Part shown: positions 1-64,000 of the stretch, one piece after another | How the letters are laid out: each line of letters opens with the position of its first letter | Numbering within the stretch: position 1 is the first letter of the stretch | DNA from: Patescibacteria group bacterium | Lineage (GTDB): Bacteria > Patescibacteriota > Minisyncoccia > Phycocordibacterales > CSBR16-119 | Assembly (NCBI GenBank): GCA_052033715.1 | Contig: JBPOJJ010000002.1 | Location: 1,676 to 65,675 of the forward strand | Length of the DNA: 64,000 nucleotides | Reading direction: 5' to 3' | The notes under the pieces: model-generated | Seen by the model: the letters and a program-made list of their open reading frames with translations, nothing else | Told to the model about the DNA's origin: nothing | Database searches by the model: none | Position numbers and translations under genes: made by a program

Positions 1-66
1 GCTTGCCGAACAACATCAGCATGCGTTAGTGGAACGAAGACAACAAGTTTTACATTTTCTGACATA

Positions 67-993
67 TTAATTAACTTTATTTTTATCTTCCCCTGTCTCC
101 AAAATATTCAAAATCGATTTGGTAGTCTCGTCACTCATCTTTTTAATTGCAGAAACAGTATTGAAGGCATTTGAGCCGTTGAGTGAATACCAGACCGATA
201 GTGGCAAGTTCTTAAAGGCTTCATCTTTTCCTGGATAATCAGAAACCGCGCGGATCCTTCCAGATTGTAATTCTTTCAACAAAGCTCCTTCGTTCAAAAT
301 CCCGTGGCCCATAAATGTGACAATCAAAGCTTTGTCTTTCACTAGAGTAAACTCTTTCGCACCAATGAAATCATGACCAGCTTCTTTTGGTAGACAGAAA
401 AACACAATGTCGCTTTGTGACAAGAGATCATTCAATTCTTTATAAACGAGACCGGAGTCTTCGTGTTTGTGTTTACTGAAATATGAAATGCTTCCAGGAC
501 GAAAAGGTTTTAACATTTCTGCAATATGATTCCCGATTCTTCCCAGGCCGACGATTCCGACGTTCTGCCCTTCGAGGCCCGTTGTTGTTTTAAAATCTTT
601 ATCGCCAACTTTTCCAATTTCAAAGATTGAACGATTCATAGCCAACGCCATCGTAATCGCCCACTCCGCTACAGCGTGAGTTGGTCCGTCTGGAGAGTTG
701 GTTATCGCGACACCTTTCTTGGTCGCGTACTCCCAAGCTGGAATAAATTCCTTGTATCCAATTCCTGGAAACGAAATAACTTTTAATTCATACCCAGCAT
801 CAATTATCTTTTCACTTACTTCTTCTATACCACCTAGAATGTATCCGACTTTGCCCTTTATGGCTTCAATTAGTTCTTCTTCGCTCGGCTTTAGTTTATC
901 GATGCGTTCAATTGCGTAACCTGCGTCACGAATAAGATCTTCGTGCTCTTTGGCAATAAACAACGAGTCTGTAACTAAAATTTTTCCTTTCAT
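67..993 (-). CDS. D-isomer-specific 2-hydroxyacid dehydrogenase family (NAD-binding; glyoxylate/hydroxypyruvate reductase or PGDH-like)
   Basis: 308 aa ORF; Rossmann motif GIVGLGRIGNHIAEML; overall 2-hydroxyacid dehydrogenase architecture. Confidence 0.8.
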   Translation of the reverse strand: MKGKILVTDSLFIAKEHEDLIRDAGYAIERIDKLKPSEEELIEAIKGKVGYILGGIEEVSEKIIDAGYELKVISFPGIGYKEFIPAWEYATKKGVAITNSPDGPTHAVAEWAITMALAMNRSIFEIGKVGDKDFKTTTGLEGQNVGIVGLGRIGNHIAEMLKPFRPGSISYFSKHKHEDSGLVYKELNDLLSQSDIVFFCLPKEAGHDFIGAKEFTLVKDKALIVTFMGHGILNEGALLKELQSGRIRAVSDYPGKDEAFKNLPLSVWYSLNGSNAFNTVSAIKKMSDETTKSILNILETGEDKNKVN

Positions 994-996
994 AGA

Positions 997-1668
997 CTAT
1001 ATTATTAAGCTTCTTACTTCTTTAATCAACCCATCTCTATATTCCCCATCAAAGTTATGTCCTCCTTCTAGATCTACGAGTTTTATACTTTCATTCAAGC
1101 CAACAACTTCTTCGCCAGGCAAAACCTCATCTTGTTTCGCTCGGATTATCGTAAGCTCGGTTTCTTTTGAAACTTCATTAAAAAGACCGACGATTTCTGA
1201 CATGCTTCTGTCCTTCCAAAAGTTCGCCGGAATCAAAGTCATACTTCCATCTTTTCTGGCAAACTTCGAGACACCCGACATGTTTATTTCCGTGCCCGGG
1301 CGATTTTTGAAAGCGTTAAATGTTCTTTGAACGTCGATATTAAAAGGTGGAGTTATAAAAATTGTTTTTCGAATTCCTTTTGGTTTTAGTAGAGAAGCCG
1401 TTATCGAACCCTGCGAGTGACAAACAAGATCAATAACCGCTTCAGGGTTGGCTTCCCTAGTCCGCAGTAAAACCTCTTCTAACATCTTGGCCTGCTCTTC
1501 GAGCGGACGAGCGGTCAAAGTATTTTCAGTATCGTTTATTTCATAGTAATCGAACAACACACATTCGATATTCTCTAAACTTTTTTCAATCGCCGTAAAG
1601 AGCCCCCTATCATCTTTACGGGTTCCAAATCCGTGAGAGAAAATTACGATGTGTTTCGGATTACTCAT
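997..1668 (-). CDS. alpha/beta-fold hydrolase (esterase/lipase-like)
   Basis: 223 aa; N-terminal HGFG oxyanion-hole motif and nucleophile elbow CHSQGS (GxSxG); 4-nt overlap (ATGA) with downstream gene. Confidence 0.7.
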   Translation of the reverse strand: MSNPKHIVIFSHGFGTRKDDRGLFTAIEKSLENIECVLFDYYEINDTENTLTARPLEEQAKMLEEVLLRTREANPEAVIDLVCHSQGSITASLLKPKGIRKTIFITPPFNIDVQRTFNAFKNRPGTEINMSGVSKFARKDGSMTLIPANFWKDRSMSEIVGLFNEVSKETELTIIRAKQDEVLPGEEVVGLNESIKLVDLEGGHNFDGEYRDGLIKEVRSLII

Positions 1669-2309
1669 ATCACCTTATTTCTAAGCTCTCCCATCAAATC
1701 TTTTATCTTTTCATCTGTTATTTCCTCCGGACGAATTTTGGTCTGGCCAAAAATCTGGTTCTCGATCATTCTTCCTGACTGAGCCAATTCTTCATATTTC
1801 TCCGAGGCAACCATGTGTTTGCTACCAGAATATCTCTTGTGTCCGTCGACGAGCCTTTCCTCAAAAGAAATTATTCCATGCGGACCAACACGCATGTCAG
1901 AGTAATTACAAATTTTGTTTTCAAATGAATCCCCTATTTCGTTTATGGAAAGATTGGAAAAGCCAATGTGATTTAGACATTCTGTCGCACCAGAATTTAA
2001 ACCAATTTCCTTGGCGATCATGTGCGTAGCCACATGTTCATCGGGTCCATATTTCTGGAAAAATTCGTCTTTCACTCCTTGCCAATATTCAATTCCTTTT
2101 TCCTCCACAAATTCTGGGAAGCGCGCCAGATCTGACTTGAGTATATTTCCCATGTCGTGGAACAAACACGCCGTGACAATACTTTCAACATCCAAATTCC
2201 CACTGAAATTGTCGGTAATAGTTTTCGCCACAGCCGCCACCCGCAACTGATGCTCCTGCAAATTCGGCATTATTTTGTATTCGGAATATATTTCTTGAAC
2301 GGTTTTCAT
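1665..2309 (-). CDS. HD-domain phosphohydrolase
   Basis: 214 aa; H...HD motif (CLFHDMGN) typical of HD superfamily. Confidence 0.6.
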   Translation of the reverse strand: MKTVQEIYSEYKIMPNLQEHQLRVAAVAKTITDNFSGNLDVESIVTACLFHDMGNILKSDLARFPEFVEEKGIEYWQGVKDEFFQKYGPDEHVATHMIAKEIGLNSGATECLNHIGFSNLSINEIGDSFENKICNYSDMRVGPHGIISFEERLVDGHKRYSGSKHMVASEKYEELAQSGRMIENQIFGQTKIRPEEITDEKIKDLMGELRNKVI

Positions 2310-2311
2310 AT

Positions 2312-2878
2312 TTATTCCATCATCCCCATTAATCCCTCTAAAACTTCCGGTAATTTATCAAAGCCATCCTCAGCCGTAATGTGTCCAGCATTTGGCATGA
2401 CAATTATTTCTGCGCCAAGTTCTGCGAACTTTGTTTTGTTTTCTTCAAAAGCTCCATACGGATCGTTATTTGAAATTATAAGTTTCGATTTCGGTAAAAC
2501 TTGTTTTACCTTCTCAGGGTCGATCGATGTTTCAATCCACGGCCGAGCAATCTCTTTTGATTCTTCATCTTCTAGATTTTCCAAATTAAACCATCCGGCA
2601 ACAAAAACCGCACCGCCAACTTTTACATTTTGTTTTTCTAAATATCTAAGAATTGTCTGACAACCAATACTGTGTCCAACAAAATAAGTTTCTTCGTCCA
2701 AAGTTCCAACAACTTCACCAAGTTTTGAAACCCACGCTTCTATTTCTGGTTCGCCAGAGTTTGGCATATCCGGAGTCATGACTTCCAAACCTTTCGCTCG
2801 TAATTCTTCTGCAAGCCAAGAAAGCCAATCGCTCTTGGAATTTTCTCCCCACCGGTGAACGATGACAACTTTTTTCAT
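2312..2878 (-). CDS. alpha/beta hydrolase, RBBP9/YdeN-like serine hydrolase
   Basis: 188 aa; GHSIGC nucleophile elbow; size and motif spacing like YdeN/RBBP9 family. Confidence 0.55.
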   Translation of the reverse strand: MKKVVIVHRWGENSKSDWLSWLAEELRAKGLEVMTPDMPNSGEPEIEAWVSKLGEVVGTLDEETYFVGHSIGCQTILRYLEKQNVKVGGAVFVAGWFNLENLEDEESKEIARPWIETSIDPEKVKQVLPKSKLIISNNDPYGAFEENKTKFAELGAEIIVMPNAGHITAEDGFDKLPEVLEGLMGMME

Positions 2879-2880
2879 TT

Positions 2881-2917
2881 CCTAATTCTGCTCTTTTTTC
2901 CAAACTTTTACAAGAAA
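2881..2917 (-). repeat. copy 1 of a duplicated ~36-bp 5' leader/promoter module (CCTAATTCTGCTCTTTTTTCCAAACTTTTACAAGAAA)
   Basis: Near-identical to 3353..3388. Both copies sit immediately 5' of a minus-strand start codon (hydrolase at 2878, DoxX at 3350). The minus-strand reading gives TTGTAA-N17-CAGAAT then AGGAA RBS. Confidence 0.5.
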
Positions 2918-2918
2918 A

Positions 2919-3350
2919 CTAGTTCTGTGAGATTTTGCGCTTATTTTCGATCGCGAGAATTGCGAAAACCAAGATATAAATCAAATGATCGTCGACGACG
3001 GGATTATTTTCCGGCGGAAATGATGCCAGATACATGAGGAGCATCATGACGATACCGGCGAGAGCACCCCATTTCAGATATTTCGGGATGAGAAGCGCGA
3101 GACCAATACCGAGAAGTCCAAGCATAAAAAGCCAGTCGACAATTCCTGAGTTCGCCAAGCTTTGGAAAAATGTCGCAAACGGTCCATGTGTTCCGTGAAG
3201 AAGAAACCCACTCGTTGGCGATCCACCAGCAATCCAAGCCGATGCTTTGGCTGTCGCAAATCCTAGTCCGAAAGTCTTGTCCAAAAATGCCCAGAGAAAA
3301 ACGAAACTCATCGCATAACGCAAACATTTTAAAATATTATTTTTATTCAT
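2919..3350 (-). CDS. DoxX-family membrane protein
   Basis: 143 aa, 4 predicted TM helices; DoxX-like N-terminus (LRYAMSFVFLWAFLDK). Confidence 0.55.
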   Translation of the reverse strand: MNKNNILKCLRYAMSFVFLWAFLDKTFGLGFATAKASAWIAGGSPTSGFLLHGTHGPFATFFQSLANSGIVDWLFMLGLLGIGLALLIPKYLKWGALAGIVMMLLMYLASFPPENNPVVDDHLIYILVFAILAIENKRKISQN

Positions 3351-3352
3351 CC

Positions 3353-3388
3353 CCCAATTCTGCTCCTTTTTCCAAACTTTTACAAGAA
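3353..3388 (-). repeat. copy 2 of the duplicated ~36-bp 5' leader/promoter module
   Basis: CCCAATTCTGCTCCTTTTTCCAAACTTTTACAAGAAA; only 2-3 mismatches to copy 1. Confidence 0.5.
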
Positions 3389-3415
3389 ATGAAAATCATT
3401 GACTAATTATTCGAA

Positions 3416-3685
3416 TTGTATTATTTTCTCTACAAAACCCCCGTCATGGACAAGCCCGAAGTAAAGATCACGATCAATATCACTGATACCGACACAACGC
3501 CCAGTATTCACCTCGCCGAAGTCCTCGTTGAAACGGAGACCGGCTCATGGCCAGAGACCGTTGGTTCGGCTGGAGAACTCAAGTGGTTCTTGCGCGGACT
3601 CAAATGCATGGCCGGAACCTTGGGGCGGCAAGATGTGGCGGTAAGCATACCCGGTGTTCCTCGCGAGATGCTTCAAGGATTCTGA
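3416..3685 (+). CDS. small hypothetical protein (89 aa; alternative start at 3446, MDKPEV)
   Basis: GC-rich ORF with a hairpin terminator ~95 nt downstream; no recognisable domain. Confidence 0.3.
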   Translation: MYYFLYKTPVMDKPEVKITINITDTDTTPSIHLAEVLVETETGSWPETVGSAGELKWFLRGLKCMAGTLGRQDVAVSIPGVPREMLQGF

Positions 3686-3780
3686 AGCACTTCAAAGCAC
3701 CCCGGTCAGTGTGACCTCAACTGGACCTGTTCTCTCGCAGGCCTGCGCATCCACGCAAGTTGAGACGTCATAGCTACCCG

Positions 3781-3814
3781 ACCCCCGTCAGCGATGACGG
3801 GGGTTAGCTTTTTC
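3781..3814 (+). terminator. rho-independent terminator (ACCCCCGTCAGCGATGACGGGGGT + TAGCTTTTTC)
   Basis: 10-bp GC-rich perfect stem followed by T-tract. Confidence 0.6.
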
Positions 3815-3864
3815 TAGGAAGAAAACCCTTGTAAAAACCCCGTTTTGGTATAACATCTAAAATA

Positions 3865-5145
3865 ATGACTTCAACGAAAAGGATCCTGCTTGTTTTGGGC
3901 GATATCATCGCCTTAGGGCTTGCCTTTGCCGGCATGCTTCTTATCCGTTTCGGCTGGAATCCAGACCCGGTAATTGTCTTGGCTCACACAACCTCTTTCA
4001 TAACACTATCCATCATCTGGCTCATCATTCTATATGTATACAACCTCTATGACGCTCAATTTATAAAAGCGACGCTCCGAAGTTTCAGAAATATTTTCCT
4101 GGCCCTCATCACTTGCCTCGGTGTCGGCTTCATCCTCTTTTACCTAGTACCCTTCCCTGTCGCACCAAAAACAAATTTGGTTATCTCTGTCGGGCTATTC
4201 GCTTTTTTCTTGGCTCTCTGGAGAATGGGTTACTCAGCCATAATCGCTCACAACTTCAAAAAAGTCGTTGTCATAGTTGGCGCCACCGATGAAACAAAGC
4301 GTTTGGTTGGAGAACTCGAGAGTCAGAAGCATCTAGGTTATGTGATATTTGGAACCTTCAATTCGATAACAGAAGCTTTCGCCGCGTGTCCACAAGCCGA
4401 GATGATCATTTACGACAAAGCTCTGCAAGGCAATGATTTACAGACCGTTGTCGAGGCTGATGTCGATGTCGTGAATGTTCGCGACGCTTACCAAGAAATT
4501 TTTCACTTGATTCCTGTGGAACTAGTCGATGATGGATTTGCTGTGCGAGTAATTGAGAAGAACGACAATCCGCTTTACAGACTCACGAGCCGATTAGTTT
4601 CCATAATTTTTGCTTCAATAATTCTCATCGCTACGCTTCCAATTACGCTCGTATTCGCAATGCTCATTTATCTATACGACCGCGGACCAATATTTTTTAA
4701 TCATGCTCGAGTCGGTTATCGCGGAAAAGTTTTTCAAATCTTCAAGCTCCGTTCAATGGTTATAAATGCTGAAGGTAACGGTGCTGTCTGGGCTGAAAAT
4801 AAAGATCCTCGCATCACGCCAATCGGTCGCATCATTCGAAAAACCCACATCGATGAAATCCCACAAATGCTAAACGTCTTGCTCGGCGACATCACCCTCG
4901 TCGGACCAAGACCTGAGCGCCCAGAATTCGTGAGCAAGCTCGCAAACGAAATTCCTTATTATTACTTGCGACACAGTATCAAACCAGGATTTACTGGTTG
5001 GGCTCAGATCAAATTCCGCTATGCCCGCTCTGTCATGGATTCGAAGGAGAAATTCGAGTATGATTTGTACTATATCAAGAACCGCAATTTCATCCTTGAT
5101 CTAGGCATCATCGCCAAGACGATCCAAATCATTTTTACCCACTAA
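3865..5145 (+). CDS. undecaprenyl-phosphate sugar phosphotransferase (WbaP/'bacterial sugar transferase' family, initiating enzyme)
   Basis: 426 aa; N-terminal TM segments; C-terminal sugar-transferase motifs (FKLRSMV, DEIPQMLNVLLGDITLVGPRP). Confidence 0.85.
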   Translation: MTSTKRILLVLGDIIALGLAFAGMLLIRFGWNPDPVIVLAHTTSFITLSIIWLIILYVYNLYDAQFIKATLRSFRNIFLALITCLGVGFILFYLVPFPVAPKTNLVISVGLFAFFLALWRMGYSAIIAHNFKKVVVIVGATDETKRLVGELESQKHLGYVIFGTFNSITEAFAACPQAEMIIYDKALQGNDLQTVVEADVDVVNVRDAYQEIFHLIPVELVDDGFAVRVIEKNDNPLYRLTSRLVSIIFASIILIATLPITLVFAMLIYLYDRGPIFFNHARVGYRGKVFQIFKLRSMVINAEGNGAVWAENKDPRITPIGRIIRKTHIDEIPQMLNVLLGDITLVGPRPERPEFVSKLANEIPYYYLRHSIKPGFTGWAQIKFRYARSVMDSKEKFEYDLYYIKNRNFILDLGIIAKTIQIIFTH

Positions 5146-5147
5146 AC

Positions 5148-6596
5148 ATGGAAAAACTCAAAGCCTTCTTATTCAAAAACACTTCGACCAAACAAACCGT
5201 CGCCAAAAATTCTATTTGGCTCCTTGTCGGCGACATCCTCGGAAGGCTTTTGAAACTCGCTATCGTCGTCGTGGCCACTCGCGAACTGGGAGTCGAAGGT
5301 TGGGGAATTTTTTCATACGGCCTGGCTTTCGTCGGGCTCTTCTTTTTATTGGGTGACTTTGGCATCAACACTTTCATTACCAAAGAAATGTCCAGAGACG
5401 AAGAAGGAAAACACAAATACCTGGCCACAGCCATTGTCATTCGTCTGTCTTTCCTACTTATATTTTTCCTGGCGGCAATTTTGGCCGGGCCACATCTGGG
5501 AAAAATCGAGCTCGGCTTCAGTATGATTTTGGTCCTAGCGACTTTTTCCATTTTCGAATCGATCCGCGAATTCGCCATGTCGATCAATCGTTCAAGACAG
5601 AGGATGGAGATTGAAGGCTTCTCAAAAATACTCATCAACCTCTCCATCACAGTAATTGGAATCCTACTGCTCTCACAAAGCGCCGAACCATTTTCTGTTG
5701 CTATGGCCTACATGCTTGGAAGCATTATCGCCACAATCTACATTCTCTGGAGCATCCGTAAAGAATTCAAAGGTCTCAAATGGAAATTCTCCAAAGAAAA
5801 TTTCAAAGTCATCTACAATTTCTCTTGGCCGATTGTCATTATGGGATTTTTTGGAGTTCTCTTTAGTCTCGACACCATAATGCTCGGACAAATGAAGTCC
5901 GCGACCGAGGTCGGCCTCTACACCACCGGTCAGCGAGTCATCACCCTGTCTTCGATGATCCCAGGATTGATCGCCGTATCAATACTCCCAATATTTTCAA
6001 AATACGAAAATGATCCGATCCGTGCTGGTGCAATTTTCGAAAAAATTATGAGGGTACTTTTAGCTTTTGGTATTCCGATCGCCGTCGGCGGGATATTTTT
6101 TAGCTACGATATTATCGCGCTCATGTTCGGTCCGGAATTTTTAGCTGGAACATTAACTTTACAAATATTAATGGTCTCGATTTTGGCTTCTTTCCCGAAC
6201 ATTATCCTGACCAATTTGATATTTTCCAAAAGCCTCCAAAAAACTTTTATCTTCGTAACTATCTTTGGCGTCTTGCTTGATATCGGACTAAATTTCTGGC
6301 TAATCCCGATTTATGGTGCGGCGGGTGCGGCGGCCTCTACAGTACTCGCCGAACTTATCATTATGGGCGCAAACTGGCGCAAGATGAAAAAATTCGTGCC
6401 GTTTAGTGTTGTGTCAAAACTTGGTAGAGTAATTCTTGCGACCATCATCATGACTCTTGGCATTGTGGCACTGAACGCAATCGGTATTCATTTTATCCTT
6501 GTTATAATACTAGCGATGGGAATTTACGCACTCGCACTTCATCTCTTAAAAGAGCCGATTTTCAAAGAAATACTTTCGCTGCGCAAAGCCAAGTAG
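5148..6596 (+). CDS. Wzx-type polysaccharide flippase (MOP/polysaccharide biosynthesis protein family)
   Basis: 482 aa, ~12-14 TM helices; N-terminus typical of PST/Wzx family; 2-nt gap after transferase gene. Confidence 0.75.
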   Translation: MEKLKAFLFKNTSTKQTVAKNSIWLLVGDILGRLLKLAIVVVATRELGVEGWGIFSYGLAFVGLFFLLGDFGINTFITKEMSRDEEGKHKYLATAIVIRLSFLLIFFLAAILAGPHLGKIELGFSMILVLATFSIFESIREFAMSINRSRQRMEIEGFSKILINLSITVIGILLLSQSAEPFSVAMAYMLGSIIATIYILWSIRKEFKGLKWKFSKENFKVIYNFSWPIVIMGFFGVLFSLDTIMLGQMKSATEVGLYTTGQRVITLSSMIPGLIAVSILPIFSKYENDPIRAGAIFEKIMRVLLAFGIPIAVGGIFFSYDIIALMFGPEFLAGTLTLQILMVSILASFPNIILTNLIFSKSLQKTFIFVTIFGVLLDIGLNFWLIPIYGAAGAAASTVLAELIIMGANWRKMKKFVPFSVVSKLGRVILATIIMTLGIVALNAIGIHFILVIILAMGIYALALHLLKEPIFKEILSLRKAK

Positions 6597-6627
6597 TGCA
6601 GTATGTGCAATAATATTTTTAATTTAT

Positions 6628-7494
6628 ATGAAAATAATAACTATATTTGATCGCAACGAGGATTTTATAAAGATGCAATACGAAAGTATCGTCAAACACG
6701 TCAAAGGTAACTACGAATACATCGTTTTTAATAATGCGAAGACCAAAAAGCAAGCTGAGAAAATAAAGGCCTGCTGTGACTCTTTGGGAATAAAATCAAT
6801 AAGAATTAAAGTACCATTTTCTTGGATGAAAACTCCGTCTCAAATAGCCGGAATCGCCCTGAACAAAGCGCATCGACACATTGCCGATATCGAAGGACCT
6901 TTCTTCAAACTCGACAGCGACATGTTTTTCATTGCCGACGTGAACTTGGAGAATCTTTTCGAGATAAACGACCTAGTCTATGTTCCAACTTACGTGCCGA
7001 TAAAAACTGTCTGGAGTGGGCTCTTCGGCATAAACTTGAAAAAAGTAAAATTTGATTTTGATTACAGACCCGGACTTGTGCCAAATACTGATACCTTTGG
7101 CAAAAGTTATTACCTGGTTAAGGACAATATGTATAGCGAAACACTCCTCGGCATGCACAATCTAATAGACATTCAGGATGGGGTCATCGAAACAAATCTA
7201 AATGGCTGCTGCTTGATGAAATTCGACCACAGCGGTTTGATCTTTAGAGAGAACAATAATTTCAAAGACGTCGATGTTGTTGAATTGAGAAAGAGATATG
7301 AAGAAATTATCGAGATTATGGAAAAATATGGTTTTCCAAAACCATATAATCTTGATTTTATGACCCTGAATGGCGAAAATTTCGTGCTTCATTTCAAATC
7401 AAGCAACTGGTGCCCTTGGTATACAGAAAATTACGTTTATTCGAAAAAAGAAGCCATTAAAAGACTCCTGGGAGACACTCCGTCGGCATCCTAA
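6628..7494 (+). CDS. putative GT-A fold glycosyltransferase (hypothetical)
   Basis: 288 aa; DxD-like LDSDMFF; position inside glycan locus. Confidence 0.4.
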   Translation: MKIITIFDRNEDFIKMQYESIVKHVKGNYEYIVFNNAKTKKQAEKIKACCDSLGIKSIRIKVPFSWMKTPSQIAGIALNKAHRHIADIEGPFFKLDSDMFFIADVNLENLFEINDLVYVPTYVPIKTVWSGLFGINLKKVKFDFDYRPGLVPNTDTFGKSYYLVKDNMYSETLLGMHNLIDIQDGVIETNLNGCCLMKFDHSGLIFRENNNFKDVDVVELRKRYEEIIEIMEKYGFPKPYNLDFMTLNGENFVLHFKSSNWCPWYTENYVYSKKEAIKRLLGDTPSAS

Positions 7495-7550
7495 ACAAAG
7501 GCTTATTTTTCTTGCAAAAATGCTCCTAAATGGGATAATGACGAGCATCA

Positions 7551-8492
7551 ATGGTTATGAGCAAGCTTGTCTGGATAAAAAACCATATCATTAGGGTCCT
7601 GCATCTTGTCTTACATGCCTGGATTCCTTTTTATTTCCGCAAGATTTTTGGACTAAAACCAAAGATTCAAACAGAGTTTCAAATGAAGCTCGGTGTTTCT
7701 TACAACCTCTTTGACGGCGAGGAACTCATGGAATACTCAATCAAAAGCATCCGTGAAAACGTTGATTTCATCTGTGTCGTATGGCAGAAAATTTCAAATC
7801 ACGGCGAAACGTGTAATCCTGAAGTTCCAGCACTTCTCGATCGACTTGTAGCCGAAGGCTCGGTTGACAAACTTTATTTGTACGAACCCGACATTGCAAA
7901 CACCGGCGGAGAAAATGCCTCTATGAACGAAACCAAAAAAAGAAATATCGGTCTGGAACTTTGCCGCGAAGCTGGATGTTCACATCACCTGACGATCGAC
8001 ACGGACGAGTTTTATACTGACGAACAAATGCGATTTATGAAAACTGTGATGGAGTATGGTGATTACGGTACAGGCTACTGTCAGCACCGTCAGTATTACA
8101 AAGATTCGATTTATCAAATCAAACACCCAGAGCGTCAGTATGTTGCTACAATTGAAAAAATTATGCCGGAGACAAAATATGTTTACGCTATCCCCTGCGT
8201 TGTAGGCATCGATCCAACCAGAAAAACGAACAATGTAAAAGGATTGGGAATGCGCTATAGAATTTTCGCTCGACAAGAATGCGAGATGCACCACTTGTCG
8301 TTCGTGAGAAAAGACATCAAGAAAAAGCTTTGGAATCATTCGTCAAAGAGATTTTTTACCGAAGAATCGGTCGACCGAATCGTTGAATATTATAAAAATT
8401 GGAAATACCCAGCCAAAGCCATGTGGGCCGGCGAAGCCATGCGTGAAGTGATCGAAGTTCCGCGCCAGTTTGAAATTTATAAAATAGACTAA
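7551..8492 (+). CDS. putative glycosyltransferase (hypothetical); more likely start at 7683 (MKLGVSYNLFDGEE)
   Basis: DxD-like IDTDEFY; GT-like N-terminal beta strand after internal Met; glycan-locus context. Confidence 0.4.
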   Translation: MVMSKLVWIKNHIIRVLHLVLHAWIPFYFRKIFGLKPKIQTEFQMKLGVSYNLFDGEELMEYSIKSIRENVDFICVVWQKISNHGETCNPEVPALLDRLVAEGSVDKLYLYEPDIANTGGENASMNETKKRNIGLELCREAGCSHHLTIDTDEFYTDEQMRFMKTVMEYGDYGTGYCQHRQYYKDSIYQIKHPERQYVATIEKIMPETKYVYAIPCVVGIDPTRKTNNVKGLGMRYRIFARQECEMHHLSFVRKDIKKKLWNHSSKRFFTEESVDRIVEYYKNWKYPAKAMWAGEAMREVIEVPRQFEIYKID

Positions 8493-8493
8493 T

Positions 8494-9879
8494 ATGAAAT
8501 TTTTAAGTATCTGTATTCCAACATACGAAATGGGCGGTCTGGGGACTAAATTTCTGGCCGAATCTTTTGATATTCTAAATAGACAAACATTTAAAGATTT
8601 TGAGGTTATTATTTCTGATCATTCCAAAGATTCTTTGATTAAAGATCTCTGTAACAAGTACGCCGACAAACTAGATATCAAATATTTTCAAAATCCAGAT
8701 AATCGCGGTAATTCTTCTGCTAATCTCAACAACGCGATTAAGCACGCCGATGGCAAACTCATAAAAATCCTTTTCCAGGACGATTTTCTTTTTGATGAAA
8801 AATCTCTAGAGAAAACTGTCGCTAATTTTGATTTAGAAAAAGATTTCTGGCTTGCAAGCGCCTGTGAACATTCTCGAGATGGAAAAACACTTGAAAGGTC
8901 CTTCTATCCAAAGTACAATCACAAAATTCATCTTGGCAAAAATACTTTAAGCTCTCCTTCGGTAATCACGATCAAAAATGATTCTCCACTCTTTTTTGAC
9001 GAGAACCTGATTTGGCTCATGGACTGCGATTACTATCGACGATGCTATGAAGCTTTTGGCGAGCCGAGGATTTTAAAAGACATAACCGTCGTTAACCGCA
9101 TCGGAAAACACCAGGTAACAAAAGTTTTGGCAACACAAAAAGTAAGGTCCAGGGAATACAAATATATGGTTGGGAAATTTGGCAGAAACCCTGGTCCGGT
9201 TATTTTATCAAACGTATCCCTTATAACAGCGGGTAGTGTCAAAATTTCGGAAGCCATCGAAGCTTTGAAAAAAAGCATGCGCGGAATGAAATTTGCCGAG
9301 GTTTTATTTTTTACGCACGAAGATTTGGATTTGAAGGAAGACGGTATAAGCGTAATAAAAATCCCGCGCCTCGATTACAAGGGCTATAATGAATTCATTG
9401 CCTACAAACTGTCTCGATACATAAAAACAGATTTTGTTCTTGTCGTACAAAATGATGGATATATTCTGCGTCCACAAAAGTGGCAATCAAAATTTTTGGA
9501 TTACGATTACATCGGAGCACCTTGGCCGCCAAATGTTCATTTCACCAACAGAGGCGTAAATGTTCGGGTTGGCAACGGAGGATTTAGCTTGCGCAGCAAA
9601 AAGCTCCTCGATATTTTAAACGAGCTTAATCTTACTTTTACTGACGGCGGCACCGGATACCCCCACGAGGATGGACTTATCTGCAATCATTATCGTCACG
9701 AGCTTGAAGACGCCGGTATAAAATTTGCTCCAGTTCACATCGCAGCTGAATTTAGTCATGAAGTTGATTGTAAAGAATCTGTGTATCAGCCTTTCGGCTT
9801 CCACGGAAGTAAGCTGGTCCTGCCAAGAATCTTCTGGCCAATAAAAAAGATTCTGCGTAAAATGGGCATACGGATATGA
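8494..9879 (+). CDS. family 2 glycosyltransferase fused to a C-terminal DUF5672-like domain
   Basis: 461 aa; N-terminal GT2 signature (CIPTYEMGG...FEVIISDHSKD); C-terminal half with GNGGFSLRS motif. Confidence 0.7.
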   Translation: MKFLSICIPTYEMGGLGTKFLAESFDILNRQTFKDFEVIISDHSKDSLIKDLCNKYADKLDIKYFQNPDNRGNSSANLNNAIKHADGKLIKILFQDDFLFDEKSLEKTVANFDLEKDFWLASACEHSRDGKTLERSFYPKYNHKIHLGKNTLSSPSVITIKNDSPLFFDENLIWLMDCDYYRRCYEAFGEPRILKDITVVNRIGKHQVTKVLATQKVRSREYKYMVGKFGRNPGPVILSNVSLITAGSVKISEAIEALKKSMRGMKFAEVLFFTHEDLDLKEDGISVIKIPRLDYKGYNEFIAYKLSRYIKTDFVLVVQNDGYILRPQKWQSKFLDYDYIGAPWPPNVHFTNRGVNVRVGNGGFSLRSKKLLDILNELNLTFTDGGTGYPHEDGLICNHYRHELEDAGIKFAPVHIAAEFSHEVDCKESVYQPFGFHGSKLVLPRIFWPIKKILRKMGIRI

Positions 9880-10850
9880 TAACTACCGAACTATACAAAG
9901 GACAGGGTCTAGGTAACCAATTGTGGTGCTACGTAGTCACTCGAGCTATTGCCAAAAAACGCGGCTTTGATTTTGGTATTGAGTCTCCTCAGAATTTCAA
10001 AGGAGGAGATTTTATGCAACTAGATTTCGGTCAAAAACCGATTCGTATTTTAAATACTTATCATGAACGTTCGATGTTCCACCCCATTAACAATGCTGAC
10101 ATCACCTTGCACGACCCGGGGCTATTGCGTGTTTCCGATAACACAAAAATCCTCGGAGTCATGCAAGACGAAAAATATATTTCTGAATACAAAGACGAAA
10201 TCCGAGAATGGCTTATAATAAAAGACATCGACGTAAGCGATTGCATTGATGAAAATACCTGCGTACTGAATTTTCGCGGGGGCGAATATGCCAGACACCC
10301 AGAAATATACCTTCAGAAAAAATATTGGATTGATGCGATAAACAACATGAAAGAATTATTTCCGGGATTAAAATTTATCGTTATAACCGATGACGTGAAA
10401 GCTGCTCGAGAAATGTTGCCCGAAATATCTGCATATCACTTTGATATCGCCAAAGACTACACTGTAATCTCAAAAGCTAATTATTTAATCCTTTCCAACT
10501 CCAGCTTCGCCTGGTTTCCAGCCTGGTTATCAAAAAATTTAAAATATTGCATCGCGCCAAAATACTGGGGTAGGCACAACATTTCCGACGGTTACTGGAG
10601 CGCAGGCTATAATATAACCAGTGGATGGATGTACCAAGACCGCGATGGAAAATTGCAAAATTACGATTCCTGTCTACAAGAGTTTGAAACATATATAAAA
10701 AATCACTCAAACTACTTTGCCGAAAACAACGCGACGAGTCGACAACGCCCCAGAAACAACATCGTGTTATTTTTAAAGAAAAAAATTGGAGAAATATTGC
10801 CGGAGAGGACAAAAAATTTAATTTTCAAAACCTTTCGAATAAAAAAATAA
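9876..10850 (+). CDS. GT11-family alpha-1,2-fucosyltransferase
   Basis: 324 aa; GT11 motif I variant GQGLGNQLWCY and motif LILSNSSFAWFPAWL (cf. canonical SNSSFSWWAAWL). Confidence 0.7.
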   Translation: MITTELYKGQGLGNQLWCYVVTRAIAKKRGFDFGIESPQNFKGGDFMQLDFGQKPIRILNTYHERSMFHPINNADITLHDPGLLRVSDNTKILGVMQDEKYISEYKDEIREWLIIKDIDVSDCIDENTCVLNFRGGEYARHPEIYLQKKYWIDAINNMKELFPGLKFIVITDDVKAAREMLPEISAYHFDIAKDYTVISKANYLILSNSSFAWFPAWLSKNLKYCIAPKYWGRHNISDGYWSAGYNITSGWMYQDRDGKLQNYDSCLQEFETYIKNHSNYFAENNATSRQRPRNNIVLFLKKKIGEILPERTKNLIFKTFRIKK

Positions 10851-10871
10851 ATTATTAATTAAAATAAAAAT

Positions 10872-11879
10872 ATGGAAACAAAAAAAATATTAATAACGGG
10901 TGTAGCGGGACTATTTGGTTCACATCTGTCTACCTATCTACTGGATAAAGGATACGAAGTGATCGGAATTGACAATTTATCTGGTGGCTACGATGATTTT
11001 GTAGACGAACGATTAAAAAATAGTGCTCGTTTTTACGCCACAGATTTGCTTGATACGGCAACTATAGAAAAAATATTCTCTGAACATAAGCCCGATTTCG
11101 TATATCATTTTGCGGCGTATGCGGCTGAAGGACTTTCTCCGTTTATTCGAAATTTTAATTACAAAAATAATCTGATTTGCTCCGTGAATATTATTAATGC
11201 CTGTATAAAACACAATGTAAAAAAAATCATATTTACTTCTTCTATGGCGGTTTATGGACACGGCGTACCGCCTTTCAAAGAAGATCAAACGCCCACCCCA
11301 GCTGACCCATACGGAATTGCAAAATACGCAGTAGAGATGGATATTATTCAAGCGTGTGAGCAATTCAAACTTAATTATACAATTGTGCGCCCGCACAATG
11401 TTATCGGCACCAGACAAAATATTTGGGATAAATATAGAAATGTAATTGGTATATGGATTCGCGAATCACTTCAAAATGGAACGCTTCTCGTCTTTGGAGA
11501 TGGTGAACAAACGAGAGCCTTTTCGGATATTAAATATTACATGGAGCCTTTTGAAAAATTATTATACAAAGCAGATGGCGAAATTCTAAATCTGGGGGCC
11601 GACAAAGAATTCAAATTAAATATGATTGCAGCGCTGGTAAAAAAGGTAGCAAACGAACTTGGATATAATCCTGATATCAAGCACGCCGAACAACGCAACG
11701 AAGTAAAAGATGCTTACTGTGATCATGCTAAAGCAAAGGACTTACTCGGATTCAGTGATGCAACCGACATAGAACAAACGGTTCGAGAAATGTTCGTTTG
11801 GGCAAAAGCTCAGCCGGCTAGAGAAGTGAAAAGAATGGATTACGAAATTGAAAAAAATATATATAGTTTTTGGAAATAG
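10872..11879 (+). CDS. NAD-dependent epimerase/dehydratase (SDR superfamily, UDP-sugar 4-epimerase/decarboxylase-like)
   Basis: 335 aa; GxxGxxG (TGVAGLFGS), catalytic YxxxK (YGIAKYA). Confidence 0.85.
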   Translation: METKKILITGVAGLFGSHLSTYLLDKGYEVIGIDNLSGGYDDFVDERLKNSARFYATDLLDTATIEKIFSEHKPDFVYHFAAYAAEGLSPFIRNFNYKNNLICSVNIINACIKHNVKKIIFTSSMAVYGHGVPPFKEDQTPTPADPYGIAKYAVEMDIIQACEQFKLNYTIVRPHNVIGTRQNIWDKYRNVIGIWIRESLQNGTLLVFGDGEQTRAFSDIKYYMEPFEKLLYKADGEILNLGADKEFKLNMIAALVKKVANELGYNPDIKHAEQRNEVKDAYCDHAKAKDLLGFSDATDIEQTVREMFVWAKAQPAREVKRMDYEIEKNIYSFWK

Positions 11880-11898
11880 TGAGAATAAGCGAATAGAC

Positions 11899-12834
11899 GA
11901 TATGAAATTAGGAAAAATACTACACAAAATAAGAACGCTACTCCGTAGTTTTAAATACGACCTACTTTCGACGACGCAGGAAAAACTAAGCGAAGAAGAC
12001 ATCTCGACTATCCGAGAGTATCGGAAAAATATAAAGATTTATGATATCTTTACTTACAATGGCGAAGCAGATATCCTGGAAATCCACTTGAACGTCCTTT
12101 ACGAACATGTCGATATGTTCGTAATAATCGAAGCCCCGACAACATTTTCCGGCCAGAAAAAACCTCTCTACTTCGAAGAACAAAAAGAGCGATTCAAACC
12201 ATTTTTAGATAAAATAAAATATTTTGTAATCGATGATTATCCAAATGATCCGGAAATCTGCGCGTTGGCCGATATAAGCATATCGGTACCCAAAGGCGGT
12301 CCAGAACACTGGCGTCGAGAGTTCTACCAGAAAGAAAGTATAAAAAAAGCCCTTACAGAACTGTGCGATGTCGACATTTGCTTCGTCGGCGACGTCGATG
12401 AAATATGGGACCCAAAAACTATTGTTGATTACCGAAAGGACGACATCTTTAAGCTTGAACAGACTGTTTACACTTATTTTCTAAACAATCGCTCAAACCA
12501 ATATTGGGCGGGCACAATTGTCACCAAGTACAAAAACGTAAAAAATTCCTGCTTAAATAACTTACGAAACAAAACAAATACAAAATATACTTATGTGAAG
12601 AACGGTGGCTGGCATTTTACCAATATGGGCGGCATAGAAGAAATACGAAGAAAACTAAATGATTCGTACACCGAAGAAAGTTACAATTCGAAAGAAATCC
12701 AAGACAATCTGACCAAACGATTCGGAAAAAAAGACTATGTGGGCAGGAGTCATAAATATAAGATCGATGAAAGCGCTCTCCCCGACTACGTGATCAGGCA
12801 AAGACAGGCTTACAAAAATCTATTCAAAGAATAG
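11899..12834 (+). CDS. GT17-like glycosyltransferase (beta-1,4-GlcNAc-transferase III-like fold)
   Basis: ~311 aa from the ATG at 11899; the track ORF begins at 11848 with a non-ATG codon inside the upstream gene. Matches the GT17 pattern FTYNGEADILEIHLNVLYEHVDMFVIIEAPTTFSGQKKP. Confidence 0.5.
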   Translation, partial: DMKLGKILHKIRTLLRSFKYDLLSTTQEKLSEEDISTIREYRKNIKIYDIFTYNGEADILEIHLNVLYEHVDMFVIIEAPTTFSGQKKPLYFEEQKERFKPFLDKIKYFVIDDYPNDPEICALADISISVPKGGPEHWRREFYQKESIKKALTELCDVDICFVGDVDEIWDPKTIVDYRKDDIFKLEQTVYTYFLNNRSNQYWAGTIVTKYKNVKNSCLNNLRNKTNTKYTYVKNGGWHFTNMGGIEEIRRKLNDSYTEESYNSKEIQDNLTKRFGKKDYVGRSHKYKIDESALPDYVIRQRQAYKNLFKE

Positions 12835-12860
12835 GTTATTTGTGATAATATAGGCCAATT

Positions 12861-13631
12861 ATGACAAAGTCTTTTATCGGTAGATGCGCGAAAGTGATCC
12901 GTGAAAAAGGGATCGTGGGCTTTATCAAAAAGATAAACGCCAGGCATTTTGATCCTCTCAAAGTAGTTTTTTATCCATATATTAATTTACGAATTTCGTC
13001 CGTAATAAAACAAAAATTCACGGCCGAAAAAGCAGTTAATTTTGTTTTTCATCGCTTCGGAGCATTTTTGAAACCCTACCAATTTAAGTCAGAAATTCTG
13101 GCGCTCGCAAAAACGGTTGAAGCTCTTCGTCCAAAGATCGTGCTCGAGGTGGGAACTTCGACTGGCGGAACTTTCTTCATCTGGTCGAGACTGTCGACCC
13201 CTGACGCGCATCTGGTTAGTGTCGACTTGCCCGGCGGAGAAAATGACTGGGCTTTTCCTCGTTGGAAAGAACCTTTCTATAAAAAATTCGCTTTGCCTCC
13301 GCAAAAAATTAATCTCTTGCGTGGGGATTCCCAGACACAAGAAATGCTTGAAAAAGTAAAAAATATCTTGGTCGGAGAAAAAGTGGATCTGCTTTTCATC
13401 GACGCCGATCATAGTTACGAGGGCGTCAAGAAAGATTACGAGCTTTATTCCCCGCTCATGAGAAGCGGAGGCGTCATTGCTTTCCACGACATCGTCAAAT
13501 TCCCCGACTACACCCAGGTTAAGGTAAAAGACTTTTGGGACGAAGTAAAAGCTGGCAAGAAATTCGAGGAATACATAGAAGATCCGGATCAAAAATGGGG
13601 AGGCATCGGCGTAATCTTCGTCGGAGAATAA
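12861..13631 (+). CDS. class I SAM-dependent methyltransferase (CmcI/Methyltransf_24-like O-methyltransferase)
   Basis: 256 aa; IVLEVGTSTGG SAM motif I; DLLFIDADH...GGVIAFHD. Confidence 0.65.
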   Translation: MTKSFIGRCAKVIREKGIVGFIKKINARHFDPLKVVFYPYINLRISSVIKQKFTAEKAVNFVFHRFGAFLKPYQFKSEILALAKTVEALRPKIVLEVGTSTGGTFFIWSRLSTPDAHLVSVDLPGGENDWAFPRWKEPFYKKFALPPQKINLLRGDSQTQEMLEKVKNILVGEKVDLLFIDADHSYEGVKKDYELYSPLMRSGGVIAFHDIVKFPDYTQVKVKDFWDEVKAGKKFEEYIEDPDQKWGGIGVIFVGE

Positions 13632-13639
13632 TCAAAAAG

Positions 13640-14332
13640 ATGAAAAAAATCGAGAAAAATTTCTTGGTGATCTCCAGTTACAATAACGATGTAAGCTGGG
13701 TGCCGACGTACACGGAAAACTATGTCATTTATGACCGGAGCGATATAGAAGTGCCTCACGAAGGGGTCGATCCTAAAAAACTAATAAAGTCTCCGAACGT
13801 TGGCTACAATTTATACGACTACTTCACTTTCATAATCGATAATTACGAAAACCTCCCCGACTGCATTATTTTCGCCAAAGGCAACATCTTCCCTCGCCAC
13901 CTGAGACAAGAATATTTTGATTCGGTCATGAATAATGATTTTTTCACACCCTTAATAGATCGAAAAATGCACGGGAGGTCTTCTTGGCCGATTTCTTTTT
14001 TTGATAAAAAAGATGGGCTTTTCCACGAGTTGAATACAAGTTGGTACACAAAATATTTCAAAACAAAATATTTCAAAAAATATCTTGACTTTTTGAGGTT
14101 CTGCTTTAAAAATCAAGTCTGGCAAATATATACTCGGTTCGCCCCAGGAGCAAATTATATAGTTACCAAGGAACATATTCTAAGATTACCGAAAGTTTTT
14201 TATGAGAATCTTCGAACTTTTGTTTCTCACACAACCCTACCGGGCGAAGCGCATATCGTCGAGCGCGCACTATATGATATATGGAATAAAGATTATAAAA
14301 TATCAGAAAAAATGTTAACAAAAATAAAATGA
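13640..14332 (+). CDS. hypothetical protein (glycan-locus associated)
   Basis: 230 aa from ATG at 13640 preceded by GGAGA RBS; the track ORF start at 13535 is an upstream extension overlapping the methyltransferase. Confidence 0.45.
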   Translation: MKKIEKNFLVISSYNNDVSWVPTYTENYVIYDRSDIEVPHEGVDPKKLIKSPNVGYNLYDYFTFIIDNYENLPDCIIFAKGNIFPRHLRQEYFDSVMNNDFFTPLIDRKMHGRSSWPISFFDKKDGLFHELNTSWYTKYFKTKYFKKYLDFLRFCFKNQVWQIYTRFAPGANYIVTKEHILRLPKVFYENLRTFVSHTTLPGEAHIVERALYDIWNKDYKISEKMLTKIK

Positions 14333-14952
14333 CAAGAATTGAAATCATAAACGCCCTTATAAAGAAAAACGGTTACCAAAGTTATTTGGAAATCGGCGTC
14401 AATACTCCTGCTCAGCCCGGCTACAGTCATACCAGTATTGAAATTGCCACCAAGCACGGAGTTGACCCGGCGGTCGATACGACTTTCCGAATGACTTCTG
14501 ATGAATTTTTCGTGCAAAATACGAATACTTACGACATAATTTTTGTCGATGGATTACACATCTTCGATCAAGCGCATCGAGACATCGTAAACAGTCTGAA
14601 ATTTTTAAATAACAACGGCACGATCGTCGTCCACGACTGTTACCCACGCCGAGAGGTTACTCAACGGCCCGTTCGCGCCTCGAGCGTTTGGCACGGAGAT
14701 GTCTGGAAAGCTATTCTTAAGCTTCGTACAGAAAATCCCGACATAGAGATCTATACAATCAATGCCGACGAAGGTTGCGCCATCATCCGGAAAGGTCACC
14801 AAGAACTCTTCAGGCCAAAATGGAATGGAGATTTTTATACGTACGACTTTTTCAAGAAAAACAAAAAAGAGGTTTTGAATCTCATAAGTGTCAAAGAATT
14901 CAAGAAAAAAATAGGCCTTCCTCTGGCTTGGTACGAAAAAATTTTCGGCTAA
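14329..14952 (+). CDS. class I SAM-dependent methyltransferase (Methyltransf_24-like)
   Basis: 207 aa; YLEIGVNTPAQ; YDIIFVDGLH...GTIVVHD; 4-nt overlap with upstream gene. Confidence 0.6.
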   Translation: MTRIEIINALIKKNGYQSYLEIGVNTPAQPGYSHTSIEIATKHGVDPAVDTTFRMTSDEFFVQNTNTYDIIFVDGLHIFDQAHRDIVNSLKFLNNNGTIVVHDCYPRREVTQRPVRASSVWHGDVWKAILKLRTENPDIEIYTINADEGCAIIRKGHQELFRPKWNGDFYTYDFFKKNKKEVLNLISVKEFKKKIGLPLAWYEKIFG

Positions 14953-15767
14953 ATTTTCTTGTGAATTCTCAATAGTAATCCCTTTAGACTGGGAGGCACA
15001 ATGCTAAAAATCGGTAGAAAAATTATTTTTGCCCAGCCCAACAGAAGAGCCGACATATAATTTGGATAAAAAGCCTTATTCTCCTTGGCAAGACGCATAT
15101 TCTGCCTGAGTCTTAGAATTTTATTCTGAGAATTTACTCCTTTTGTATGGAAAAGATATTTAACAGAATACTCTGGCAAGTTGGCGAATTTGCCTACCCG
15201 ACCGAGTCGCAACCAAAGATCGTGATCTTCCAGAATCTTTTCGTGTAAATAACCTCCGATTTCTTTGACTATTTTCGTTCTGAATAGGACGCTCGTGTGA
15301 ATAAAACAATTCATCCGAAGGATCTTTCTTCTTATTTCCGAATCAGTTTTTGGTAATAAATATCGAGTTATTTCTTCGCCATCCTCGTCAACAACAATCG
15401 CACCCGTACCAACCAATAAATAATCCGAATGTTTATCTAGTAAAGAAACTTGTTTTTTCAACTTATCCATATCTATCCATTCGTCGTCGGCATCCAGCCT
15501 AGCGATGTATTCTCCTTTCGCCAAACCAAGTCCAATATTTAAAGTTTCGGCCAGACCCAAATTTTTGCCGTTTTTTAAATAAATAATTCTTTGATCTTGT
15601 GGTACAAGTGATGAAACTATTTGTTCTGTGTTGTCAGTAGAGCAATCGTTTATGACAAGTAATTCGAAGTCGTTAAAGGACTGTCCCAGAGCACTTCGAA
15701 TTGATTTCTCAATCCATTTGTTACCATTATATACTGGTAACAATATTGTAATTTTCGGATAATTCAT
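14949..15767 (-). CDS. family 2 glycosyltransferase
   Basis: 272 aa; ITILLPVYNG...FELLVINDCSTDNT; DxD (RLDADDEW). Confidence 0.8.
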   Translation of the reverse strand: MNYPKITILLPVYNGNKWIEKSIRSALGQSFNDFELLVINDCSTDNTEQIVSSLVPQDQRIIYLKNGKNLGLAETLNIGLGLAKGEYIARLDADDEWIDMDKLKKQVSLLDKHSDYLLVGTGAIVVDEDGEEITRYLLPKTDSEIRRKILRMNCFIHTSVLFRTKIVKEIGGYLHEKILEDHDLWLRLGRVGKFANLPEYSVKYLFHTKGVNSQNKILRLRQNMRLAKENKAFYPNYMSALLLGWAKIIFLPIFSIVPPSLKGLLLRIHKKI

Positions 15768-15769
15768 GA

Positions 15770-16648
15770 CTATATTTTAATCCAATTTTGTGGAATTCTG
15801 TGACTCGTATCAATAGACTTATCACCGAACCAAGCCTTTGGCGCTATAACAATTTTATCAGAATTTTCGGCAAGCCAAGCTGCCCACCAAGAAAAGCTAC
15901 TGTTAGCGATGATGAAATGTTTACACGATTTCATGAGCTCGAATTGTCCCGACGCACGTTCTCCAGAACATTCTTCGCCAACGAAAGTTGTTGGCCGTCC
16001 AAAAGAAATATTTTCTTTGCACCAATTTATGTCATCAGAAAAGACGTAGATGTGTTCGATGTTCGTTTTCTCAGTCAAAAGATTTACGGCCTGAGTGTAG
16101 TAGTCTTTGGAAACAACATCATGGAACTTGTTACCAACATAATCACCTCGCCGCACATGCACACATACGGAATTCTGGCTTTCAATTTCCTTTTTCAAAG
16201 ATTTTATATTTTCTGGAAGTAGATTCTTTAAAAAGAAGTCTTTTCGAATAGTGTCAGCAATCAATTCAAAGTATTTATAACTCTGCCAATAACCATCAAT
16301 GTAGGCATTCGGACCAAGATCAAGGACTTCTGGATTAAATTTGAAACCCCTTTCTCTGCCCCGCCCACCAAACAAATTTCTACGTAACTTGTTTAAAATT
16401 GCGCCAAAAAATCCACCCCCGCAAGACCTATGCCAAAATGGCAATGACCGCTGATCAATGATTCTGGCTTCGACACCAAACAAATCAAGATCGTAGCTAC
16501 GAAAAGTAAATCCCTTTCTTGGGGTTCGATCTAGCAAATCGTAAATGTCGAGCCCGAGCGTAGTTTTGTTCTTAATAGCCAGAGCGCGACCCAGAGCATA
16601 CTGAAACATCTGATTACCCATTCCACCAGAAAGCCGTACGATAATCAT
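15770..16648 (-). CDS. GT11-family alpha-1,2-fucosyltransferase
   Basis: 292 aa; canonical GT11 motif I SGGMGNQMFQYA and motif IIANSSFSWWAAWL. Confidence 0.85.
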   Translation of the reverse strand: MIIVRLSGGMGNQMFQYALGRALAIKNKTTLGLDIYDLLDRTPRKGFTFRSYDLDLFGVEARIIDQRSLPFWHRSCGGGFFGAILNKLRRNLFGGRGRERGFKFNPEVLDLGPNAYIDGYWQSYKYFELIADTIRKDFFLKNLLPENIKSLKKEIESQNSVCVHVRRGDYVGNKFHDVVSKDYYTQAVNLLTEKTNIEHIYVFSDDINWCKENISFGRPTTFVGEECSGERASGQFELMKSCKHFIIANSSFSWWAAWLAENSDKIVIAPKAWFGDKSIDTSHRIPQNWIKI

Positions 16649-16651
16649 AAA

Positions 16652-18580
16652 TTAAATTTTATTACCGAAAAGCTCCTCGAACCTATTTAGATAATTTTGT
16701 GATTGCACAACTTTCGGATTTATATCGTGGGCCTTTTTATAATATTCATATGATTTTTTGAAATTATCATCATGAAGATAGACTTGGCCATAGGTCCAGT
16801 AAACTCGAGGATTATTTGGTGCCAGCTTTTCTGCCCGCTCAAGATATTTCAAAACACGATCAACTTTGTCTTTGGTTATTTCATCTGTGATTGTCATTTC
16901 GAAATTCAAAAGTTCTGCAGATACTAGCCACAGTCTGGCATGATTTCCCGCAACACCTTCCAAAGAATCCACAGTATTCAAGAAGTCATGTATTTCTTTT
17001 TGGGTAGTTTTGATCATTTCTGGGCTATTCATTATTTTCGAAGCATGTTCACGATAAGCCGACATCATAACAGAAGCTAAGTATCCAACATCTCCGCCAT
17101 TGCCCATTGGAGAGATTTGTATAAGCTCAGCGAATTTTACTTGTCTGTCAACGCCAACACTAAGCGAACTGATTATCGCCTTCGATTTTTTGAGCGGGTT
17201 ATGAACGAAGGAAATCCAACAAAAGACAAAGGCGGCGAGGCATAGGGCAACTATTGCAAAATTTTTATTATCCGACGCTCCTTTGCTGCTAGTTGAGCCA
17301 GAAGATCCAAAAGCAAGTCCGACAAACAGACCGAACATCACAAATAGCAACGTCCACGTATGGACCATATCAAACAATATTAACGCCTGAAGAATGTAGG
17401 CCACAAACATCCCTATAAACAGCCCGAGAGTAATTCGATCAAATATCTTCTTGTGATAAAGATAAATCGGTAGAAATAAAAGTGAAATCAAGAATACTAA
17501 ATATAATATTCCGCCGACAAATCCTCCAATAACGAATGCCTCTAGAACGGAATTGTGTGGTTTATCTGTCCAAATTTCTGGCACGCCCGGTATTTCTAGA
17601 AGTTTTGGATTAAAATGTTTGGTAAATGCTACGACGTAATTCTCAGACCCCCAACCAAAAACCGGTCGATCTTTTATACCATCAACGGCAGCCTCCCAAA
17701 AGATAAAACGACTATTTGTTGCGGCTTCAGCGAAGGCGTTATGAACTTTTGAATCCGGGCGTAACAGAGCTGCGCCGATTACTACTCCACCCGCAAGAAT
17801 TAGTCCAAGTAAAGAAAAGCCCAAAATTTTAATCGTCTGTCTGACGTGGGTTGCAAGATAAATTCCAAATGCCACAATGGCTCCTATCAAAATACCTCCT
17901 ATGGAACCACGGGCCATGACAGCCACCGGCGAAACAAGAATGGCAATAAGACCAATAGTTATCCAAATTTTGCTTTTACGGTCAGATTTTCCAAGTAGAA
18001 ATACTGCGCCCAGAAAAAGAGAGAAGATCAGGTAAGCTCCAGAAAAAGATGAGTTACCAAATAAATCTCCGCTATTTGGTCCATCAAAAAGGAACAATGA
18101 AGGAATGTTTATAAGGTGCTCGTTAATAAACGTTGAAAGCGCAATAATAATTCCTGAATAAAAGACCGTTCGACAAATCTTGTACAGAAAATCCTTCCCG
18201 TGAAATCGGACCAAAGAAGCAATCACGATACCAAAGACCAAACAGTGATAAAGGAATATTAGTCCGGTGGCTCGCTCAAATGTTCCCCAGAAAGCAATGT
18301 TCGGTACCGGCGCAAAAATGGCACTAACGGTAAGCGAGACCATTAAAAGCATTGGTAACAGAAGCACGAGAACTTGTTTTCTAGACAATCGATACCGATC
18401 GTCTGTAATAGCCAGATAGGCCCAGAGGAAAAATGTAAGCTCGGCAAAGCCCATGAAGAAGAAGCTTTTGGATGAAATAAAAGGATAGAGCCGACCAGAA
18501 AACAAAGCCAAGGGTGTAGCAAAAATAGTAAGAAGCGTCAAAAACGACAGGGCTTTCTCGGCAAACGTAGCATCTTTCAT
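16652..18580 (-). CDS. Wzy/O-antigen ligase-like polymerase with C-terminal TPR-repeat periplasmic domain
   Basis: 642 aa; ~12 TM helices then soluble TPR-like C-terminus (YYKKAHDINPK...); last gene of glycan locus. Confidence 0.6.
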   Translation of the reverse strand: MKDATFAEKALSFLTLLTIFATPLALFSGRLYPFISSKSFFFMGFAELTFFLWAYLAITDDRYRLSRKQVLVLLLPMLLMVSLTVSAIFAPVPNIAFWGTFERATGLIFLYHCLVFGIVIASLVRFHGKDFLYKICRTVFYSGIIIALSTFINEHLINIPSLFLFDGPNSGDLFGNSSFSGAYLIFSLFLGAVFLLGKSDRKSKIWITIGLIAILVSPVAVMARGSIGGILIGAIVAFGIYLATHVRQTIKILGFSLLGLILAGGVVIGAALLRPDSKVHNAFAEAATNSRFIFWEAAVDGIKDRPVFGWGSENYVVAFTKHFNPKLLEIPGVPEIWTDKPHNSVLEAFVIGGFVGGILYLVFLISLLFLPIYLYHKKIFDRITLGLFIGMFVAYILQALILFDMVHTWTLLFVMFGLFVGLAFGSSGSTSSKGASDNKNFAIVALCLAAFVFCWISFVHNPLKKSKAIISSLSVGVDRQVKFAELIQISPMGNGGDVGYLASVMMSAYREHASKIMNSPEMIKTTQKEIHDFLNTVDSLEGVAGNHARLWLVSAELLNFEMTITDEITKDKVDRVLKYLERAEKLAPNNPRVYWTYGQVYLHDDNFKKSYEYYKKAHDINPKVVQSQNYLNRFEELFGNKI

Positions 18581-18651
18581 ACCCCAATTCTACACAAAAA
18601 TACCTCACGAACAAGGCCCTCGAAGGAGGGCCATGCTCTAAAAAGAACTCG

Positions 18652-20433
18652 TCAATCTACCACAACCAGTTTGGTTCTCTGACAAGAACCGCTATCAGAA
18701 GTAGTGGAAATGACGTAACTGCCTACCGGCAAGTCGATTATGAGCTCACGGAAACCGTGAACTATCGGACGTCCAAAGACATCAAAAATATCCAGCATGG
18801 TGGGGGCTCGAGCCCTCAAAACCTCACCACGACGGATTGGATTTGGAAAAAGATTGAAGTCTCCCAAACCCAGAGACACTGAGACAACCTTGAACGTTAC
18901 CGATTCACCCGCGACATTGGTCTCACGGAGACGATAATAATTCACTTGTCCCATCTTCGGACCATTGTCAACGACACCATAGACTGCTCCAGTGCCAGGA
19001 GAGCCCAATGGTAAAATTTCAGCGACCGTTTCCCACTCTTCGCCATCAAAAGATCGCTCAACACCAAAACGATCGACGGCTTCTTCGGATCCGGTCGCCC
19101 ACGATAAACGAACGCGTCCCACTCCTGCTGCCTCACCAACAAAGTACAGAAGTTCTATCGGCAATATCCCTGGCTCACAGTCTTCCAACAAAAGTGGGTA
19201 ACCGTTAAAGCTCGGCGTCGGCGAAGGAGTAATCGTCAGATCGACCCAAACGGACGGTGGTTGATCTGTCTGTATCAATCCCGTGTACGGCCCGGAATTA
19301 ATTACAATCGGCGGCGGAGCCTCGCACGCAGTACCAGTAAAATTACCGGTTACAGGATCAACCGAAGCTAACACCACTCCGCGAACGGAACCATTTAGGC
19401 TCGGATACCTCATGTAAGGAACGCGTAGGGTTCCATCCACAAAAGGCTCACAGGCCGGGAACGAATTTGCGGAACTCAGAGCTCGACTCCAAGCCGGATC
19501 AAGAGATGCTGTGTCGAGCTTCATAACCAAGACTCTTTGGGAACCAGCCGACATCCTGTTGCAAGCTAAGTACAGATGGCCATCATCGTAGACCAGCTTG
19601 CCGTTTTCGAGAGCGCCTCCCGGTGTAGTGTACGACCGAGATTTTACGGTGTCGAAATTATGGTCGAGGACGATTAGTCCCATCGCTCCGGGCCTGGTGG
19701 CGGCAAGAACGTATCGCGATCCAGGAATCTCAACGACGCTTGTGAGCATCTCTCTGACGTCTCCTGGGATTCCGTAAGTTCTGTGGAAAAGCTGGTTGCC
19801 GTCTGGGTCCAATATCCGAAGCTCGAGGTCGCCGGCAAGTCCACCGTTCGTGATTGGATCATTAAAGGAAAAAAGACTATCGTTCCGAGGAAGGATTCTA
19901 GCGTGATCTACCGCACCAAGCGACACAAGTGGCTTCTTCGCCCAAATCAAAACACCAGCCGGAGAAAGTTTGGTGAGGAATTGATCATTCGCCAAAAACC
20001 TTTGGCCGGTTACAAATATGTACCCATTGATTGATTCTGTCACGTGTGTTGGGGAAGCGGCTATGTCGAGAAGGCCTGAATTCAGCCAAACAACATCGCC
20101 CGTCTGATTGATGCGCGAAATAAAAGCTTCCCCCGACATTTCGCCGACAACAAACAGGTCCCCGGCAGCTGCCAGCGCCATAGATGACATGATTGAAACA
20201 GTAAAATACCTGCTCCAGGACATCTGCTGTCCTGAAAAGCGGGCAACCATTCCAAAGTCGCTTCCTACGGGCAGAATTCCGCAGGCGAAGTATTCGTTTG
20301 GCGACCCGTTAATCACACTCGAGAGATTGAGCTGTTGGATAGTACTGTTCGGATCTATCAACAACTGCGTCTGACCCGCGAACTGTAAAGGAGCGATCCC
20401 TAGCAGGATCACGAGAATCAAGTTCTTCTTCAT
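18652..20433 (-). CDS. secreted protein (beta-propeller-like) with FN3-like domain and T9SS-type C-terminal sorting domain
   Basis: 593 aa; signal peptide MKKNLILVILLGIAPLQFAGQ; FxVERSxDG...YYRL segment then C-terminal FNLFPNPIRRGEV...GSYVISTTS...KLVVVD resembling Por/T9SS CTD; GC-rich relative to neighbours. Confidence 0.55.
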   Translation of the reverse strand: MKKNLILVILLGIAPLQFAGQTQLLIDPNSTIQQLNLSSVINGSPNEYFACGILPVGSDFGMVARFSGQQMSWSRYFTVSIMSSMALAAAGDLFVVGEMSGEAFISRINQTGDVVWLNSGLLDIAASPTHVTESINGYIFVTGQRFLANDQFLTKLSPAGVLIWAKKPLVSLGAVDHARILPRNDSLFSFNDPITNGGLAGDLELRILDPDGNQLFHRTYGIPGDVREMLTSVVEIPGSRYVLAATRPGAMGLIVLDHNFDTVKSRSYTTPGGALENGKLVYDDGHLYLACNRMSAGSQRVLVMKLDTASLDPAWSRALSSANSFPACEPFVDGTLRVPYMRYPSLNGSVRGVVLASVDPVTGNFTGTACEAPPPIVINSGPYTGLIQTDQPPSVWVDLTITPSPTPSFNGYPLLLEDCEPGILPIELLYFVGEAAGVGRVRLSWATGSEEAVDRFGVERSFDGEEWETVAEILPLGSPGTGAVYGVVDNGPKMGQVNYYRLRETNVAGESVTFKVVSVSLGLGDFNLFPNPIRRGEVLRARAPTMLDIFDVFGRPIVHGFRELIIDLPVGSYVISTTSDSGSCQRTKLVVVD

Positions 20434-20470
20434 GGGAGTAGGGTTTTTAGTTTATAAAAATAATACCACA

Positions 20471-20502
20471 AAAACACAAAAACCCCTTTCGGGGTTTTTG
20501 TG
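20471..20502 (-). terminator. rho-independent terminator (AAAACCCCTTTCGGGGTTTT, flanked by A/T tracts; bidirectional-looking)
   Basis: perfect GC stem, tetraloop, T-tract on minus strand downstream of 20531..22429. Confidence 0.6.
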
Positions 20503-20530
20503 TTAGTTACTTTCGCTAAATGCTGTGCAC

Positions 20531-22429
20531 TTAGTTCAATGTAACGTTGCGTCCTGTCTTCAACATATCTGTCAAAGCTGTGTAGCTTAGAGTGTTGGCA
20601 GATCGAGTGGTATCAGACGTTGTCGCTGTACCAAACAGGATTGCTGTTCCCTTCATTCCTGAAAGGATTGGGCTTCCGCCATTACCCTTGGCAACGATTG
20701 CCTGGATATCGACGTACATAGTATCTCCTTCATTTACTGTGTAGTACTCGTTGTCAGCAGCATCGTTAGTTACTGTGTAAGTACCAGATGGAGTAAATGT
20801 GTAAGAAGAGATAGTTACTGAAGCAGCACCTCCAGCATCAGCAGCGATAGTAAAGAATTCTTTCGCAGCTGTTGATTCATCATCACCGTTTAGGTAGAGA
20901 GTTCCACCTTCAGCAACAACCTTGACTTTCATAGTCGCAGTCGCTGATGTAGGAGCTGATGAACCGTTGTCGTTAGCAACGACAGAAGATGATACTACTG
21001 TGATTTTAGGGAATGTAACGAAGAAGATTTGATTCTTTCCGTTAGCAGCACCTGTAACGTTAGTAACATCGTCACCGTTTTCATCTTCGACATCACCAGC
21101 AGTCATTAGGTTAGCGACGTTTGTAGATGTGATAGATGCTGATAGATAGTCTCCTTCAGCAAATGTTCCACCTGTGTCGTTAAGGTCAACAACGATTTCG
21201 AAATCAGTGTCTCCTTCTGAGAGATCAAAGTCTGCATCAGAGAAAGTACATGTTCCAGAATCGCAGTCTGAAGAGTTGATAGAATCAACTTCATCTCCGT
21301 CAACAACCAAAGTGAATGTCTTAGCAACGCCAGAGACAGTACTTGATTTACCGACAGTAATTTCAACGTCCTGAACATTCATGTCACCACCTGTTACTTC
21401 GAACTCACCTTTTAGCAAGGTAACGTTGTTAGTATCGTTAGTGTCATCAACTGCGACAACCTGAGACTCAGGATTGTCAGAAGCTGTAGAGATGTTCAAT
21501 TCTAGGTCATTTGCAGTTTCAAATGATGCAAATGAGAATGTTCGAACAGCTAGAGTAGGATCTTCTGAGATCAAACCGCCCTGTCCGTCCATCCATCGAA
21601 CTGAAGTAACATCAAGTGTCCAAGTATCACCGATATCTGGAGTGTCGATGTTCTCCTGTCCTGAGATAGCAACGTAGAAGTTAGCTTTTTCGCCAGCTTC
21701 AACGACAGCTGATCCTGTTAGAGAAACAGTCTGAGCGTATCCGTTGTCATCATCAAAGTCTTCAGCGTCAATTGAAGCAACCTTCTCGCTTCCAAACCAT
21801 ACTGTTACTTCATCAGCATACTTGTGGAAATCGTGGTTAGCTGTTCCCTGAGCGAAATCAAGCTTGATAGCTTTGACTCCAAGATCAGAGTTGTCATCAG
21901 CTTCGATTGAGAAACCGAGAACCTTTACATTGTTCTGTCCTTCTCCAACCTCTTCATTGTTTGAAGGTGATGATAGAAGTTTGTACTCATCAACTGTTCC
22001 AGCTCCTCCAGAAACTGTTGTAGGTCCTGTTGGAGTTGTAGGTGTTGTTGTTGAACATCCAGCGTTGTGGATAGCAAGACCTGTCATAGCGCCGACGATA
22101 CCGTCAGCTGTTAGGCCTTTTGAAGCCTGGAAAGCTTTGACTTTAGCTTCAGTCATAGGACCAAAGTTTCCGTCAGTTCCAGCTCCAACAACTGCCTGCA
22201 TAGCAGACACCTGTGATCCTGTTGAACCTCTCTTTAGAGTAACAGTGTGGTTGTAGCAAGCTGTTGTGCTTGTTGAACCTGTCAACGCTGAAAGCTGTGC
22301 TTGCAATGAAGCAATCAAAGCCTGTAGCTCTTCCATAGTAGCAGCTTTTGCAACTGGAGCTTTTACTGCAAATGCAGCAACGGCAACCAATACAAACGCG
22401 GCCAAAGTTTTCTTAAAGTTTGTACTCAT
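20531..22429 (-). CDS. cell-surface protein with N-terminal signal peptide, peptidoglycan-binding (PG_binding_1-like) domain and long low-complexity T/S/D/N-rich region
   Basis: 632 aa; signal peptide; GSTGSQVSAMQAVVGAGTDGNFGPMTEAKVKAFQASKGLTADGIVG motif of PG-binding domain. Confidence 0.55.
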   Translation of the reverse strand: MSTNFKKTLAAFVLVAVAAFAVKAPVAKAATMEELQALIASLQAQLSALTGSTSTTACYNHTVTLKRGSTGSQVSAMQAVVGAGTDGNFGPMTEAKVKAFQASKGLTADGIVGAMTGLAIHNAGCSTTTPTTPTGPTTVSGGAGTVDEYKLLSSPSNNEEVGEGQNNVKVLGFSIEADDNSDLGVKAIKLDFAQGTANHDFHKYADEVTVWFGSEKVASIDAEDFDDDNGYAQTVSLTGSAVVEAGEKANFYVAISGQENIDTPDIGDTWTLDVTSVRWMDGQGGLISEDPTLAVRTFSFASFETANDLELNISTASDNPESQVVAVDDTNDTNNVTLLKGEFEVTGGDMNVQDVEITVGKSSTVSGVAKTFTLVVDGDEVDSINSSDCDSGTCTFSDADFDLSEGDTDFEIVVDLNDTGGTFAEGDYLSASITSTNVANLMTAGDVEDENGDDVTNVTGAANGKNQIFFVTFPKITVVSSSVVANDNGSSAPTSATATMKVKVVAEGGTLYLNGDDESTAAKEFFTIAADAGGAASVTISSYTFTPSGTYTVTNDAADNEYYTVNEGDTMYVDIQAIVAKGNGGSPILSGMKGTAILFGTATTSDTTRSANTLSYTALTDMLKTGRNVTLN

Positions 22430-23043
22430 AATTAAATTATCGTTATTAATTCTTCGCGCGCTCTCAACTTTTATTGAAGAGAGTCTGCGAGCGCGGTCGG
22501 TATTTAGTTCGACTAACTACGACCGTGACTTTTTTAATCTTTCCAAACTTGCGTCCGGAAAGTTTTGCACAGAAGATTTTAAACTCTTGCTATGCAGACA
22601 GACGAACGATTCACTGAATATTTTTGTGCCTTGTGGACAAAAAATAAACAGAGGATCTAAATTGTATCTGCCTTGTCGACATGGCGGATCCACGATCGAC
22701 GAACAACGTAAAATTTTCGCCAGCTTTTTAAAAAACTGGAAAACATTTTTATATTGTCAACGATCACGTCTCCTAATGTTTGAACGTACCCGCTTTCACG
22801 AATACGCCAAATAATTTTACAACCATTTAAGGATTTCGCCCTAAATGGTTTGTGGATAACCTACAAGTTTTGAATCTTATAAATTACCCGACAATCATCT
22901 CATATTTGGTCCGAAAACTCAAGCGAGTTCTTGATACAAAGTTCGATGACCTACCGATTATGACGAGGCTACGTAAGGCTTATTACGGAATAATGACTTG
23001 ACACTACGTATTTTTCTACGTACTACGCACTATTTTCTAATTC

Positions 23044-23889
23044 CTAAATACTATACCTGCTCCAGCGTCTTTCCCCTGTCCTTTTGATCTTGCCAGCCTG
23101 AATAAGAGAAATTAGGTCTCTTTGAACTGTTTTTGGGTTATAGTCGCTGAAATACGAAACGATGTCGTTTATAGAAATGTCCTTTTTCTCTTGAATAAGT
23201 TTAAGAATTCGTTCTTCTCTATCGAAACTCTTGGTTTTTACGCTCACACCTAAACTTTTCGGTTGTGATCCTGGGGCAGTATTTCTAAAGGACATTTTTC
23301 TATCGGACAATGTCCTTGATGAATGTCCTTTAGAATCTTCCTCTTGGGACGCCTCTTTTATTACTTTTAACTCTTCTTCGTCTAATCGGAAGAAGTCTGA
23401 CTTCAGTTTGAAATTACCCGCCTCTCCAGCGACAACCTTTAAATCTTGAATATTCGTAAATCCTTCAATGCGCTGTCGGTTACGCAGATCTCCAATGAAC
23501 TCAACCAAGGCATTTTTCAATATGTTGTAGTTCATGTCTGACATAAACCCGACGGCCACACAGACCTCGATCAAAGACACTAATTCCCACGATTTGGCAA
23601 TTACCCGCCCTAGATGAAAATAGAGGTCGCCAGTAACGGCATAAGACAATGCTCGTGTATCGGACAAAATAGCCACAGATATGGCTCGGATTTTTTGTCT
23701 CATAGGATCACCGTCCTTAATAAAGTCCGTTAGCATATAGAGCGCGGTTGTAATCTTTTCGGCCTTCTTAGAGACAGACATAAACACACCTTCTTTTGGG
23801 ACACGCCTTATCTTGGACAAATTACTGGAGTTGGAAATTTGTCCATTGGATTGTAATTCATTGTCTCTCATGTCTTTTAATGTGTCCAT
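23044..23889 (-). CDS. hypothetical protein with C-terminal winged-helix (DeoR-like) DNA-binding domain
   Basis: 281 aa; C-terminus REERILKLIQEKKDISINDIVSYFSDYNPKTVQRDLISLIQAGKIKR is a wHTH signature; divergent from ftsK. Confidence 0.45.
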   Translation of the reverse strand: MDTLKDMRDNELQSNGQISNSSNLSKIRRVPKEGVFMSVSKKAEKITTALYMLTDFIKDGDPMRQKIRAISVAILSDTRALSYAVTGDLYFHLGRVIAKSWELVSLIEVCVAVGFMSDMNYNILKNALVEFIGDLRNRQRIEGFTNIQDLKVVAGEAGNFKLKSDFFRLDEEELKVIKEASQEEDSKGHSSRTLSDRKMSFRNTAPGSQPKSLGVSVKTKSFDREERILKLIQEKKDISINDIVSYFSDYNPKTVQRDLISLIQAGKIKRTGERRWSRYSI

Positions 23890-24142
23890 TATACACTGTC
23901 CTTTAGGCCCCGCAATCTTGACGCCTTTGTCCTTTATCTTCCATCTTCCTACGGAGCAAAATGTCTTTTGGAAAAGGCTCGCCGGAGGATTTTTGTTTAC
24001 AAAAAAAATCCGAGGCGGAAGAAAATTTTTCTCCTCAAAGAAAAATTATTCTGAACTTTTCCAAGAGACATTTTGCGAAGCGCTTTTGCACACCATAAAA
24101 TAAGGCTCAATCGCAATTCCACATGTTACAATATCTCCATAT

Positions 24143-26539
24143 ATGGCGAAAAAAGGCGTAACAAAAAAAGCAAAGGCTCCGAAAGCGAGCGCGGTTGACG
24201 ATGACTTTGTTTCGATCTTTGGCGTACACATAAAAAGGGAGACAAAGAACGGAATCGTGGCCATTGGATTCTTCGTTCTGGCAATTCTATTTACCCTATC
24301 TGGTTTCAATATTGGTGGAGTTGCCGGACACTTTATATACAAAACCCTTTTCAAAGTTCTGGGTGTTGGTTACATCTTATTACCAATTGTTTTCGTACTT
24401 CTGGGTACCTCATCTTACAAGTCCGAGAGACCAACATTCGGAACGTCCAACACGATTAGTTCCCTACTCTTCCTGTTCGCCGGACTTGGACTCATTCATA
24501 TCATCAAGTACGACGCGGCCGGAATTGTCGGACGAGCCTCGGCTTGGCCTTTCGTAAAACTGTTCGATGTTTACTTGGCATTCATACTCTTGCTGGCTCT
24601 GTTCGCCATCTCGCTTGTCATTATGTTCGACAAGCGTCCAAGTTGGAGTGGCTTTGTAGCTAGGATCAAGCGATTTTTCGGCCGAGGTGAATCAAGTGAA
24701 GAAGAATATTATGAAGAAGTGGCCGAAGAAGAACCAGAGGAAGAAATCGAAGAGCCCGAAACACCTCCAGAGTCTCCACAGCCACAACTTCCACAAGAGA
24801 CACCCAAAGAAGCTTTTGCCTTGAACGCTGCCTGGAAATCCTCGGGTAAATACATTCCTCCCCCACTCTCACTGCTTCGAAAAAACGAACAAAAGGCTGT
24901 CACGGGAGACATTAAGGCCAACTCCAATATCATCAAACGAACACTCCAGAACTTCGGCATCGATGTTGAGATGGATGAAGTAACAGTCGGACCGACAGTT
25001 ACAAGATTTGCCCTAAAACCAGCTCAGGGTGTCAGACTTTCTCGTATCACCGCACTCCAAAATGAACTCCGTCTAGCGCTGGCCGCACCTTCTATCCGCA
25101 TACAAGCTCCAATTCCAGGACTCTCTCTGGTCGGTATCGAAGTTCCAAACCAAACAAAGGCTATGGTTGATTTACGCAGTCTTATAGGCGCCAAAGAATT
25201 CAAAGAAAGTTCCAAACCTCTTTTAGTGTCTCTTGGTCGCAGCGTGTCAGGTAAAGCCGAATACGCCAACATTGCCAAAATGCCTCACCTTCTCGTTGCT
25301 GGAGCAACCGGTGCCGGTAAATCCGTAACAGTCCACACACTTATCACATCCCTTATTTACAGAAACGGTCCAGAAGATTTACGTTTTATAATGATCGATC
25401 CAAAACGCGTCGAGCTCACACTTTATAACGGCATTCCGCATCTGCTTACACCGGTCATCACCAATCCAAAAAAAGCTATTCTTGCTTTGAAGTGGGCGAT
25501 ATCTGAAATGGAAAGGCGTTATGATATTTTGGAAGGTCATGCCGTTCGAGATATTGATTCATATCACGAAAAATACAATAAGAAAAAAGAAGAGATGGAA
25601 TCAATGCCCTACATTTTGATCTTCATCGATGAACTTGCCGACATTATGCAAAGTTATCCTCGTGAACTAGAGTCCGGCATCGTGCGCCTAGCTCAAATGT
25701 CTCGCGCTGTTGGTATTCACCTAACACTTTCAACTCAACGTCCATCGGTTAACGTCATTACTGGTCTTATCAAGGCCAACGTTCCAACCAGAATCGCTCT
25801 TCAAGTGGCTTCCCAAATTGATTCACGTACAATTCTCGACGCAGCCGGTGCAGAAAAATTGCTTGGTGCTGGCGATATGCTCTATTCTTCTGGTGACATG
25901 GCTCAACCGAATCGCATCCAAGGCGCATTTATTTCTGAAAATGAAGTTAAAAGCGTCACTGATTATTTGAAAAACCGCTACAAAGATGAACTGCCTGATG
26001 ATTTGAACTTGGCCGAAGGCTCAATCAGCGCCGACAAGAGCATCTTTTCTAGTTCCCTGGAAGATGATTCTGATAAAGACGAAATGTTTGAAGAGGCCAA
26101 GAGATTGGTGATCGAAGAAAAGAAAGCCTCGACTTCATACATCCAAAGACGTTTAAAGATCGGCTATTCGCGCGCCGCGCGAATATTAGATGAACTCGAA
26201 GAAGCTGGCGTAGTAGGCCCAGGAAACGGCGCTAAACCACGTGAAATCCTTATGGATGGTAGTGAGGCCTCAAAAGCAGCTCCTGCCCCCCTCCGACCAA
26301 ACGCCTCGGTAAGTACCCAAACCTTCCATTCCGTCACACGGGTCCGCGACGATATAGAGGAAGAGGAAATAGAGGAATTAACTGAAGATTCTGAGGAAGA
26401 AGAGTATGAACAGGTATTCACAGAAACGCCAATCGAAGAGCAGGAAGAGGTGCTAGAATTAGATCAGGATGTTGGAGCTCCAGAAGAAAGTGAAAAAGTT
26501 GAAGAAAACAAAGAATATGACGAGAACGATAAATATTAA
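24143..26539 (+). CDS. ftsK: DNA translocase FtsK/SpoIIIE
   Basis: 798 aa; N-terminal TM helices, acidic linker, Walker A GATGAGKS, Walker B, C-terminal gamma (wHTH) domain; acidic C-terminal tail. Confidence 0.9.
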   Translation: MAKKGVTKKAKAPKASAVDDDFVSIFGVHIKRETKNGIVAIGFFVLAILFTLSGFNIGGVAGHFIYKTLFKVLGVGYILLPIVFVLLGTSSYKSERPTFGTSNTISSLLFLFAGLGLIHIIKYDAAGIVGRASAWPFVKLFDVYLAFILLLALFAISLVIMFDKRPSWSGFVARIKRFFGRGESSEEEYYEEVAEEEPEEEIEEPETPPESPQPQLPQETPKEAFALNAAWKSSGKYIPPPLSLLRKNEQKAVTGDIKANSNIIKRTLQNFGIDVEMDEVTVGPTVTRFALKPAQGVRLSRITALQNELRLALAAPSIRIQAPIPGLSLVGIEVPNQTKAMVDLRSLIGAKEFKESSKPLLVSLGRSVSGKAEYANIAKMPHLLVAGATGAGKSVTVHTLITSLIYRNGPEDLRFIMIDPKRVELTLYNGIPHLLTPVITNPKKAILALKWAISEMERRYDILEGHAVRDIDSYHEKYNKKKEEMESMPYILIFIDELADIMQSYPRELESGIVRLAQMSRAVGIHLTLSTQRPSVNVITGLIKANVPTRIALQVASQIDSRTILDAAGAEKLLGAGDMLYSSGDMAQPNRIQGAFISENEVKSVTDYLKNRYKDELPDDLNLAEGSISADKSIFSSSLEDDSDKDEMFEEAKRLVIEEKKASTSYIQRRLKIGYSRAARILDELEEAGVVGPGNGAKPREILMDGSEASKAAPAPLRPNASVSTQTFHSVTRVRDDIEEEEIEELTEDSEEEEYEQVFTETPIEEQEEVLELDQDVGAPEESEKVEENKEYDENDKY

Positions 26540-26903
26540 AAAATTCCTTGGATTTGGGGTGCTAGCGGGCCTGTTTATTTTTATCGTAGGTTATAGTATT
26601 TTCCAGACAAGATCTCTTGCTAAAGGCGTCGATTTGATAGTCAACGGGATAAAAGATGGTGCCGTATTCAATGGCAGCATCCTGACACTTTCCGGCCAAG
26701 CCACGCACGCCAGGCACATTATGATCAACGATCGTGAGATTTTGGTCGACAGGGATGATAATTTTTCGGAAGAATTGATTCTATCCCCTGGGCTTAATAT
26801 AATTACCGTTGAGGCCGAGGATAAATTCGATAAAAAAACTGACGTCACTTATCGAGTTTTTTATAAAGAAAATTCGGCCAAGGCAACAGCCCTTAATAAT
26901 TAA
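26517..26903 (+). CDS. small membrane-anchored hypothetical protein
   Basis: 128 aa from internal ATG ([10 protein letters not shown]...); single N-terminal TM; overlaps ftsK 3' end by 23 nt. Confidence 0.4.
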
Positions 26904-26913
26904 CAAAAAATTT

Positions 26914-28011
26914 ATGGCATTGAAGAAAAAGAAAGACACAGCCGCAAAGACGGTAGGTGTTAAGGAAGTTATAGATGAAACAAATTCCGACAGTGGCCGT
27001 GGTGCAACACTTGCCGGCATCGAAAGCACTCTCAAAGCCATTCAGACGAAATTCGGCGAAGGTGCCATAATGAAAATGGGAGACACTCCAAAAGTCGGTG
27101 TTGGTGCAGTTTCGACGGGCTCACTTGGACTCGATGCTGCGCTTGGTATTGGCGGATTACCAAAAGGACGCATCATTGAAATTTTTGGCCCGGAATCTTC
27201 TGGTAAAACAACTCTTGCCCTACACGTCGTCGCCGAAGCTCAAAAACGTGGTGGTATTTGTGCTTTCATTGACGCCGAACATGCGATGGATCCTGACTAC
27301 TCGAAAAAGCTCGGTGTTAAAATTGACGAGCTTCTCATCTCTCAACCAGACAACGGCGAACAGGCCCTCGAGATATGCGAATCACTTGTGCGAAGTGGAA
27401 AAATCGACGTCGTCGTCATCGACTCAGTCGCTGCGCTCACTCCAAAAGACGAAATCGAGGGAGACATGGGCTCACATCAAGTCGGTAAACAAGCTCGTCT
27501 CATGTCTCAAGCTATGAGAAAGCTCACCGCTCTCGTCTCTCGTACCAAAACAATCATCATTTTCATAAACCAAATCCGTATGCAGATCGGCGTGATGTTC
27601 GGTAACCCGGAGACAACAACCGGCGGCAAAGCGCTTAAATTCTATTCATCAGTGCGCCTAGATATTCGTCGTATTGCCCAAATCAAAAAAGGCGAAGAAG
27701 TTGTCGGTTCTAGGACACGCGTAAAAGTCGTCAAAAACAAAGTCGCCGCGCCATTCAAACAAACCGAATTCGACATCATTTATGGTGAAGGAATCTCGAT
27801 TGAGGGCGAACTCTTGGCCCTCGGCGAACGCATGGGCATCATCAAGAAATCTGGCGCTTCATACAGTTATGTTCCTGGCGGTAATGAAAAAGATGAAATA
27901 AAACTCGGACGCGGTTATGACGCCACTCGCCAATTCCTCCGTGAAAAAGAAAACAAAGACGTTCGAAGTAAACTTTTGAAAGAAGTGATTGCTGGACTGA
28001 AAGCCATCTAA
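26914..28011 (+). CDS. recA: recombinase RecA
   Basis: 365 aa from ATG at 26914; Walker [10 protein letters not shown]; strongly RecA-like throughout; the track ORF start (26809) is an upstream extension. Confidence 0.95.
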
Positions 28012-28017
28012 ACAATA

Positions 28018-28050
28018 AATCCCCACGTTTGACGCGGGGATTTATTGTCT
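28018..28050 (+). terminator. rho-independent terminator after recA (AAATCCCCACGTTTGACGCGGGGATTT)
   Basis: stem-loop + T-rich tail; could act bidirectionally for 28042..28587. Confidence 0.55.
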
Positions 28051-28587
28051 TACGATCATTTCAACTAATTTATCTACGAGTTTATCTGGATCATCTTCAA
28101 ACACGACCGGCTGATGACTTCTCGGATATCCTCCCAAGACTTTCTTTATAACCTCATCCTCTTCCCAGTCTCCTCGCAAAACTCCAACTGGTTTGCCGGA
28201 TTTAAGGGCGAGGTTAAACTCGTGTAACGAATCAAGCTTGCCACAACCAATGATAACAGCATCGGCCGAGCGCGCCAAGAAAATCCCCGCTCCCCCCTGC
28301 CCAAATCCCGTATAAACCACCAGGTCGGCATTATCATGATCGAGTCGATAAACCTCCTGGTGCTCTTCTTTACTTGCTGCAGGAGAGAAATATATGACGT
28401 TTCCCCCGGCTTCTTTCGCTCCCATGGCCGAGAACATTGGAAATCCATGGTGTGATCCGGTAACCAAAAAGTGTCCCTTTGAAGCGATGGCTTTACCCAA
28501 CTTTTTTGCTTTTTCCAAAGTCTCCAAACTCGCGCCAGAAGCATCAATCGCGCCAGCAATAGCAATTTTATGTCGCGATTTTTTCAT
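28042..28587 (-). CDS. LOG/SLOG-type Rossmann-fold protein (TIGR00725-like, lysine-decarboxylase-like family)
   Basis: 181 aa; KIAIAGAID...VVYTGFGQGGAG pattern typical of TIGR00725/LOG family. Confidence 0.5.
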   Translation of the reverse strand: MKKSRHKIAIAGAIDASGASLETLEKAKKLGKAIASKGHFLVTGSHHGFPMFSAMGAKEAGGNVIYFSPAASKEEHQEVYRLDHDNADLVVYTGFGQGGAGIFLARSADAVIIGCGKLDSLHEFNLALKSGKPVGVLRGDWEEDEVIKKVLGGYPRSHQPVVFEDDPDKLVDKLVEMIVRQ

Positions 28588-28653
28588 TACGATAATTATA
28601 CCAGACCCTCAACCTCTCTACGAAGAAAAATCCCTTGTGTAGATTTTACGAAG

Positions 28654-30033
28654 CTAGAATTCCAATTCCACACTCTGATTTATCTCCGGAGCAATCGCCG
28701 TGATTCCTAAGTTGTCCCGAATCTTTTGCGCCAGAAACATCGCCGAACTCGTCTCGCCCATCACCGTGAAAACTTTTTGCAAAGTATCTTTTCCGGTCTC
28801 AACAAACTTAACTAAGTGAAACGAATCTTTGTGGCCCGAATAACCCTGAATCATCTCGATTTTGGCTTTTACTTTTACACGTTCGTTTAAAATCATAACT
28901 TCGTGCCGGCCTTCTTGGAGAATTCTGCCGAGCGTTCCCGGAACTTGATAACCGGTCAGAAGCAATGTTGCATTTGGATCAGAGAGATAGTTTTTCTCAT
29001 GATGGAGAATTCTTCCGCCCGTGGACATTCCAGACCCTGCCATGATTATTTTCGGTCCAGCAATTTTCAAAATGTTGATTGAGTCTTGAGTCACCTCAGT
29101 CTCGCGAAGGCCTGGAAATTGGAAAATATTATCACCTTGGCTAATCTGCATACGCACGGTTTCTTTGAGTAAATTCAAATGCTTGCGGAATACATCAGTA
29201 ATCCGAATCGCGAGTGGCGAATCTAGGAATATTTTCATCACCGGGATTTGCTTCGATTCAACAAAATTATTCAGTTCGTAGAGAAATTCCTGTGTACGCT
29301 CAAGTGAAAATATCGGCACCATCAGCACGCCCTTTTTCTTGTACGTTTCAAGGATGATTTTCTTGAGATTTTCTTCACGTTCCGCCCGATGCTCGTGGTT
29401 CCTATCGCCATATACGGACTCCATAACCAAATATTTCGCCCCCTCGATGCTTTCTGTATCGTTTAAGAGTGGCGATGGTGAATTACCCAAATCTCCCGTA
29501 AAAACGATCTTTGAGCCGTTATACGTGATTTCCGTCAGACACGAGCCGAGAATATGCCCAGCGTCTTTGAACATGACTTCCATGTCGCCTCCTAGCGTAA
29601 ATTTCTCGTGATATTCGCGCGTTTCCCACATCCCTTTTATCTGAGACAGTATTTGTGGCGAGTATATTTTGTTCAGATGAAATTCCGCCCCACTTCGTGA
29701 ATTAGCCAAAATGTGTGCCGTGTCTTCGAGCATGACCGCCGTCAAATCAGCCGTGGCTGCTGTTCCAATGATTTTACCTTTGAATCCTTCGTAGACAAGC
29801 TTCGGAATTCGGCCAATGTGATCCTCGTGGGCATGACTTATGATGAGTACATCAACTTCTGCCGGATCATAAGGAAACGGATCCCAGTTTTCATGCTCGG
29901 CCATTTTCTCGCCCTGAATCATTCCACAATCAACGAGTAATTTAAATCCGTCAGGACGTTCTAGTAAAAAGTTCGCGCCAGTAACCCAGCCCGTACCTCC
30001 GGCAAAAGTAAGCTTTAATTTTTTAGTTTCCAT
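28654..30033 (-). CDS. MBL-fold metallo-hydrolase of the beta-CASP RNA-metabolising family (RNase J/CPSF-like)
   Basis: 459 aa; HxHxDH (ISHAHEDHIG), beta-CASP and RMMBL-like C-terminus. Confidence 0.7.
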   Translation of the reverse strand: METKKLKLTFAGGTGWVTGANFLLERPDGFKLLVDCGMIQGEKMAEHENWDPFPYDPAEVDVLIISHAHEDHIGRIPKLVYEGFKGKIIGTAATADLTAVMLEDTAHILANSRSGAEFHLNKIYSPQILSQIKGMWETREYHEKFTLGGDMEVMFKDAGHILGSCLTEITYNGSKIVFTGDLGNSPSPLLNDTESIEGAKYLVMESVYGDRNHEHRAEREENLKKIILETYKKKGVLMVPIFSLERTQEFLYELNNFVESKQIPVMKIFLDSPLAIRITDVFRKHLNLLKETVRMQISQGDNIFQFPGLRETEVTQDSINILKIAGPKIIMAGSGMSTGGRILHHEKNYLSDPNATLLLTGYQVPGTLGRILQEGRHEVMILNERVKVKAKIEMIQGYSGHKDSFHLVKFVETGKDTLQKVFTVMGETSSAMFLAQKIRDNLGITAIAPEINQSVELEF

Positions 30034-30460
30034 CCCGCTTTTTTATTAGACTAAGATTTCGAACTTTGTTTAGGAAGTATGTGAGACCCACCAAGCTTCC
30101 AAGCGCGCCAAAGAGTAGATCGTCAACGGAGTCCATCGGGTTTGCTAGCAAGTGATCGAGACCGAAAATTCCTTGAACGGAAAACTCCATAACCTCCCAC
30201 AGACCCGCCGCGGCCAGAAACACCAAGGTATTAAAAACAAATAGGCTTCTTATGTTTCGGTGATTCAAAAATTTCAAATATTTTTCATAAAAAAGCCAAG
30301 CGAGGAAGAAACTTCCAACCACGCCACCGACAAAGTGCATCAGACGATCGAAACTAGTGAAGCTCTGATACCAAAAAAAATAGTTGGCAAAAGTATTTAC
30401 GACAAACAATCCGAAAAGCAAATATGCAAAGCGCCTAAAAATCTTTGATCGTAAATTCAT
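30023..30460 (-). CDS. small integral membrane protein (hypothetical)
   Basis: 145 aa, 4 TM helices. Confidence 0.4.
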   Translation of the reverse strand: MNLRSKIFRRFAYLLFGLFVVNTFANYFFWYQSFTSFDRLMHFVGGVVGSFFLAWLFYEKYLKFLNHRNIRSLFVFNTLVFLAAAGLWEVMEFSVQGIFGLDHLLANPMDSVDDLLFGALGSLVGLTYFLNKVRNLSLIKKRDGN

Positions 30461-30716
30461 GACTCAATTCTACTAGGCTTTCGACAAAAAGAAAAACCCT
30501 TTTTAAAGGGCCTGAAAGAAAAGTTTCTCTTTACGGCTATCCAAGTTATTATCCTAGCTTAATTAAAAACGTGGGTGCAATGTGACGCGAACCACGGCTC
30601 GAATCAACTTCTCGCTCCCCTAGGACTAATGTTCTAGATAATACTTTGAAATAACCGTGACTTAATTATAAGCCACGGTTATTCTATTCGCAATATGGAC
30701 AAAGTTTTATTTTGTT

Positions 30717-31193
30717 TTAGAAATTGTCAGCGTAGACGAGAGCCTGATCAATCTTGGTATATGAGAAGATTTCATCCTCGGAGAAGAATCTGGCAACTTC
30801 TTTTGCACCGTTTTCCACAGAATCAGATGCGTGAACGACGTTTGATTGGATAGACATGGCCAAATCACCCCTTATTGTTCCCGCTGGGGCTTCGTAGGCC
30901 TTGGTTGGACCAACAATAATGCGTACTGCGTCCACTGCGCCAATACCCGAAAGCGCCATCACGACGACTGGAGAAGATTTCATAAATGATTTGATACCAG
31001 CAAAGAAAGGTTTATCTTTGATGTGGGAGTAGTGATCCTCGAGCAAAACGTCTTCGAGAGTAAGCATCTTTAGGCCATTGATTTTTAAGCCCTTCTTCTC
31101 GAATCGGCCAATAATCTCGCCAACCAAATTTCTCTGGATGGCGTCAGGCTTCATAATGATAAGGACTTTTTCGTTTTTCGGATGAGTGTTCAT
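30717..31193 (-). CDS. ndk: nucleoside diphosphate kinase
   Basis: 158 aa from ATG at 31193 (MNTHPKNEKVLIIMKPDA...); active-site NVVHASDS; the track ORF extension to 31415 runs into a structured element and is rejected. Confidence 0.85.
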   Translation of the reverse strand: MNTHPKNEKVLIIMKPDAIQRNLVGEIIGRFEKKGLKINGLKMLTLEDVLLEDHYSHIKDKPFFAGIKSFMKSSPVVVMALSGIGAVDAVRIIVGPTKAYEAPAGTIRGDLAMSIQSNVVHASDSVENGAKEVARFFSEDEIFSYTKIDQALVYADNF

Positions 31194-31211
31194 ATTTCCT
31201 AGTGAGGAGCA

Positions 31212-31231
31212 TTTGCGAGCTTGCTCGCAAA
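31212..31231. promoter_or_regulatory. perfect palindrome TTTGCGAGC-TT-GCTCGCAAA in ndk 5' region (putative operator)
   Basis: 9-bp perfect inverted repeat 19-38 nt upstream of ndk start. Confidence 0.3.
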
Positions 31232-31332
31232 ATCTCCGAACGACGGAAATATACGAGACGAGCGGAGCGAGGGCTCTTATATTATTCTTAAATTTTAATA
31301 AGCGTAGTTTAGCAGACTTCCGTTCCCCCTTC

Positions 31333-31490
31333 AAGCGGAGCAAAACATGCCAGAAAAAGTTTTCAAACGCACCCGCAGTCCTGACGCCAAAGCGGAAGGA
31401 CGTGAGGGGGCGCACCTCTATTTCGACGGGTGTTACTTAGGAGGAATAGGCGCGCTTTTTGAAAACTTTTTCTGGCATGTTTTGCGGAGC
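31333..31490. repeat. structured intergenic element, copy A: conserved core flanked by ~26-bp closing inverted repeat
   Basis: AAGCGGAGC + stem AAAACATGCCAGAAAAAGTTTTCAAA ... core GAAGGACGTGAGGGGGCGCACCTCTATTTC..GTGTTACTTAGGAGGAATAGGCGCGC ... stem TTTGAAAACTTTTCTGGCATGTTTT + GCGGAGC; abuts stop codon of upstream ATPase gene. Confidence 0.6.
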
Positions 31491-34225
31491 TATATTTTCA
31501 TGAACTTATCCATCACTTCCTTCTCCACTTCATCTCTCGGCCTGCCGAATTTAAGGAATGACAATTCTTTGAGCGAGTCAACGATTTCCGGATTACCTGG
31601 TGGCAAGTCTTGAGTTCGAATGTTAAATGGTTTGACTGGTACACCATCAACAAGCATCGAAATGTAGGCGTTTCGATTATCGAGCTTCAATATGTCTTGG
31701 ACCGTAAACGTCGGTTCGAGACGTTTGACCAAAACCTCGGCATCTTCGGAGCTGATGCGAAAAATTCCCATTGAACCGACGTTTCCGAGAACCGCGTTTC
31801 TAATGTCATCAGAGAGCTGTGACAAGTATTGATGTGCAACATTAAGTGAGAGTTTGTATTTGCGAGCTTCGGAGAGGATTGATGAAATTGAGGGTGTGGT
31901 GAAGTTCTGGAACTCGTCAATATAGAGATAAAACGGTGGCAAACTTCCGGCTCCGTCAGCACGCGACAGTGCGGCCATCTGGATTTTGCCGACAAGTATG
32001 AGACCGAGTAGGTTCGCATTGATATCACCGAGCCTTCCCTTTGACAGGTTCACCAAGAGAATTTTCTTATTATCAATAATCTCGCGGAAATTGAAACTCG
32101 ATTTCTCCTGCGCAATAATCGGACGCATGATTTCGTTTGAGATAAACGTGTCGAATTTGGACGTGATGTATGGCACAAAGTTCTCAAGACCCTGCTCACC
32201 CGTCGTCGCCTCAGCCGTTTTCCAAAACTGGGTGATGATTGGGTTCGTACAATGAGACAATTTCATATCGCGGAATTTCTTGTCCGAAAGCACGCGACCA
32301 ATTTCAAGCACGGTGTTTCCTGATTCTGGATGGGCCATAACCAATCCAGCGGAATTTTTAAAATATTGTTCGAATAGCGGTCCGCCGGCCGTCTTCATGT
32401 CAAAGAGCTGATTAAAAATGCCTAGCAGTTCGTTAATAACGAGAGTTTTCTGTTCTGGACGCTCTGGGTCAAACTCAAGCATATTGAGCGCCATCGGCCG
32501 AGAGGTCGAAGCTGGATCAAAGTAGATAACGTCATCAATTCGATGTTTTGGAATATAAGAGAGAATTTTCTGAATATCAGTTCCGTGCGGATCGATATAA
32601 CAAACCCCATCACCTCGCTCAATATCCTGACGAATCATATTCATGAGAATTCCCGTCTTACCCGTTCCTGTTTGACCGATAACGTAAAAATGTCGCATAC
32701 GATCAATTTCTTTCAAGAACACGTCGGTATCTACACCACGATAAGAGTTGATACCAATCTGAATACCGTCAGTCCCCATATTGATAGGCACTGCCCCTAC
32801 ACCGGCTTTGGACTCACGAAGTTCTGGTGAGCCAGTCGTACCAACTGGGAAATGCACAAGCGTAGAAAGCTCTTTGAAATTTAGCGGCATAGCGTCGCGC
32901 TCGTTTGGCATACGGAAAGAAAATGCATGAAAAAATTGCGTCGTGTCTTTTTCTTGGACCTTGTGAAATCGAACACTGTTAGAGTTCGCCTTGGTAAATT
33001 GGGAAAAAGACGACTCAATGTTCGATATTATCTCGGCGGTACGGCCAGCGGATGGCGATGACGCAATGATGCGAATGTTTGCCAAGACGATGGTTGATTT
33101 GATTTTTTCAGAAATATTTTCGACGGCTCGATCATCGACGTCTTTGCCCTCATCGGACTTTTCCCTCTCCGCGACTTTCTGACTTTTGAAAAGTGATGTA
33201 CCGAAATTCTTGAACTCTTGTTTTATATCGTGAAAATCATCAAGCGCGTGTTTCAATTTTTCTCCATGTTTTACTTTGTCCAAGATTTTGGAGAATTTTT
33301 TGATATACGTGTCGCCAGCCGGCATAATGACGAACTGTAAAGCGGCTCCTTCGGTTGTCTTGTCGAGCTTGGAAAAGGCGTTCAAAATCGCCCCCATTGG
33401 ATCGTGGTCAAATTCGTCGTGAGTCTTGAGCGGAAAGACATCATGATCAGAAAGTGTGGCATAAGCACCCGAGGTTACGCCCTTGTCGATAAAAATATTG
33501 TAGTCGTTGGTGACTTCGGTCACACGAGCGTTTTTATAAAAAGAAAGAATTTGTTTTTCTAGCAAGCTCTTGCGATCCTTTGGAATTGAAACGTAGAGGA
33601 TTATTTCCGGTGAATCATGTGAGACAGAAATTTCAATAGTGAAATATTGCTTGAAACGATTTTGCTCACCTGACGCAATCGTCTGCATGCCGGCCAAAAA
33701 CTGCTCCATGGCCGTGAGGAAATCTTTAAAACTTTTACTCTCACCTTCGAGTGGCGGAAGCGTCACTTCGAAAAGAGCGAGGTTCAATGACTTCCATTCC
33801 GGCGTAGTTTCTTTGAGACCCGGAATATTGCCAGAGGTGTGCAAGAACTGAACAAGAAATCGGTGAAAATCATCCTCGACGTGAGGATTTTTCAAGCGCG
33901 ACACAATTTCCATGGTGTTTTTGATTCCGTGTTCGAGCAACATTCCATACAACTCCTCGATCTGGCTATCGTGCTCTTCGGGCTTGAGCGCGAGAGCTAC
34001 CGCTTCGGTTTGGGTATCTTCCATGCGGAAATTATCGTGCAAGACTTCGGCCGAGTCAGCTTTCTTGTACGCAGACAATGTCTCATGTGTCGCCTCTTCG
34101 CGAGACTTCTCGATATTTTGGCTAGCCAGAGATTGCTCATGCTTGGCGACTTGTTCTCTCAAATACGAAAGCTCCTCTTCGGGAGTTTTAAACTTCGGAG
34201 CTTCTCTCGAACCACCAAATTCCAT
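31490..34225 (-). CDS. VirB4/TraC-like (T4SS-type) P-loop ATPase, 911 aa, with ~500-aa uncharacterised N-terminal region
   Basis: Walker A HFYVIGQTGTGKTG followed by ...GVCYIDPHGT; Walker B YLYIDEFQNF; layout (long N-domain then ATPase) resembles VirB4/CagE/TrbE; no other T4SS genes nearby. Confidence 0.55.
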   Translation of the reverse strand: MEFGGSREAPKFKTPEEELSYLREQVAKHEQSLASQNIEKSREEATHETLSAYKKADSAEVLHDNFRMEDTQTEAVALALKPEEHDSQIEELYGMLLEHGIKNTMEIVSRLKNPHVEDDFHRFLVQFLHTSGNIPGLKETTPEWKSLNLALFEVTLPPLEGESKSFKDFLTAMEQFLAGMQTIASGEQNRFKQYFTIEISVSHDSPEIILYVSIPKDRKSLLEKQILSFYKNARVTEVTNDYNIFIDKGVTSGAYATLSDHDVFPLKTHDEFDHDPMGAILNAFSKLDKTTEGAALQFVIMPAGDTYIKKFSKILDKVKHGEKLKHALDDFHDIKQEFKNFGTSLFKSQKVAEREKSDEGKDVDDRAVENISEKIKSTIVLANIRIIASSPSAGRTAEIISNIESSFSQFTKANSNSVRFHKVQEKDTTQFFHAFSFRMPNERDAMPLNFKELSTLVHFPVGTTGSPELRESKAGVGAVPINMGTDGIQIGINSYRGVDTDVFLKEIDRMRHFYVIGQTGTGKTGILMNMIRQDIERGDGVCYIDPHGTDIQKILSYIPKHRIDDVIYFDPASTSRPMALNMLEFDPERPEQKTLVINELLGIFNQLFDMKTAGGPLFEQYFKNSAGLVMAHPESGNTVLEIGRVLSDKKFRDMKLSHCTNPIITQFWKTAEATTGEQGLENFVPYITSKFDTFISNEIMRPIIAQEKSSFNFREIIDNKKILLVNLSKGRLGDINANLLGLILVGKIQMAALSRADGAGSLPPFYLYIDEFQNFTTPSISSILSEARKYKLSLNVAHQYLSQLSDDIRNAVLGNVGSMGIFRISSEDAEVLVKRLEPTFTVQDILKLDNRNAYISMLVDGVPVKPFNIRTQDLPPGNPEIVDSLKELSFLKFGRPRDEVEKEVMDKFMKI

Positions 34226-34234
34226 AACAATATT

Positions 34235-34295
34235 GTATCATGCACCGAAAAAAGTATCTGTAGAAATGAAAGCGCCCCCGCTGTTGGCGGGGGCA
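34235..34295 (-). terminator. putative terminator after pyrC (GCCCCCGC-TGTT-GCGGGGGC) with downstream T-tract
   Basis: 8-bp GC stem; T-run ~20 nt downstream on minus strand; followed by TACAAT-like -10 for the ATPase gene. Confidence 0.4.
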
Positions 34296-34314
34296 CTCAT
34301 CTGCAAAGGGTTCT

Positions 34315-35487
34315 TCAGTCCATTCGATGGGCTGGATCTTCAACATCTTCTGGAATGAGGAGTTCGGGCCTCAAAGCCTCCGGGATGGTGGGCTTCCAAG
34401 ACAGCCTGCTACCTGCCATGAGCGGTGTGATGCCACCATAAGATGGTGGAATTTCCCAACCTTCTTCGCCCGCGTATTCAAGCTCGAACGTGTCATCGTT
34501 CGGCTCCATTCCGTAGATACGTGCACCGTTCGTGACAGTGAAAGCTTCGAATGCTGGATGGTCAAGCCTCATCATCTGGTCGAAAATATAGACCATCAAT
34601 GGCCCCATCACTGGCGAACTGAAAACGCCAGGGCATCCGCAACTGCAGAGCTTTGTCGGATCGAGGTGTGGCGCCGAATCGGGTCCAAGATGGAGCTTGT
34701 TGTATCCTAGTTCATCGGCACGAAGCACCGCTGTAAGCAATGCTTGTTGATCAACGAATGTCTGCACCGGTGGACGACAGTGATGAAATGGGTTGATGCC
34801 AGGATTTCCACCAGCGACCGGCCACTCCAAGACATCGTTACGTGTCATCCAAAGATGCTGCGGGGTAATGCCGCCTGTAATGCACTCCGGCATCTTCAAG
34901 ACCATTTCTAGTGTGCTCGCGGTAGAAATGTGCTCGATGTTGAAACGCACGCCCGGGAATTTCTCAACAAGTCCCAAGAATGCCTCTTCCATGAACACGC
35001 CTTCGCGTGCGTATGTATCGATCTTCTCGCCCGGCTGTTCGCCGTGCAAACAGATGATGAGCTCGCGAGATGCTGCTTTTTCGATCGCAGAGTACATTTC
35101 TTGGAATGAATTCCAAGCACTTCCCTTTTCGTTCGAATTGGTCACACCCTCGGGATAGATCTTGACCGAGCGACCACCGAGGCTTTGAAACGCGGCAAGC
35201 TCTAGTAGATGAGTGTCTTTCACCAGCTTCATCGCAACACTATGCCTCATCTGTGGTGCCCTTCTGTGAAGTTCGCGCCGGTAATTCTGGGAATCAGTCG
35301 CACTGAGAATTGGCGGAGCCGTATTCGGCATCCACACCTCGTGTTGCGCCCACCAAGCAGTGGTCGTTACGGCGGTATGGAAGCGTGGTACAGGCTTTTC
35401 GTTGCCAATCACGTTGCGAGCGTGCCCGTGGGTCTGGAAGAACTTACGGAATTTTCGGCGTTCGCCGATTTGCGGTCGTGTGTTCAT
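34315..35487 (-). CDS. pyrC: dihydroorotase (E. coli PyrC-type, class II)
   Basis: ~390 aa from internal ATG (MNTRPQ...). PyrC motifs WMPNTAPP, ITPQHLWMTRNDV, GPDSAPH, SCGCPGVF, FTVTNGARIYG. ATGA overlap with pyrD stop. GC-rich (~55%). Confidence 0.85.
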   Translation of the reverse strand: MNTRPQIGERRKFRKFFQTHGHARNVIGNEKPVPRFHTAVTTTAWWAQHEVWMPNTAPPILSATDSQNYRRELHRRAPQMRHSVAMKLVKDTHLLELAAFQSLGGRSVKIYPEGVTNSNEKGSAWNSFQEMYSAIEKAASRELIICLHGEQPGEKIDTYAREGVFMEEAFLGLVEKFPGVRFNIEHISTASTLEMVLKMPECITGGITPQHLWMTRNDVLEWPVAGGNPGINPFHHCRPPVQTFVDQQALLTAVLRADELGYNKLHLGPDSAPHLDPTKLCSCGCPGVFSSPVMGPLMVYIFDQMMRLDHPAFEAFTVTNGARIYGMEPNDDTFELEYAGEEGWEIPPSYGGITPLMAGSRLSWKPTIPEALRPELLIPEDVEDPAHRMD

Positions 35488-36446
35488 GCGAAGTTTGGGT
35501 GTTGGTTGATGGTTTTGATGAGTTCTTTCATGCGCCATGGACGCGTGATAGCAGCGGTACCGAGTGAAATGCCTTTGACGCATTTCAATTCAGCAAGCTG
35601 TTCAATATCCTGGACGGATGTAACTCCGCCCCCGGCAATGATCGGCTTTTTGAAGCCGCTATACTCAGCATGTTGAAGCCACTGCAGTGTCGTTCCGAAG
35701 ATTGGTTGTCCTGACAGCCCGCCGCCGCCATACTTTTTGAGAGGCGAGCCGTTTGGGAAATAGGTATGTACACCAGCTTCGGAAATGGCGCCGAATGGAA
35801 GAGTGTTGAAGCAAACAAGTCCAGCGCAAGCCGGATGTTCTTCGATCGCCTTGGCATCTTCAACGGACGTAAGCTGGTTGATCTTGACCAAGATCGGAAC
35901 ATCCAGGCTCGCAAGAACATCCAGAAGCGGCTTCGCAGCTTTTGCGGTCTTCGCTGTATCATGACCAGTATTAGGACAAGACACGTTCAGCTGTACCGCG
36001 AATTTCGTCATAAACCTGGTCTTGTTGACCAGATCTACGAATCCTCGCGCCTGAAATTCCTGCGCAATGGGATCGTCGCCGATCGCCATGAACGAGAGCA
36101 TGAACGGATCACGTCTACGCTGCCAGTGACCTTGTGCAATTAGGTGCGCAACTCCAGGTCCGCTAAGTCCAACCGAGTTCAGAACAAGGTTGTTAACGAA
36201 ATCGACGTGGACCGAATCCGGAAACATCTTCTTCAGGCCGATTTGATTCTCGGTCAATTCAGTATTCCCCTTGTTAGGATTGAATGTCGTCGTCTTGGCA
36301 CAGAACGTCATACCATCGAATGTAAATCCAGGCATGAGTTTGTAGAACGGATGATGGCGGTACTCGGTACCAGCATCACCCCCGAAGAAGCCTTGAACGC
36401 CAGAGGCGCCCACGGCAGGACTGAAGTGGATTCCTCCGATATTCAT
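35484..36446 (-). CDS. pyrD: dihydroorotate dehydrogenase family protein (class 1 DHOD/DHPD-like TIM barrel)
   Basis: 320 aa; NSVGLSGPG, LNVSCPNTGH, GGGGLSGQPI, IIAGGGVTSVQD motifs matching class-1 DHOD; GC-rich. Confidence 0.7.
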   Translation of the reverse strand: MNIGGIHFSPAVGASGVQGFFGGDAGTEYRHHPFYKLMPGFTFDGMTFCAKTTTFNPNKGNTELTENQIGLKKMFPDSVHVDFVNNLVLNSVGLSGPGVAHLIAQGHWQRRRDPFMLSFMAIGDDPIAQEFQARGFVDLVNKTRFMTKFAVQLNVSCPNTGHDTAKTAKAAKPLLDVLASLDVPILVKINQLTSVEDAKAIEEHPACAGLVCFNTLPFGAISEAGVHTYFPNGSPLKKYGGGGLSGQPIFGTTLQWLQHAEYSGFKKPIIAGGGVTSVQDIEQLAELKCVKGISLGTAAITRPWRMKELIKTINQHPNFA

Positions 36447-36518
36447 GGTAGGTGGTTGTGTTTAGTTGTTGTAGGATTGAATCCTTTGCAGATTGTAAAA
36501 GGACTCGTGTCGAGTGGA

Positions 36519-36547
36519 GTATATAGGTTTAGATCAGTTTTTGCAAA
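36519..36547 (-). promoter_or_regulatory. sigma70-like promoter for pyrD-pyrC (TTGCAA-17 nt-TATACT on minus strand)
   Basis: near-consensus hexamers with 17-nt spacer, ~70 nt upstream of pyrD ATG, immediately after map stop. Confidence 0.5.
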
Positions 36548-36550
36548 AGA

Positions 36551-37315
36551 CTATTTTGTGAGCACAATTGGCCCTTTTTCGGTGATGGCGACGGTGTGCT
36601 CGAAGTGTGCCGAGAGTTTGCCGTCTTTAGTTATGAACGTGTATTCGTCTTCGGTGACGTAGACATCGCCGGTACCGAGATTGATCATCGGCTCGATAGC
36701 GATAACCATGCCCGGAACAAGTCGCTCGCCCGTGTTGGCTCGGCCGAAGTTTGGAATATATGGATCTTCGTGGACACTGTAACCAACACCGTGACCCGAG
36801 AGGATTTTAACAATTCCGTAACCCATTGGCTTGATATAACTTTCAACCGCGTGACCAATGTCACCGACACGATTCCCGGGCTTCGCGGCCGCGACCGCGA
36901 GCTCAAGAGCTTTCTTTGTAACCTTGATCAATTCTTTGGCTTCTTTGGAAATCTTCCCGACCGGTACAGTAATAGCGCCGTCAGTGATGAGACCCTTGTG
37001 CACGAGACCGAGATCAAGCGACACGATGTCGCCGTCTTTTAGAAAAACCTTTTTGTTCGGGATGCCGTGAACGATTTCATCATTGATCGAGACGCATAGA
37101 GTCGCTGGATATGGATATGAAATTCCTTCGGGTGTGTAGTTTAGAAATGCTGGTTTATCTCCGCCCTCTTTTACAAGTTTGAATGCCAGATCATCCAGGG
37201 CTTTGGTCGAGACTCCCGACTTCGCTTCGGCTGCGACCAATTTCAAAATCTCGGCGTGGCGCTTGCCGCCTTCTCGCATGATTTTTATTTCTTCTTTTGA
37301 TTTGAGTTTGATCAT
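36551..37315 (-). CDS. map: type I methionine aminopeptidase
   Basis: 254 aa; full-length MetAP-I similarity incl. metal ligands (D..D..H..E..E pattern). Confidence 0.9.
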   Translation of the reverse strand: MIKLKSKEEIKIMREGGKRHAEILKLVAAEAKSGVSTKALDDLAFKLVKEGGDKPAFLNYTPEGISYPYPATLCVSINDEIVHGIPNKKVFLKDGDIVSLDLGLVHKGLITDGAITVPVGKISKEAKELIKVTKKALELAVAAAKPGNRVGDIGHAVESYIKPMGYGIVKILSGHGVGYSVHEDPYIPNFGRANTGERLVPGMVIAIEPMINLGTGDVYVTEDEYTFITKDGKLSAHFEHTVAITEKGPIVLTK

Positions 37316-37902
37316 GAGACAGATTCAACTTTTGAAATGAGATCCGCGTATACTTCTTCGATACTGCGCTCGCCATCTATTTCGAAGAAGTTGTAATCTT
37401 TGTTGTCATAGAAATACGAAATAGCTGGAACAACATTCCATTCAAACCACGACAAACGGCTTTTGATGTATTCGTCAGAATCATCTCCACGTCCACGAGC
37501 CTTGAGTCGAGCAAAACACCATTCGTCGCTCGTTTTGATATAGATGACCGTTGGCTTCTCTATTTTGTAGAACTTCATTGCGGAATCAAGCACGGGCGCT
37601 TCATCCGGACGTCGGCAGAGACCGTCGAGAATGAGGTCGCGCTTGCCATCAAACTTGTTCACCAAATCCATCGTCCAGAGCCAGATCGGCAGAAACACTG
37701 GCATAAGGCCACCTTTAGAAAGCACTTCTTTGGTCATCTGGGCAGAATAGTTGGATTGGTCGATAAAATTACGGAATTTCTGTCCGGTTTCAATGTAAAT
37801 TGGCTCAATACCCTTTTTGTCTTCTAGGTACTTTTTCAGCATGTCAGCCTGGGTTCCCTTGCCTGAGCCAGAACGACCGAAGAATATAAATGTTTGTTGC
37901 AT
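37312..37902 (-). CDS. adk: adenylate kinase-family nucleoside monophosphate kinase
   Basis: 196 aa; P-loop GRSGSGKGTQ; adk-map gene order as at end of spc operon; 4-nt overlap with map. Confidence 0.7.
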   Translation of the reverse strand: MQQTFIFFGRSGSGKGTQADMLKKYLEDKKGIEPIYIETGQKFRNFIDQSNYSAQMTKEVLSKGGLMPVFLPIWLWTMDLVNKFDGKRDLILDGLCRRPDEAPVLDSAMKFYKIEKPTVIYIKTSDEWCFARLKARGRGDDSDEYIKSRLSWFEWNVVPAISYFYDNKDYNFFEIDGERSIEEVYADLISKVESVS

Positions 37903-37958
37903 AGGGAAAGTATACCAGAATTAAGAAGTAAGTATTAGGAAGTAAGAAAGACGCCTGT

Positions 37959-38110
37959 AAGCGGAGTAAAAACAAAAAATTTCGTATCTGCGAACCAACC
38001 CGGAGCCCGAAGAGGCGTGAGGGGGCGGGCCTCTAATTTCTCCGCGTGCCACTTAGGAGAAATTGGCCCGCATCTCGCAAAGACACGAAATTTTTTGTTT
38101 TTATGGAGCG
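37959..38110. repeat. structured intergenic element, copy B (same conserved core as copy A, different but still complementary closing stems)
   Basis: AAGCGGAG + stem TAAAAACAAAAAATTTCGT ... core GAAGAGGCGTGAGGGGGCGGGCCTCTAATTTCTCCGCGTGCCACTTAGGAGAAATTGGCCCGC ... stem ACGAAATTTTTTGTTTTTAT + GGAGCG; ends 5 nt from rpsR stop codon. Confidence 0.6.
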
Positions 38111-38115
38111 CCTTG

Positions 38116-38313
38116 TTACTCGGCTACGAATGGTAGAAGTCCCATGATGCGAGCGCGTTTGACGGCGGTCGACAGGTGTTTCTGGTTCTTGGTTGAGAGC
38201 TTGGTCTTTTTCTTTGGCATCAAGCGGGCGCTTGAATCAAGAAATTGCTTCAAGATCGCAGTGTCTTTGTAGTCGATATACTTTATGTTGTTTGAAGAAA
38301 AATAATCTTGCAT
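38116..38313 (-). CDS. rpsR: 30S ribosomal protein S18
   Basis: 65 aa; S18 signature ...KKTKLSTKNQKHLSTAVKRARIMGLLPF. Confidence 0.85.
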   Translation of the reverse strand: MQDYFSSNNIKYIDYKDTAILKQFLDSSARLMPKKKTKLSTKNQKHLSTAVKRARIMGLLPFVAE

Positions 38314-38339
38314 GTTTTTGTTAATAATTTTAGTAAGTT

Positions 38340-38801
38340 TTAGAACGGGATGTCGTCTGGATTTATATCGTCTTCTGGATACTCTATCGTCTCAAGTTCA
38401 GGAGCCTTCATTTCTGGTGCGTCTCCTCCGTTGTTGCTTGCTGCTGCCTGACCGCCGCCATAGTTTCCTCCTCCGGATGATCTAGGGCCAAACTGAATCG
38501 TGTCAGCAATAATTTCTGTTCGATACTTCTTGCCACCATCGGCATCCCACGAACGAGTCTGCATTCGGCCTTCAACCATGATTGAAGATCCTTTTTTCAT
38601 GTACTGCTGAACGATCTCGGCTTGGCGTCCGAAGACGACAATGTTGTGGAATTCTGTTGATTCTTTCTTCGCGCCATCCTTGTCTTTCCATGTACGGTTC
38701 GTGGCAACGCTAAAGTTGCAAACCTTAATACCTGACGGTAGAGCTTTCATCTCCGGATCTCGAGTTAAATTCCCGATGATCATAGCTTTGTTTAGATACA
38801 T
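38340..38801 (-). CDS. ssb: single-stranded DNA-binding protein
   Basis: 153 aa; OB-fold N-terminus (MIIGNLTRDPE), Gly-rich linker, acidic C-terminal DDIPF tail. Confidence 0.9.
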   Translation of the reverse strand: MYLNKAMIIGNLTRDPEMKALPSGIKVCNFSVATNRTWKDKDGAKKESTEFHNIVVFGRQAEIVQQYMKKGSSIMVEGRMQTRSWDADGGKKYRTEIIADTIQFGPRSSGGGNYGGGQAAASNNGGDAPEMKAPELETIEYPEDDINPDDIPF

Positions 38802-38845
38802 GTGATTTAGAAGTTAGATGATAATACTCGTCTTATTGTAAGAGA

Positions 38846-39337
38846 CTATTTAACTTCTGGCAATGTCTCACCCGCGGTGTCAATTTCGATCATCTCGTCT
38901 ATTTTCTTATCGACTTCGGCTGTGTCCATAGGCGCTCCCTCGACGACATCAGACGGTGTTCGGCGAGCCATGCCCTTGTGAGCAAGCTTTGGCACAGCCA
39001 AAGTGCTTTCGCGAACAGTTTTGACAATAATGAATCGCAAGACGTTCGGGTTTTTATCCATGAGCTCTTTGAAGCCTTCGATGAGAGATGCTTCTATTTC
39101 AAATTTGATCCAACCAAAATATGCTGTGCCGAATTTTCGATTCTTGTTTTCAATGTCCTTACCAAGTTCATAGGCCAGAGTCGTCATGGCTGGATGAGCT
39201 TCGGCAATGATTTCGGCGTCTATCTTTGACAATTCTCCCTTAAGCGCAGTCACGACTTTGGAAACTTCGTCTTCAGACAAAGTTGGCAAAATGTGATATC
39301 CAAGCTCGTAGATTTGTTTTTTTGATGTTTCTTCCAT
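38846..39337 (-). CDS. rpsF: 30S ribosomal protein S6 (with C-terminal extension)
   Basis: 164 aa from ATG at 39337 (MEETSKKQIYELGYHIL...); S6-like core; rpsF-ssb-rpsR synteny. Confidence 0.7.
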   Translation of the reverse strand: MEETSKKQIYELGYHILPTLSEDEVSKVVTALKGELSKIDAEIIAEAHPAMTTLAYELGKDIENKNRKFGTAYFGWIKFEIEASLIEGFKELMDKNPNVLRFIIVKTVRESTLAVPKLAHKGMARRTPSDVVEGAPMDTAEVDKKIDEMIEIDTAGETLPEVK

Positions 39338-39523
39338 GTTTTTTCGATTATTTATAATTTGTAAATCATTTTTACCCCACTTCGCCAAGGCTTCGCGGGG
39401 CTTTTGCCCGGATTTGGGCAAAAGAAAAACGCATCGTTATCGGACCAAGCGACGCCCCATGTTTTCAGAGGAGTCGAACGAAACGCTTGGGCAATAATAG
39501 CACAGGGCCCTAAAAAGTAAAGC

Positions 39524-40309
39524 CTATATCTTAAAGAGATTTTTAACGTTTTGGAGAATTTGGAGACAGGTTTGTTCTAGGTCGAGACCCTTGATTTCGA
39601 CAATCTTCTTCACGACTTCTTCCACCATCCACGGTTCGCAGGTTTGTCCTCTATACGGCACAGGCGTCACAAATGGCGCGTCGGTCTCAGTGAGAATTCG
39701 ATCTATCGGCGCAAGCTTGATGACATCGTCGTAATCTCGAGCAAAAGTAATAACTCCGGTAAACGATAAATAAAATCCTAAATTGAGAAATCGTTGGGCG
39801 ATTTCTGGAGTCCCGACAAAGAAATGTACGTCTCCACGAATATTTTGATCTCGACGAGACTCGAGAATATCAATGACATCTTCGTACGCATCCATCGTCC
39901 CCTTTTGTGGACGGATATGGAGAATGAGCGGGAGATTTTTCTCTATACTCAAATCGATTTGCTTATTAAAAATTTCTTTTTGCTTTTCTTTCGTCGCAAC
40001 ATCACTCGAATCAATTCGGAAATAATCGAGTCCGCATTCACCGATAGCAACAACTTTCTCTCGTCCAGCAAGTTCGCGAAATTTCTCTATATCAAATTCT
40101 TTCTTGTCGGCATCAGATGGATGCAGTCCTACGGAAGCGAATAAATTATCGCTTTCTTTGGTAATTTCTACTGCCTGCGCTGAGGTTTCATAATCAACGC
40201 CGACGGTAATCGTCCCGACTTGTTTTTCAACGAGTATTTTAATTACTTCGTCTTTCTTCTCTAACAAAGGTGAAAGGTTTAGATGAGAATGGATATCAAA
40301 ATATTTCAT
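39524..40309 (-). CDS. tatD: TatD-family metal-dependent hydrolase (DNase)
   Basis: 261 aa; MKYFDIHSHLN N-terminus and TatD metal-binding pattern. Confidence 0.85.
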   Translation of the reverse strand: MKYFDIHSHLNLSPLLEKKDEVIKILVEKQVGTITVGVDYETSAQAVEITKESDNLFASVGLHPSDADKKEFDIEKFRELAGREKVVAIGECGLDYFRIDSSDVATKEKQKEIFNKQIDLSIEKNLPLILHIRPQKGTMDAYEDVIDILESRRDQNIRGDVHFFVGTPEIAQRFLNLGFYLSFTGVITFARDYDDVIKLAPIDRILTETDAPFVTPVPYRGQTCEPWMVEEVVKKIVEIKGLDLEQTCLQILQNVKNLFKI

Positions 40310-40310
40310 C

Positions 40311-41732
40311 TTAGTCTTTACGCAAAAATAGTGGAATTTCTGGCTTCTTGTTTTCTTTTATAAACTTTTCAATTTTGGCAGAAGTTTCTGGAATAAATGG
40401 TCGAAGAGTCACAGCGATGTTTGCCAAGCGCTTAACACATTCTCTGATAATTTCTTTACCGCTCTCTTCGTCGGTTTTTATGACCGAGAAAGGCTTTGTG
40501 TCGTTGATGTATTTATCAAGTTCCGATATTGTTCCACGAATTTTTTCTATTGTCTTCTGAATATCGAAATTTTCAATCACATTAGCATAAGCCGGTATGT
40601 CCGTAATTGGTTCAATATATTTTTCAGACAAAGTAAGGATTCGACTCGCTAGATTTCCTAGGCCATTGGCCAAATTTGCGTTGTAACCATCCTTGAAACG
40701 AGCAAGTGTAAAAGGACTATCTTCGAAACTCGATACTTCCGTGAGAAGAAACATTCGCAGGGCATCTGTACCATATTCTTTAGCTATTTCTAATGGATCA
40801 ACGACGTTGCCCAAAGTCTTGGACATTCTGATTCCTCCCTCACCCGTAATGAAACCATTCACCACAATGTTGTGTGAATTTGGCAATTCGGCGGCCAAAA
40901 GCATGGCCTGCCAAATAACACCCTGAAATCTAGTGTTGTCTTTGCCGCAGTATTGAACAGGGTTTCCATCTTTCCAATATTTATTAAAGGTCTCAATATC
41001 CTCTGGCCACCCTAAAGTTGAGATGTAATTCGAAAGCGCGTCAAACCAAACATACATGACTTGCGAATCATCGCCCGGAACCGGCACACCCCAAGACATT
41101 TTTTCTTTCAATCGCGAAATCGAGAAGTCTTCCAGGCCACGAGAAACGAAAGCTTTCATCTCGTTGTAGCGAAATTCCGGAACAATGAAATTTGGATTAG
41201 CGTCGTAAAACGCGAGCAGTTTTTCTTGGAGAGCCGAGAGCTTAAAGAAATAATTTTCTTCGTTAATAAGTTCAATTTTAACTCCCGGATGAAGTGGGCA
41301 TTCACCACCCACTAATTCTGAATCTGTTTTTTCACTTTCACAACCAACACAATATTTTGCTTGGTAAGATTTTTTGTAGATATAACCGTTGTCTGAAACA
41401 ATGCCCCAAAACTGTTGTGCGGCTTTTATATGATGCTCGTCTGTAGTACGAATGAAGTGCGCCGAACTAGTTATTCCGAAAGCGTCGACTTGGCTTTTGA
41501 AAACCTTAAACGCTTCATCGACAAAGATTTGAGGGTCTTTACCAGCGGCAACAGCTTTGGTGTAAATCTTCTGGCCGTGCTCATCTGTTCCGGTATTGAA
41601 AAACACGTCGTGTCCTAGAAGTTCCATGTGACGCGCAATCGCATCAGCACGAACAAACTCAAGCGCATGACCCATATGGAGAGGCGCATTAACATAAGGC
41701 AAAGTTGTCGTGACATAAACTGGTTTTTTCAT
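40311..41732 (-). CDS. metG: methionyl-tRNA synthetase (short form)
   Basis: 473 aa; HIGH-type motif (LHMGHALE) and KMSKS (RMSKTLGN). Confidence 0.9.
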   Translation of the reverse strand: MKKPVYVTTTLPYVNAPLHMGHALEFVRADAIARHMELLGHDVFFNTGTDEHGQKIYTKAVAAGKDPQIFVDEAFKVFKSQVDAFGITSSAHFIRTTDEHHIKAAQQFWGIVSDNGYIYKKSYQAKYCVGCESEKTDSELVGGECPLHPGVKIELINEENYFFKLSALQEKLLAFYDANPNFIVPEFRYNEMKAFVSRGLEDFSISRLKEKMSWGVPVPGDDSQVMYVWFDALSNYISTLGWPEDIETFNKYWKDGNPVQYCGKDNTRFQGVIWQAMLLAAELPNSHNIVVNGFITGEGGIRMSKTLGNVVDPLEIAKEYGTDALRMFLLTEVSSFEDSPFTLARFKDGYNANLANGLGNLASRILTLSEKYIEPITDIPAYANVIENFDIQKTIEKIRGTISELDKYINDTKPFSVIKTDEESGKEIIRECVKRLANIAVTLRPFIPETSAKIEKFIKENKKPEIPLFLRKD

Positions 41733-41739
41733 ATGAATA

Positions 41740-42795
41740 CTAGGCGTTCATGACTCGTTTCTTCTCGAAATCCTTTACGTATTCAAGAATCGTCACCGCC
41801 ACCGGCACCGCGAGAATAAGTCCCCAAAATCCAGCAAGTTGTACCCCTATCAAAACCGACAAAATAACAACGAGCGGAGAAATCCCCGTCATCTTGTTCA
41901 TCACGACGGGCGCAATAAAATAACCTTCTATTTGTTGAATGAGTATGTAGAGCGCCGCCACCATTATTGCAAGCGATACTCCTCCCGAAGCGAAGCCGAA
42001 AGAGACCGCCGGAATGGCTGCCAAAAATATTCCAAAGGGAATAAGTTCGAACAATCCCGCAAGCACCGCCAAAAGAAGTGCGTGATCAACTTTCAAAAGT
42101 GTCAAACCGATGAATGTTAGAACACCGATAACAAGTCCCAAGAAAAGCTGTCCCTGCATCCAGCGAGCAATTTTTGCCTGTGACCTATTCCATAAACCAA
42201 TGATATATTCTTCGCGCTCAATCGGAGAAAGTATTCGAAGAAATGACTCGATACCGTCGCTTGAAACCGACAAATAGAAAGAAATGACGACGACCAGAAC
42301 GACGTTGAGCAAGCTTCCAAAGAGCGCCGACAAAGTACTGCCGAATCCGGACGCTACCACTCCTAGGAAACTACTGAAATGATTGATGATTCCTGACAAT
42401 TGAACACCCTGAGCAATAACCCCCGAGCCTTCGGTCACAGCTAAATCAACTGTTTCGATAGGCACCGCTCCGGGTAAAAGTTTTGAAATGACCGGAATAA
42501 GATTTGAGATTTCGGTTAGAAGTATTGGTAGGAAGAAATAGATAAGTCCGGTAATTACCAAGAAAGTCAAAAGATACATAACAGCGATTGAGAGAATTCT
42601 GGTGATTCCAAGTCGTCTTTTTAAACTCGCCGCGGCGGTACGAATGAAGCTCGCAAGTACAACGGAAGTCATCACGACAAAAACCAAGCTTTTTAGAGTA
42701 AAAAGAAGCCAGGCAACCAGCCCGATTAAAACGACGTTTCTTATCGTCTTGGAACTTATATTGACGTTATAGACTTTTTCGCCCTTGTTTGACAT
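41740..42795 (-). CDS. AI-2E family transporter (PerM/UPF0118)
   Basis: 351 aa; 7-8 TM helices and AI-2E family organisation. Confidence 0.7.
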   Translation of the reverse strand: MSNKGEKVYNVNISSKTIRNVVLIGLVAWLLFTLKSLVFVVMTSVVLASFIRTAAASLKRRLGITRILSIAVMYLLTFLVITGLIYFFLPILLTEISNLIPVISKLLPGAVPIETVDLAVTEGSGVIAQGVQLSGIINHFSSFLGVVASGFGSTLSALFGSLLNVVLVVVISFYLSVSSDGIESFLRILSPIEREEYIIGLWNRSQAKIARWMQGQLFLGLVIGVLTFIGLTLLKVDHALLLAVLAGLFELIPFGIFLAAIPAVSFGFASGGVSLAIMVAALYILIQQIEGYFIAPVVMNKMTGISPLVVILSVLIGVQLAGFWGLILAVPVAVTILEYVKDFEKKRVMNA

Positions 42796-42828
42796 TGATT
42801 CTAATATAGCAATTTTCTAGAGCTTTTG

Positions 42829-44163
42829 CTATTTGAGGTTTTCAGTGAAATAAGTTGCGAGCTCAGAGATTTTTATTCTTTCCTGTAGGGCGGTGTCTCG
42901 GAAACGCACGGTGACAGATTCGTCATCGAGAGATTCGAAGTCAATGACGACACAAAAAGGTGTGCCGATCTCATCCTGCTTCTTGTAACGCTTGCCAATA
43001 TTTCCATTATCGTCCCAGACGACATTTCCAAAAACTTCTTTTAGCTCGGCAAAGACATTCTCGGCCTTGGAAACGAGTTCTGATTTATTCTTCAAAAGTG
43101 GAGAGACGCAAATTTTATAAGGCGCGATTTTTGGATGAAGAGCCAAGTATATTCTGATGTCGTCTCCCTCGCCCGATTCACGATAAGCCGATACTAGAAG
43201 CGCCAGAATTGTACGATCGAGTCCAAAGGATGGTTCAATGACATGTGGGGTCAAAACTTCTACACCCTCTTCACCCTGGAAACGATATTCAAGTTTTTCA
43301 CCAGAACTTTCGGAGTGTCGATCAAGATCGTAGCTGCCACGATAAGCAAGGCCGTAGAGTTCTTTCTGACCAAACGGATATTCGAATTCGAAATCAACAG
43401 TGCGTGATGAGTAATGGGCTCGATCGCCATCGGGAATTTCGATGTCGTGAACCTTGTTCATGTCGAGTCCGACTGATTCCATCCACTCAAGGATTTCATC
43501 TTTCCAATATTCAAAATGTTTGGACCATTCATCCGGACGGACGAAGTATTCTATTTCCATTTGTTCCATTTCACGCAAACGGAAGATAAAATCGCGTGGC
43601 GTGATCTCGTTTCGGAAAGCCTTGCCGACCTGAGCGATACCAAATGGAAGTTTCGGCTGCATCGAATCCATCACGTTCTTGAAGTTCACGAAAATTCCTT
43701 GAGCGGTTTCAGGACGCAGATACGATGTAGCCGCGGAATCTTCGGCCGCACCGACTTTTGTCTCGAGCATCATATTAAACTGACGAACTTCTCCAAATCC
43801 TCCACCACACGATGGGCACTTGTCGGAGTCTAGTTGATCGGCGCGAAATCTTTTGTTACATTTTTTGCATTCGACGAGAGGATCAGAGAAGTGATCGACG
43901 TGACCAGTCGCTTGCCAAACTTTTTGGTTCATGAGAATAGCCGCGTTTACCATATGCATATCACGGCGAGAGTGGACGAATTTACGTTTCCAGGATTCGA
44001 CGACGTTGTCGCGAAGAAGGGCACCCAATGGACCGTAGTCATAGGTTCCGGCCAATCCCCCGTAGATCTCGGACCCAGGAAAAACAAAACCGCGTCTTTT
44101 GCACAAAGACGTAATCTTTTGCATCAAGTCATCTTGCTTATTGGATGGTGTCATTCTCTGCAT
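42829..44163 (-). CDS. glyQS: glycyl-tRNA synthetase, alpha2 (eukaryote/archaeal/Gram-positive) type
   Basis: 444 aa; SLCKRRGFVFPGSEIYGG N-terminus, class II motifs; start may be an internal Met (44154 or 44124), which would reduce/remove the overlap with the next gene. Confidence 0.9.
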   Translation of the reverse strand: MQRMTPSNKQDDLMQKITSLCKRRGFVFPGSEIYGGLAGTYDYGPLGALLRDNVVESWKRKFVHSRRDMHMVNAAILMNQKVWQATGHVDHFSDPLVECKKCNKRFRADQLDSDKCPSCGGGFGEVRQFNMMLETKVGAAEDSAATSYLRPETAQGIFVNFKNVMDSMQPKLPFGIAQVGKAFRNEITPRDFIFRLREMEQMEIEYFVRPDEWSKHFEYWKDEILEWMESVGLDMNKVHDIEIPDGDRAHYSSRTVDFEFEYPFGQKELYGLAYRGSYDLDRHSESSGEKLEYRFQGEEGVEVLTPHVIEPSFGLDRTILALLVSAYRESGEGDDIRIYLALHPKIAPYKICVSPLLKNKSELVSKAENVFAELKEVFGNVVWDDNGNIGKRYKKQDEIGTPFCVVIDFESLDDESVTVRFRDTALQERIKISELATYFTENLK

Positions 44164-46036
44164 TATAATTACTATCGAGATTTAGTCTAGTCGTGATCGG
44201 TTGCATGTTTTTGGTGAGATCGGCATTGGCAAACGCATCCTTGGCCGTCAAGAAAATATTCGTCACAAGATTGACCACTGATCCTGTCTGCGAACTTGCT
44301 GGATTTAGTCTAACTTGGAAGTACAAAGTGGTCGGAGCCGCCGAGCCGCTCGAAGCTTCGATGTTTCCGGCATCCCAGATGACTTCGTGACTGGCCGGAT
44401 CATAAGTAACTTTGGCACTTTGCGGACTCCAATTATCCATCCATTCAACATAGAAAGGCAAAACTCCATGGACTTTGGTATTGGTTAAACGACTAGTACT
44501 ACCAGAAATGTTCCAAACAACCGTATAGGTCGTCGGAGATCCAGCTTTTGCGGGCAATCCCCCACTATTTGTAAATGGTCCCGAGTAATACAAAGCATTC
44601 CCAGTCACGCCACTTGAACTTGAGTACTTAACTTTTTTCCTTATGTAATCGTTAATAGTCTGGAAAGAATTACCAAGGGATGACTGACGTCCTCGGACAC
44701 TAACATTGATATTTATTTCTGGATTTTTTATATTTGTTCCATTCAAAGACACTGGTTTAAATTTAAAGTCTAGATCACCTCGTTTACCTGGATCGATATT
44801 GGCCAAGTCGGGTGTGGTCTGGCTATTCCAAACAATTGACTGATTGGTCGCGTCATAGAACCCTCCACTATTGAGCTGAACAGAGTTTGGATCAAAGGCG
44901 TTGCCCGAGAATTTCGCCGTGATTTCGACATCCGTCATTTTTGAATCCAAATTGTTTTCGTAATTTATTTCTGCTTGAGCATACTGACCGGAAAGCGCCG
45001 AAACTTCTGGAGCGGTGTTTCCATTGACCGCCAGCCTCAAGTCGAGAAACGGTTTGGCAATCGACAAGATGTAGTCTTGGGAATTAAACTGTGTGCCAAT
45101 TCTTTGTTCGTTTTCAAGATTGGCTGTTCCGGTCGTAATATTGAAAGCACGTTGTTCTCCAGGATCGGCGACCAAGACACCATGGATGGAAATCACTTTC
45201 TCAGCGCCTTTGGCCAAATCTCCCAATGCCCAAATGTTATCAGAAAAAGTTGGCTCTGGTGTAGCCTCTTTAAAATCAAAGCCTGGTGGATAATTCACAA
45301 CAATCATGACACCTTCCACAGACTTCTCGGTATTTAAACTCGCCGTTACATCAAACTTAAGATCTTGATTCGAATTGGCAACCGTCGGCCCGTCAACGAT
45401 AAGTGTAATTGGATTTGAAGAAATATTTACGACATAGGGTTTCTGCTTGATGAAAATGGCACTTGAGCCGTGCACACGATACTCGAGTGTAATGTTCACA
45501 TCTCTAGTTGTTCCCTGTGCGCCAAAAAGTGTTAGCGTTACAAGTTTTTCAACCATTCCACCGGCCGGGATTGTACCGACAGTCGTTCTATCGCTTTGGA
45601 TTGATTCCCCGCCACCCGAGCCTTTCTGATATTCCAAAATCAAGTCAGCGTATTCAAGCGCAACATTGTTTCTGTTTGAAAATTGGATCTTGAGCGGAAG
45701 TTCTTCGCCACCCGATACGAAAGCGTTACCTAAAATATTTATTTCGATATTGTCTGCCGAAACTGTATTTCGTCCACCAAAAAACATGACCGCACCGAAT
45801 CCCAAAGAAAGAATAAAAAATGCGATGGCTCCGAAAAAAAACTTTCGGAACATTGTGTTTTCGAGAACGTTTTTCCTTCTCTTTATCTGGGCAGGGGCTT
45901 CCTTTTTCCATTCCGAAGAAACAAGAGGTTCTTCTTGGTAAACTTCGCCACGCGGACGGAGATTTATGTCTTTGGTTTTTGGGCTATAGAGCTTCTCTTT
46001 GAGACGCTCTATATGGCTTTTTTTCTTCGGAGGCAT
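44138..46036 (-). CDS. large membrane-anchored extracytoplasmic protein (hypothetical; beta-sandwich repeat-like)
   Basis: 632 aa; basic N-terminus, single TM (FFFGAIAFFILSLGFGAVMFF), long N/S/T/G-rich ectodomain with repeat-like segments. Confidence 0.45.
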   Translation of the reverse strand: MPPKKKSHIERLKEKLYSPKTKDINLRPRGEVYQEEPLVSSEWKKEAPAQIKRRKNVLENTMFRKFFFGAIAFFILSLGFGAVMFFGGRNTVSADNIEINILGNAFVSGGEELPLKIQFSNRNNVALEYADLILEYQKGSGGGESIQSDRTTVGTIPAGGMVEKLVTLTLFGAQGTTRDVNITLEYRVHGSSAIFIKQKPYVVNISSNPITLIVDGPTVANSNQDLKFDVTASLNTEKSVEGVMIVVNYPPGFDFKEATPEPTFSDNIWALGDLAKGAEKVISIHGVLVADPGEQRAFNITTGTANLENEQRIGTQFNSQDYILSIAKPFLDLRLAVNGNTAPEVSALSGQYAQAEINYENNLDSKMTDVEITAKFSGNAFDPNSVQLNSGGFYDATNQSIVWNSQTTPDLANIDPGKRGDLDFKFKPVSLNGTNIKNPEININVSVRGRQSSLGNSFQTINDYIRKKVKYSSSSGVTGNALYYSGPFTNSGGLPAKAGSPTTYTVVWNISGSTSRLTNTKVHGVLPFYVEWMDNWSPQSAKVTYDPASHEVIWDAGNIEASSGSAAPTTLYFQVRLNPASSQTGSVVNLVTNIFLTAKDAFANADLTKNMQPITTRLNLDSNYNAENDTIQ

Positions 46037-46062
46037 GGATTAAATTGTAACACGAATTAAAT

Positions 46063-46647
46063 TTACAAAAGCTGGGTCGCACGAAGAGAATTGTTTAACT
46101 CCTTGATTATAGTTTTCTTCGTAGCTTTAATGCGTTCAACAACACTTTCATTGAACGGACTTTTGACCAAATCGTTTTCACTTTGTTTATCTCCCCAATA
46201 ACCAAGGATGTGTAGAATTTTTAGCGCGATCAGGGCTTCGATACTTTCCAGATCTTCAATTTTTGGATGCGTAGATGATGTATAGGTATAAGCAGCGACA
46301 AGTTCATGAAAAAGTTCTGCCAGTGGTTCACCTTCTGGAGAGAGCTTCCCCACCAACTGCAAACTTCGAATACGCGATGACGTTGTAAGAGACTTCCTAG
46401 AATTAAGTTCGTGGATTGGTCTAGCTGAAACAAGTCGCCAATAATTTTTACCCTTCACCAGACTCGCATCTATGTATTTGAAATCTTGGACGAAGAATCG
46501 CAGACGCGATTCGACTTTCCTGATACCTGTTGCCTTGGCAGTAATGACACCAAAGTCTTTGGTGAAAAGTCGATATGTTTTATCAGCTTCACCAGAGTTT
46601 CTACTGGAGATAACAAATGCTTCGGTATTGTAAATAGTGTGAGACAT
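46063..46647 (-). CDS. recO: RecO-like DNA repair protein (N-terminal OB-fold domain; no C-terminal Cys motif seen)
   Basis: 194 aa; RecO_N-like pattern EAFVISSRNSGEADKTYRLFTKDFGVITAKATGIRKVESRL. Confidence 0.45.
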   Translation of the reverse strand: MSHTIYNTEAFVISSRNSGEADKTYRLFTKDFGVITAKATGIRKVESRLRFFVQDFKYIDASLVKGKNYWRLVSARPIHELNSRKSLTTSSRIRSLQLVGKLSPEGEPLAELFHELVAAYTYTSSTHPKIEDLESIEALIALKILHILGYWGDKQSENDLVKSPFNESVVERIKATKKTIIKELNNSLRATQLL

Positions 46648-46732
46648 GTCCCTAATTATACTTTATTTCTACTTTCGTAATGAATTGACACAATTCGTCC
46701 ATTCATATAGAGTTTCGAACAAACGACCCCCC

Positions 46733-47158
46733 ATGAGATTCGCCACCTTCTTCATAGTACTGGTGACCGCCATCTGCTTCGCTGTCTACCCGGTGTTTGG
46801 GAGACACAGCGGCGCTTCTACCAATTGGATGAGGGCTGTAACAGCTGTTTCAACCATCATCATCGTCTTGGCCTTCCAAGCGAAGAACCCCTACGGTCCA
46901 ATGCCTGCAGGTAAAGAGCTCCTGTTTCTGGTCTTGGCCGGAATTACCGCCGGAATAGGGACCCTCTACTTTGGCAAACTTTACGCCATTGAAACAGTTC
47001 AAGGATTGTCTGTGTCGATACCGCTCGTTTCGATACTGACGATTTGCCTAAACGGACTACTATCTAGATTTTTCTTCCACGAACAAATAAGTTGGAGGAT
47101 GGGTCTTGGCTACCTCCTGGCTTGCGCAGCCATCTGGCTAATCGCTAGCAAGAAGTAG
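46733..47158 (+). CDS. small 4-TM membrane protein (SMR/DMT-like), paralog 1
   Basis: 141 aa from ATG at 46733; alignable with 47928..48335 product (e.g. GKELLFLVLAGITAGIGTLYFGKLY vs GKMLWVLVIAGLMNGVATWYYGRLV; C-termini AIWLIASKK vs AIWLMSR). Confidence 0.5.
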   Translation: MRFATFFIVLVTAICFAVYPVFGRHSGASTNWMRAVTAVSTIIIVLAFQAKNPYGPMPAGKELLFLVLAGITAGIGTLYFGKLYAIETVQGLSVSIPLVSILTICLNGLLSRFFFHEQISWRMGLGYLLACAAIWLIASKK

Positions 47159-47175
47159 CCCGCACAACATCATTG

Positions 47176-47213
47176 CAAAGGGGCCGTAAGGCCCCTTTGA
47201 TGTTTTTATTTTA
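47176..47213 (+). terminator. rho-independent terminator with GNRA (GTAA) tetraloop: CAAAGGGGCC-GTAA-GGCCCCTTTG + T-tract
   Basis: 10-bp stem, GUAA loop, TGTTTTTATTTT tail. Confidence 0.7.
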
Positions 47214-47849
47214 GAATTCTTCTTCTTTTCCTATTTCGGGTATTTTGTAAGCAATATTGTTTTTTTCGAGAAACGTTGGTGGAATCTTGGAAAGAAATGC
47301 CGCACTTTTAATATTCCAGTCATGAACTGGGAAACAGATTCTAGGAGCGAGAGCAATCGCATAATCAATTGAGTCTTTTATCCGCAGCCATGGCGCGAGA
47401 ACGGGTAGAGCTAAAATGTCTACAGGCTTGCCCGGATTCACAAAAGCATCTCCAGGATAAAACAATTTGTTGTCGAAAAAGTATCCAGTATTTTGAACCA
47501 TTCCGAAGTCTTCGTAAATTTCTGCGTGCTGATCACCGTGCCCCTCGAGATGAACTCCGGCAAAATCTCCATTTTCACCATCTTCGAGTTTTTGATATTT
47601 TATTCCAGCTTCGTCGAGAAGCTTCCCCACTCCCGTATTTGTCACAACGATTGCGGTTGGATTATTCGTGAGAATATTTTTCAATGAATCAACGTGGATA
47701 TGATCGGCGTGTTCATGAGTAATAACAACCACATCAATATTTCGTTCGAGTTCTTGTTCGGAAATTGTATAAGATCCAGGATCAGTCATAATCCTTTTGC
47801 CATTACTTTCTATCACCAAACAACAATGTCCTAACTTTTTTATTTTCAT
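47211..47849 (-). CDS. MBL-fold metallo-hydrolase
   Basis: 212 aa; HxHxDH motif (ITHEHADHIH). Confidence 0.75.
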   Translation of the reverse strand: MKIKKLGHCCLVIESNGKRIMTDPGSYTISEQELERNIDVVVITHEHADHIHVDSLKNILTNNPTAIVVTNTGVGKLLDEAGIKYQKLEDGENGDFAGVHLEGHGDQHAEIYEDFGMVQNTGYFFDNKLFYPGDAFVNPGKPVDILALPVLAPWLRIKDSIDYAIALAPRICFPVHDWNIKSAAFLSKIPPTFLEKNNIAYKIPEIGKEEEF

Positions 47850-47927
47850 AAAAACATTTTAACAGGCGCTTAAACTATTTGACAAATCCAAATATGTATG
47901 CTAGTTTACCACACAAACGAGTTCCCG

Positions 47928-48335
47928 ATGAAATACATCCTCTCCCTTGTAGTCGGCCTCCTTTACGGAGGATGGCCAATCCTCGCCAGCAAATCCGGGG
48001 CTAAGCCGTTCTGGATCTCCCTGTCGATATCTCTCATGACGGTCGTAACCATCCTTGTGATGGGAAACAAGAACGTCATGACGAATATCCCGAGCGGTAA
48101 GATGCTCTGGGTACTGGTTATCGCAGGGCTGATGAATGGTGTAGCTACGTGGTACTACGGCCGGCTTGTAGGAACGCCTGGCTGGAACGTGTCCACACTG
48201 GTATCGATATCAATGATGGCCCTCGTCTTGACATCGACAATTGGTGGAATCGTTTTCGACCACCAACCAGCGACCACGAGTAAGCTCATTGGCATAACCT
48301 TGGCGCTACCCGCCATATGGCTCATGTCACGCTGA
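47928..48335 (+). CDS. small 4-TM membrane protein (SMR/DMT-like), paralog 2
   Basis: 135 aa from ATG at 47928 (MKYILSLVVGLLYGG...); paralogous to 46733..47158. Confidence 0.5.
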   Translation: MKYILSLVVGLLYGGWPILASKSGAKPFWISLSISLMTVVTILVMGNKNVMTNIPSGKMLWVLVIAGLMNGVATWYYGRLVGTPGWNVSTLVSISMMALVLTSTIGGIVFDHQPATTSKLIGITLALPAIWLMSR

Positions 48336-48354
48336 CACAACCCACCCCAAAGCA

Positions 48355-48390
48355 AAGGGCCCCGTAAGGGGTCCTTCATGCTTTCTAGTT
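48355..48390 (+). terminator. rho-independent terminator with GNRA (GTAA) tetraloop: AAAGGGCCCC-GTAA-GGGGTCCTT + T-tract
   Basis: near-duplicate of the 47176 terminator. Confidence 0.65.
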
Positions 48391-48391
48391 T

Positions 48392-51300
48392 TTATTTTTC
48401 TATTCTTATTTCTTCTCCGCCAAATTTTATTTCCTTTATACCTGCGACTTTTTGGAGTTCGGATTCGAAGCCAGAAATGATTTCTTTGGAAGATTCTGGA
48501 ATTGTAAGAGTGACTAGATCACTTGGCGACAAATCATTATCTTTTCGAAGACCTTGGACACTGCGGAGAAATTCTCGGAAATCGCCCTCCTTCTTTAATT
48601 CGTCAGTGATGTTTGTGTCGAGTGTAATTTCTGATCCAGAAATTATTTCTTTGACGTTTACTTCATCTTTGAGAAGTTCCAAATATTCCCCATCTAACTT
48701 TTGATTTATCGTAAGTGTTGCAAGCGGCTGGCGGACTTTGATATTAGCCTTCTGACGTGCTTCAAGTCCAGCGGTTACAAGTTCACGAGTCACTTTCATC
48801 GATTCTAAAACTTTTTCATCTATCTTTTTCACTTCGGGCCACGACTCGAGATGAACCGATTCTTTCTCGCCACCCACTTTCTGGTATAAATCTTCGGCGA
48901 AAAATGGCGTCATTGGCGCCATAAATTTCGCGAGTTCTGTAAATACGTGTTTGGTTGTCGCGAGAGCGAATTGTTTATCATCTTCGTCATCGCCCTTGAA
49001 GCGATCACGCGAACGGCGGATGTACCACGTCGATAAATCATTTACAAAATCACGAAGCGCACGAGCCGGCTCAAATATTTTGAACTCATCAAACTTCTCG
49101 GTTCCCTCTCTAACCATCTCGGCAAGTTTGGCCAAGATCCAAGCATCGAGAACGTTCGGACTTTTGTTCGGCTCGAAACCAGATTTCATCTCGCCAACAT
49201 ATGTTTCATAGAATTTATGACAATTTAAAATAAGTGTGAATATTTTGCCATGAAGTTCAGCCACCGTTTTCTCATCGAAGTTTTTCGAATCTCCCGGCTG
49301 GTTCACCGAATACATCCACAGACGCAATGTGTCGACGCCGTATTTGTCCATCATCTCCCATGGGTTCACGATGTTGCCAATTGATTTCGACATTTTCTTG
49401 CCCTGCGCGTCGAGAATGTGTCCGAGACAAATACAATTTTTATATGACGCGCCCTTGCCCATCAGTACGCCAACCGCAAGAAGCGTATAGAACCATCCAC
49501 GAGTTTGATCGACGGCTTCGGAGATGAAATCCGCCGGATAGCCCGGACCATCGACATATTCTTTGTTTTCAAACGGATAATGATGTTGTGCAAATGGCAT
49601 CGAGCCTGAGTCAAACCAGACATCCATCACGTCTTTGACTCGACGATATTCCACACCGTCTTTTTCGAGGACAACATCGTCGATGAATGGACGATGGAGA
49701 TCAAGTTCTTTTTTAGTCTCGTTGTTTACATAAACCGTATCGACTTCTCCATTATCAATACCGTGAAAAACTCGGATCGCTTCTTCATTGGACAATCCTC
49801 GCAATAATTTCAAAGCGATTTCATTTGTTCCTTGGTGAGCAAAACAAAGAATGGTCTTGCCGGAGTATTTTTCCAAGACATCATCAAGAAAATCCTGTAC
49901 TCGAGCTTCTAGATCCGCCCAACTTTCTCCGTCACCTCCACGCTTCATAACAAAACGATCTTCGGTGGACATATTCTTATAAGCATTTCGCGAAGCTTTT
50001 ATTGCCGGATCATGCTGTGATTTTTCCTCCCAATCACCGCTTTTTATCTCACCCAGACGCTCGTCGAGCACCATCTCAAATCCTCTTGATTTAGTAAACG
50101 CCTCGGCAGTTTCGCGCGCCCTCAAAATAGGCGAAGAGAAAATCACATCCGGCGTAAGATTATTCATCTTTTCAGCGCTCTGTTTGGCTTGTTCTCTGCC
50201 AAGGTCAGTCAAGTGATGAAGCTCAAGCGCGCTCGAAGACATTTCGAGAACATTGTGTTCAGCTTGGCCATGACGGACAAAAAGTATTTTTGTAAGTTTT
50301 TTCTTGGAATATTTTCGAAGTGTCTCAATCGAATCAACAATGATTTTCTCTCTCTTGTCTTCGGTCTGCCAGATTGGAAGCGGTGTACCCCAATAACGCT
50401 CACGAGAAATCGCCCAGTCTTTGATCTCGCGAAGCCACTCACCAAATCGGCCTTCTTTGATGTGAGATGGCTCCCAGTTTATTTTCTCATTCTGTTTTAC
50501 GAGTTCATCGCGAAGTTCCGACATCCGGATATACCAAGAATCCCGCGCGTAATAAATAAGCGGAGTTTTACATCTCCAGCAATGCGGATATGTGTGTTCG
50601 TAATTTTTCTTCCCAAAGAATAATCCCCTTTTGGTCAGATCGTTGATGATGTCTACCGCGACAAGTGGCTTCCCTGCCTCGTCTTTCTCCATAACAAATC
50701 GGCCAGCGAGAAATTCCACTCCCGGCAAGAATTTACCATCAAGTCCGACAGTGTGAATCTTTGGAAGTCCCTCACGTGTCGCCAACTCAAAGTCGTCCGC
50801 TCCATACATCGGCGCGATGTGTACGATTCCCGTTCCATCTTCGGTTGTGACGAAATCTCCAGCATAGACTTTGAAACTAGCTTCTAGCTTTTCGCTTTTA
50901 GCTTCTAGTGGATAAAGAGGTTCGTACTCCATGCCTATCATCTCACTACCTTTGTGTTCTGCAATAATTTCATAAGGCTCCGTGATGATCGAAAGCATCG
51001 CTTTGGCGACAACCAATATTTCCTCGCCGACTTTCGCTTCGACATACTCGACATCTTTTCCAACAGCTAATGCGACGTTGCCTGGAAGCGTCCATGGTGT
51101 TGTCGTCCAGGCGACGAAATATGCCTTGTCGAATCCTTTGATTGGAAACTTCGCAAAAATCGATAGGTCTTTGACATCTTCATACCCCTGCGCGAGTTCG
51201 TGTGACGACAAAGTTGTCCCGCAACGCGCGCACCATGGCAAGACTTTGAAGTCGGCGTACAATAAATTTTTCTTGTTCACTTCTGAAACGATATTCCAAA

Positions 51301-51781
51301 GTGATTCGATGTAATTTGTATTGAAAGTAAAATACGCATTTTTTTTGTCCACCCAATAACCGATACGATCCGTAAAATCTTCCCAATCTTTGATGTAATC
51401 GAAAACGCTTTGCTTACACTCGGCGTTGAATTTCTCGATGCCGTATTCTTCGATATCCTTCTTCGACTTTAGTCCGAGCTTCTTCTCAATCTGAAGTTCA
51501 ACTGGAAGTCCGTGCGTATCCCAGCCACCCTGGCGGGCGACGTGAAAGCCCTGCATCGTTTTGTAGCGAGGTATGACGTCCTTGAAAGCCCGAGCTTCGA
51601 GATGGTGAAGCGCTGGCTTGGCGTTAGCCGTCGGTGGGCCTTCGAAGAAGACGAATTCGCCTTTTGGGGATTCTTTCGAGAGAGATTTATCAAATATTTT
51701 GTTTTCTGCCCAGAATTTAAGAACCGCTTCTTCTTTTAGAGCGGCGTCAGACTTCTTGGGCACTCCCTGGTCCTTTTCCAT
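48392..51781 (-). CDS. ileS: isoleucyl-tRNA synthetase (type 2/eukaryote-like) carrying an internal histidine-phosphatase (PGAM-like) domain insertion
   Basis: 1129 aa; HIGH-region (PALHHLEARAF), CP1/editing region, WGTPLPIW, DVWFDSGSMPF, KMSKSIGN, anticodon-binding C-terminus; ~195-aa insert with RHG...R...E...H phosphatase motifs. Confidence 0.9.
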   Translation of the reverse strand: MEKDQGVPKKSDAALKEEAVLKFWAENKIFDKSLSKESPKGEFVFFEGPPTANAKPALHHLEARAFKDVIPRYKTMQGFHVARQGGWDTHGLPVELQIEKKLGLKSKKDIEEYGIEKFNAECKQSVFDYIKDWEDFTDRIGYWVDKKNAYFTFNTNYIESLWNIVSEVNKKNLLYADFKVLPWCARCGTTLSSHELAQGYEDVKDLSIFAKFPIKGFDKAYFVAWTTTPWTLPGNVALAVGKDVEYVEAKVGEEILVVAKAMLSIITEPYEIIAEHKGSEMIGMEYEPLYPLEAKSEKLEASFKVYAGDFVTTEDGTGIVHIAPMYGADDFELATREGLPKIHTVGLDGKFLPGVEFLAGRFVMEKDEAGKPLVAVDIINDLTKRGLFFGKKNYEHTYPHCWRCKTPLIYYARDSWYIRMSELRDELVKQNEKINWEPSHIKEGRFGEWLREIKDWAISRERYWGTPLPIWQTEDKREKIIVDSIETLRKYSKKKLTKILFVRHGQAEHNVLEMSSSALELHHLTDLGREQAKQSAEKMNNLTPDVIFSSPILRARETAEAFTKSRGFEMVLDERLGEIKSGDWEEKSQHDPAIKASRNAYKNMSTEDRFVMKRGGDGESWADLEARVQDFLDDVLEKYSGKTILCFAHQGTNEIALKLLRGLSNEEAIRVFHGIDNGEVDTVYVNNETKKELDLHRPFIDDVVLEKDGVEYRRVKDVMDVWFDSGSMPFAQHHYPFENKEYVDGPGYPADFISEAVDQTRGWFYTLLAVGVLMGKGASYKNCICLGHILDAQGKKMSKSIGNIVNPWEMMDKYGVDTLRLWMYSVNQPGDSKNFDEKTVAELHGKIFTLILNCHKFYETYVGEMKSGFEPNKSPNVLDAWILAKLAEMVREGTEKFDEFKIFEPARALRDFVNDLSTWYIRRSRDRFKGDDEDDKQFALATTKHVFTELAKFMAPMTPFFAEDLYQKVGGEKESVHLESWPEVKKIDEKVLESMKVTRELVTAGLEARQKANIKVRQPLATLTINQKLDGEYLELLKDEVNVKEIISGSEITLDTNITDELKKEGDFREFLRSVQGLRKDNDLSPSDLVTLTIPESSKEIISGFESELQKVAGIKEIKFGGEEIRIEK
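49712..50293 (-). other. inserted histidine phosphatase superfamily (branch 1, phosphoglycerate-mutase-like) domain within ileS (approx. residues 497-690)
   Basis: KILFVRHGQAEHN (RHG catalytic His), SSPILRARETAE (Arg), LDERLGEIKSGDWE (Glu), ILCFAHQGTNEIALKLL (second His); located between WGTPLPIWQTEDKREKII and ELDLHRPFIDD...DVWFDSG of the synthetase. Confidence 0.65.
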
Positions 51782-51867
51782 ACCTTTGAATTTAACACGA
51801 AATCAGGCTTTTAAAAAGTTTGTAAAAATGAAATTTTTGGGTTATAAAGTGGGCAAAGCCCAGGAAC

Positions 51868-52128
51868 ATGAACCTCTCCAATATATGGTTTCGTCTGCTT
51901 GGCTCATGCGGCCTAGGCAGACGCGCAAAGATGCGCGAAGCAATGAATCATGTCGCGTCGAATTCTCCCACACCTCTTGCGGGGAAGGCCTTGGCCAACT
52001 ACCTAAGAACGGGGGTCAATCCCGACATGGTGAAGTACAATTTCAGTAGCCGCTGCAAGGGTGACAAGAAACTTGCGGGGATGTTCGAACCACTCTTCAA
52101 CGAGATGGTAGGAGAACTGGAGGCCTGA
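51868..52128 (+). CDS. small GC-rich hypothetical protein (86 aa) with own terminator
   Basis: ORF divergent from ileS, stop codon embedded in hairpin GGAGGCCTGAGAGGGCCTCC followed by T-tract; no recognisable domain. Confidence 0.3.
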   Translation: MNLSNIWFRLLGSCGLGRRAKMREAMNHVASNSPTPLAGKALANYLRTGVNPDMVKYNFSSRCKGDKKLAGMFEPLFNEMVGELEA

Positions 52129-52155
52129 GAGGGCCTCCTTTCCTGTTTTTATATT
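52119..52155 (+). terminator. rho-independent terminator (GGAGGCC-TGAGAG-GGCCTCC + TTTCCTGTTTTTAT)
   Basis: 7-bp GC stem and T-rich tail. Confidence 0.6.
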
Positions 52156-52197
52156 CCGCTAGGTCGGACCTAGCGTAGCGATTTTATGTTTTAAAAA

Positions 52198-53892
52198 TCA
52201 CATCCTGTCAGGAGATTTAATACCGAGAAGTTGCAAACCGTTTTGAATTACAATTCCGACAGATTTCGCGAGCGCTAGATTGTAACTGGTGTTTTTATTT
52301 TCCGGATCAACAAGTTTGGTATTTCCGTACCAAGAGTTAAAAGCTCGAGCAAGTTGTAGAAGATACGTCGCGACGTGATGCGGCGCCCATTCGCTAATTG
52401 CGAGCTCGACGACTTCCGGAAATCTGGCGACCAGCTTCTCGACATCGCTTGGTAAATCTTCAACAACCCTCTCGGCTTTTGGCGCAAGACCTACTTGCGA
52501 AGCCTTTTCCAACACAGAATTGATGCGCGCATTTGTGTATTGCAAATATGGTCCAGAATCGCCTTCGAACGATAACGATGTTTCAGGATCGAAATTTATA
52601 TCTTTACCAGCCATCGTGCGAAGGATCGTGAATTTCAAGGCACCAATAGCGACGGCGTCGGCATCCCGCCCCAGATCAACTTCTTCTCCTGATCTATCGG
52701 AGACTTCAGTAAGCACCGTTTCAAGAACGTCGGCCGCGGTTGGCACGCCTCCAAGACGACTAGACATTTTCTTGCCCTTGAAACTCATGCGACCATGAGT
52801 CTTGTGCAAAGTCTTTTGTTGCCAAGCTTTTTCAATTTTCCCAGCCGCGGCCAAAACGACTTCGTAATAACGCGCCTGCTCCCTGTCGGTTACAAGTATA
52901 GAAATGTCGGGACTGTATCTTTCAAATTTGAGCCACAAAAGTCCAATGTCTTTGGCTTCGTACGTCGGATAACCTTCAGCGTTTATAAAGACTCGAGTGT
53001 GAAGTCCATCAGCTTCGCCTTTGTAGATAACAGCATTTTCTGATTCTTCGAAAATTCCTCCAAGGTTTTGAAGTACTATTTTTTTACCAACGTCTCCGGC
53101 TTCAGATTCATAGACGAAATCGTCGAACGTTGATCCGAGTCTTGCGGTGATATCGAGGAAGTACTGAAGCGTGATGTCTTTGCCGGCGACGTAAGCATCG
53201 TATTCAACTCCCGGAGTCTTTTCATAAATCATTTCGGTGATTTCTTTCACCCGACGCACGATTGATGGATTTTCATCGTAGGCTTTGGTGCCTTCAACGT
53301 AGCAAGTTCCCAAGAAAGCGAGTCTGTCAGAAAGAGTTGGAAGTTGCTTAAGCTCGGAAACACCATGCTCGAGAAGCGCCCAGACAGCTTTACCAATTCC
53401 AAGCGAGACGTCTGATGGATATGACATTTTGGTCACGCGAGCGCCGGACGCGCTGGCGAGTCGTGCAACAGACTCGCCGATAGCGTTGTTCATGACGTGA
53501 CCGACATGAAATGGTTTGAAAAGATTCGGTGATGAATGTTCAACGAGGATATGTTTGCCTGCGTGAACTTCTGATTTACCAAACTGCGAAGTTTGCGCCA
53601 AAATTTTTCCAATTTCTGATTGGAAAAATTTTGGCACCAAGCGAAAGTTTATAAAACCCGCCGCCGTTGTGACAGATTCGACAAGCTCATGCTTATCCAT
53701 CTTCTCGACGATACTTTCAGCCAGAGCCACAGGATTGGTCTTGGTCACTTTGGCCAAAATCATAGCGACGTTCGTCGAATAATCGCCATGAGAAATCTCC
53801 ACCGGATGATCAAGGGTTATTTTCTCTAAGTTTATATCTAACTTTTCCAACGCCTCTCTAACGAGGCTTATGATTATTTCTTTTATTTCCAT
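52198..53892 (-). CDS. argS: arginyl-tRNA synthetase
   Basis: 564 aa; HIGH-type (PFHVGHVMN), ArgRS N-terminal domain and DALR-like anticodon domain. Confidence 0.9.
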   Translation of the reverse strand: MEIKEIIISLVREALEKLDINLEKITLDHPVEISHGDYSTNVAMILAKVTKTNPVALAESIVEKMDKHELVESVTTAAGFINFRLVPKFFQSEIGKILAQTSQFGKSEVHAGKHILVEHSSPNLFKPFHVGHVMNNAIGESVARLASASGARVTKMSYPSDVSLGIGKAVWALLEHGVSELKQLPTLSDRLAFLGTCYVEGTKAYDENPSIVRRVKEITEMIYEKTPGVEYDAYVAGKDITLQYFLDITARLGSTFDDFVYESEAGDVGKKIVLQNLGGIFEESENAVIYKGEADGLHTRVFINAEGYPTYEAKDIGLLWLKFERYSPDISILVTDREQARYYEVVLAAAGKIEKAWQQKTLHKTHGRMSFKGKKMSSRLGGVPTAADVLETVLTEVSDRSGEEVDLGRDADAVAIGALKFTILRTMAGKDINFDPETSLSFEGDSGPYLQYTNARINSVLEKASQVGLAPKAERVVEDLPSDVEKLVARFPEVVELAISEWAPHHVATYLLQLARAFNSWYGNTKLVDPENKNTSYNLALAKSVGIVIQNGLQLLGIKSPDRM

Positions 53893-54425
53893 TATTTCTT
53901 TTTCAATAGATCGGCGTGTTCGGACTTTAACTTTTCGAGCTTCGGCGCGATCACCAGCTGGCAGTACATTTTGTCCTTGTTCTGTTCGTAATAATCGTGA
54001 TGATAGTTCTCGGCTGGATAAAATTCAGGAACCAGTATTAGTTCAGTCACAATCTTTTTGTCGTCAGGCAAAAGTTTATTCCGCTCGGCGATAATCTTGG
54101 CAGCAATGTCTTTTTGTTCGTGTTCTGTGTAAAAAATTGCCGAACGATATTGATTACCAACATCAGCTCCCTGTCGATCAAGAGTCGTCGGGTCGTGACT
54201 ATTAAAGAAAACATTTAAAAGTTCTTCTGTTGAAATGGTGTTTGGATCATATTCGACTTTTGCTGCCTCAGCATGGCCCGTATCGCCCTTGCAGACCTGC
54301 TCGTACGTCGGATGTTCAACGTGTCCACCAATATACCCAGGGCTAACAGACATTACCCCTCGAAGGCTTTTGAAGACCGCCTCGGTGCACCAGAAACATC
54401 CTGCCGCTAGGTATATAGTTTCCAT
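53892..54425 (-). CDS. msrA: peptide methionine sulfoxide reductase MsrA
   Basis: 177 aa; active-site GCFWC motif. Confidence 0.9.
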   Translation of the reverse strand: METIYLAAGCFWCTEAVFKSLRGVMSVSPGYIGGHVEHPTYEQVCKGDTGHAEAAKVEYDPNTISTEELLNVFFNSHDPTTLDRQGADVGNQYRSAIFYTEHEQKDIAAKIIAERNKLLPDDKKIVTELILVPEFYPAENYHHDYYEQNKDKMYCQLVIAPKLEKLKSEHADLLKKK

Positions 54426-54451
54426 ACCCTAATTTTAGCACAAACCCAAGA

Positions 54452-54994
54452 CTAAATCTTGCGACTGTCATATGCCCAATGCAGAAGCGCCTGACGCTGG
54501 CGTGGACGACAAAACAAATCTCCGGAGCTACAATTTGCCGCAATCTGCCCCATATGCCGACGAATGGCATGGAAGCGTCGGATCTGTCGAGTATCTTCTT
54601 TGGGTAGGCGTCTCCCCATATAGTACCGGCAATACCACTGAAACCACCCTCTCGGGTCGTCTTTAGATATCCAACCATTTTTACGCCAGACAGAAAGGGG
54701 CTGACTTGCGTTTATTTTAAACAAATTTATTTTTGGATCACGAGAAGCCTTGGCGAACTTGGCCCGCGTGAACCAGTCTTTCGGAAATTCTTTAGTGCAA
54801 TCGCGCATATATACTCCGCCAAAAACTCCGAGAGCAAGCATTTGTTTGGGTGTTAGATCTGGTTTGAAATCTGGCGCAAAATTTTTACCCACCGGCTCAA
54901 CAAGCTCGTATTTATAGCCTTTTTGCATCTTGTCATTGACTGTTACGACTTTCTTTTTCATAAAAATCATTTTAACATTTTCCAGGTAAGTCAT
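54452..54994 (-). CDS. hypothetical protein (Trp-rich conserved C-terminal motif GWFQWYCRYYMGRR)
   Basis: 180 aa ORF, no domain I can name with confidence. Confidence 0.4.
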   Translation of the reverse strand: MTYLENVKMIFMKKKVVTVNDKMQKGYKYELVEPVGKNFAPDFKPDLTPKQMLALGVFGGVYMRDCTKEFPKDWFTRAKFAKASRDPKINLFKINASQPLSVWRKNGWISKDDPRGWFQWYCRYYMGRRLPKEDTRQIRRFHAIRRHMGQIAANCSSGDLFCRPRQRQALLHWAYDSRKI

Positions 54995-55038
54995 GTGTTA
55001 GAATACTCTTGTTATAAGTTTAACCAAATTTAATTTAC

Positions 55039-55716
55039 ATGAAAGGATTTACTATTTTTATCATCTTGGTCGCCCTTGTCGTTGTCGGATTCTTGGTCTT
55101 GCGAAAACCAGCCACCGCACCAACCACAGAAGATCAAATGGTTGATACAAATCTAAGCAACATAAACACAAAAGACGAAAGCGTTGACGGTTCGAAAGAA
55201 TTTGACGCCTCAGCAAGTTCTGCAACTTGGACTGGATCAAAGAAACTTATTGCCACCTGGATAGACAAAGGGACAATCAAAATCAAATCTGGAAATGCTT
55301 TGTTCGATAAAGGGGCACTTGTTGGTGGACTGGTTGTCTTTGATATGAATTCGATCCAAGCGACAACTACGGGTGCTGGTGGTGGACAAGATAAACTGAG
55401 TGAAAATTTAAAATCAGATGATTTCTTTTCGGCGGAAAAATTCCCTGAAGCCAAATTTGTTATAACTTCTGCGACACATGAAGCTGGAGATACATACATG
55501 TTAACTGGCGATCTAACCATCAAGGGAAAAACTCTACCGACGACATTCCCTGTTGAAGTTGTAACAACAAACGGCAAAGTTACAATCATGGGTAGCGCGA
55601 CAATTGACCGAACTTTGTATGATGTGCGCTTTGGATCGGACAAATTCTTTCCTGACCTTGGAGACAATGTTATAAACGATGAATTTACACTCGAATTTAA
55701 AGCGGTAACTAAATAA
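55039..55716 (+). CDS. YceI-like family protein (secreted/lipid-binding beta-barrel), N-terminal TM/signal anchor
   Basis: 225 aa; YceI-like segments (FDASASSATWTGSK..., LTIKGKTLPTTFPVEV...DRTLYDV). Confidence 0.7.
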   Translation: MKGFTIFIILVALVVVGFLVLRKPATAPTTEDQMVDTNLSNINTKDESVDGSKEFDASASSATWTGSKKLIATWIDKGTIKIKSGNALFDKGALVGGLVVFDMNSIQATTTGAGGGQDKLSENLKSDDFFSAEKFPEAKFVITSATHEAGDTYMLTGDLTIKGKTLPTTFPVEVVTTNGKVTIMGSATIDRTLYDVRFGSDKFFPDLGDNVINDEFTLEFKAVTK

Positions 55717-55729
55717 AGAAAGCCCAAGA

Positions 55730-55760
55730 AAAGCCTTAGAAATAGGGCTTTTCTTATACC
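55730..55760 (+). terminator. putative terminator after yceI-like gene (AAAAGCC-TTAGAAATA-GGCTTTT)
   Basis: stem-loop with T-rich tail. Confidence 0.4.
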
Positions 55761-55769
55761 TGGCTACCA

Positions 55770-55799
55770 TTGACAAGTACCCTATAAATATGGTAGTAT
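55770..55799 (+). promoter_or_regulatory. candidate sigma70 promoter for DUF4407 gene (TTGACA ... TAGTAT, 18-nt spacer)
   Basis: consensus -35, near-consensus -10, ~60 nt upstream of ATG. Confidence 0.35.
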
Positions 55800-55860
55800 G
55801 CGGACCGGCATTAGCACCCTGAAAACCGACAACATCACATAGAACCAAACCACACCCAAC

Positions 55861-57408
55861 ATGGAAACTCCCACTCCCGCCACTGCGCCTGAGGGTCCGA
55901 AACGGACTTTCGGGCAGCGCTTCTTTGATTTCTTCGAGAAGCTTCCGAGCTACATAGCCGCATTCTTCTCAGCCATCCCCGCGTTCCTCTATCCTGCTTT
56001 CGCTTGGGTCGCCGGTTGCGACCTTGGCACTGTCAAGACGATGCCCTCGGGTGAGCTGAACAAGAAGGCCTCCCTTGGCCTGGCGATGATCTTCACGATC
56101 ACCGTAGCAGCTCTGGCTGCCAGCAATGCAGCCGGCATATTCCTTTCTGAGGAGATGCGTTGGCCGTTTGCAATTCTGTGGGCACTATTGATCTTCAGCA
56201 TCGACCGAATGATCATCGTATCCCTGGACATGCAGAAGGCGGAGGGCAATGGCGGCAAGGGTTTACGTAAAGTCCTGACCGTCGTTTTCCGTTTCATCAT
56301 CATCTTCTTCATGAGCTATATCACTTCGACTTCGGTCGAGATGATCGTGTTCAAGAAAGAGATCGCCAGCGTGATCACGGAAAAGCGCTACGCGGAAAAC
56401 AAGAAGATCAACGCGGAAGCTGATTCAGCTGAAGCGGTGGTCGACACCGCCCGGATCGAAGCCACCATGCAAGTGCGCGCAGCACGCCTGGAAGTGGAGC
56501 GCTACAGCGCGAAACTGGACTCCGAGATCGACACTCTGCAGAAGGAAATCAAATCGCGACGCGACCTGCTCCAAGAGGAGGTTGCCGGCCGAGTTGGTTC
56601 CGGAAAGCAAGGAATGGGCCCAACAGCCAAGGCCATTATGCTCAACATCACTGCGGACTCGACCCGGCTTGCCGTGCTCGAAGCTCGACGTGATTCGGCT
56701 ATCGCAAATTCAACCGCGATAGGTGAGCTCAATGCAGCGGAGGAATTCGCTGCAAAGGCTGTGGTTCGGCTCGACAAGCGAAGCGCGCTGATCAAGGAAG
56801 AACGACTGGCGAAGCTTGCAAAAGTGAGTCACGTCGTCGGTGACGGCTTCATGGACCGCTACCTGGCACTTGGAGAACTCCGAGGAAAGGCATCGTTCAT
56901 CATGATCGTCGTATTCGTCATCCTGATGTTGATCGAATCCTTACCGGTGATCCTTAAGCTCTCATCTAGCGATGGCCTCTACGAGGAAGCGCTCGGGAAG
57001 CAGCTACAGACACACCGAGTACAAGTGTTCAACAAGCAGGAACTCGATCTGGCCACACAAGAAGGTGAGCACCTCGGGAAACTGATCGCAGCCAAAAAGA
57101 TCATAAACGAGCACCAAGGCGCGATCCTGGACAAGGAAGAGGAATACATGACCGACATTGCCACGAAGAAGCACGATCTGGAAGAGGCCCGTCGCACGAT
57201 CATCGCAGCCGAGAACGAAACGGCCATGGCGGTCGCCAGCGAGCGGATGAAAGGCTTGACGGCAAGACTTGATCAGACAGCTGCCTTCATCAATGACGCC
57301 AATGCGAAGCTTGTCAACACGCCGGAGGAGCCGCAGCCAGTGCGCGCGGCAAAGAAGAACGTCCTGCGTCAACTGCTGGACGAAGTGCAGAAGACGGTGT
57401 TGTCGTAA
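55861..57408 (+). CDS. DUF4407-like membrane protein with long coiled-coil region
   Basis: 515 aa. N-terminal TM helices with the ...IFSIDRMIIVSL motif resembling the DUF4407 'DRFIVSS' signature. Extended coiled coil and a second TM block. GC-rich (~58%) versus the flanks. Confidence 0.55.
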   Translation: METPTPATAPEGPKRTFGQRFFDFFEKLPSYIAAFFSAIPAFLYPAFAWVAGCDLGTVKTMPSGELNKKASLGLAMIFTITVAALAASNAAGIFLSEEMRWPFAILWALLIFSIDRMIIVSLDMQKAEGNGGKGLRKVLTVVFRFIIIFFMSYITSTSVEMIVFKKEIASVITEKRYAENKKINAEADSAEAVVDTARIEATMQVRAARLEVERYSAKLDSEIDTLQKEIKSRRDLLQEEVAGRVGSGKQGMGPTAKAIMLNITADSTRLAVLEARRDSAIANSTAIGELNAAEEFAAKAVVRLDKRSALIKEERLAKLAKVSHVVGDGFMDRYLALGELRGKASFIMIVVFVILMLIESLPVILKLSSSDGLYEEALGKQLQTHRVQVFNKQELDLATQEGEHLGKLIAAKKIINEHQGAILDKEEEYMTDIATKKHDLEEARRTIIAAENETAMAVASERMKGLTARLDQTAAFINDANAKLVNTPEEPQPVRAAKKNVLRQLLDEVQKTVLS

Positions 57409-57427
57409 GCAACCACCCTACCATTGG

Positions 57428-57458
57428 AGAGGGCCCGCACCGCGGGCCCTCTTTTCAT
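57428..57458 (+). terminator. rho-independent terminator (AGAGGGCCCGC-ACC-GCGGGCCCTCT + TTTCATTT)
   Basis: 11-bp GC stem; may also terminate convergent DoxX gene. Confidence 0.6.
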
Positions 57459-57475
57459 TTCAATTATTTTTATGA

Positions 57476-57841
57476 TTATGACGCTAGCGCAATAATCATC
57501 AGAAGTGCGCCAACGATGGCCATGTTCTTCTGGAAATTAATTCGCTCCCCCATCTTCATCATCGGATCAGTAATTTTCCAGTATTGGTGCATCATGAAAC
57601 TTGTTCCGACAAGAAAGGCCACGAGAATCCAGCAACCGAGCGCCAAGCTCATACCAGTAAGTACCGAAGCGCCTCCGATGAAAAGCATCGCGCCACTAAC
57701 AGCAACAGAAATTTTCGGATGTGGAACTTTCTTTGAGCCAGCATATCCGGCTAAAGATTCGATGTTGGCAAAGTGATTGTAGGCATTGTACAAGAAATAT
57801 GCTCCCAAAATTATCCGTCCCAAGAAATAAATGTTTTCCAT
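57476..57841 (-). CDS. DoxX-family membrane protein
   Basis: 121 aa; DoxX N-terminal pattern (FLGRIILGAYFLYNAYNHF). Confidence 0.6.
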   Translation of the reverse strand: MENIYFLGRIILGAYFLYNAYNHFANIESLAGYAGSKKVPHPKISVAVSGAMLFIGGASVLTGMSLALGCWILVAFLVGTSFMMHQYWKITDPMMKMGERINFQKNMAIVGALLMIIALAS

Positions 57842-57881
57842 GATTTTAAATTGTTAAGGCTAATGTTCTTATTTTACCACA

Positions 57882-57949
57882 CCCCCACACCTATATTTTG
57901 ATAGTTCTTCGAACGCGCCTTTGGCGCCATCAAAATATAGGTGTGGGGG
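57882..57949. repeat. 21-bp perfect inverted repeat (CCCCCACACCTATATTTTGAT ... ATCAAAATATAGGTGTGGGGG) flanking 26-nt spacer
   Basis: long-stem element between DoxX start and PNP terminator; contains TATATT/-10-like boxes, so could be operator/promoter or hairpin element. Confidence 0.5.
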
Positions 57950-57983
57950 CACAAAAAGAAAAAGGGGGCCGAAGCCCCCTTTC
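57950..57983 (-). terminator. rho-independent terminator after PNP gene with UUCG tetraloop (GGGGGC-TTCG-GCCCCC + TTTTCTTTTTGT on minus strand)
   Basis: GC stem, UUCG loop, T-tract. Confidence 0.6.
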
Positions 57984-58001
57984 GCAAAGCGAAACCAAAC
58001 G

Positions 58002-58916
58002 CTACCCGTCGAGATCTCCCACTCCCGCCAAGGCAATAGACTGCAAACCATAGACCCTAGCTCTTAGGATCTTGGCAATGTAGTCAGCAAATGCCTCGTC
58101 GTACTCTTGGACAACCTCGAGCACATTCTTGTGAGAGAATTGTGACCCCTCCTGCACTTCCCGAGAATGTCGGCTTTTGTTGGTAACGAGAGACAGAGCA
58201 AGGACCCGACAGCCCATATGATGGAGCGCCAAAGCCTCTGGAACAACAGACATCCCAACCACGTCACCATCTCTCGCGTACTTCCTCACTTCCGCGCGAG
58301 TTTCGATTTGTGGCCCAGGAACTCCAACCAGAATTGTATTCTGGTTGACCTGAACCGTCAGTCTACGACCAGCTACATCACGAGCAAGTTCCTGGTATTT
58401 GAGATCGTAGACCTCTCCGCAATCCAGAAACCTGTCTGGTCCGAAAAGACGAATAGTGTCGACATCTCCCACAAGAGGCGAGACCCCGAGATAACTGCTG
58501 ATGTGATCGTCGAGGATGCAAACCGAGCCCACTTGGTAATCGGTATTGAGTGCACCAACTGCGTTCGTGAGAATGAACTCAGATACGCCCCATTTGGCCA
58601 AGGCTCGCAAATTGGTGACAATGCGATAAGGATCGTAAGCCTCTTCATTGAAGTGTGCCCTTCCTGCCAGCCAGACTACCCTCTCGCCACCAATGACACC
58701 AAGGTAGTACTTACTTTGGTGCCCTTCCGTAACTGGTGTCAGAAAGGGTGTTGGTAGTTCGTCAGACTCCACTTCTCCTTCAAAATGACGAAGGAGATTA
58801 TTCGGTCCCGATGAGCCAGTAATAATGGCAGTTCTGGGAGCGGCTCCAAGGTTTTCTTTGAGCCATTTTACACACTGTTCAACGCTAACGGTATGGTCGT
58901 GCAATGCCGTTGTCAT
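58002..58916 (-). CDS. purine nucleoside phosphorylase (trimeric PNP/MTAP family)
   Basis: 304 aa; PNP-I-like segments (FILTNAVGALN, GMSVVPEALALHHMGCRVLALSLVTN); GC-rich (~53%). Confidence 0.75.
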   Translation of the reverse strand: MTTALHDHTVSVEQCVKWLKENLGAAPRTAIITGSSGPNNLLRHFEGEVESDELPTPFLTPVTEGHQSKYYLGVIGGERVVWLAGRAHFNEEAYDPYRIVTNLRALAKWGVSEFILTNAVGALNTDYQVGSVCILDDHISSYLGVSPLVGDVDTIRLFGPDRFLDCGEVYDLKYQELARDVAGRRLTVQVNQNTILVGVPGPQIETRAEVRKYARDGDVVGMSVVPEALALHHMGCRVLALSLVTNKSRHSREVQEGSQFSHKNVLEVVQEYDEAFADYIAKILRARVYGLQSIALAGVGDLDG

Positions 58917-58960
58917 GGTGGTGGGTTTAGGTGTTGGTTAGGAACGAACGTTACCGAGAA

Positions 58961-58988
58961 AGTCTACTCTTCCTCGAGATTTTGTCAA
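58961..58988 (-). promoter_or_regulatory. candidate promoter for PNP gene (TTGACA-16 nt-TAGACT on minus strand)
   Basis: consensus -35 and near-consensus -10, ~45 nt upstream of start. Confidence 0.35.
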
Positions 58989-58991
58989 AAG

Positions 58992-60257
58992 CTAAACGAA
59001 TTTTTTAGGTATTGGGAATTTCTTCGCCATCTTTTTGATTTCGGCTTTGGCATTACTTAATATCTTTTTATTGTCCTTGTTTCGTAGCACCTCAATCATG
59101 ATTTCAGCGACTCTGGCACAATCTTTTTCCTTGAATCCTCTCGTAGTAATCGCTGGCGTTCCGAAACGTATTCCTGATGGATCCATTGGTTTCCTAGTAT
59201 CGTCAGCGATCGCATTCATATTTAAAGTAATGCCGACTTCGTCGAGAACTGTTTGAGCCTCTTTACCCGTAACGCCAAGCGAACCGAAGACATCAGCGAG
59301 AATTAGGTGGTTATCAGTTCCCCCGGCAATCATACGAATCTTTTCTCTTTTCAAAACTTTCTCCATCGCTTTGGCGTTTTTCAAAATTTGCTTGGCGTAT
59401 TTTTTAAAAGACGGTTTGAGGGCTTCGCCAAAAGCCACGGCCTTGGCTGCCTGGATATGAATGTGTGGACCGCCCTGAAGTCCTGGGAAAACCGCCTTAT
59501 TAATTTTTGAAATAATTTCCTCACTATCGCGAACGAGAATCATGCCTCCGCGCGGACCGCGAAGAGTTTTGTGCGTAGTCGTGGTGATGACATCAAATCC
59601 AGCATCAAAAGGATTGCTAAGTGCGCCACCCGCAATAAGTCCGGCGATGTGCGCCATGTCAGCAACGGTAATCGCACCGACCTCACGCGCGATGGCGACA
59701 AATTTCTTGTAATCCAGATTTCTCGAATACGCGGAAAATCCAGCGAGAATTATTTTTGGTTTTTCGGCGAGCGCTACGCGGCGAAGTTCGGCATAATCAA
59801 TCTCGCCAGTACCTATGTTCTTCATCTTGTACCTGACGAAACGAAAAACTTTGGCCGGAAAAGTTACTGGATGACCATGTGTGAGATGTCCGCCATGAGA
59901 AAGATCCATACCGAGAACCGTGTCACCAGGTTCGAGGAGTGCTGCGTAGACTGCCATATTCGCCGGCGCACCGGAGAGCGGTTGGACATTAGCGTATTTG
60001 CACTTGAAAAGTTTGCAGGCTCGAGCGATAGCGAGATTTTCAACGACGTCAGTAAATTCCTGACCGCCGTAATATCGGCGACCAGGATATCCTTCGGCGT
60101 ATTTATTGGTCAGAACCGAACCCATCGCTTCAAGCACGGCTTGCGAAACATAGTTTTCAGACGGAATTAGCTCCAAGCCCTCGGCTTGGCGTTTCTCTTC
60201 GCCCTTGATGGCATTAAAAACTTCTTTGTCTTGGTTTTGGATGTAGCTTTTTGACAT
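58992..60257 (-). CDS. glyA: serine hydroxymethyltransferase
   Basis: 421 aa; full-length SHMT similarity incl. PLP-lysine region (TTTTHKTLRGPRGG). Confidence 0.95.
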   Translation of the reverse strand: MSKSYIQNQDKEVFNAIKGEEKRQAEGLELIPSENYVSQAVLEAMGSVLTNKYAEGYPGRRYYGGQEFTDVVENLAIARACKLFKCKYANVQPLSGAPANMAVYAALLEPGDTVLGMDLSHGGHLTHGHPVTFPAKVFRFVRYKMKNIGTGEIDYAELRRVALAEKPKIILAGFSAYSRNLDYKKFVAIAREVGAITVADMAHIAGLIAGGALSNPFDAGFDVITTTTHKTLRGPRGGMILVRDSEEIISKINKAVFPGLQGGPHIHIQAAKAVAFGEALKPSFKKYAKQILKNAKAMEKVLKREKIRMIAGGTDNHLILADVFGSLGVTGKEAQTVLDEVGITLNMNAIADDTRKPMDPSGIRFGTPAITTRGFKEKDCARVAEIMIEVLRNKDNKKILSNAKAEIKKMAKKFPIPKKFV

Positions 60258-60346
60258 GAAGGAATTTTAGCATAAATCCAGTACAAGCGAGAAAGCCCCT
60301 TTTTGAGGGGCTTTCCATGTGAGTGAATAAACAGGAATCAGGCGAA

Positions 60347-60643
60347 CTAGTTCGCCCCAACCCAAGTTCGCTGTTCTCGCATCCTGCTGAGCCACAGTGG
60401 ATCTGGAGGAATCCATCCGTAAGACAAAGTGATTCCTGTGACAAACAGAGCGAGTACGCACATCTGTCCAAAGCTCATCGGGAAATTGCCACTTGAGCTT
60501 GAACCATTATTACGATTACCTCCTCCTCCCCGATACGGAGGCTTCCTTTTGGGTGGCCCCAATATGGAGGTCAATTTAGTGGGCTTTCTGTGTACTGTTG
60601 TTCTCCATACACGAACGTTCGAACGTAACTCGGTCGTTGTCAT
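60347..60643 (-). CDS. small hypothetical protein with C-terminal TM helix (doubtful)
   Basis: 98 aa ORF, Gly/Arg-rich, followed by weak hairpin; no homology recognised. Confidence 0.2.
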   Translation of the reverse strand: MTTTELRSNVRVWRTTVHRKPTKLTSILGPPKRKPPYRGGGGNRNNGSSSSGNFPMSFGQMCVLALFVTGITLSYGWIPPDPLWLSRMREQRTWVGAN

Positions 60644-60693
60644 GGTCGCGGGGTTTGAATTGAGGTTACACTAGAATAGCGTTCGTTGTCAAT

Positions 60694-61647
60694 TTAGTTT
60701 TCTATATCTCTTTTCTTTGCTCCCCCGGCGATTGTGAGTTCGCCCTTGATCGTATCGTGTGGATCATAATTTTCAAGTTTAACTTTATCCGCGGTGAAAT
60801 CAATCAATTCTTTGACTGAATCATCTACCGTAAGTGTTGGAAAATTCTTTGGTTCGCGAGAAAGTTGCTCTCGAACTTGATCAAAATGATTTTCGTAAAT
60901 ATGCGCGTCGCCAAATGTGTGAATAAATTCTCCCGGTCTAACACCGAGTATTTTAGCCATAACGACCAAAAGAAGGGCGTAGCTTGCGATATTAAATGGC
61001 ACACCAAGAAACATATCCGCGCTTCGCTGGTAAAGCTGAAGATGCAATCTGCCGTCTTTGATACTCATCTGATACATATTGTGACAAATGGGAAATCGCG
61101 ATGCTTCGTCGGGCTTCGCCATAGCATAGAGATATTCCGGATTCCATGAATTTACGATGACATTTCGAGCGTACAGATCCTCACGAAGCTCTTTGAGCGC
61201 CCAAGCCAGCTGATCCACACCCCGACCGTCTTTGGCCGGCCAGGCGCGCCACATTTCTCCATAAATACGCTTGAGCTCGCCGTGCTGTTTGGCAAAATTT
61301 TCATCGGTTTTTATTTTCTCGACGAATTCTTCTTTGGTCATTTCCGGGAAGCCCTTTTCTTTGTAAATCTTGTACGGATAATCATCCCAAATGTGAACAT
61401 TGTTATCAACCAGATATTTGATATTCGTCTGACCAGAGAAAAACCAATACAACTCGTGCAAAACACCTTTCCAATAAACTTTTTTTGTCGTAATCATTGG
61501 GAAACCCTCTTCAATATCAAACCGGATCTGTCGACCAAAAACACTTTTGGTTACCGCCCCCGTCCCCTCATCGACATTCCTAATACCCGTATCAAGAATT
61601 TCTTTTAGTAAATCTAAATATTGATACTCCGGATGTCTTTTTTCCAT
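60694..61647 (-). CDS. thyA: thymidylate synthase (ThyA, long form with insertion)
   Basis: 317 aa; ThyA motifs incl. catalytic Cys region (PICHNMYQ), LQLYQRSADMFLGVPFNIASYALL. Confidence 0.9.
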   Translation of the reverse strand: MEKRHPEYQYLDLLKEILDTGIRNVDEGTGAVTKSVFGRQIRFDIEEGFPMITTKKVYWKGVLHELYWFFSGQTNIKYLVDNNVHIWDDYPYKIYKEKGFPEMTKEEFVEKIKTDENFAKQHGELKRIYGEMWRAWPAKDGRGVDQLAWALKELREDLYARNVIVNSWNPEYLYAMAKPDEASRFPICHNMYQMSIKDGRLHLQLYQRSADMFLGVPFNIASYALLLVVMAKILGVRPGEFIHTFGDAHIYENHFDQVREQLSREPKNFPTLTVDDSVKELIDFTADKVKLENYDPHDTIKGELTIAGGAKKRDIEN

Positions 61648-61648
61648 A

Positions 61649-62224
61649 TTATTTTTTCTTAGGTTTTTTAATCACCTTTTTAGTTCGAAAATGATCTGAG
61701 TTTTTGCCATCATAACGACCAACACCATCTTTACCGTGATAAGTCTTGCTAGATTCGGTCGCAAGTTCAGCAAAGATGATTTGAGCGATTTCCATACCAG
61801 GACGCAAAATTATCGGCACATTACTAGTGTTTAGAAGTTCAAATGTTGGGAAAAAATGATGCCCGGGATTGAAAAGCATAGCCGTGGTGTGAACAGCGAG
61901 ACCAATTCTGGCGAGTGAGCTCTTACCAGAGAGAAGTATCAGATGTTTGTGATCAACACCAATAAACTCACGCTGCTTACCAAGAACTGTCTCTCCTGTA
62001 TGTAGGATAAAAGCGTCACCGTCTTTTATATTCAAGGTCTTAGTCTGGGGATAAATCTTGTTGGCGGGATCAACGGCTGTGGTCGCATGACGATCAACGA
62101 CTTTAAATTCGTTATCAAGTGTGACGTCATAACTTGCTAGTTGTAATTTTTTATCGGTAAAAGGTTTGATGACGATTTCACCAGTCTTGAGTTTCTTTTT
62201 TATATCTACGTCAGATAAAAACAT
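61649..62224 (-). CDS. dcd: dCTP deaminase
   Basis: 191 aa; dUTPase-fold Dcd pattern (MFLSDVDIKK..., GETVLGKQREFIGV, hinge and C-terminal region). Confidence 0.8.
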   Translation of the reverse strand: MFLSDVDIKKKLKTGEIVIKPFTDKKLQLASYDVTLDNEFKVVDRHATTAVDPANKIYPQTKTLNIKDGDAFILHTGETVLGKQREFIGVDHKHLILLSGKSSLARIGLAVHTTAMLFNPGHHFFPTFELLNTSNVPIILRPGMEIAQIIFAELATESSKTYHGKDGVGRYDGKNSDHFRTKKVIKKPKKK

Positions 62225-62226
62225 AC

Positions 62227-62925
62227 TTATTCTATGTTAAAGACTTTTTCAGTCCCATAATAATCCGGCCAATGTTCATTGTAATACGCAAACATCCGCT
62301 CGATGCGTTCTTGTGGAAGTTCGGCAAGTCCGAAAGATTGCATTTCACCCAAAAGTTTTGCTTTTGTGTCTTCGACACTTTCTCCGTCGCCAATGACAGA
62401 TTCGAACTCCGTCAGATATCCGTAGCCGGCATTTTTGTCTAGAGTGACGTTCATGTTTGGCAAAACATACTCGATTCTTTGTCTGGACCATTTAGCCTGG
62501 TATTGAAATCCAGCTTCCTGTAAAAGTCCATCGAGTTCGCCGAGAGTCAGAGGAACCGCTTCTTCAAACTCCATTCTTGAAACGCCATTCGCGCTCGTGT
62601 CGTCACCGATCGATGCTTTGATAACCAAGAGAACTTTGCCGTCGACTTCGCGAGTGCGCACTGAGAAAGATTTACCCTCCTCGATAATTTCTGCCAAGGT
62701 TTTGTTTTGCTCTTCGTTTAAATGAGAAGAGATTTTTTCTTTTAGAACTTGAAAATCGCCGTTTATGAAATAGTGATTGAGTTGAGAGGTGGCCGGCAAG
62801 ACTTTCGCGTCAGGATATTTGGCAACCAACTTTTCCCGGAAAGCATCGGCGTTCATCTTGTCTCCTAAAAGACATTTGATTTCTATCTCTTTTGATACAG
62901 CCATAGTAGGCCAATTATACTCCAC
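62227..62925 (-). CDS. hypothetical protein, possible CYTH-like (triphosphate tunnel) domain
   Basis: 232 aa; N-terminal EIEIKCLL resembles CYTH ExExK signature; weak. Confidence 0.35.
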   Translation of the reverse strand: MEYNWPTMAVSKEIEIKCLLGDKMNADAFREKLVAKYPDAKVLPATSQLNHYFINGDFQVLKEKISSHLNEEQNKTLAEIIEEGKSFSVRTREVDGKVLLVIKASIGDDTSANGVSRMEFEEAVPLTLGELDGLLQEAGFQYQAKWSRQRIEYVLPNMNVTLDKNAGYGYLTEFESVIGDGESVEDTKAKLLGEMQSFGLAELPQERIERMFAYYNEHWPDYYGTEKVFNIE

Positions 62926-62966
62926 CCTTTGGCAAAATCTGCAATTGACATTATGATGGTATTTAT

Positions 62967-63455
62967 ATGATTTTCATCGTTTCCTCGATACAAAAGGACA
63001 ATCTGGGCCTGGGCTTCGAGCAGGACCTTCTTTTCAAGATTCCAGCCGACCTAAAACGCTTCAAGGACCTGACCCTGGGACATCCGGTCATCATGGGCCG
63101 CCGGACCTGGGAATCGCTACCAGAGAAATTCCGTCCCCTTCCCGGCCGGACGAATATCGTCGTGTCTTCACAGACTAATAACTTTGAAGGCGCAACAGTT
63201 TGTAAGACTTTGGAAGAAGCTATCACGGCGGCGAAACAGCTTGATTCGGATATTGGCATTATCGGCGGCGCTAGGATTTTCACTGAAGCGCTTCCCCACA
63301 CCGACATCCTATATCTCACCGAAATAGAAGGAGAAAAAGAAGCTGATACATTTTTTCCAGAATTTAAAAATAATTTTGAAGAAATAAATCGAGAAGGACC
63401 GTTTGAAACAGATGAAGGTATAAAGTATTGGTTCGTGGATTATAAAAAGAAATAG
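62967..63455 (+). CDS. folA: dihydrofolate reductase
   Basis: 162 aa; DHFR motifs (VIMGRRTWESLP, IIGGARIF). Confidence 0.85.
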   Translation: MIFIVSSIQKDNLGLGFEQDLLFKIPADLKRFKDLTLGHPVIMGRRTWESLPEKFRPLPGRTNIVVSSQTNNFEGATVCKTLEEAITAAKQLDSDIGIIGGARIFTEALPHTDILYLTEIEGEKEADTFFPEFKNNFEEINREGPFETDEGIKYWFVDYKKK

Positions 63456-63547
63456 AAACGAAGAAAGGGCCACCTGTAGGCAGCCCTTCCCAATCCTGGG
63501 TCGAAGGTGCGAGTTCTCTAAACCAACCGCCCAAAGATGTCACCCGC

Positions 63548-63805
63548 CTAGGCAGCGATCGAGATGGTGGGAAGTACCACCACACCGAGTCGCCGTAGCG
63601 CTGATGGCTTCAAGGAGTGGGCCAGGAGCCCATCCTCGTCACTCGCAGGATGAAGTCCGTGCAAGTGCAGTGCGAACTTGAGCTTCTTGCGAGATTCCTC
63701 GATCTCACGCTGGATCAGTTTCCTTAGCGGAGCTGGGTCTTGCTTCGGTCGGATGAAGACGGTCGTCCCGCTTCGCCCAAATGGCAGTTTCCTTTTTTGG
63801 TTCAT
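63548..63805 (-). CDS. small hypothetical ORF in GC-rich tail (doubtful)
   Basis: 85 aa ORF within a ~58% GC stretch (63456..63830) that contrasts with AT-rich flanks. Confidence 0.2.
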   Translation of the reverse strand: MNQKRKLPFGRSGTTVFIRPKQDPAPLRKLIQREIEESRKKLKFALHLHGLHPASDEDGLLAHSLKPSALRRLGVVVLPTISIAA

Positions 63806-63895
63806 GTATCATGGTGTCTGTCGTCATATTACATATTATTCCCAAAAAAGCAATACCTCTCCACTCCTCTTCCCCTTGTTAAAGTAAAAATAAAA

Positions 63896-64000
63896 GTGGC
63901 ATAAAAAAGACATTACGGAGGAAGCCGGCCCATCAAGGCCGGCTTCCGAGTATAGCGGCCAACTGTTTACAAGTTGGAACGCGCGTCTTTTTTATGCCAC
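63896..64000. repeat. 16-bp perfect inverted repeat (GTGGCATAAAAAAGAC ... GTCTTTTTTATGCCAC) enclosing ~73 nt with internal hairpin GGAAGCCGGCC..GGCCGGCTTCC
   Basis: long-stem element ending exactly at window edge. Confidence 0.45.

Follow-up and report, generated by a model that had tools for sequence, protein, structure and literature searches.

Is the pyrD-pyrC pair found in a 64-kb window of Patescibacteria DNA (the window being the whole stretch that was analysed, 64,000 nucleotides) an imported cassette or a native operon, and what would its two products do in such a cell? Most Patescibacteria have been reported to lack both redox metabolism and the de novo synthesis of nucleotides (bioRxiv 10.64898/2026.06.21.733656). 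An earlier note on this DNA had proposed that the pair is compositionally foreign and laterally acquired. Our analysis leads to a different reading: the pair is probably a native, vertically inherited pyrD-pyrC operon of Paceibacteria-type Patescibacteria (CPR), the host group to which RecA assigns the window, and its most likely role is to make orotate for pyrimidine synthesis. The proposed horizontal transfer is not upheld, and the locus is in that respect an ordinary conserved operon for two known enzymes.

Anatomy of the gene pair and its signals

The upstream gene encodes a protein like dihydroorotate dehydrogenase (DHOD) and the downstream gene one like dihydroorotase (DHOase). Both reading frames lie where the earlier note had put them, and they share the tetranucleotide ATGA at 35484..35487, which holds the stop codon of the first and the start codon of the second; this 4-nt overlap supports the translational coupling that had been suggested. 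A longer DHOase reading of 422 aa, from an upstream ATG at 35583, was rejected, since every homologue starts at the Met of the ATGA. The flanks, too, are as described before: map (Peptidase_M24), adk and a TraG/VirD4-like ATPase gene, the latter being the T4SS-type ATPase of the note. SLOG, beta-CASP and proS genes are near neighbours in the window.

Table 1. Coordinates of the genes and candidate signals of the pair within the window
Feature	Position	Strand	Remarks
Promoter-like site TTGCAA-17-TATACT	36518..36547	-	upstream of the DHOD-like gene; 9/12 consensus matches
Leader element	36479..36503	-	holds the local hairpin TCCTTT-N10-AAAGGA (36503..36482) and the 5' arm of the repeat
Inverted-repeat 5' arm ATCTGCAAAGGATTC	36479..36493	-	inside the leader element
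DHOD-like gene	35484..36446	-	320 aa; Patescibacteria-type class-1-like dihydroorotate dehydrogenase, Cys catalytic base
Dihydroorotase-like gene	34315..35487	-	390 aa; DHOase of the homodimeric type (class II, as in E. coli), divergent
Inverted-repeat 3' arm GAACCCTTTGCAGAT (gene sense)	34299..34313	-	between stop codon and terminator
Terminator-like hairpin, GCCCCCGC-loop-GCGGGGGC core and T-rich tail	34260..34298	-	3' of the DHOase gene

These features suggest a transcript with a promoter and an intrinsic terminator of its own, on which translation of the two genes would be coupled. The promoter-like site is present as reported; it had been called near-consensus, but it agrees with the consensus at only nine of twelve positions. 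Its -10 hexamer TATACT is unchanged in four relatives, and a TTG-type -35 hexamer at equal spacing occurs in three of them (L090, L001 and L091). Promoter-like sites are not commoner in the region than in shuffled sequence (21 against 16.3 +/- 5.1). Taken together, the comparison supports a promoter that would belong to the pair. The GC-rich hairpin with a T-tract noticed after pyrC was confirmed: its stem (34298-34270) has 12 bp, nine of them GC, and the fold reaches -35 kcal/mol (z = -5.6). The hairpin is retained, with differing stem sequences, in the same three relatives.

Between these two signals lies a less expected element, an inverted repeat of 11–15 nt that brackets both open reading frames, with one arm in the leader and the other after the stop codon. 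Within the window, its 11-mer occurs at either end of the pair and at no other place. The repeat is kept in all five relatives, with compensatory and G.U changes in the table of contiguous pairs, and in all five the 3' arm comes directly after the stop codon. Both arms are internal to the promoter and the terminator, not outside them. The leader arm stands 27-35 nt 5' of the start codon, with no obvious cover of the ribosome-binding site. The leader element as a whole is the best-conserved block of the upstream spacer in four relatives, and its consensus fold gives only a weak hairpin, in which a single base pair covaries; Rfam gave no match, either across the whole window or in a permissive search of the cassette. 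RNAduplex applied to the full UTRs over-extends the pairing and does not reach significance in L001 or L091, so we relied on the contiguous-pair table and on a cross-pair control.

Two divergent members of known enzyme families

The gene identities that had been assigned, a DHOD of the class-1 family and a homodimeric dihydroorotase of the E. coli type, are upheld, with both proteins standing at some distance from the characterised enzymes. The DHOD-like protein scores 56.9 bits with the Pfam DHO_dh model (PF01180), whose gathering threshold is 27, but stays far under the cut-offs of all NCBIfam PyrD equivalogs. The class 1B models NF005574/TIGR01037 give 58.6 against 269 and 44.9 against 270 bits, the best class 2 model gives 36 against 433 bits, and the class 1A equivalog NF002702 has no match at E <= 0.01. 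Two relatives likewise stay under the class 1B cut-off, L004 with 72 and L005 with 79.5 bits. The DHOase-like protein reaches 187 bits against the cut-off of 292.95 for TIGR00856 (pyrC_dimer), in an alignment that begins at residue 50. As both proteins remain under the equivalog cut-offs, those models do not establish orthology with characterised PyrD and PyrC.

In 32 members of the DHOD-like family K51, N90, N154, C157, N159, K188 and N214 are invariant, as are the motifs GGLSG and GGG, and chain A of 1EP1 has corresponding motifs at the aligned positions. The active-site loop reads N-x-S-C-P-N, as in DHODs, with Cys157 as the catalytic base. An AF2 model of the protein (pLDDT 92.3, pTM 0.91) was compared with the PDB by Foldseek, and the best 50 matches are all DHODs (TM 0.56-0.72). 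Among the best 60 listed PDB profile matches 59 are DHODs and one is a tRNA-dihydrouridine synthase, with no dihydropyrimidine dehydrogenase (DPD).

The class 1B PyrD of Lactococcus lactis (DHODB, 1EP1) is the nearest characterised enzyme by sequence, profile (E 4e-21 for the family profile) and fold (TM 0.64-0.72). Common to both are the FMN TIM barrel, the elements LN-x-x-GL, N-x-S-C-P-N, VK, N-T, GGLSG and GGG, and the Cys base. The two are nonetheless only 22-23% identical, and the family has an N-terminal ASG-x-x-GFFG-x-G and a C-terminal RPW of its own. The L. lactis type also differs in its partner: no gene for a PyrK-like (FAD/2Fe-2S) subunit is a conserved neighbour here. None lies beside the window pair, whose neighbours are map and the DHOase gene, and clustering of the neighbours in 74 loci gives no conserved third gene. 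Class 1A (fumarate) and class 2 (quinone) DHODs share the fold and the substrate-binding residues, and class 1A also the Cys base. Class 1A scores lower with the profile, however, at about 42 bits for the trypanosomatid enzymes and at most 26 for L. lactis DHODA. Class 2 reaches at most 34 bits among PDB entries and uses a Ser base in place of the Cys, and the window protein lacks the N-terminal membrane-associated extension of that class.

By sequence comparison the DHOD-like protein falls into a family of its own, well separated from others and centred on Patescibacteria. This family is sizeable: clustering at 50% identity gives about 500 groups (495 cluster representatives match at E <= 1e-30), and at least 380 loci were counted among GTDB species representatives; a word-index search returned 522 matches, almost all from Patescibacteria or unnamed organisms. 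Relatives are nearly all patescibacterial and about 34-45% identical, the best match on a genome contig among the matches listed having 43% identity. The NCBI PyrD models do not name the family, and many of its members are deposited as "hypothetical protein". Since these models miss it, metabolic reconstructions that deny pyrimidine synthesis to Patescibacteria may overlook it. We found nothing in the literature specific to a described DHOD or DHOase of Patescibacteria.

For the second protein, dihydroorotase models are the sole matches. Over nearly the full length it shares 29-33% identity with the E. coli, Yersinia and Vibrio enzymes of solved structure. Against E. coli PyrC (1J79/1XGE) the residues H20/H22, K109, H148, H186 and D270 align with H16/H18, K102, H139, H177 and D250, and R24, N55 and H274 correspond to R20, N44 and H254, the residues that bind the carboxylate of the substrate. 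The ligands of the binuclear zinc centre (H-x-H, carboxylated Lys, two His and Asp) vary little or not at all within the window-type clade. Unlike E. coli PyrC, this clade carries insertions after H-x-H-x-R and before the HHCRPP segment and has a C-terminal tail of about 25 residues; in the window protein another residue stands in place of the flexible loop's second Thr. In a neighbour-joining tree of Kimura distances the clade is a monophyletic long branch with a bootstrap of 100; its sister group has a support of 28, which does not place its origin. It is patchy (about 16 clusters) and always lies 3' of a DHO_dh gene, also in three further unrelated contexts. These partners are of three different kinds of DHO_dh gene, and the copy in L005 sits between ftsA and ftsZ.

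Descent of the pair

The case for a foreign origin was built on base composition. The pair had been put at about 55% GC and map among genes of 40-45%; the measured values are 52.3% for the pair (51.1% and 53.2% for its genes) and 49.0% for map, with a window mean of 43.9% (z = 2.5). Nor is the pair a unique GC-rich stretch. It ranks second in the window, behind a DUF4407 gene (55861..57408) with 55.6% GC and a GC3 of 0.68. The GC excess of the two genes is +0.098 and +0.077, and their amino-acid content alone predicts +0.058 and +0.037, about half of it. The synonymous GC residual that is left (+0.040 for both, z 1.5) does not exceed that of map (+0.045) or rpsR (+0.057), with adk at +0.029, so the pair can hardly be called foreign in composition. 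Where the background GC of a relative is higher, the pair is no outlier. The raised GC would reflect proteins rich in Gly, Ala, Pro and Arg together with a local synonymous shift common to native neighbours, not recent import.

Synteny points the same way. When the presence of the cassette was checked in related contigs, the same pair was found in L001, L090, L091 and L093, at the same site between adk-map and the TraG-like gene and each time with the 4-nt overlap. In L001, L090 and L091 the pair is 72-87% identical to that of the window, and the flanking map and TraG-like genes are 72-87% identical as well. The agreement holds gene by gene: for L001 the values are 74% (DHOD), 73% (DHOase), 76% (map), 80% (adk) and 76% (ATPase), and for L090 84%, 87%, 87%, 80% and 87%. 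Compared with the same Patescibacteria genomes, the map, adk, ProRS and ATPase proteins of the window span an identity range equal to that of the DHOD-like protein. A shared site in four relatives, divergence that tracks the flanks and a synonymous signal no higher than that of native neighbours all speak against lateral acquisition, and what the earlier note had itself named as evidence against a foreign origin is essentially what was found.

An older event has also to be weighed, in which an ancestor of this small clade would have received the pair, or at least its unusual DHOase, as a two-gene cassette, be it from a different Patescibacteria group or from an outsider, with vertical inheritance ever since; the repeat and the residual GC excess would be its relics. 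We regard this as unlikely. It draws on the GC contrast (52% against 44% in the window, at the z-score given above), which loses force in that the synonymous signal does not rise above native map and rpsR, and on the TraG/VirD4-like ATPase that adjoins the pair, which is itself syntenic in the relatives. The repeat lies exactly at the ends of the pair and nowhere else in the window, as the termini of a cassette might, and could be a relic of mobility; it sits, however, inside the promoter and the terminator, and the borders of the pair show no integrase, transposase, flanking direct repeat or target duplication. The patchy, long-branch distribution of the window-type DHOase beside three kinds of DHO_dh gene would also suit such an entry. 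On the other side, close relatives share the site and diverge in step with its flanks, no donor lineage is identifiable, and the nearest relatives of the DHOD-like protein are Patescibacteria at a housekeeping-like distance. Vertical inheritance of a native operon accordingly stays our preferred reading.

Beyond the close relatives, the DHOD-like gene is found in varied company. A class-II DHOase gene is present in 36 of 80 genome loci and lies directly downstream on the same strand in 32; one of these DHOase neighbours scores above the equivalog cut-off for PyrC (321 against 293). Further genes of the pathway occur within 10 kb in some loci, namely pyrF in 10 and pyrE/PRT in 7 of the 80, and in one Nitrospirota genome the DHOD-like gene is followed by pyrF (221 against 193) and then by a pyrE-like gene. 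The pairs of loci such as L066, L030 and L043 combine the same DHOD-like family with a downstream gene in the same order and strand and with short or overlapping spacing, but their second gene is a canonical PyrC, about 30% identical to the window DHOase; pairs of this kind are without the leader/post-stop inverted repeat. We also considered whether adk, map, TraG-like, SLOG, beta-CASP and proS genes keep a residual synteny with the DHOD-like gene elsewhere. This idea was dropped, as 9 scattered co-occurrences in 80 loci compare with about 28 estimated by chance for 20-kb loci in genomes of about 0.8 Mb.

Role of the pair and of its repeat

From the retained residues and the genomic partners we infer both the activities and the biosynthetic direction. 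The zinc-dependent dihydroorotase would interconvert N-carbamoyl-L-aspartate and dihydroorotate, and the FMN-dependent class-1-like DHOD, with its Cys base, would oxidise dihydroorotate to orotate, both being divergent, lineage-specific versions of known enzymes. The earlier statement that only two pyrimidine-pathway genes are present stands for de novo synthesis, as tblastn detected none of pyrB, pyrE, pyrF and carAB in the 64-kb window; for pyrimidine nucleotides at large it goes too far, as ndk, dcd, thyA and a PNP_UDP_1 phosphorylase gene are also there.

The catalytic domain of DPD/PreA shares the DHO_dh fold and the Cys acid/base, and it had been suggested that the DHOD-like protein acts as a dihydropyrimidine (dihydrouracil) dehydrogenase in salvage or catabolism. 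The amidohydrolase would then be a dihydropyrimidinase, and the gene order would suit two consecutive catabolic steps. We find this hardly credible: residues that bind orotate and carbamoyl-aspartate are kept, among them the DHOD-type loop and Arg24, Asn55 and His274, fold and profile matches are to DHODs with none to DPD, the amidohydrolase matches dihydroorotase models only, and the partners elsewhere are pyrC, pyrF and pyrE. A stand-alone shunt in a cell that lacks the rest of the pathway is improbable, though less so. Here the pair would turn carbamoyl-aspartate or dihydroorotate of a host into orotate, or run in reverse from orotate through dihydroorotate to carbamoyl-aspartate, as in orotate-fermenting clostridia; in that direction orotate would take up electrons for a redox-poor cell. 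The reactions of DHOase and of class 1B DHOD are both reversible, no PyrK partner is conserved at the loci examined, and the reported metabolic gaps of most Patescibacteria would fit. The pair is also the only de novo set in the 64 kb, and most of the 80 related loci are without pyrE or pyrF within 10 kb; absence from 64 kb, however, says little for a genome of several hundred kb. Moreover, the extra genes that are linked elsewhere are those of the next biosynthetic steps, pyrF and pyrE, and no ureidosuccinase or carbamate-kinase gene lies next to the pair. Synthesis of orotate for pyrimidines is the most likely role on this evidence.

A class 1B-like family without a conserved PyrK partner raises the question of how redox-poor cells reoxidise the flavin. 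We may speculate that the Patescibacteria-type DHOD is a PyrK-independent class-1 kind with another acceptor, which together with the remodelled DHOase forms a self-contained two-step module, either making orotate from host carbamoyl-aspartate or dihydroorotate or using orotate as an electron sink. The bicistronic mRNA would be controlled by pairing between leader and post-stop arm, in competition with the leader hairpin. We give this combined proposal a low probability, and any functional novelty of the family, of the missing PyrK or of the repeat would be a suggestion from sequence, not a demonstrated property.

Base pairing between 5'-UTR and 3'-UTR does occur in bacterial mRNAs, for example in icaR of Staphylococcus aureus. 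The window pair resembles this case in having a conserved post-stop stretch complementary to the leader of the same transcript; it differs in that its leader arm does not obviously cover the ribosome-binding site, and the likeness is one of sequence alone. RNA pairing, a double operator site in the DNA or the remains of terminal repeats would each explain the same data. The repeat may be a small regulatory device, and as a conserved element that brackets both reading frames it keeps the locus from being wholly routine.

Identity of the encoded proteins

Between map and a gene for a TraG-like ATPase lie, on the minus strand of 34235-36547, two overlapping genes, a dihydroorotate dehydrogenase (DHOD)-like gene, the stop codon of which shares an ATGA with the start codon of a dihydroorotase (DHOase)-like gene; the coordinates and the overlap are exactly as the earlier note had them, and its observation is largely real, with overstated figures. 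A longer DHOase-like frame from an ATG at 35583 was rejected, since that start is used by none of the homologues.

Coordinates of features in the window
Feature	Position	Strand	Remark
DHOD-like gene	35484..36446	-	320-aa ORF
DHOase-like gene	34315..35487	-	390-aa ORF
adk, map			one flank of the pair
TraG/VirD4-like P-loop ATPase, then ndk			other flank; ATPase 911 aa
15-nt inverted repeat, leader arm	36479..36493
15-nt inverted repeat, second arm	34299..34313		between stop codon and terminator
Extended -10-like motif	34232-34240	-	6 nt upstream of the ATPase ATG
28-nt perfect inverted repeat	31340-31367 / 31458-31485		ndk/ATPase spacer; arms 90 nt apart
DUF4407 gene	55861-57408	+
Nucleotide-metabolism genes	58002-62904, 30717-31193, 1665-2309

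The DHOD-like protein exceeds the threshold of Pfam DHO_dh (56.9 bits, threshold 27) and stays far under the cut-off of every NCBIfam PyrD model, scoring 58.6 (cut-off 269) with the class 1B-type equivalog and 36 (cut-off 433) with the best class 2 model, and not matching the class 1A model. Its relatives make up a large, well-separated family. A word-indexed search returned 522 matches, the named ones being hypothetical proteins of Patescibacteria lineages and a few Nitrospirota; GTDB species representatives hold at least 380 loci, and 1.84 billion representatives contain 495 clusters (50% identity, E <= 1e-30). Residues K51, N90, N154, C157, N159, K188, N214, GGLSG and GGG are invariant in 32 family members and align with KT, LN-x-x-GL, N-x-S-C-P-N, VK, N-T, GGLSG and GGG of Lactococcus DHODB PyrD; in class 1 DHODs these positions correspond to the Cys base and to the residues that bind FMN and orotate. 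The best 50 PDB matches of the AlphaFold model (pLDDT 92.3) are all DHODs, class 1B PyrD first (TM 0.64-0.72), and the family profile ranks class 1B PyrD first (E 4e-21), class 1A second and class 2 third. Although class 1B PyrD is nearest, a PyrK-like gene is no conserved neighbour in the 74 loci clustered. Two representatives of ~750 aa (P0315, P0348) are matched by the profile in two separate stretches, as an inserted intein or a gene fusion in this family could explain.

Dihydroorotase models are the sole matches of the DHOase-like protein, the best being homodimeric TIGR00856 (187 bits, cut-off 293); its identity to class II DHOases of known structure is 29-33%. Aligned with E. coli PyrC, the protein retains every metal ligand and every substrate-binding residue (H20/H22, K109, H148, H186, D270, R24, N55, H274), and the window-type clade adds specific insertions and a C-terminal tail.

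A class II DHOase occurs in 36 of 80 genome loci holding the DHOD-like gene, in 32 of those 36 directly downstream on the same strand and often overlapping; one of these DHOases scores above the PyrC equivalog cut-off (321, cut-off 293). Of the 80 loci, 10 have pyrF and 7 have pyrE or a related phosphoribosyltransferase within 10 kb, and in a complete Nitrospirota genome the DHOD-like gene is followed by pyrF (221, cut-off 193) and a pyrE-like gene, in that order. Dihydroorotase is the sole consistently conserved partner, and the occasional further ones encode the two reactions that follow on the way to UMP, which supports the prediction of DHOD and DHOase activities for the pair. The same partners argue against a dihydropyrimidine dehydrogenase/dihydropyrimidinase pair, and the catabolic role once proposed for the DHOD-like protein is not supported; dihydropyrimidine dehydrogenase is absent among the 60 listed profile matches of the family. 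The window-type DHOase also follows DHO_dh genes of different subtypes in three further, unrelated contexts (loci L005, L087, L088), in L005 between ftsA and ftsZ. One distant relative (L088, 4139-4759, and L089) has a LAGLIDADG_3 homing-endonuclease-like gene directly upstream of such a pair.

Inheritance and base composition

Four related metagenomic contigs (L001, L090, L091, L093) carry adk, map, 0-2 small ORFs, the DHOD-like and DHOase-like genes and the TraG-like ATPase gene, all four with the 4-nt overlap. In the three for which identities were computed, those of the pair match those of its flanks; since these genomes last shared an ancestor, the pair has thus changed at the pace of the genes around it.

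Identity of proteins in related contigs to their window counterparts
Contig	DHOD-like	DHOase-like	map	adk	TraG-like ATPase
L001	74%	73%	76%	80%	76%
L090	84%	87%	87%	80%	87%
L091	76%	72%	72%	48%	73%

By its RecA, the organism falls within Paceibacterota/Minisyncoccia-type Patescibacteria (named matches 78-80% identical). Identities of the DHOD-like protein to other Patescibacteria (35-45%) lie in the same range as the 41-57% that map, adk, ProRS and ATPase of the window show in those genomes. The small ORFs (L001 9390-9878; L091 1425-2179; L093 950-1186), one or two per relative, of 78-166 aa and without Pfam or NCBIfam match, have no counterpart in the window, so the map/DHOD-like spacer is a variable spot.

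The pair measures 52.3% GC (51.1% and 53.2%; window mean 43.9%, z = 2.5) rather than the ~55% claimed, and map 49.0% rather than 40-45%. We divided the GC of each gene between what its amino acids predict, with codon usage set to the window average, and what is left over at synonymous sites, the residual: the DHOase-like excess over the window mean of +0.098 divides into +0.058 and +0.040, the DHOD-like excess of +0.077 into +0.037 and +0.040 (both residuals z about 1.5). Among native neighbours, map (+0.045) and rpsR (+0.057) exceed this residual, and adk has +0.029, so the description of the pair as compositionally foreign is not supported. In relatives of 47-50% background GC the pair has 49-53% and is no outlier. 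The window's strongest compositional outlier is the DUF4407 gene (GC 0.556, GC3 0.68, synonymous residual +0.091), and a foreign origin is more plausible for it than for the pair.

The shared site in four relatives, a divergence that tracks the flanks and a residual not above that of native genes all speak against the lateral acquisition that the earlier note had put forward. We consider it probable that the segment represents a pyrD-pyrC operon inherited within the lineage, encoding two known enzymes in divergent forms specific to Patescibacteria. An ancient transfer to the ancestor of the window clade is unlikely; it would apply especially to the odd DHOase, whose window-type relatives (~16 clusters) form a long-branch, monophyletic clade with 100% support, but whose placement among other DHOases was not recovered in the tree.

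Transcription signals and inverted repeats

The proposed promoter, TTGCAA-17-TATACT in the 104-bp spacer following map, has the hexamers and spacing described; it matches at 9 of 12 positions and is weak taken alone, because such sites are not enriched around the pair (21 against 16.3 +/- 5.1 in shuffles). Its -10 hexamer is invariant across three related contigs, with a TTG-type -35 at the same spacing. The terminator proposed after pyrC was borne out as a 12-bp hairpin (9 G-C pairs) with a T-rich tail (folding z = -5.6 against shuffles), retained in relatives although the stem sequences differ. Conservation of these signals makes the pair credibly a transcription unit of its own. Upstream of the TraG-like ATPase gene, TGATACAAT, the TACAAT of which is conserved among relatives, suggests that this gene is transcribed separately, from a promoter of its own, into an mRNA with little or no leader.

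A 15-nt inverted repeat (14/15 complementary) brackets both ORFs. Its 11-nt core occurs in the window, L090 and L093 only at the two arms or their equivalents. Complementarity is retained in all five related sequences, with 11 contiguous Watson-Crick pairs in the window, L090, L093 and L001 (the last with compensatory changes in both arms, CTGC/GCAG to TTAC/GTAA) and 13 contiguous pairs, three of them G.U, in L091. In 31 other Patescibacteria pyrD-pyrC operons the longest complement averages 6.1 (cross-pair control 5.9) and none reaches 9. The repeat could serve 5'-3' pairing within the mRNA, provide a protein with two binding sites, or be a remnant of terminal repeats; we lean slightly to RNA because of the G.U pairs, on a small set of five related sequences. 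The leader arm can alternatively form a local hairpin, TCCTTT...AAAGGA.

The 28-nt repeat belongs to a 146-nt unit (fold -74 kcal/mol, z = -9.3). The equivalent L001 spacer has just 32 bp, so the unit has the appearance of a structured RNA or of an insertion resembling a MITE. Across window 1-64000, ARAGORN found no tRNA genes and no Rfam family reached its gathering threshold.

Pathway context

As claimed, pyrB, pyrE and pyrF are missing from the 64-kb window, and according to a recent preprint 93% of Patescibacteria genomes are without de novo nucleotide synthesis, such genes being scattered (10.64898/2026.06.21.733656). The pair may therefore serve, from the most to the least likely, a complete pathway, a two-step shunt supplied with intermediates by the host, or the reverse direction, in which orotate is reduced. 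Elsewhere the window encodes a PNP_UDP_1 phosphorylase, glyA, thyA, a dCTP deaminase-like protein, a CYTH-domain protein, ndk and an HD/YfbR-like putative 5'-deoxynucleotidase, and thus dTMP synthesis and nucleoside salvage functions beside pyrD and pyrC.

Follow-up and report, generated by a model that had tools for sequence, protein, structure and literature searches.

A terminator-like hairpin element between rpsR and adk of a Patescibacteria genome as a likely member of a palindromic repeat family found in a single genus

The DNA analyzed here, which we refer to as the window, is a 64,000-nucleotide stretch from a Patescibacteria group bacterium. An earlier note had described a structured element between rpsR and adk, in the order rpsF-ssb-rpsR, element, adk-map. 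Both the position of the element and its gene context were borne out, and all five genes lie on the minus strand (Table 1). The rpsR-adk spacer contains an inverted repeat at the place where the note had drawn a stem. Its two 23-nt arms are 96% complementary and lie 91 nt apart. With a 5-bp basal helix included, the repeat defines a 155-nt hairpin element, referred to here as element B, in which a 23-bp A/U-rich stem closes a GC-rich three-way junction. The identical element was found base for base in an independent assembly, L001 (Logan SRR34217545), which excludes an assembly artefact.

Downstream of element B, adk is preceded by an extended −10 box. A TATAAT-like box is found 6 to 8 nt before the adk ATG in all 12 related genomes, whether an element is present or absent, and the adk mRNA looks leaderless in all of the relatives. 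We infer that this box is the adk promoter. The notion that the element controls adk did not survive this comparison, since adk has its own −10 box between the element and the ATG in all 12 relatives. A riboswitch or 5′ leader of adk, or of ndk in the case of a second copy, was rejected because of the position of the promoter, the lack of conservation described below and the absence of an Rfam match.

Folding of the gene-strand RNA from position 37955 to 38115 gave a minimum free energy of −68.2 kcal/mol, compared with −42.4 ± 4.0 for shuffled sequences (z = −6.5), and none of 200 shuffles was as good. The opposite strand folded about equally well (z = −5.2), as expected for a palindrome. In the predicted gene-strand structure, a basal helix (P0) and an internal loop are followed by stem P1, which continues into a short extension, and then by a core containing helix P2 and hairpins P3 and P4. 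The CUCCA/CUC internal loop of element B is the counterpart of a family motif, GC-UCC-GC, that flanks the hairpin on both sides. The only mismatch in the stem is a G.U pair on the gene strand. When element B was compared with the second copy in the window (copy A), one pair of P2 was found to be changed on both sides.

The earlier note had also pointed to a Shine-Dalgarno-like AGGAG in the loop ACTTAGGAGA. That reading was taken from the non-coding strand. The gene strand carries UCUCCUAAGU, whose CUCC is paired with GGAG in P3, and we rejected the SD-like loop as being on the wrong strand and base-paired. On the plus strand of element B, a TTG follows the AGGAG and opens an ORF antisense to rpsR; copy A has nothing comparable, and no start codon follows the loop there. 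A further plus-strand sequence, GUGAGGGGGCGG, bears a resemblance to twister ribozymes; this reading was dropped because no Rfam match backs it.

Table 1. Genes, parts of element B and other family members in the window. Helices, loops and the −10 box are predictions.
Feature	Position	Strand	Basis
rpsF	38846-39421	minus	
ssb	38340-38801	minus	
rpsR	38116-38313	minus	
rpsR stop codon TAA, 2 nt upstream of element B	38116-38118	minus	sequence
Element B, whole: P0, internal loop, stem P1, three-way-junction core	37959-38113	minus	MFE fold, z-score, inverted repeat
P0, 5′ strand AGGCG, pairs with CGCUU at 37959-37963	38109-38113	minus	predicted fold
Basal internal loop, 5′ side CUCCA, opposite CUC at 37964-37966	38104-38108	minus	predicted fold
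P1, 5′ arm UAAAAACAAAAAAUUUCGUGUCU, A-rich	38081-38103	minus	inverted repeat and fold
P2, 5′ strand GCGGGCC, pairs with GGCCCGC at 38025-38031	38065-38071	minus	fold
P3 hairpin: AAUUUCUCC (38056-38064), loop UAAGUGGCACGC (38044-38055), GGAGAAAUU (38035-38043)	38035-38064	minus	fold
Junction motif CGCCCCCUCACG, unpaired block, same in copies A and B	38016-38027	minus	A/B alignment
P4 hairpin, differs between copies	37999-38023	minus	fold, copy comparison
P1, 3′ arm AGAUACGAAAUUUUUUGUUUUUA, with U6GU5 run at 37968-37979	37967-37989	minus	inverted repeat and fold
Putative extended −10 box of adk, TGGTATACT, 6 nt upstream of the ATG (37900-37902)	37909-37917	minus	sequence and relatives
adk	37312-37902	minus	
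map	36551-37315	minus	
Copy A, with a type I core and a perfect P1 of 28 bp, arms 90 nt apart	31333-31490	minus	inverted repeat, fold
Copy C, 21-bp arms, type IV core	23951-24081	minus	same termini GCTTCGCAAAATG...CATTTTGCTCCGT
Copy D, cut by the window end, 16-bp perfect arms, type III core	63896-64000	minus	likeness to L012:9641-9769
Deletion remnant at the stop codon of an RNase J-like gene, TAGCTTCGT-AAAATC-loop-GATTTT-TCTTCGTAGAGAGG	28613-28656	minus	sequence

Element B had been described as the second member of a family first seen at copy A, and this held: the two copies have a common core, with 78% column identity in their alignment and the common blocks CUCCUAAGU and AGAGGnnCGCCCCCUCACG. 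Within the window, exact occurrences of the 12-mer CGCCCCCTCACG were limited to these two copies. Altogether, the 64-kb window contains at least four copies, A, B, C and D, and one remnant. Copy A is fused to the TAG stop codon of a TraG/DUF8128-like gene with ndk downstream, and its 3′ arm has UUUU only. Copy C sits between the divergent ftsK and DeoR-HTH genes, and the core of copy D is about 85 to 90% identical to the type III core of the related genome L012.

The members have a frame in common, which reads (UA)GCUCCGC-AAAA...arm...core...arm′...UUUU-GCUCCGC(UU/GG)(R)AGG on the gene strand; the arms and cores vary within this frame yet remain complementary. GC is self-complementary, which lets the two direct copies of GCUCCGC pair as GC/GC, with UCC facing UCC, and again GC/GC; this gives a conserved helix, a 3 × 3 pyrimidine loop and a further helix at the foot of the hairpin. 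Members are 80 to 160 nt long and without a conserved ORF, and the hairpin above the basal motif is 21 to 28 bp, with arms of 21 to 28 nt that are 83 to 100% complementary. The family is thus small, non-coding, A/T-rich and built on inverted repeats, as a miniature inverted-repeat transposable element (MITE) would be. The two arms of an element average 93% complementarity, whereas only 53% identity is seen between the 5′ arms of different elements. Compensatory double changes that preserve pairing were also found in the internal hairpins. The arms are free to vary and the sole conserved motif stays unpaired at the foot of the hairpin, which suggests a constraint on structure that acts alike on both strands. 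The G.U pair of element B had suggested selection for pairing in the sense RNA, but this was rejected because the 14 elements together gave 4 G.U and 6 A.C mismatches, a small sample of 10 transitions with no strand signal.

The interior of the elements is modular. At least four core types were distinguished, with hairpins nested within hairpins, and element B belongs to type I, in which a core of about 60% GC lies inside the A/T-rich frame. The type I junction motif has a counterpart in the related genome L011, GCCCCCUCACG, with 11 of the 12 bases. The type II core, found in L005 and L101, is short and consists of (Y)UGYGRGA...GGUYCUC between conserved inner arms, and the type III core of L012 holds a nested mini-terminator. 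Decayed, truncated and nested copies occur in the family; L007, for example, carries one decayed copy and one truncated 3′ half. The flank motif is wholly absent at the rnj site of L002 and at rpsR of L098.

Homologues of adk place the window in the Patescibacteria/Paceibacterota, and the ndk and rpsR proteins of the window had no exact match on record. The relatives were compared over a syntenic region of about 20 kb, toward which the sampling is biased; about a dozen of them have adk identities of 80 to 97%, and about 70 are more distant Paceibacterota. When we looked for conservation of the element in related genomes, the rpsR-adk spacer was found to differ widely across 12 genomes, with a plain terminator in some and one of five or six distinct hairpin elements in others. 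The window has a type I core of subtype B. L011, with an adk identity of 97%, has a type I core of subtype A closed by entirely different, perfectly paired 28-bp arms. Type II, II′, III and IV cores occupy the spacer in L005, L101, L012 and L098, respectively, and L096 has a different hairpin. In L094, L007, L002, L091 and L014, the spacer contains no element and instead has a canonical terminator composed of an A-tract, a GC stem and a U-tract. The earlier note had named a lack of conservation in relatives as evidence against its reading, and by this measure a dedicated conserved function at rpsR-adk is refuted.

Other sites behaved similarly. The sites after the TraG-like and RNase J-like genes vary as the rpsR-adk spacer does, such that three orthologous sites are filled in some relatives and empty in others. 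At the TraG-ndk site, the window has a type I element, whereas L011, whose TraG is 91% identical, has a 79-nt type II element between orthologous flanks. Cores were also matched between non-orthologous sites: window copy D resembles the element at rpsR in L012, and window copy C resembles the one at rpsR in L098. A fragment at the rnj site of L007 combines arms like those of window copy A with a P4 like that of L011 at rpsR. One to three members per roughly 20 kb were present in each of L011, L005, L012, L014, L101, L098, L002 and L007. Within the 64-kb window and among the relatives the family is therefore multicopy and polymorphic for presence and absence, as are MITEs. These comparisons indicate that the elements are gained, lost and swapped faster than proteins diverge by about 10%. 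The many copies, the turnover at individual sites, the modules common to different sites and the nested, truncated and decayed copies together form the signature of an interspersed repeat family that is mobile or recombining.

The flanking GCTCCGC is alike at every site, and no relative had an empty site with a single GCTCCGC, so its identity as a target-site duplication is unsupported; filled and empty sites differ by replacement and not by simple insertion. A role for GCTCCGC as a DNA-uptake sequence was likewise rejected, as its 6 occurrences in the window are close to the 5.35 expected.

Of 13 members, 12 follow a co-oriented gene, at 0 to 15 nt from its stop codon, the exception being copy C. 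The position of copy C between divergent genes argues for DNA-level insertion over an obligatory 3′-UTR function. At eight element-bearing sites a TAG stop codon is fused to the motif as TA|GCTCCGC, and 10 of 12 element-free orthologous sites have a TAA stop. Apparently, the end of the element supplies or selects the third base of the stop codon. The co-orientation and the abutment to stop codons could equally reflect a selected RNA function. We also considered read-through of the stop codon; the in-frame extensions past the TAG are short and differ between copies, and judging from these sequences the idea was discarded.

The closest relatives as judged by large proteins, L094 and L007, have an rpsR terminator of the form AAAAACAAAAAAT-CCCC(loop)GGGG-ATTTTTTGTT. 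P1 of element B opens with the identical AAAAACAAAAAAT and closes with ATTTTTTGTTTTT, such that the terminator tracts match the outer 13 bp of the stem. Element B therefore has the appearance of that terminator with a stem and core in place of the GC clamp. However, the arms of element B also resemble those of the decayed L007 copy, so that the change may have gone in either direction. In keeping with a terminator mimic, the elements combine a long duplex with a U-rich tract, have AAAA/TTTT termini (GCAAAA...UUUUGC) and lie at the 3′ ends of coding sequences. The position of element B and its U6GU5 run are features of an intrinsic terminator, but the stem next to the run is rich in A and U, the "loop" measures 91 nt, and a simple consensus terminator scan did not call element B. 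The earlier note had proposed a regulatory or terminator role separating the S6 operon from adk-map. The separating role is plausible because relatives have a terminator in this slot and because of the U6GU5 run, whereas the variable content of the spacer in 12 relatives speaks against a conserved regulator. As read from these features, element B probably doubles as the S6-operon terminator or as a 3′ stabilizer.

A covariance model of the type I core, run against 1.55 Mb from 94 sources, recovered only the two window copies and the L011 copy, together with a weak L007 fragment (E = 1.8). The frame pattern was confined to genomes with an adk identity of at least 80% and was absent from loci at 65% or below, and no family member was seen in about 70 more distant Paceibacterota loci. 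One of two genome scans, with the pattern CCTAAGT..GAGGNNNGCCCCCTCAC, returned nothing and was over-strict, as it missed even the L011 copy. Over the whole window Rfam gave no gathering-level match, with twister, hammerhead, 6S, SRP and tRNA-like families included; at E ≤ 10, three sub-regions yielded nothing but noise, and ARAGORN found nothing. No match was obtained by blastn against phage and plasmid collections. Scans of viral sequences gave zero hits to the core pattern, and three scans with the frame pattern gave three chance matches without hairpins; a metagenome scan with the 3′-half pattern gave two chance matches in coding DNA. A Pfam scan of 30 ORFs of the window, which represents 64 kb of the genome, revealed no transposase, recombinase, Y1 domain or other mobilizing gene. 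Our literature search on MITEs or terminators of Patescibacteria found nothing relevant. In the sequences covered here, the family was found only in one genus of ultra-small Patescibacteria. Long intergenic hairpins with large loops are common throughout the phylum, at densities per 10 kb of 1.4 (close set) and 0.9 (far set) that include some false positives in coding DNA; they belong to other families.

Bidirectional intrinsic (Rho-independent) terminators have an A-tract, a U-tract and a loop of 3 to 8 nt. Element B resembles them in lying after a stop codon and in having arms that are rich in A on the 5′ side and in U on the 3′ side, but it has a 90-nt three-way junction in the place of the loop and an A/U-rich stem beside the U-run. 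REP/BIME repeats are about 35 nt long, have a GTAG motif, occur in hundreds of copies with a cognate RAYT (Y1 HUH) transposase and stabilize upstream mRNA. The present family is like them in forming palindromes at gene 3′ ends with a short motif at the hairpin foot and in conserving structure more than sequence; its members differ in their length of 80 to 160 nt, in a motif that is GCTCCGC rather than GTAG and in the lack of a Y1 domain among the scanned ORFs, and neither a RAYT gene nor copies in the hundreds were found. The CREE/NEMIS elements of Neisseria (PMC2649163) and MITEs of the ERIC/IRU type (PMC2229807) are 100 to 160 bp long, with long inverted repeats that enclose a core. They are co-transcribed as a long hairpin, vary in presence between strains and affect termination, RNase III processing and promoters (PMC2649163, PMC2229807). 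Size, inverted repeats around a core, hairpin RNA and strain polymorphism are all features of the present family as well. However, the terminal inverted repeats of CREE are conserved in sequence, and CREE have a TA target duplication as well as an IHF site, whereas the arms here are 53% identical and no TA duplication was seen; Correia, ERIC and RUP MITEs differ in the same way, by conserved terminal inverted repeats and target duplications.

Among the literature analogues SPRITE, BOX and RUP (PMC3049150), the pneumococcal SPRITE is, by analogy of form and location, the closest to the element B family. SPRITEs are less than 200 bp and A/T-rich, have AAAA...TTTT termini and form a long duplex whose downstream U-rich tract exceeds that of normal terminators in length; they are near the 3′ ends of coding sequences, occur in one species and its nearest relative only and cluster or nest with other repeats, and their target-site duplication could not be established (PMC3049150). 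The present family matches this description as a small A/T-rich repeat with AAAA...TTTT termini, a long duplex and U-rich tract, a location at coding sequence 3′ ends, a narrow host range and nesting. It would not be expected to share sequence homology with SPRITE across phyla, and is distinguished by GCUCCGC on both sides forming a basal internal loop, by modular GC-rich cores up to a three-way junction, by frequent fusion to stop codons and by a host that belongs to the Patescibacteria and has a very small genome. QMITE2 elements lie in 3′ UTRs, and nested or clustered MITEs have been described along with them (PMC10969869). The rpsR-adk spacer had been considered an unusual place for selfish DNA; on the contrary, gene 3′ ends are typical of such repeats, and SPRITE, QMITE2, REP and Correia elements favor gene 3′ ends and spacers within operons (PMC3049150, PMC10969869, PMC2649163). 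We therefore class the family as an undescribed interspersed palindromic repeat of terminator-like form that is outside any named family, and its basal GCUCCGC loop motif, stop-codon fusion and cassette-like interior swapping go beyond the textbook picture of MITEs and REPs.

Two alternatives place the function of the element in its RNA. A dedicated conserved cis-acting RNA, whether an attenuator, a regulated terminator or a leader or riboswitch for adk (and for ndk in the case of copy A), might be suspected from the fact that copies A and B both precede nucleotide-kinase genes, from a fold that is far more stable than that of shuffled sequences and from the conserved junction nucleotides. We nevertheless regard it as highly improbable. 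At this site, five relatives show a plain terminator and the cores of others are unrelated. The adk mRNA looks leaderless, with the −10 box separating the element from the ATG. Further members of the family follow an RNase J-like gene or sit between divergent genes, and Rfam gave no match; the association with adk and ndk is explained by sampling of a single syntenic region. It is also unlikely, if slightly less so, that the type I core (P2-P3, CGCCCCCUCACG and P4) is a functional RNA domain, such as a protein-binding module, a ligand sensor or a small ribozyme, carried by the hairpin frame. The unpaired blocks are 100% conserved between A and B while the helices vary, three predicted pairs are changed on both sides, and the core, at about 60% GC, stands out from the A/T-rich frame around it. 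On the other hand, there are only three full copies from about two lineages, whose conservation may simply stem from a recent common ancestor; copy A has a disrupted P3, unrelated cores replace type I at the same site, and nothing matched beyond the closest relatives or in Rfam.

A third alternative is that the elements are primarily DNA-level substrates, either hairpins of single-stranded DNA or att-like cassettes with GCTCCGC at their borders, that a structure-specific recombinase or an HUH-type enzyme would excise and insert at gene ends, with any RNA effect being incidental. This would account for arms that keep their structure and not their sequence, for a conserved motif that is unpaired at the hairpin base, for the absence of RNA-strand bias (4 G.U versus 6 A.C), for the interior swapped between constant flanks at the TraG-ndk site of the window and L011, and for TA|GCTCCGC at eight element-bearing sites as opposed to TAA at 10 of 12 element-free ones. 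Against it, no candidate enzyme was found among the 30 scanned ORFs of the window, no empty site has a single GCTCCGC, the flank motif is missing at the rnj site of L002 and at rpsR of L098, and the mismatch sample is small, with 10 transitions. We consider this alternative a minor possibility. A related and somewhat less likely proposal is a new kind of mobile unit that is specialized for gene ends in streamlined Patescibacteria genomes. Such a unit would be a modular hairpin cassette with GCUCC|GC motifs at its borders; it would take the place of the host terminator, provide the stop codon (TA|GCTCCGC) and pass between sites by an ssDNA-hairpin/HUH-like or short-homology process, with the type I core possibly being a protein-binding or catalytic RNA cargo.

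The explanation that we favor, and consider probable, is that element B is one copy of a genus-restricted, non-coding family of palindromic repeats like MITEs, SPRITE or REP in a Paceibacterota (Patescibacteria) lineage. According to this explanation, element B would form the 3′ end of the rpsF-ssb-rpsR transcript, and the long stem followed by U6GU5 (37968-37979) would terminate transcription, protect the 3′ end, or both. The adk-map genes would be transcribed separately from their own downstream promoter as a leaderless mRNA. The elements occupy the slot that is filled by plain intrinsic terminators in relatives, and would have spread by a DNA-level hairpin or short-homology process such as gene conversion, palindrome template switching or the action of a structure-recognizing enzyme; gene conversion between copies might proceed through the common A/T tracts and flanks. 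Conservation of structure and not sequence in the arms, the unpaired basal motif and the lack of a bias of G.U over A.C favor such a DNA-level process over a transposase that recognizes terminal inverted repeats. The lack of a transposase or recombinase in the scanned ORFs and of an empty site with a single GCTCCGC leaves the classical scheme of terminal inverted repeats plus target duplication unsupported.

A structured element in a conserved ribosomal-protein neighborhood thus turns out to be a lineage-specific repeat for which the reading as a conserved riboregulator is tempting but wrong. Repeats of this kind are a hazard for the discovery of noncoding RNAs and a possible strain-typing marker in metagenomes. 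The very small genomes of Patescibacteria, probably about 1 Mb, carry several fast-evolving families of palindromic repeats in short spacers, often at stop codons. If these repeats act as terminators, they illustrate the capture of an essential signal by hairpins that are selfish or semi-selfish.

The gap between ndk and the DUF2238 gene holds a conserved non-coding stretch of ~165 nt, which is shared with two of the fetched adk-region loci of relatives, L098 and L101. This stretch has its own sigma-70-like promoter (TTGCGA-17-TATAAT) as well as an intrinsic terminator, and a search of Rfam returned no match. Because it is conserved and carries both a promoter and a terminator without matching an Rfam family, we consider it a candidate for an unannotated small RNA gene.

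Immediately upstream of the ndk ATG lies a palindromic leader with the arrangement CGUAUAUUUCCGUCGUUCGGAG-hairpin-GCUCCUCACUAGGAAAUAUG, in which the Shine-Dalgarno sequence AGGAAA is predicted to pair with UAUUUCC. A related copy is found in L097, where it immediately precedes adk. The leader may act as a hairpin that controls translation, or it may belong to a different repeat family.

Several other hairpins were observed. One repeat family, consisting of a long hairpin that encloses GUCCGUACUGUUUGAGGAGUGCCUAAGCACUCCGAGUUUACGGAC followed by a UUGGUUACUUUUGCUUCAAGGCAAAAGUAA tail, often adjoins members of the main family of palindromic repeats with the GCUCCGC frame. Another hairpin, TGAATCCCGATAGTGAT and ATCACTATCGGGATGAA separated by ~90 nt, is widely distributed across distant Paceibacterota at varying genomic positions, and is either a further interspersed element or a conserved RNA. 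Within the window, the hairpin CCCCCACACCUAU...AUAGGUGUGGGGG is preceded by a canonical terminator and followed by a TGnTAnAAT-like box; its relative in L101 has an interior of 93 nt.

Coordinates of the features and genes discussed (positions in the window unless a relative's locus is named)
Feature	Position	Strand	Remark
Candidate small RNA gene	30490-30693	minus	between ndk and DUF2238 gene
Shared stretch	L098:~6300-6480; L101:~7080-7260
ndk leader	31195-31275	minus	
Related leader copy	L097:120-226
GUCCGUACUGUUUGAGGAGUGCCUAAGCACUCCGAGUUUACGGAC family	L007:9720-9900; L012:9800-9960; L014:14800-14990, 18060+; L101:5900-6090, 9400-9600; L097:1-40
TGAATCCCGATAGTGAT/ATCACTATCGGGATGAA hairpin	L005:11732-11855; L007:16638-16765; L011:6353-6479; L026:9845-9999; L035:11579-11706; L066:9852-9993		also L069, L084
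CCCCCACACCUAU...AUAGGUGUGGGGG hairpin	57882-57949	minus	21-23 bp, perfect
Relative of this hairpin	L101:7268-7402
DHODH-like gene and 422-aa ORF	34315-36446	minus	between map and TraG-like gene
adk	37312-37902
TraG-like gene	31490-34225
RNase J-like gene (rnj-like)	28654-30033

The DHODH-like gene and the 422-aa ORF, the latter without a Pfam match, are missing in most relatives (L002, L091) and found in L096. Given this distribution, the interval that they occupy is a gene-content indel of ~2 kb. The identity of adk to its relatives was discordant with that of the neighbouring large proteins. In L007 and L094, adk was 81-82% identical to the window copy, whereas the TraG-like protein was 88-93% identical; the RNase J-like protein of L007 was 94% identical, the L094 locus not reaching this gene. 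This disagreement between adk and its neighbours suggests that adk has undergone recombination or allelic replacement within the genus.

Follow-up and report, generated by a model that had tools for sequence, protein, structure and literature searches.

A histidine phosphatase domain nested within the type-2 isoleucyl-tRNA synthetase of Patescibacteria

Few enzymes have been studied as thoroughly as the aminoacyl-tRNA synthetases, whose accessory domains for editing, tRNA binding, and signaling have each revealed new biology. A 64-kb stretch of a Patescibacteria group bacterium contig (here called the window) had been predicted from its sequence to encode an isoleucyl-tRNA synthetase (IleRS) interrupted by an apparently intact histidine phosphatase. 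This raises the questions of whether the arrangement is genuine, how widely it occurs, and what a phosphatase might contribute to a synthetase.

A type-2 IleRS interrupted in its CP3 subdomain

The ileS gene (48392..51781, minus strand) is, as originally described, one open reading frame of 1129 aa, a whole type-2 IleRS with the phosphatase domain nested within it. The frame matches the ileS equivalog model TIGR00392 at 890.1 bits (cutoff, 621.4) in two stretches that flank the insert, and its AF2 model matches the IleRS2 structures 8c8w and 8c8u and yeast 8wnd. In the alignment to Priestia megaterium IleRS2 (8c8w), query residues 13 to 493 correspond to chain residues 10 to 479, and query residues 692 to 1046 correspond to chain residues 485 to 847. 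The N-terminal part (aa 1 to 493; 50303..51781, minus strand) thereby comprises the first Rossmann half, the CP core, the CP1 editing domain, CP2, and the first half of CP3. The C-terminal part (aa 692 to 1129; 48395..49708, minus strand), which extends beyond the aligned chain, comprises the remaining CP3, the second Rossmann half with KMSKS, the anticodon-binding domain, and a C-terminal DUF5915 region, with Pfam matches to Anticodon_1 and DUF5915.

Both class I motifs are present. KMSKS (aa 796 to 800; 49382..49396, minus strand) can be read from the translation, and the HIGH position is occupied by ALHH (aa 57 to 60; 51602..51613, minus strand), a noncanonical signature also read directly. 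The same letters occur in Deinococcus radiodurans IleRS2, and this documented functional G/AXHH variant is linked in IleRS2 to mupirocin hyper-resistance (PMC10485003). Both motifs of the CP1 editing domain are likewise present and invariant in relatives (alignment A1): the T-rich TTTPWT (aa 226 to 231; 51089..51106, minus strand) and GTGIVHIAPMYGADD (aa 316 to 330; 50792..50836, minus strand), which follows the pattern GTGxVHxAPxxGxDD. Scores against the MupA and MupB models (NF000257 and NF000258) were 807 and 787, below the cutoff of 1900, and the ileS_w_GNAT model (NF040702) gave 318 against a cutoff of 1999. Domain order, KMSKS, the CP1 editing motifs, the anticodon-binding domain, and the type-2 C terminus are shared with the mupirocin-resistant, eukaryote-like type-2 enzymes, such as P. 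megaterium IleRS2 (8c8u/8c8w), Thermus thermophilus 1ile, and D. radiodurans IleRS2. The protein is best explained as the housekeeping IleRS of the organism, of type 2, and since its catalytic and editing motifs are all intact, normal charging of tRNA(Ile) would be expected of it.

The gap in the alignment to 8c8w places the inserted segment at aa 494 to 691 (198 aa; 49709..50302, minus strand), a clean insertion in the variable CP3 subdomain where Priestia IleRS2 has ∼5 residues. Canonical type-2 IleRS has a short linker at this position, in line with the original prediction of a ∼195-aa insertion. Its core (49712..50293, minus strand) translates to aa 497 to 690 and runs from TKILFVRHGQ to YVNNETK. 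The structure of CP3 varies and tolerates change (PMC7191050); the subdomain begins directly after KDWAISRERYWG, the segment that lines the pocket for tRNA A76 (PMC7955072). The junction linkers are short on both sides, and most relatives keep the motif PLPHN at the C-terminal junction, which together suggest that the phosphatase domain may be held in a fixed orientation. GC content of the insert (0.41 to 0.47) is similar to that of the remainder of ileS, in agreement with the original reading. The four CP3 cysteines present in Priestia IleRS2, in the relative P0237, and in locus L063 have been lost from the window's CP3, while P0237 retains the Cys knuckle and has the insert as well. Among IleRS enzymes described or solved, none has a catalytic domain in CP3, whereas the window's enzyme has one and has lost its Zn-knuckle cysteines.

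An intact and conserved phosphatase active site

Profile searches and structure prediction, both proposed with the original prediction, identify the insert as a branch-1 histidine phosphatase. In the full protein, His_Phos_1 (PF00300) matches aa 499 to 689 (49715..50287, minus strand) at 128.8 bits (E = 2.6e-37; cutoff, 21.7), and the tRNA-synt_1 match is split in two; the insert alone scores 133.2 bits (E = 1.2e-38). The AF2 model of the isolated insert has a pLDDT of 92.6 and adopts a phosphoglycerate mutase-like alpha/beta fold, with Foldseek TM scores of 0.80 to 0.85 to 4ij5, 4pz9, 6nru, and 1h2e.

All four hallmark motifs of branch 1 named in the original prediction are present: the RHG motif with R503, nucleophile H504, and G505 (50267..50275), the second phosphate-binding arginine R554 (50120..50122), the catalytic acid/base glutamate E578 (50048..50050), and the second catalytic histidine H649 (49835..49837), all on the minus strand. 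Each is invariant in 120/120 relatives, as is N510. The earlier assignment of roles needs one correction: H649 is indeed catalytic, but the proton donor is the glutamate. In the branch-1 superfamily the glutamate donates the proton, and the second histidine helps stabilize the phospho-intermediate. Of the 463 domain instances examined across the wider family, nearly all retain the catalytic signature, R-H among it, second to fourth copies included, and the E578 position is E, rarely D. The insert evolves faster than its host, with a mean identity among relatives of 37 to 39% versus 75 to 80% for the IleRS core, and the specificity-setting cap region is highly variable, with a 9-aa indel. Relative to the closest relative, dN/dS is 0.053 for the insert and 0.121 and 0.076 for the flanking IleRS parts. 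The insert is under purifying selection, which extends across both junctions.

The nested architecture was found in all 120 best full-length relatives (55 to 100% identity) and, in a single reading frame, in 65 of 80 GTDB species loci from species-representative Patescibacteria genomes, a count that comes from a scan with a flank-plus-insert alignment (A3) and IleRS motifs as search patterns and is not an unbiased frequency. The phosphatase-IleRS pairing is thus conserved across a large bacterial radiation. The fusion is, by the same sequence record, old and stable; the view that it is an in-frame fusion of no recent date is borne out by its presence in every one of the 120 relatives and by the low dN/dS of the insert. 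Our literature search found no paper describing an IleRS with an embedded histidine phosphatase, so the suggestion that such an enzyme was undescribed stands in that sense, but it is not a rarity: precomputed Pfam domains reveal the same architecture in hundreds of public sequences. A second, unrelated catalytic center resides within IleRS, and ultra-small bacteria of a major radiation have conserved its full active site.

A trivial explanation would be an assembly chimera or frameshift. An identical NCBI protein (P0121), more than 180 independent assemblies with the same in-frame architecture, and purifying selection across the junctions effectively refute this reading. Some database fragments do derive from error-prone contigs. 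Apparent split IleRS genes (525- to 592-aa matches on long contigs) were also considered; in the example followed up, P0014, the gene calls were fragments at the end of a nanopore contig carrying an inverted duplicate, and we rejected it as an artifact.

Other insertion sites and the gene neighborhood

The same phosphatase domain occurs at two further IleRS loops (sites B and C, the CP3 position being site A). Tandem pairs are found, up to three sites can be occupied in one protein (A+C+B), and one of the three distant loops lies in the anticodon-binding domain. A ValRS fragment carries at least four copies. The positional classes are old, each a lineage to itself, and the genomic settings of the site-B and C+B variants are unrelated. 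Bacterial genes (UvrB/UvrC, purA, SLH, and RelA/SpoT) surround the site-B, site-C, and tandem variants.

In the window, the upstream syntenic neighbor of ileS is argS (52198..53892, minus strand), which encodes arginyl-tRNA synthetase (Pfam Arg_tRNA_synt_N, tRNA-synt_1d, and DALR_1). In Moranbacteria, a sister lineage, all 5 sampled loci have a separate phosphatase gene between argS and an ileS that lacks the insert, sometimes with AOX or hemerythrin genes intervening, in an arrangement syntenic with the window; the synteny was seen in L063 and L081 to L085. This is one lineage, and its synteny could in part reflect inherited gene order. No other His_Phos gene was found in the 64-kb window, and no phosphatase gene lies within 4 kb of the insert-less IleRS genes of other Patescibacteria (Kazan, Azambacteria, and others). 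We considered whether the 416-bp argS-ileS spacer holds an RNA element such as a T-box and set this aside, there being no Rfam match at an E value of ≤1. The spacer does contain an 86-aa open reading frame on the opposite strand that is conserved in a relative.

Taken together, recurrence at several positions, in ValRS, and as a neighboring gene constitutes a strong Rosetta-stone signal for an unrecognized link between a phosphomonoesterase and the charging of Ile and Val tRNAs.

Candidate roles for the nested phosphatase

Foldseek places the insert closest to PspA, its best PDB match, along with GpgP, CobC, and PhoE; all of its best sequence and fold matches are small-molecule phosphatases. 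PspA phosphoserine phosphatase (4ij5), PhoE/YhfR (1h2e), CobC alpha-ribazole phosphatase (6nru and 6e4b), GpgP Rv2419c (4pz9), and the riboflavin-pathway HFP (9mmh) have the fold, length class, and full catalytic set of the insert. These short branch-1 enzymes are free-standing and 22 to 26% identical to it, whereas the window's domain is nested in a synthetase. dPGM structures align to it more poorly than do the short phosphatases, and the dPGM models NF038349 and TIGR01258 scored 85.6 against 225 and 33.3 against 81.7, respectively. Scores also fell below the cutoffs for CobC (TIGR03162, 82.9 to 88.7 versus 162.9), PspA (NF045917, 68.9 to 73.5 versus 350), and SixA (TIGR00249, 23.4 versus 74.5). 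Because the insert fell far short of every NCBIfam equivalog threshold, specificity is not transferable to it, and we abandoned substrate assignment from equivalogs or from fold neighbors, whose own substrates are diverse.

Fusions offer a further comparison. NCBIfam PRK07238 is among the better matches of the insert. Mycobacterial RnhC (Rv2228c/MSMEG_4305), an RNase HI joined to a CobC-like acid phosphatase, likewise unites a branch-1 phosphatase with a nucleic acid enzyme for no obvious reason, although that fusion is end to end and with another partner, whereas the window's phosphatase is nested; the two RnhC domains are reported to be functionally dissociable and independent in vivo (PMC7466739). 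IleRS itself tolerates and exploits modules that are nested or appended, including the CP1 editing domain, the GNAT module of ileS_w_GNAT, and, in ARD2 of IleRS2, the INS insertion. Such modules bind tRNA or have aminoacyl-tRNA as their target, in contrast to the phosphomonoesterase predicted here, and we know of no role for a phosphomonoesterase in the aminoacylation cycle.

We consider it slightly better than an even bet that the insert is a catalytically competent short phosphatase of the PhoE/PspA/CobC/GpgP type, nested in a CP3 surface loop, whose pairing with IleRS has been selected and whose activity serves the synthetase. The domain would hydrolyze phosphomonoesters through a phospho-His504 intermediate, in which R503, R554, and N510 would bind the phosphate, E578 would serve as acid/base, and H649 would assist. 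The physical pairing appears selected, given that the same domain occupies at least three IleRS loops in one to three copies, occurs in ValRS, and stands as a separate gene beside ileS in Moranbacteria. The sequence data establish what the domain is, that it is intact and under purifying selection, how it is distributed, and that its association with synthetases recurs; we infer that it is enzymatically active and that its activity serves the synthetase. If so, its substrate may be small and diffusible, either a phosphorylated metabolite or a phosphomonoester of nucleotide type, made at, or interfering with, the Ile and Val synthetases, and its role local cleanup or protection rather than precisely positioned RNA-end repair. 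We give this narrower proposal somewhat less than an even chance even when the rest is granted. A small-molecule substrate is favored because small-molecule phosphatases are the best matches, the phosphatase domains are acidic, and both their position and their copy number vary, the same features that weigh mildly against repair of RNA ends at a precisely positioned site. The start of CP3 directly after the A76-pocket segment keeps an RNA end among the candidate substrates. The roles raised in the original prediction, namely, tRNA 3′-phosphate repair, hydrolysis of Ap4A or Ile-AMP, and inactivation of an inhibitor, are speculative. Histidine phosphatases hydrolyze phosphomonoesters, which makes the direct cleavage of Ap4A or Ile-AMP chemically unlikely.

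The most credible of the competing explanations, though still unlikely, is that an independent housekeeping phosphatase is simply hitchhiking, an operon neighbor of ileS that became nested in tolerant loops of streamlined genomes and is coexpressed with the synthetase without biochemical coupling. The free gene adjoining ileS in Moranbacteria, the tolerance of CP3 (PMC7191050), the faster evolution of the insert, and the dissociable domains of RnhC/MSMEG_4305 (PMC7466739) all fit this account. It accommodates less readily the geometry of the fusion, as loss of a stop codon would yield an N-terminal fusion and not nesting, or the stable inheritance of each arrangement at three or more IleRS sites and in ValRS, with up to three or four copies. 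Adjacency alone is moreover insufficient, given the unrelated genomic settings of the site-B and C+B variants. Noncatalytic use, as a sensor of a phosphorylated ligand that tunes IleRS or as a structural substitute for the lost CP3 Zn knuckle, seems very unlikely. The window's CP3 does lack the four cysteines, and a sensor would also keep its phosphate-binding residues, but the full catalytic set is invariant, nucleophile histidine and acid/base glutamate included, P0237 has both knuckle and insert, and multiple copies are hard to account for structurally.

The domain might instead be a built-in repair or antitoxin module that clears a 3′(2′)-phosphate, or else a (pyro)phosphate, from the CCA terminus of tRNA(Ile), or an inhibitory phosphate from the synthetase, so that a substrate blocked by a nuclease, toxSAS-type pyrophosphorylation, or Hip-type kinases is restored where charging takes place. 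In other class I enzymes, Hip-type kinases place inhibitory phosphates close to KMSKS, and some branch-1 histidine phosphatases, namely, SixA, PGAM5, and Sts, act on proteins. The placement of CP3 after the A76-pocket segment and the apparently fixed orientation suit such a role, as does the presence of the domain in two synthetases, IleRS and ValRS, that each handle the 3′ end of tRNA at two sites. Toxins are known to target the CCA ends of tRNAs (10.1101/2021.04.30.441581; PMC11559606). We nonetheless judge it improbable: the domain is acidic, is a free protein in Moranbacteria, occupies three distant loops, one of them in the anticodon-binding domain, and has only small-molecule enzymes as nearest folds. 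There is also no evident reason for a need limited to Ile and Val tRNAs, and no toxSAS or Hip gene was seen nearby. Its stricter form, a dedicated self-defense or repair activity that strips 3′-(pyro)phosphate from tRNA(Ile) or tRNA(Val), or inhibitory phosphate from the synthetase's ATP-binding loop, in both cases put in place by toxins of hosts, competitors, or phages, strikes us as more doubtful still. It would, if true, make this the first aminoacyl-tRNA synthetase with built-in dephosphorylation coupled to charging.

Public sequences of this architecture go by names such as "isoleucyl-tRNA synthetase" and "class I tRNA ligase family protein"; the latter, the name used by NCBI, and "probable phosphoglycerate mutase", given to fragments, can mislead metabolic reconstructions of Patescibacteria.

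Phosphatase domain within the IleRS CP3 subdomain

The ileS open reading frame (48392..51781, minus strand) encodes a 1129-aa protein that scores 890 bits against the NCBIfam ileS equivalog (cutoff, 621). In Pfam, the class I synthetase match is split by His_Phos_1 (PF00300; aa 499-689, E=2.6e-37), followed by Anticodon_1 and DUF5915. Alignment to the solved type 2 IleRS (IleRS2) of Priestia megaterium falls into two blocks (query 13-493 to chain residues 10-479 and query 692-1046 to 485-847), so that aa 494-691 (49709..50302, minus strand) stand in for ∼5 residues. The original prediction of a phosphatase-like insertion at 49712..50293 (minus strand; aa 497-690) was thus borne out in full, and the GC content of the insert is unremarkable, in line with its predicted similarity to the host gene.

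The insert carries the full branch 1 catalytic set (R503, H504, G505, N510, R554, E578, and H649). Structure prediction agreed with its proposed identity: modeled by itself, the domain reached a pLDDT of 92.6, and a structure search with this model gave top matches at TM 0.80 to 0.85 and 22 to 26% identity. The best folds were short small-molecule phosphatases (PspA, GpgP, CobC, PhoE, and a riboflavin-pathway phosphatase), whereas the longer dPGM mutases ranked behind them; a PDB sequence search also pointed to the short phosphatases. Because the insert reached none of the NCBIfam equivalog cutoffs (dPGM_arch, 86/225; CobC, 83/163; PspA, 69/350; SixA, 23/74.5), it is assigned at the superfamily level only, with no particular substrate specificity attached, and, judged by these profiles, is a histidine phosphatase superfamily member outside all equivalogs scored.

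By the published boundaries of CP3 (473-534 in Candida and 459-526 in yeast IleRS), the insertion falls midway along this subdomain, the fold of which varies among the Candida, Thermus, and Staphylococcus enzymes (PMC7191050; PMC7955072). Directly preceding CP3 is the segment KDWAISRERYWG (aa 454-465), the yeast equivalent of which lines the tRNA 3'-end pocket (PMC7955072). The CP3 zinc-knuckle cysteines (CxxC…CxxC) are found in Priestia IleRS2, in a 1335-aa relative (P0237), and in the IleRS of Moranbacteria locus L063; all four are substituted in the window protein (hairpins aa 470-481 and 705-714), whose CP3 is probably no longer a zinc binder.

The synthetase's own motif set is intact: it has KMSKS at aa 796-800, together with the CP1 editing motifs TTTPWT and GTGIVHIAPMYGADD, which do not vary among relatives. 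A full-length AF2 model (pLDDT 79.9 overall and 84 to 94 in the insert) matches IleRS2 structures, all of which lack the phosphatase domain. At the class I HIGH signature, the sequence is ALHH (51602..51613, minus strand; aa 57-60). G/AXHH is a documented working IleRS2 variant that confers mupirocin hyper-resistance, with the mupirocin Ki up ∼1,000-fold in D. radiodurans and engineered IleRS2 (PMC10485003). Given this motif and the invariance of H59 and H60 (36/36 aligned relatives), IleRS in this clade is probably hyper-resistant.

Distribution and recurrence of the nested domain

NCBI holds a protein identical to the window's IleRS, and PF00133 and PF00300 co-occur in all 120 best full-length matches (55 to 100% identity, 1106 to 1335 aa). 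A scan of GTDB species representatives yielded at least 80 loci; a site A insert (at the window's insertion point) lies in one reading frame in 65 of the 80 listed, a frequency biased by the search patterns. Both results support the predicted stable fusion over an assembly fault. Carriers include Paceibacterota and Nomura-, Zambryski-, Yanofsky-, Jorgensen-, and Magasanikbacteria; among the loci listed, Kazan, Azambacteria, several other Patescibacteria, and non-CPR bacteria are without the insert. Across the 120 relatives, mean identity is 37 to 39% in the insert versus 75 to 80% in the catalytic core, and the insert's catalytic residues are unchanged despite this low identity. Against L085, the closest relative, dN/dS is 0.053 for the insert, 0.121 for the N-terminal IleRS part, and 0.076 for the C-terminal part, values that are approximate because dS is ∼1. 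The insert is no artifact and is kept by selection.

With only the insert as query, an exhaustive search uncovered other arrangements. Besides a single domain or two diverged tandem copies (A1 and A2) at site A, IleRS proteins carry the domain at site B, a loop of the anticodon-binding domain that follows its first helix (window aa 863-876), or at site C, within the second half of the Rossmann fold (window aa 737-749), and also in the combinations A+B, C+B, and A+C+B. Nearly all of 463 domain instances, extra copies included, keep the catalytic signature. Clustering follows position: A1 copies fall together, as do A2 copies, and there is one site B group. The remaining B and C copies are closest to site A or free proteins; the architectures are therefore old, inherited, and of more than one origin. 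Nesting also appears to extend beyond IleRS: P0250 (1161 aa), on one 3.9-kb ENA contig whose end cuts the gene, is a ValRS fragment (valS models, 380 to 411 bits; ileS, 199) in which at least four His_Phos_1 domains lie in tandem beyond ∼aa 421.

P0237 (56% identity) combines a site A phosphatase with a C-terminal HD domain (PF01966/PF13023, ∼aa 1165-1335). The same synthetase would then bear a third hydrolase module, although a lost stop or read-through could account for this single case. A split IleRS on contig_27761 (57.7 kb), with several gene calls and an inverted partial duplicate at the contig end (His_Phos and tRNA-synt_1, minus strand), was set aside; it looks like a long-read assembly artifact, which accounts for 500- to 600-aa matches on long contigs.

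Free phosphatase genes beside ileS

In Moranbacteria the phosphatase is a separate gene (∼190 to 205 aa) between argS and an ileS without the insert, whereas in the window and L085 it sits within ileS. The order argS-phosphatase-ileS holds in 5/5 Moranbacteria loci, sampled over 38 to 100% identity, with a 17-nt overlap between the phosphatase gene and the ileS start in L063. The free protein is 34 to 40% identical to the inserts, as close as inserts are to one another. A Nudix gene is often found downstream of ileS; in three of the five loci it encodes a 179-aa hydrolase and overlaps the stop codon of ileS (L063, 7592..8131; L082, 9712..10251; L084, 8943..9482), completing an argS, phosphatase, ileS, and Nudix cluster; the Nudix-phosphatase pair hints at nucleotide-derived substrates. 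An open reading frame of ∼50 aa with a hydrophobic C-terminal half (…AVGSAxLFFxxAIGxDxYxF…) lies between argS and the free phosphatase (L063, 3835..3970; L081, 4862..5017; L082, about 4800..4995; L083, 4783..4935; L084, 4842..4994) and is missing from the window.

The window and L085 have a common neighborhood of MsrA, argS, ileS, an MBL-fold gene, RecO, a CLIPPER/DUF11 protein, and a class II synthetase; the Moranbacteria loci are syntenic with the window, differing in that their phosphatase is not nested in ileS. The 416-bp argS-ileS spacer of the window contains an 86-aa open reading frame on the opposite strand (51868..52128, plus strand), implying that argS and ileS are not cotranscribed there. 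Because L085 has a 92-aa open reading frame in the equivalent place (5636..5914), this is probably a genuine small gene.

Possible roles and current annotation

An intact phosphatase domain under selection is thus paired recurrently, physically and genomically, with an intact synthetase. We infer that the embedded domain is active and that its activity serves the synthetase. Weak indicators would favor, as substrate, a diffusible phosphomonoester rather than an RNA end held in a precise position: position and copy number are flexible, the domain also functions as a free protein, it is acidic (median pI, 5.8), and its fold neighbors act on small molecules. Repair, by removal of a tRNA 3'-phosphate or pyrophosphate or by reversal of synthetase phosphorylation, would fit the A76 pocket adjoining CP3 and the known targeting of CCA ends by toxins; we consider it distinctly unlikely. 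The reading of a phosphatase functionally independent of IleRS, for which mycobacterial RNase HI-CobC sets a precedent, we regard as unlikely; it leaves repeated nesting at different loops and in unrelated genomic contexts unexplained.

A full-text literature search found no description of a phosphatase nested in IleRS, as the original prediction had supposed, and two large studies of IleRS evolution make no reference to one. The fused sequences are public with precomputed Pfam domains, so that the architecture is visible in databases, yet we found no interpretation or discussion of it; both component families are already known, and what is new is their combination and its recurrence. In NCBI the fused proteins go by the name "class I tRNA ligase family protein" alone. 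Fragments of the insert are annotated by JGI as "probable phosphoglycerate mutase" or "broad specificity phosphatase PhoE," and such labels could yield spurious glycolytic PGAM calls in metabolic reconstructions of Patescibacteria.
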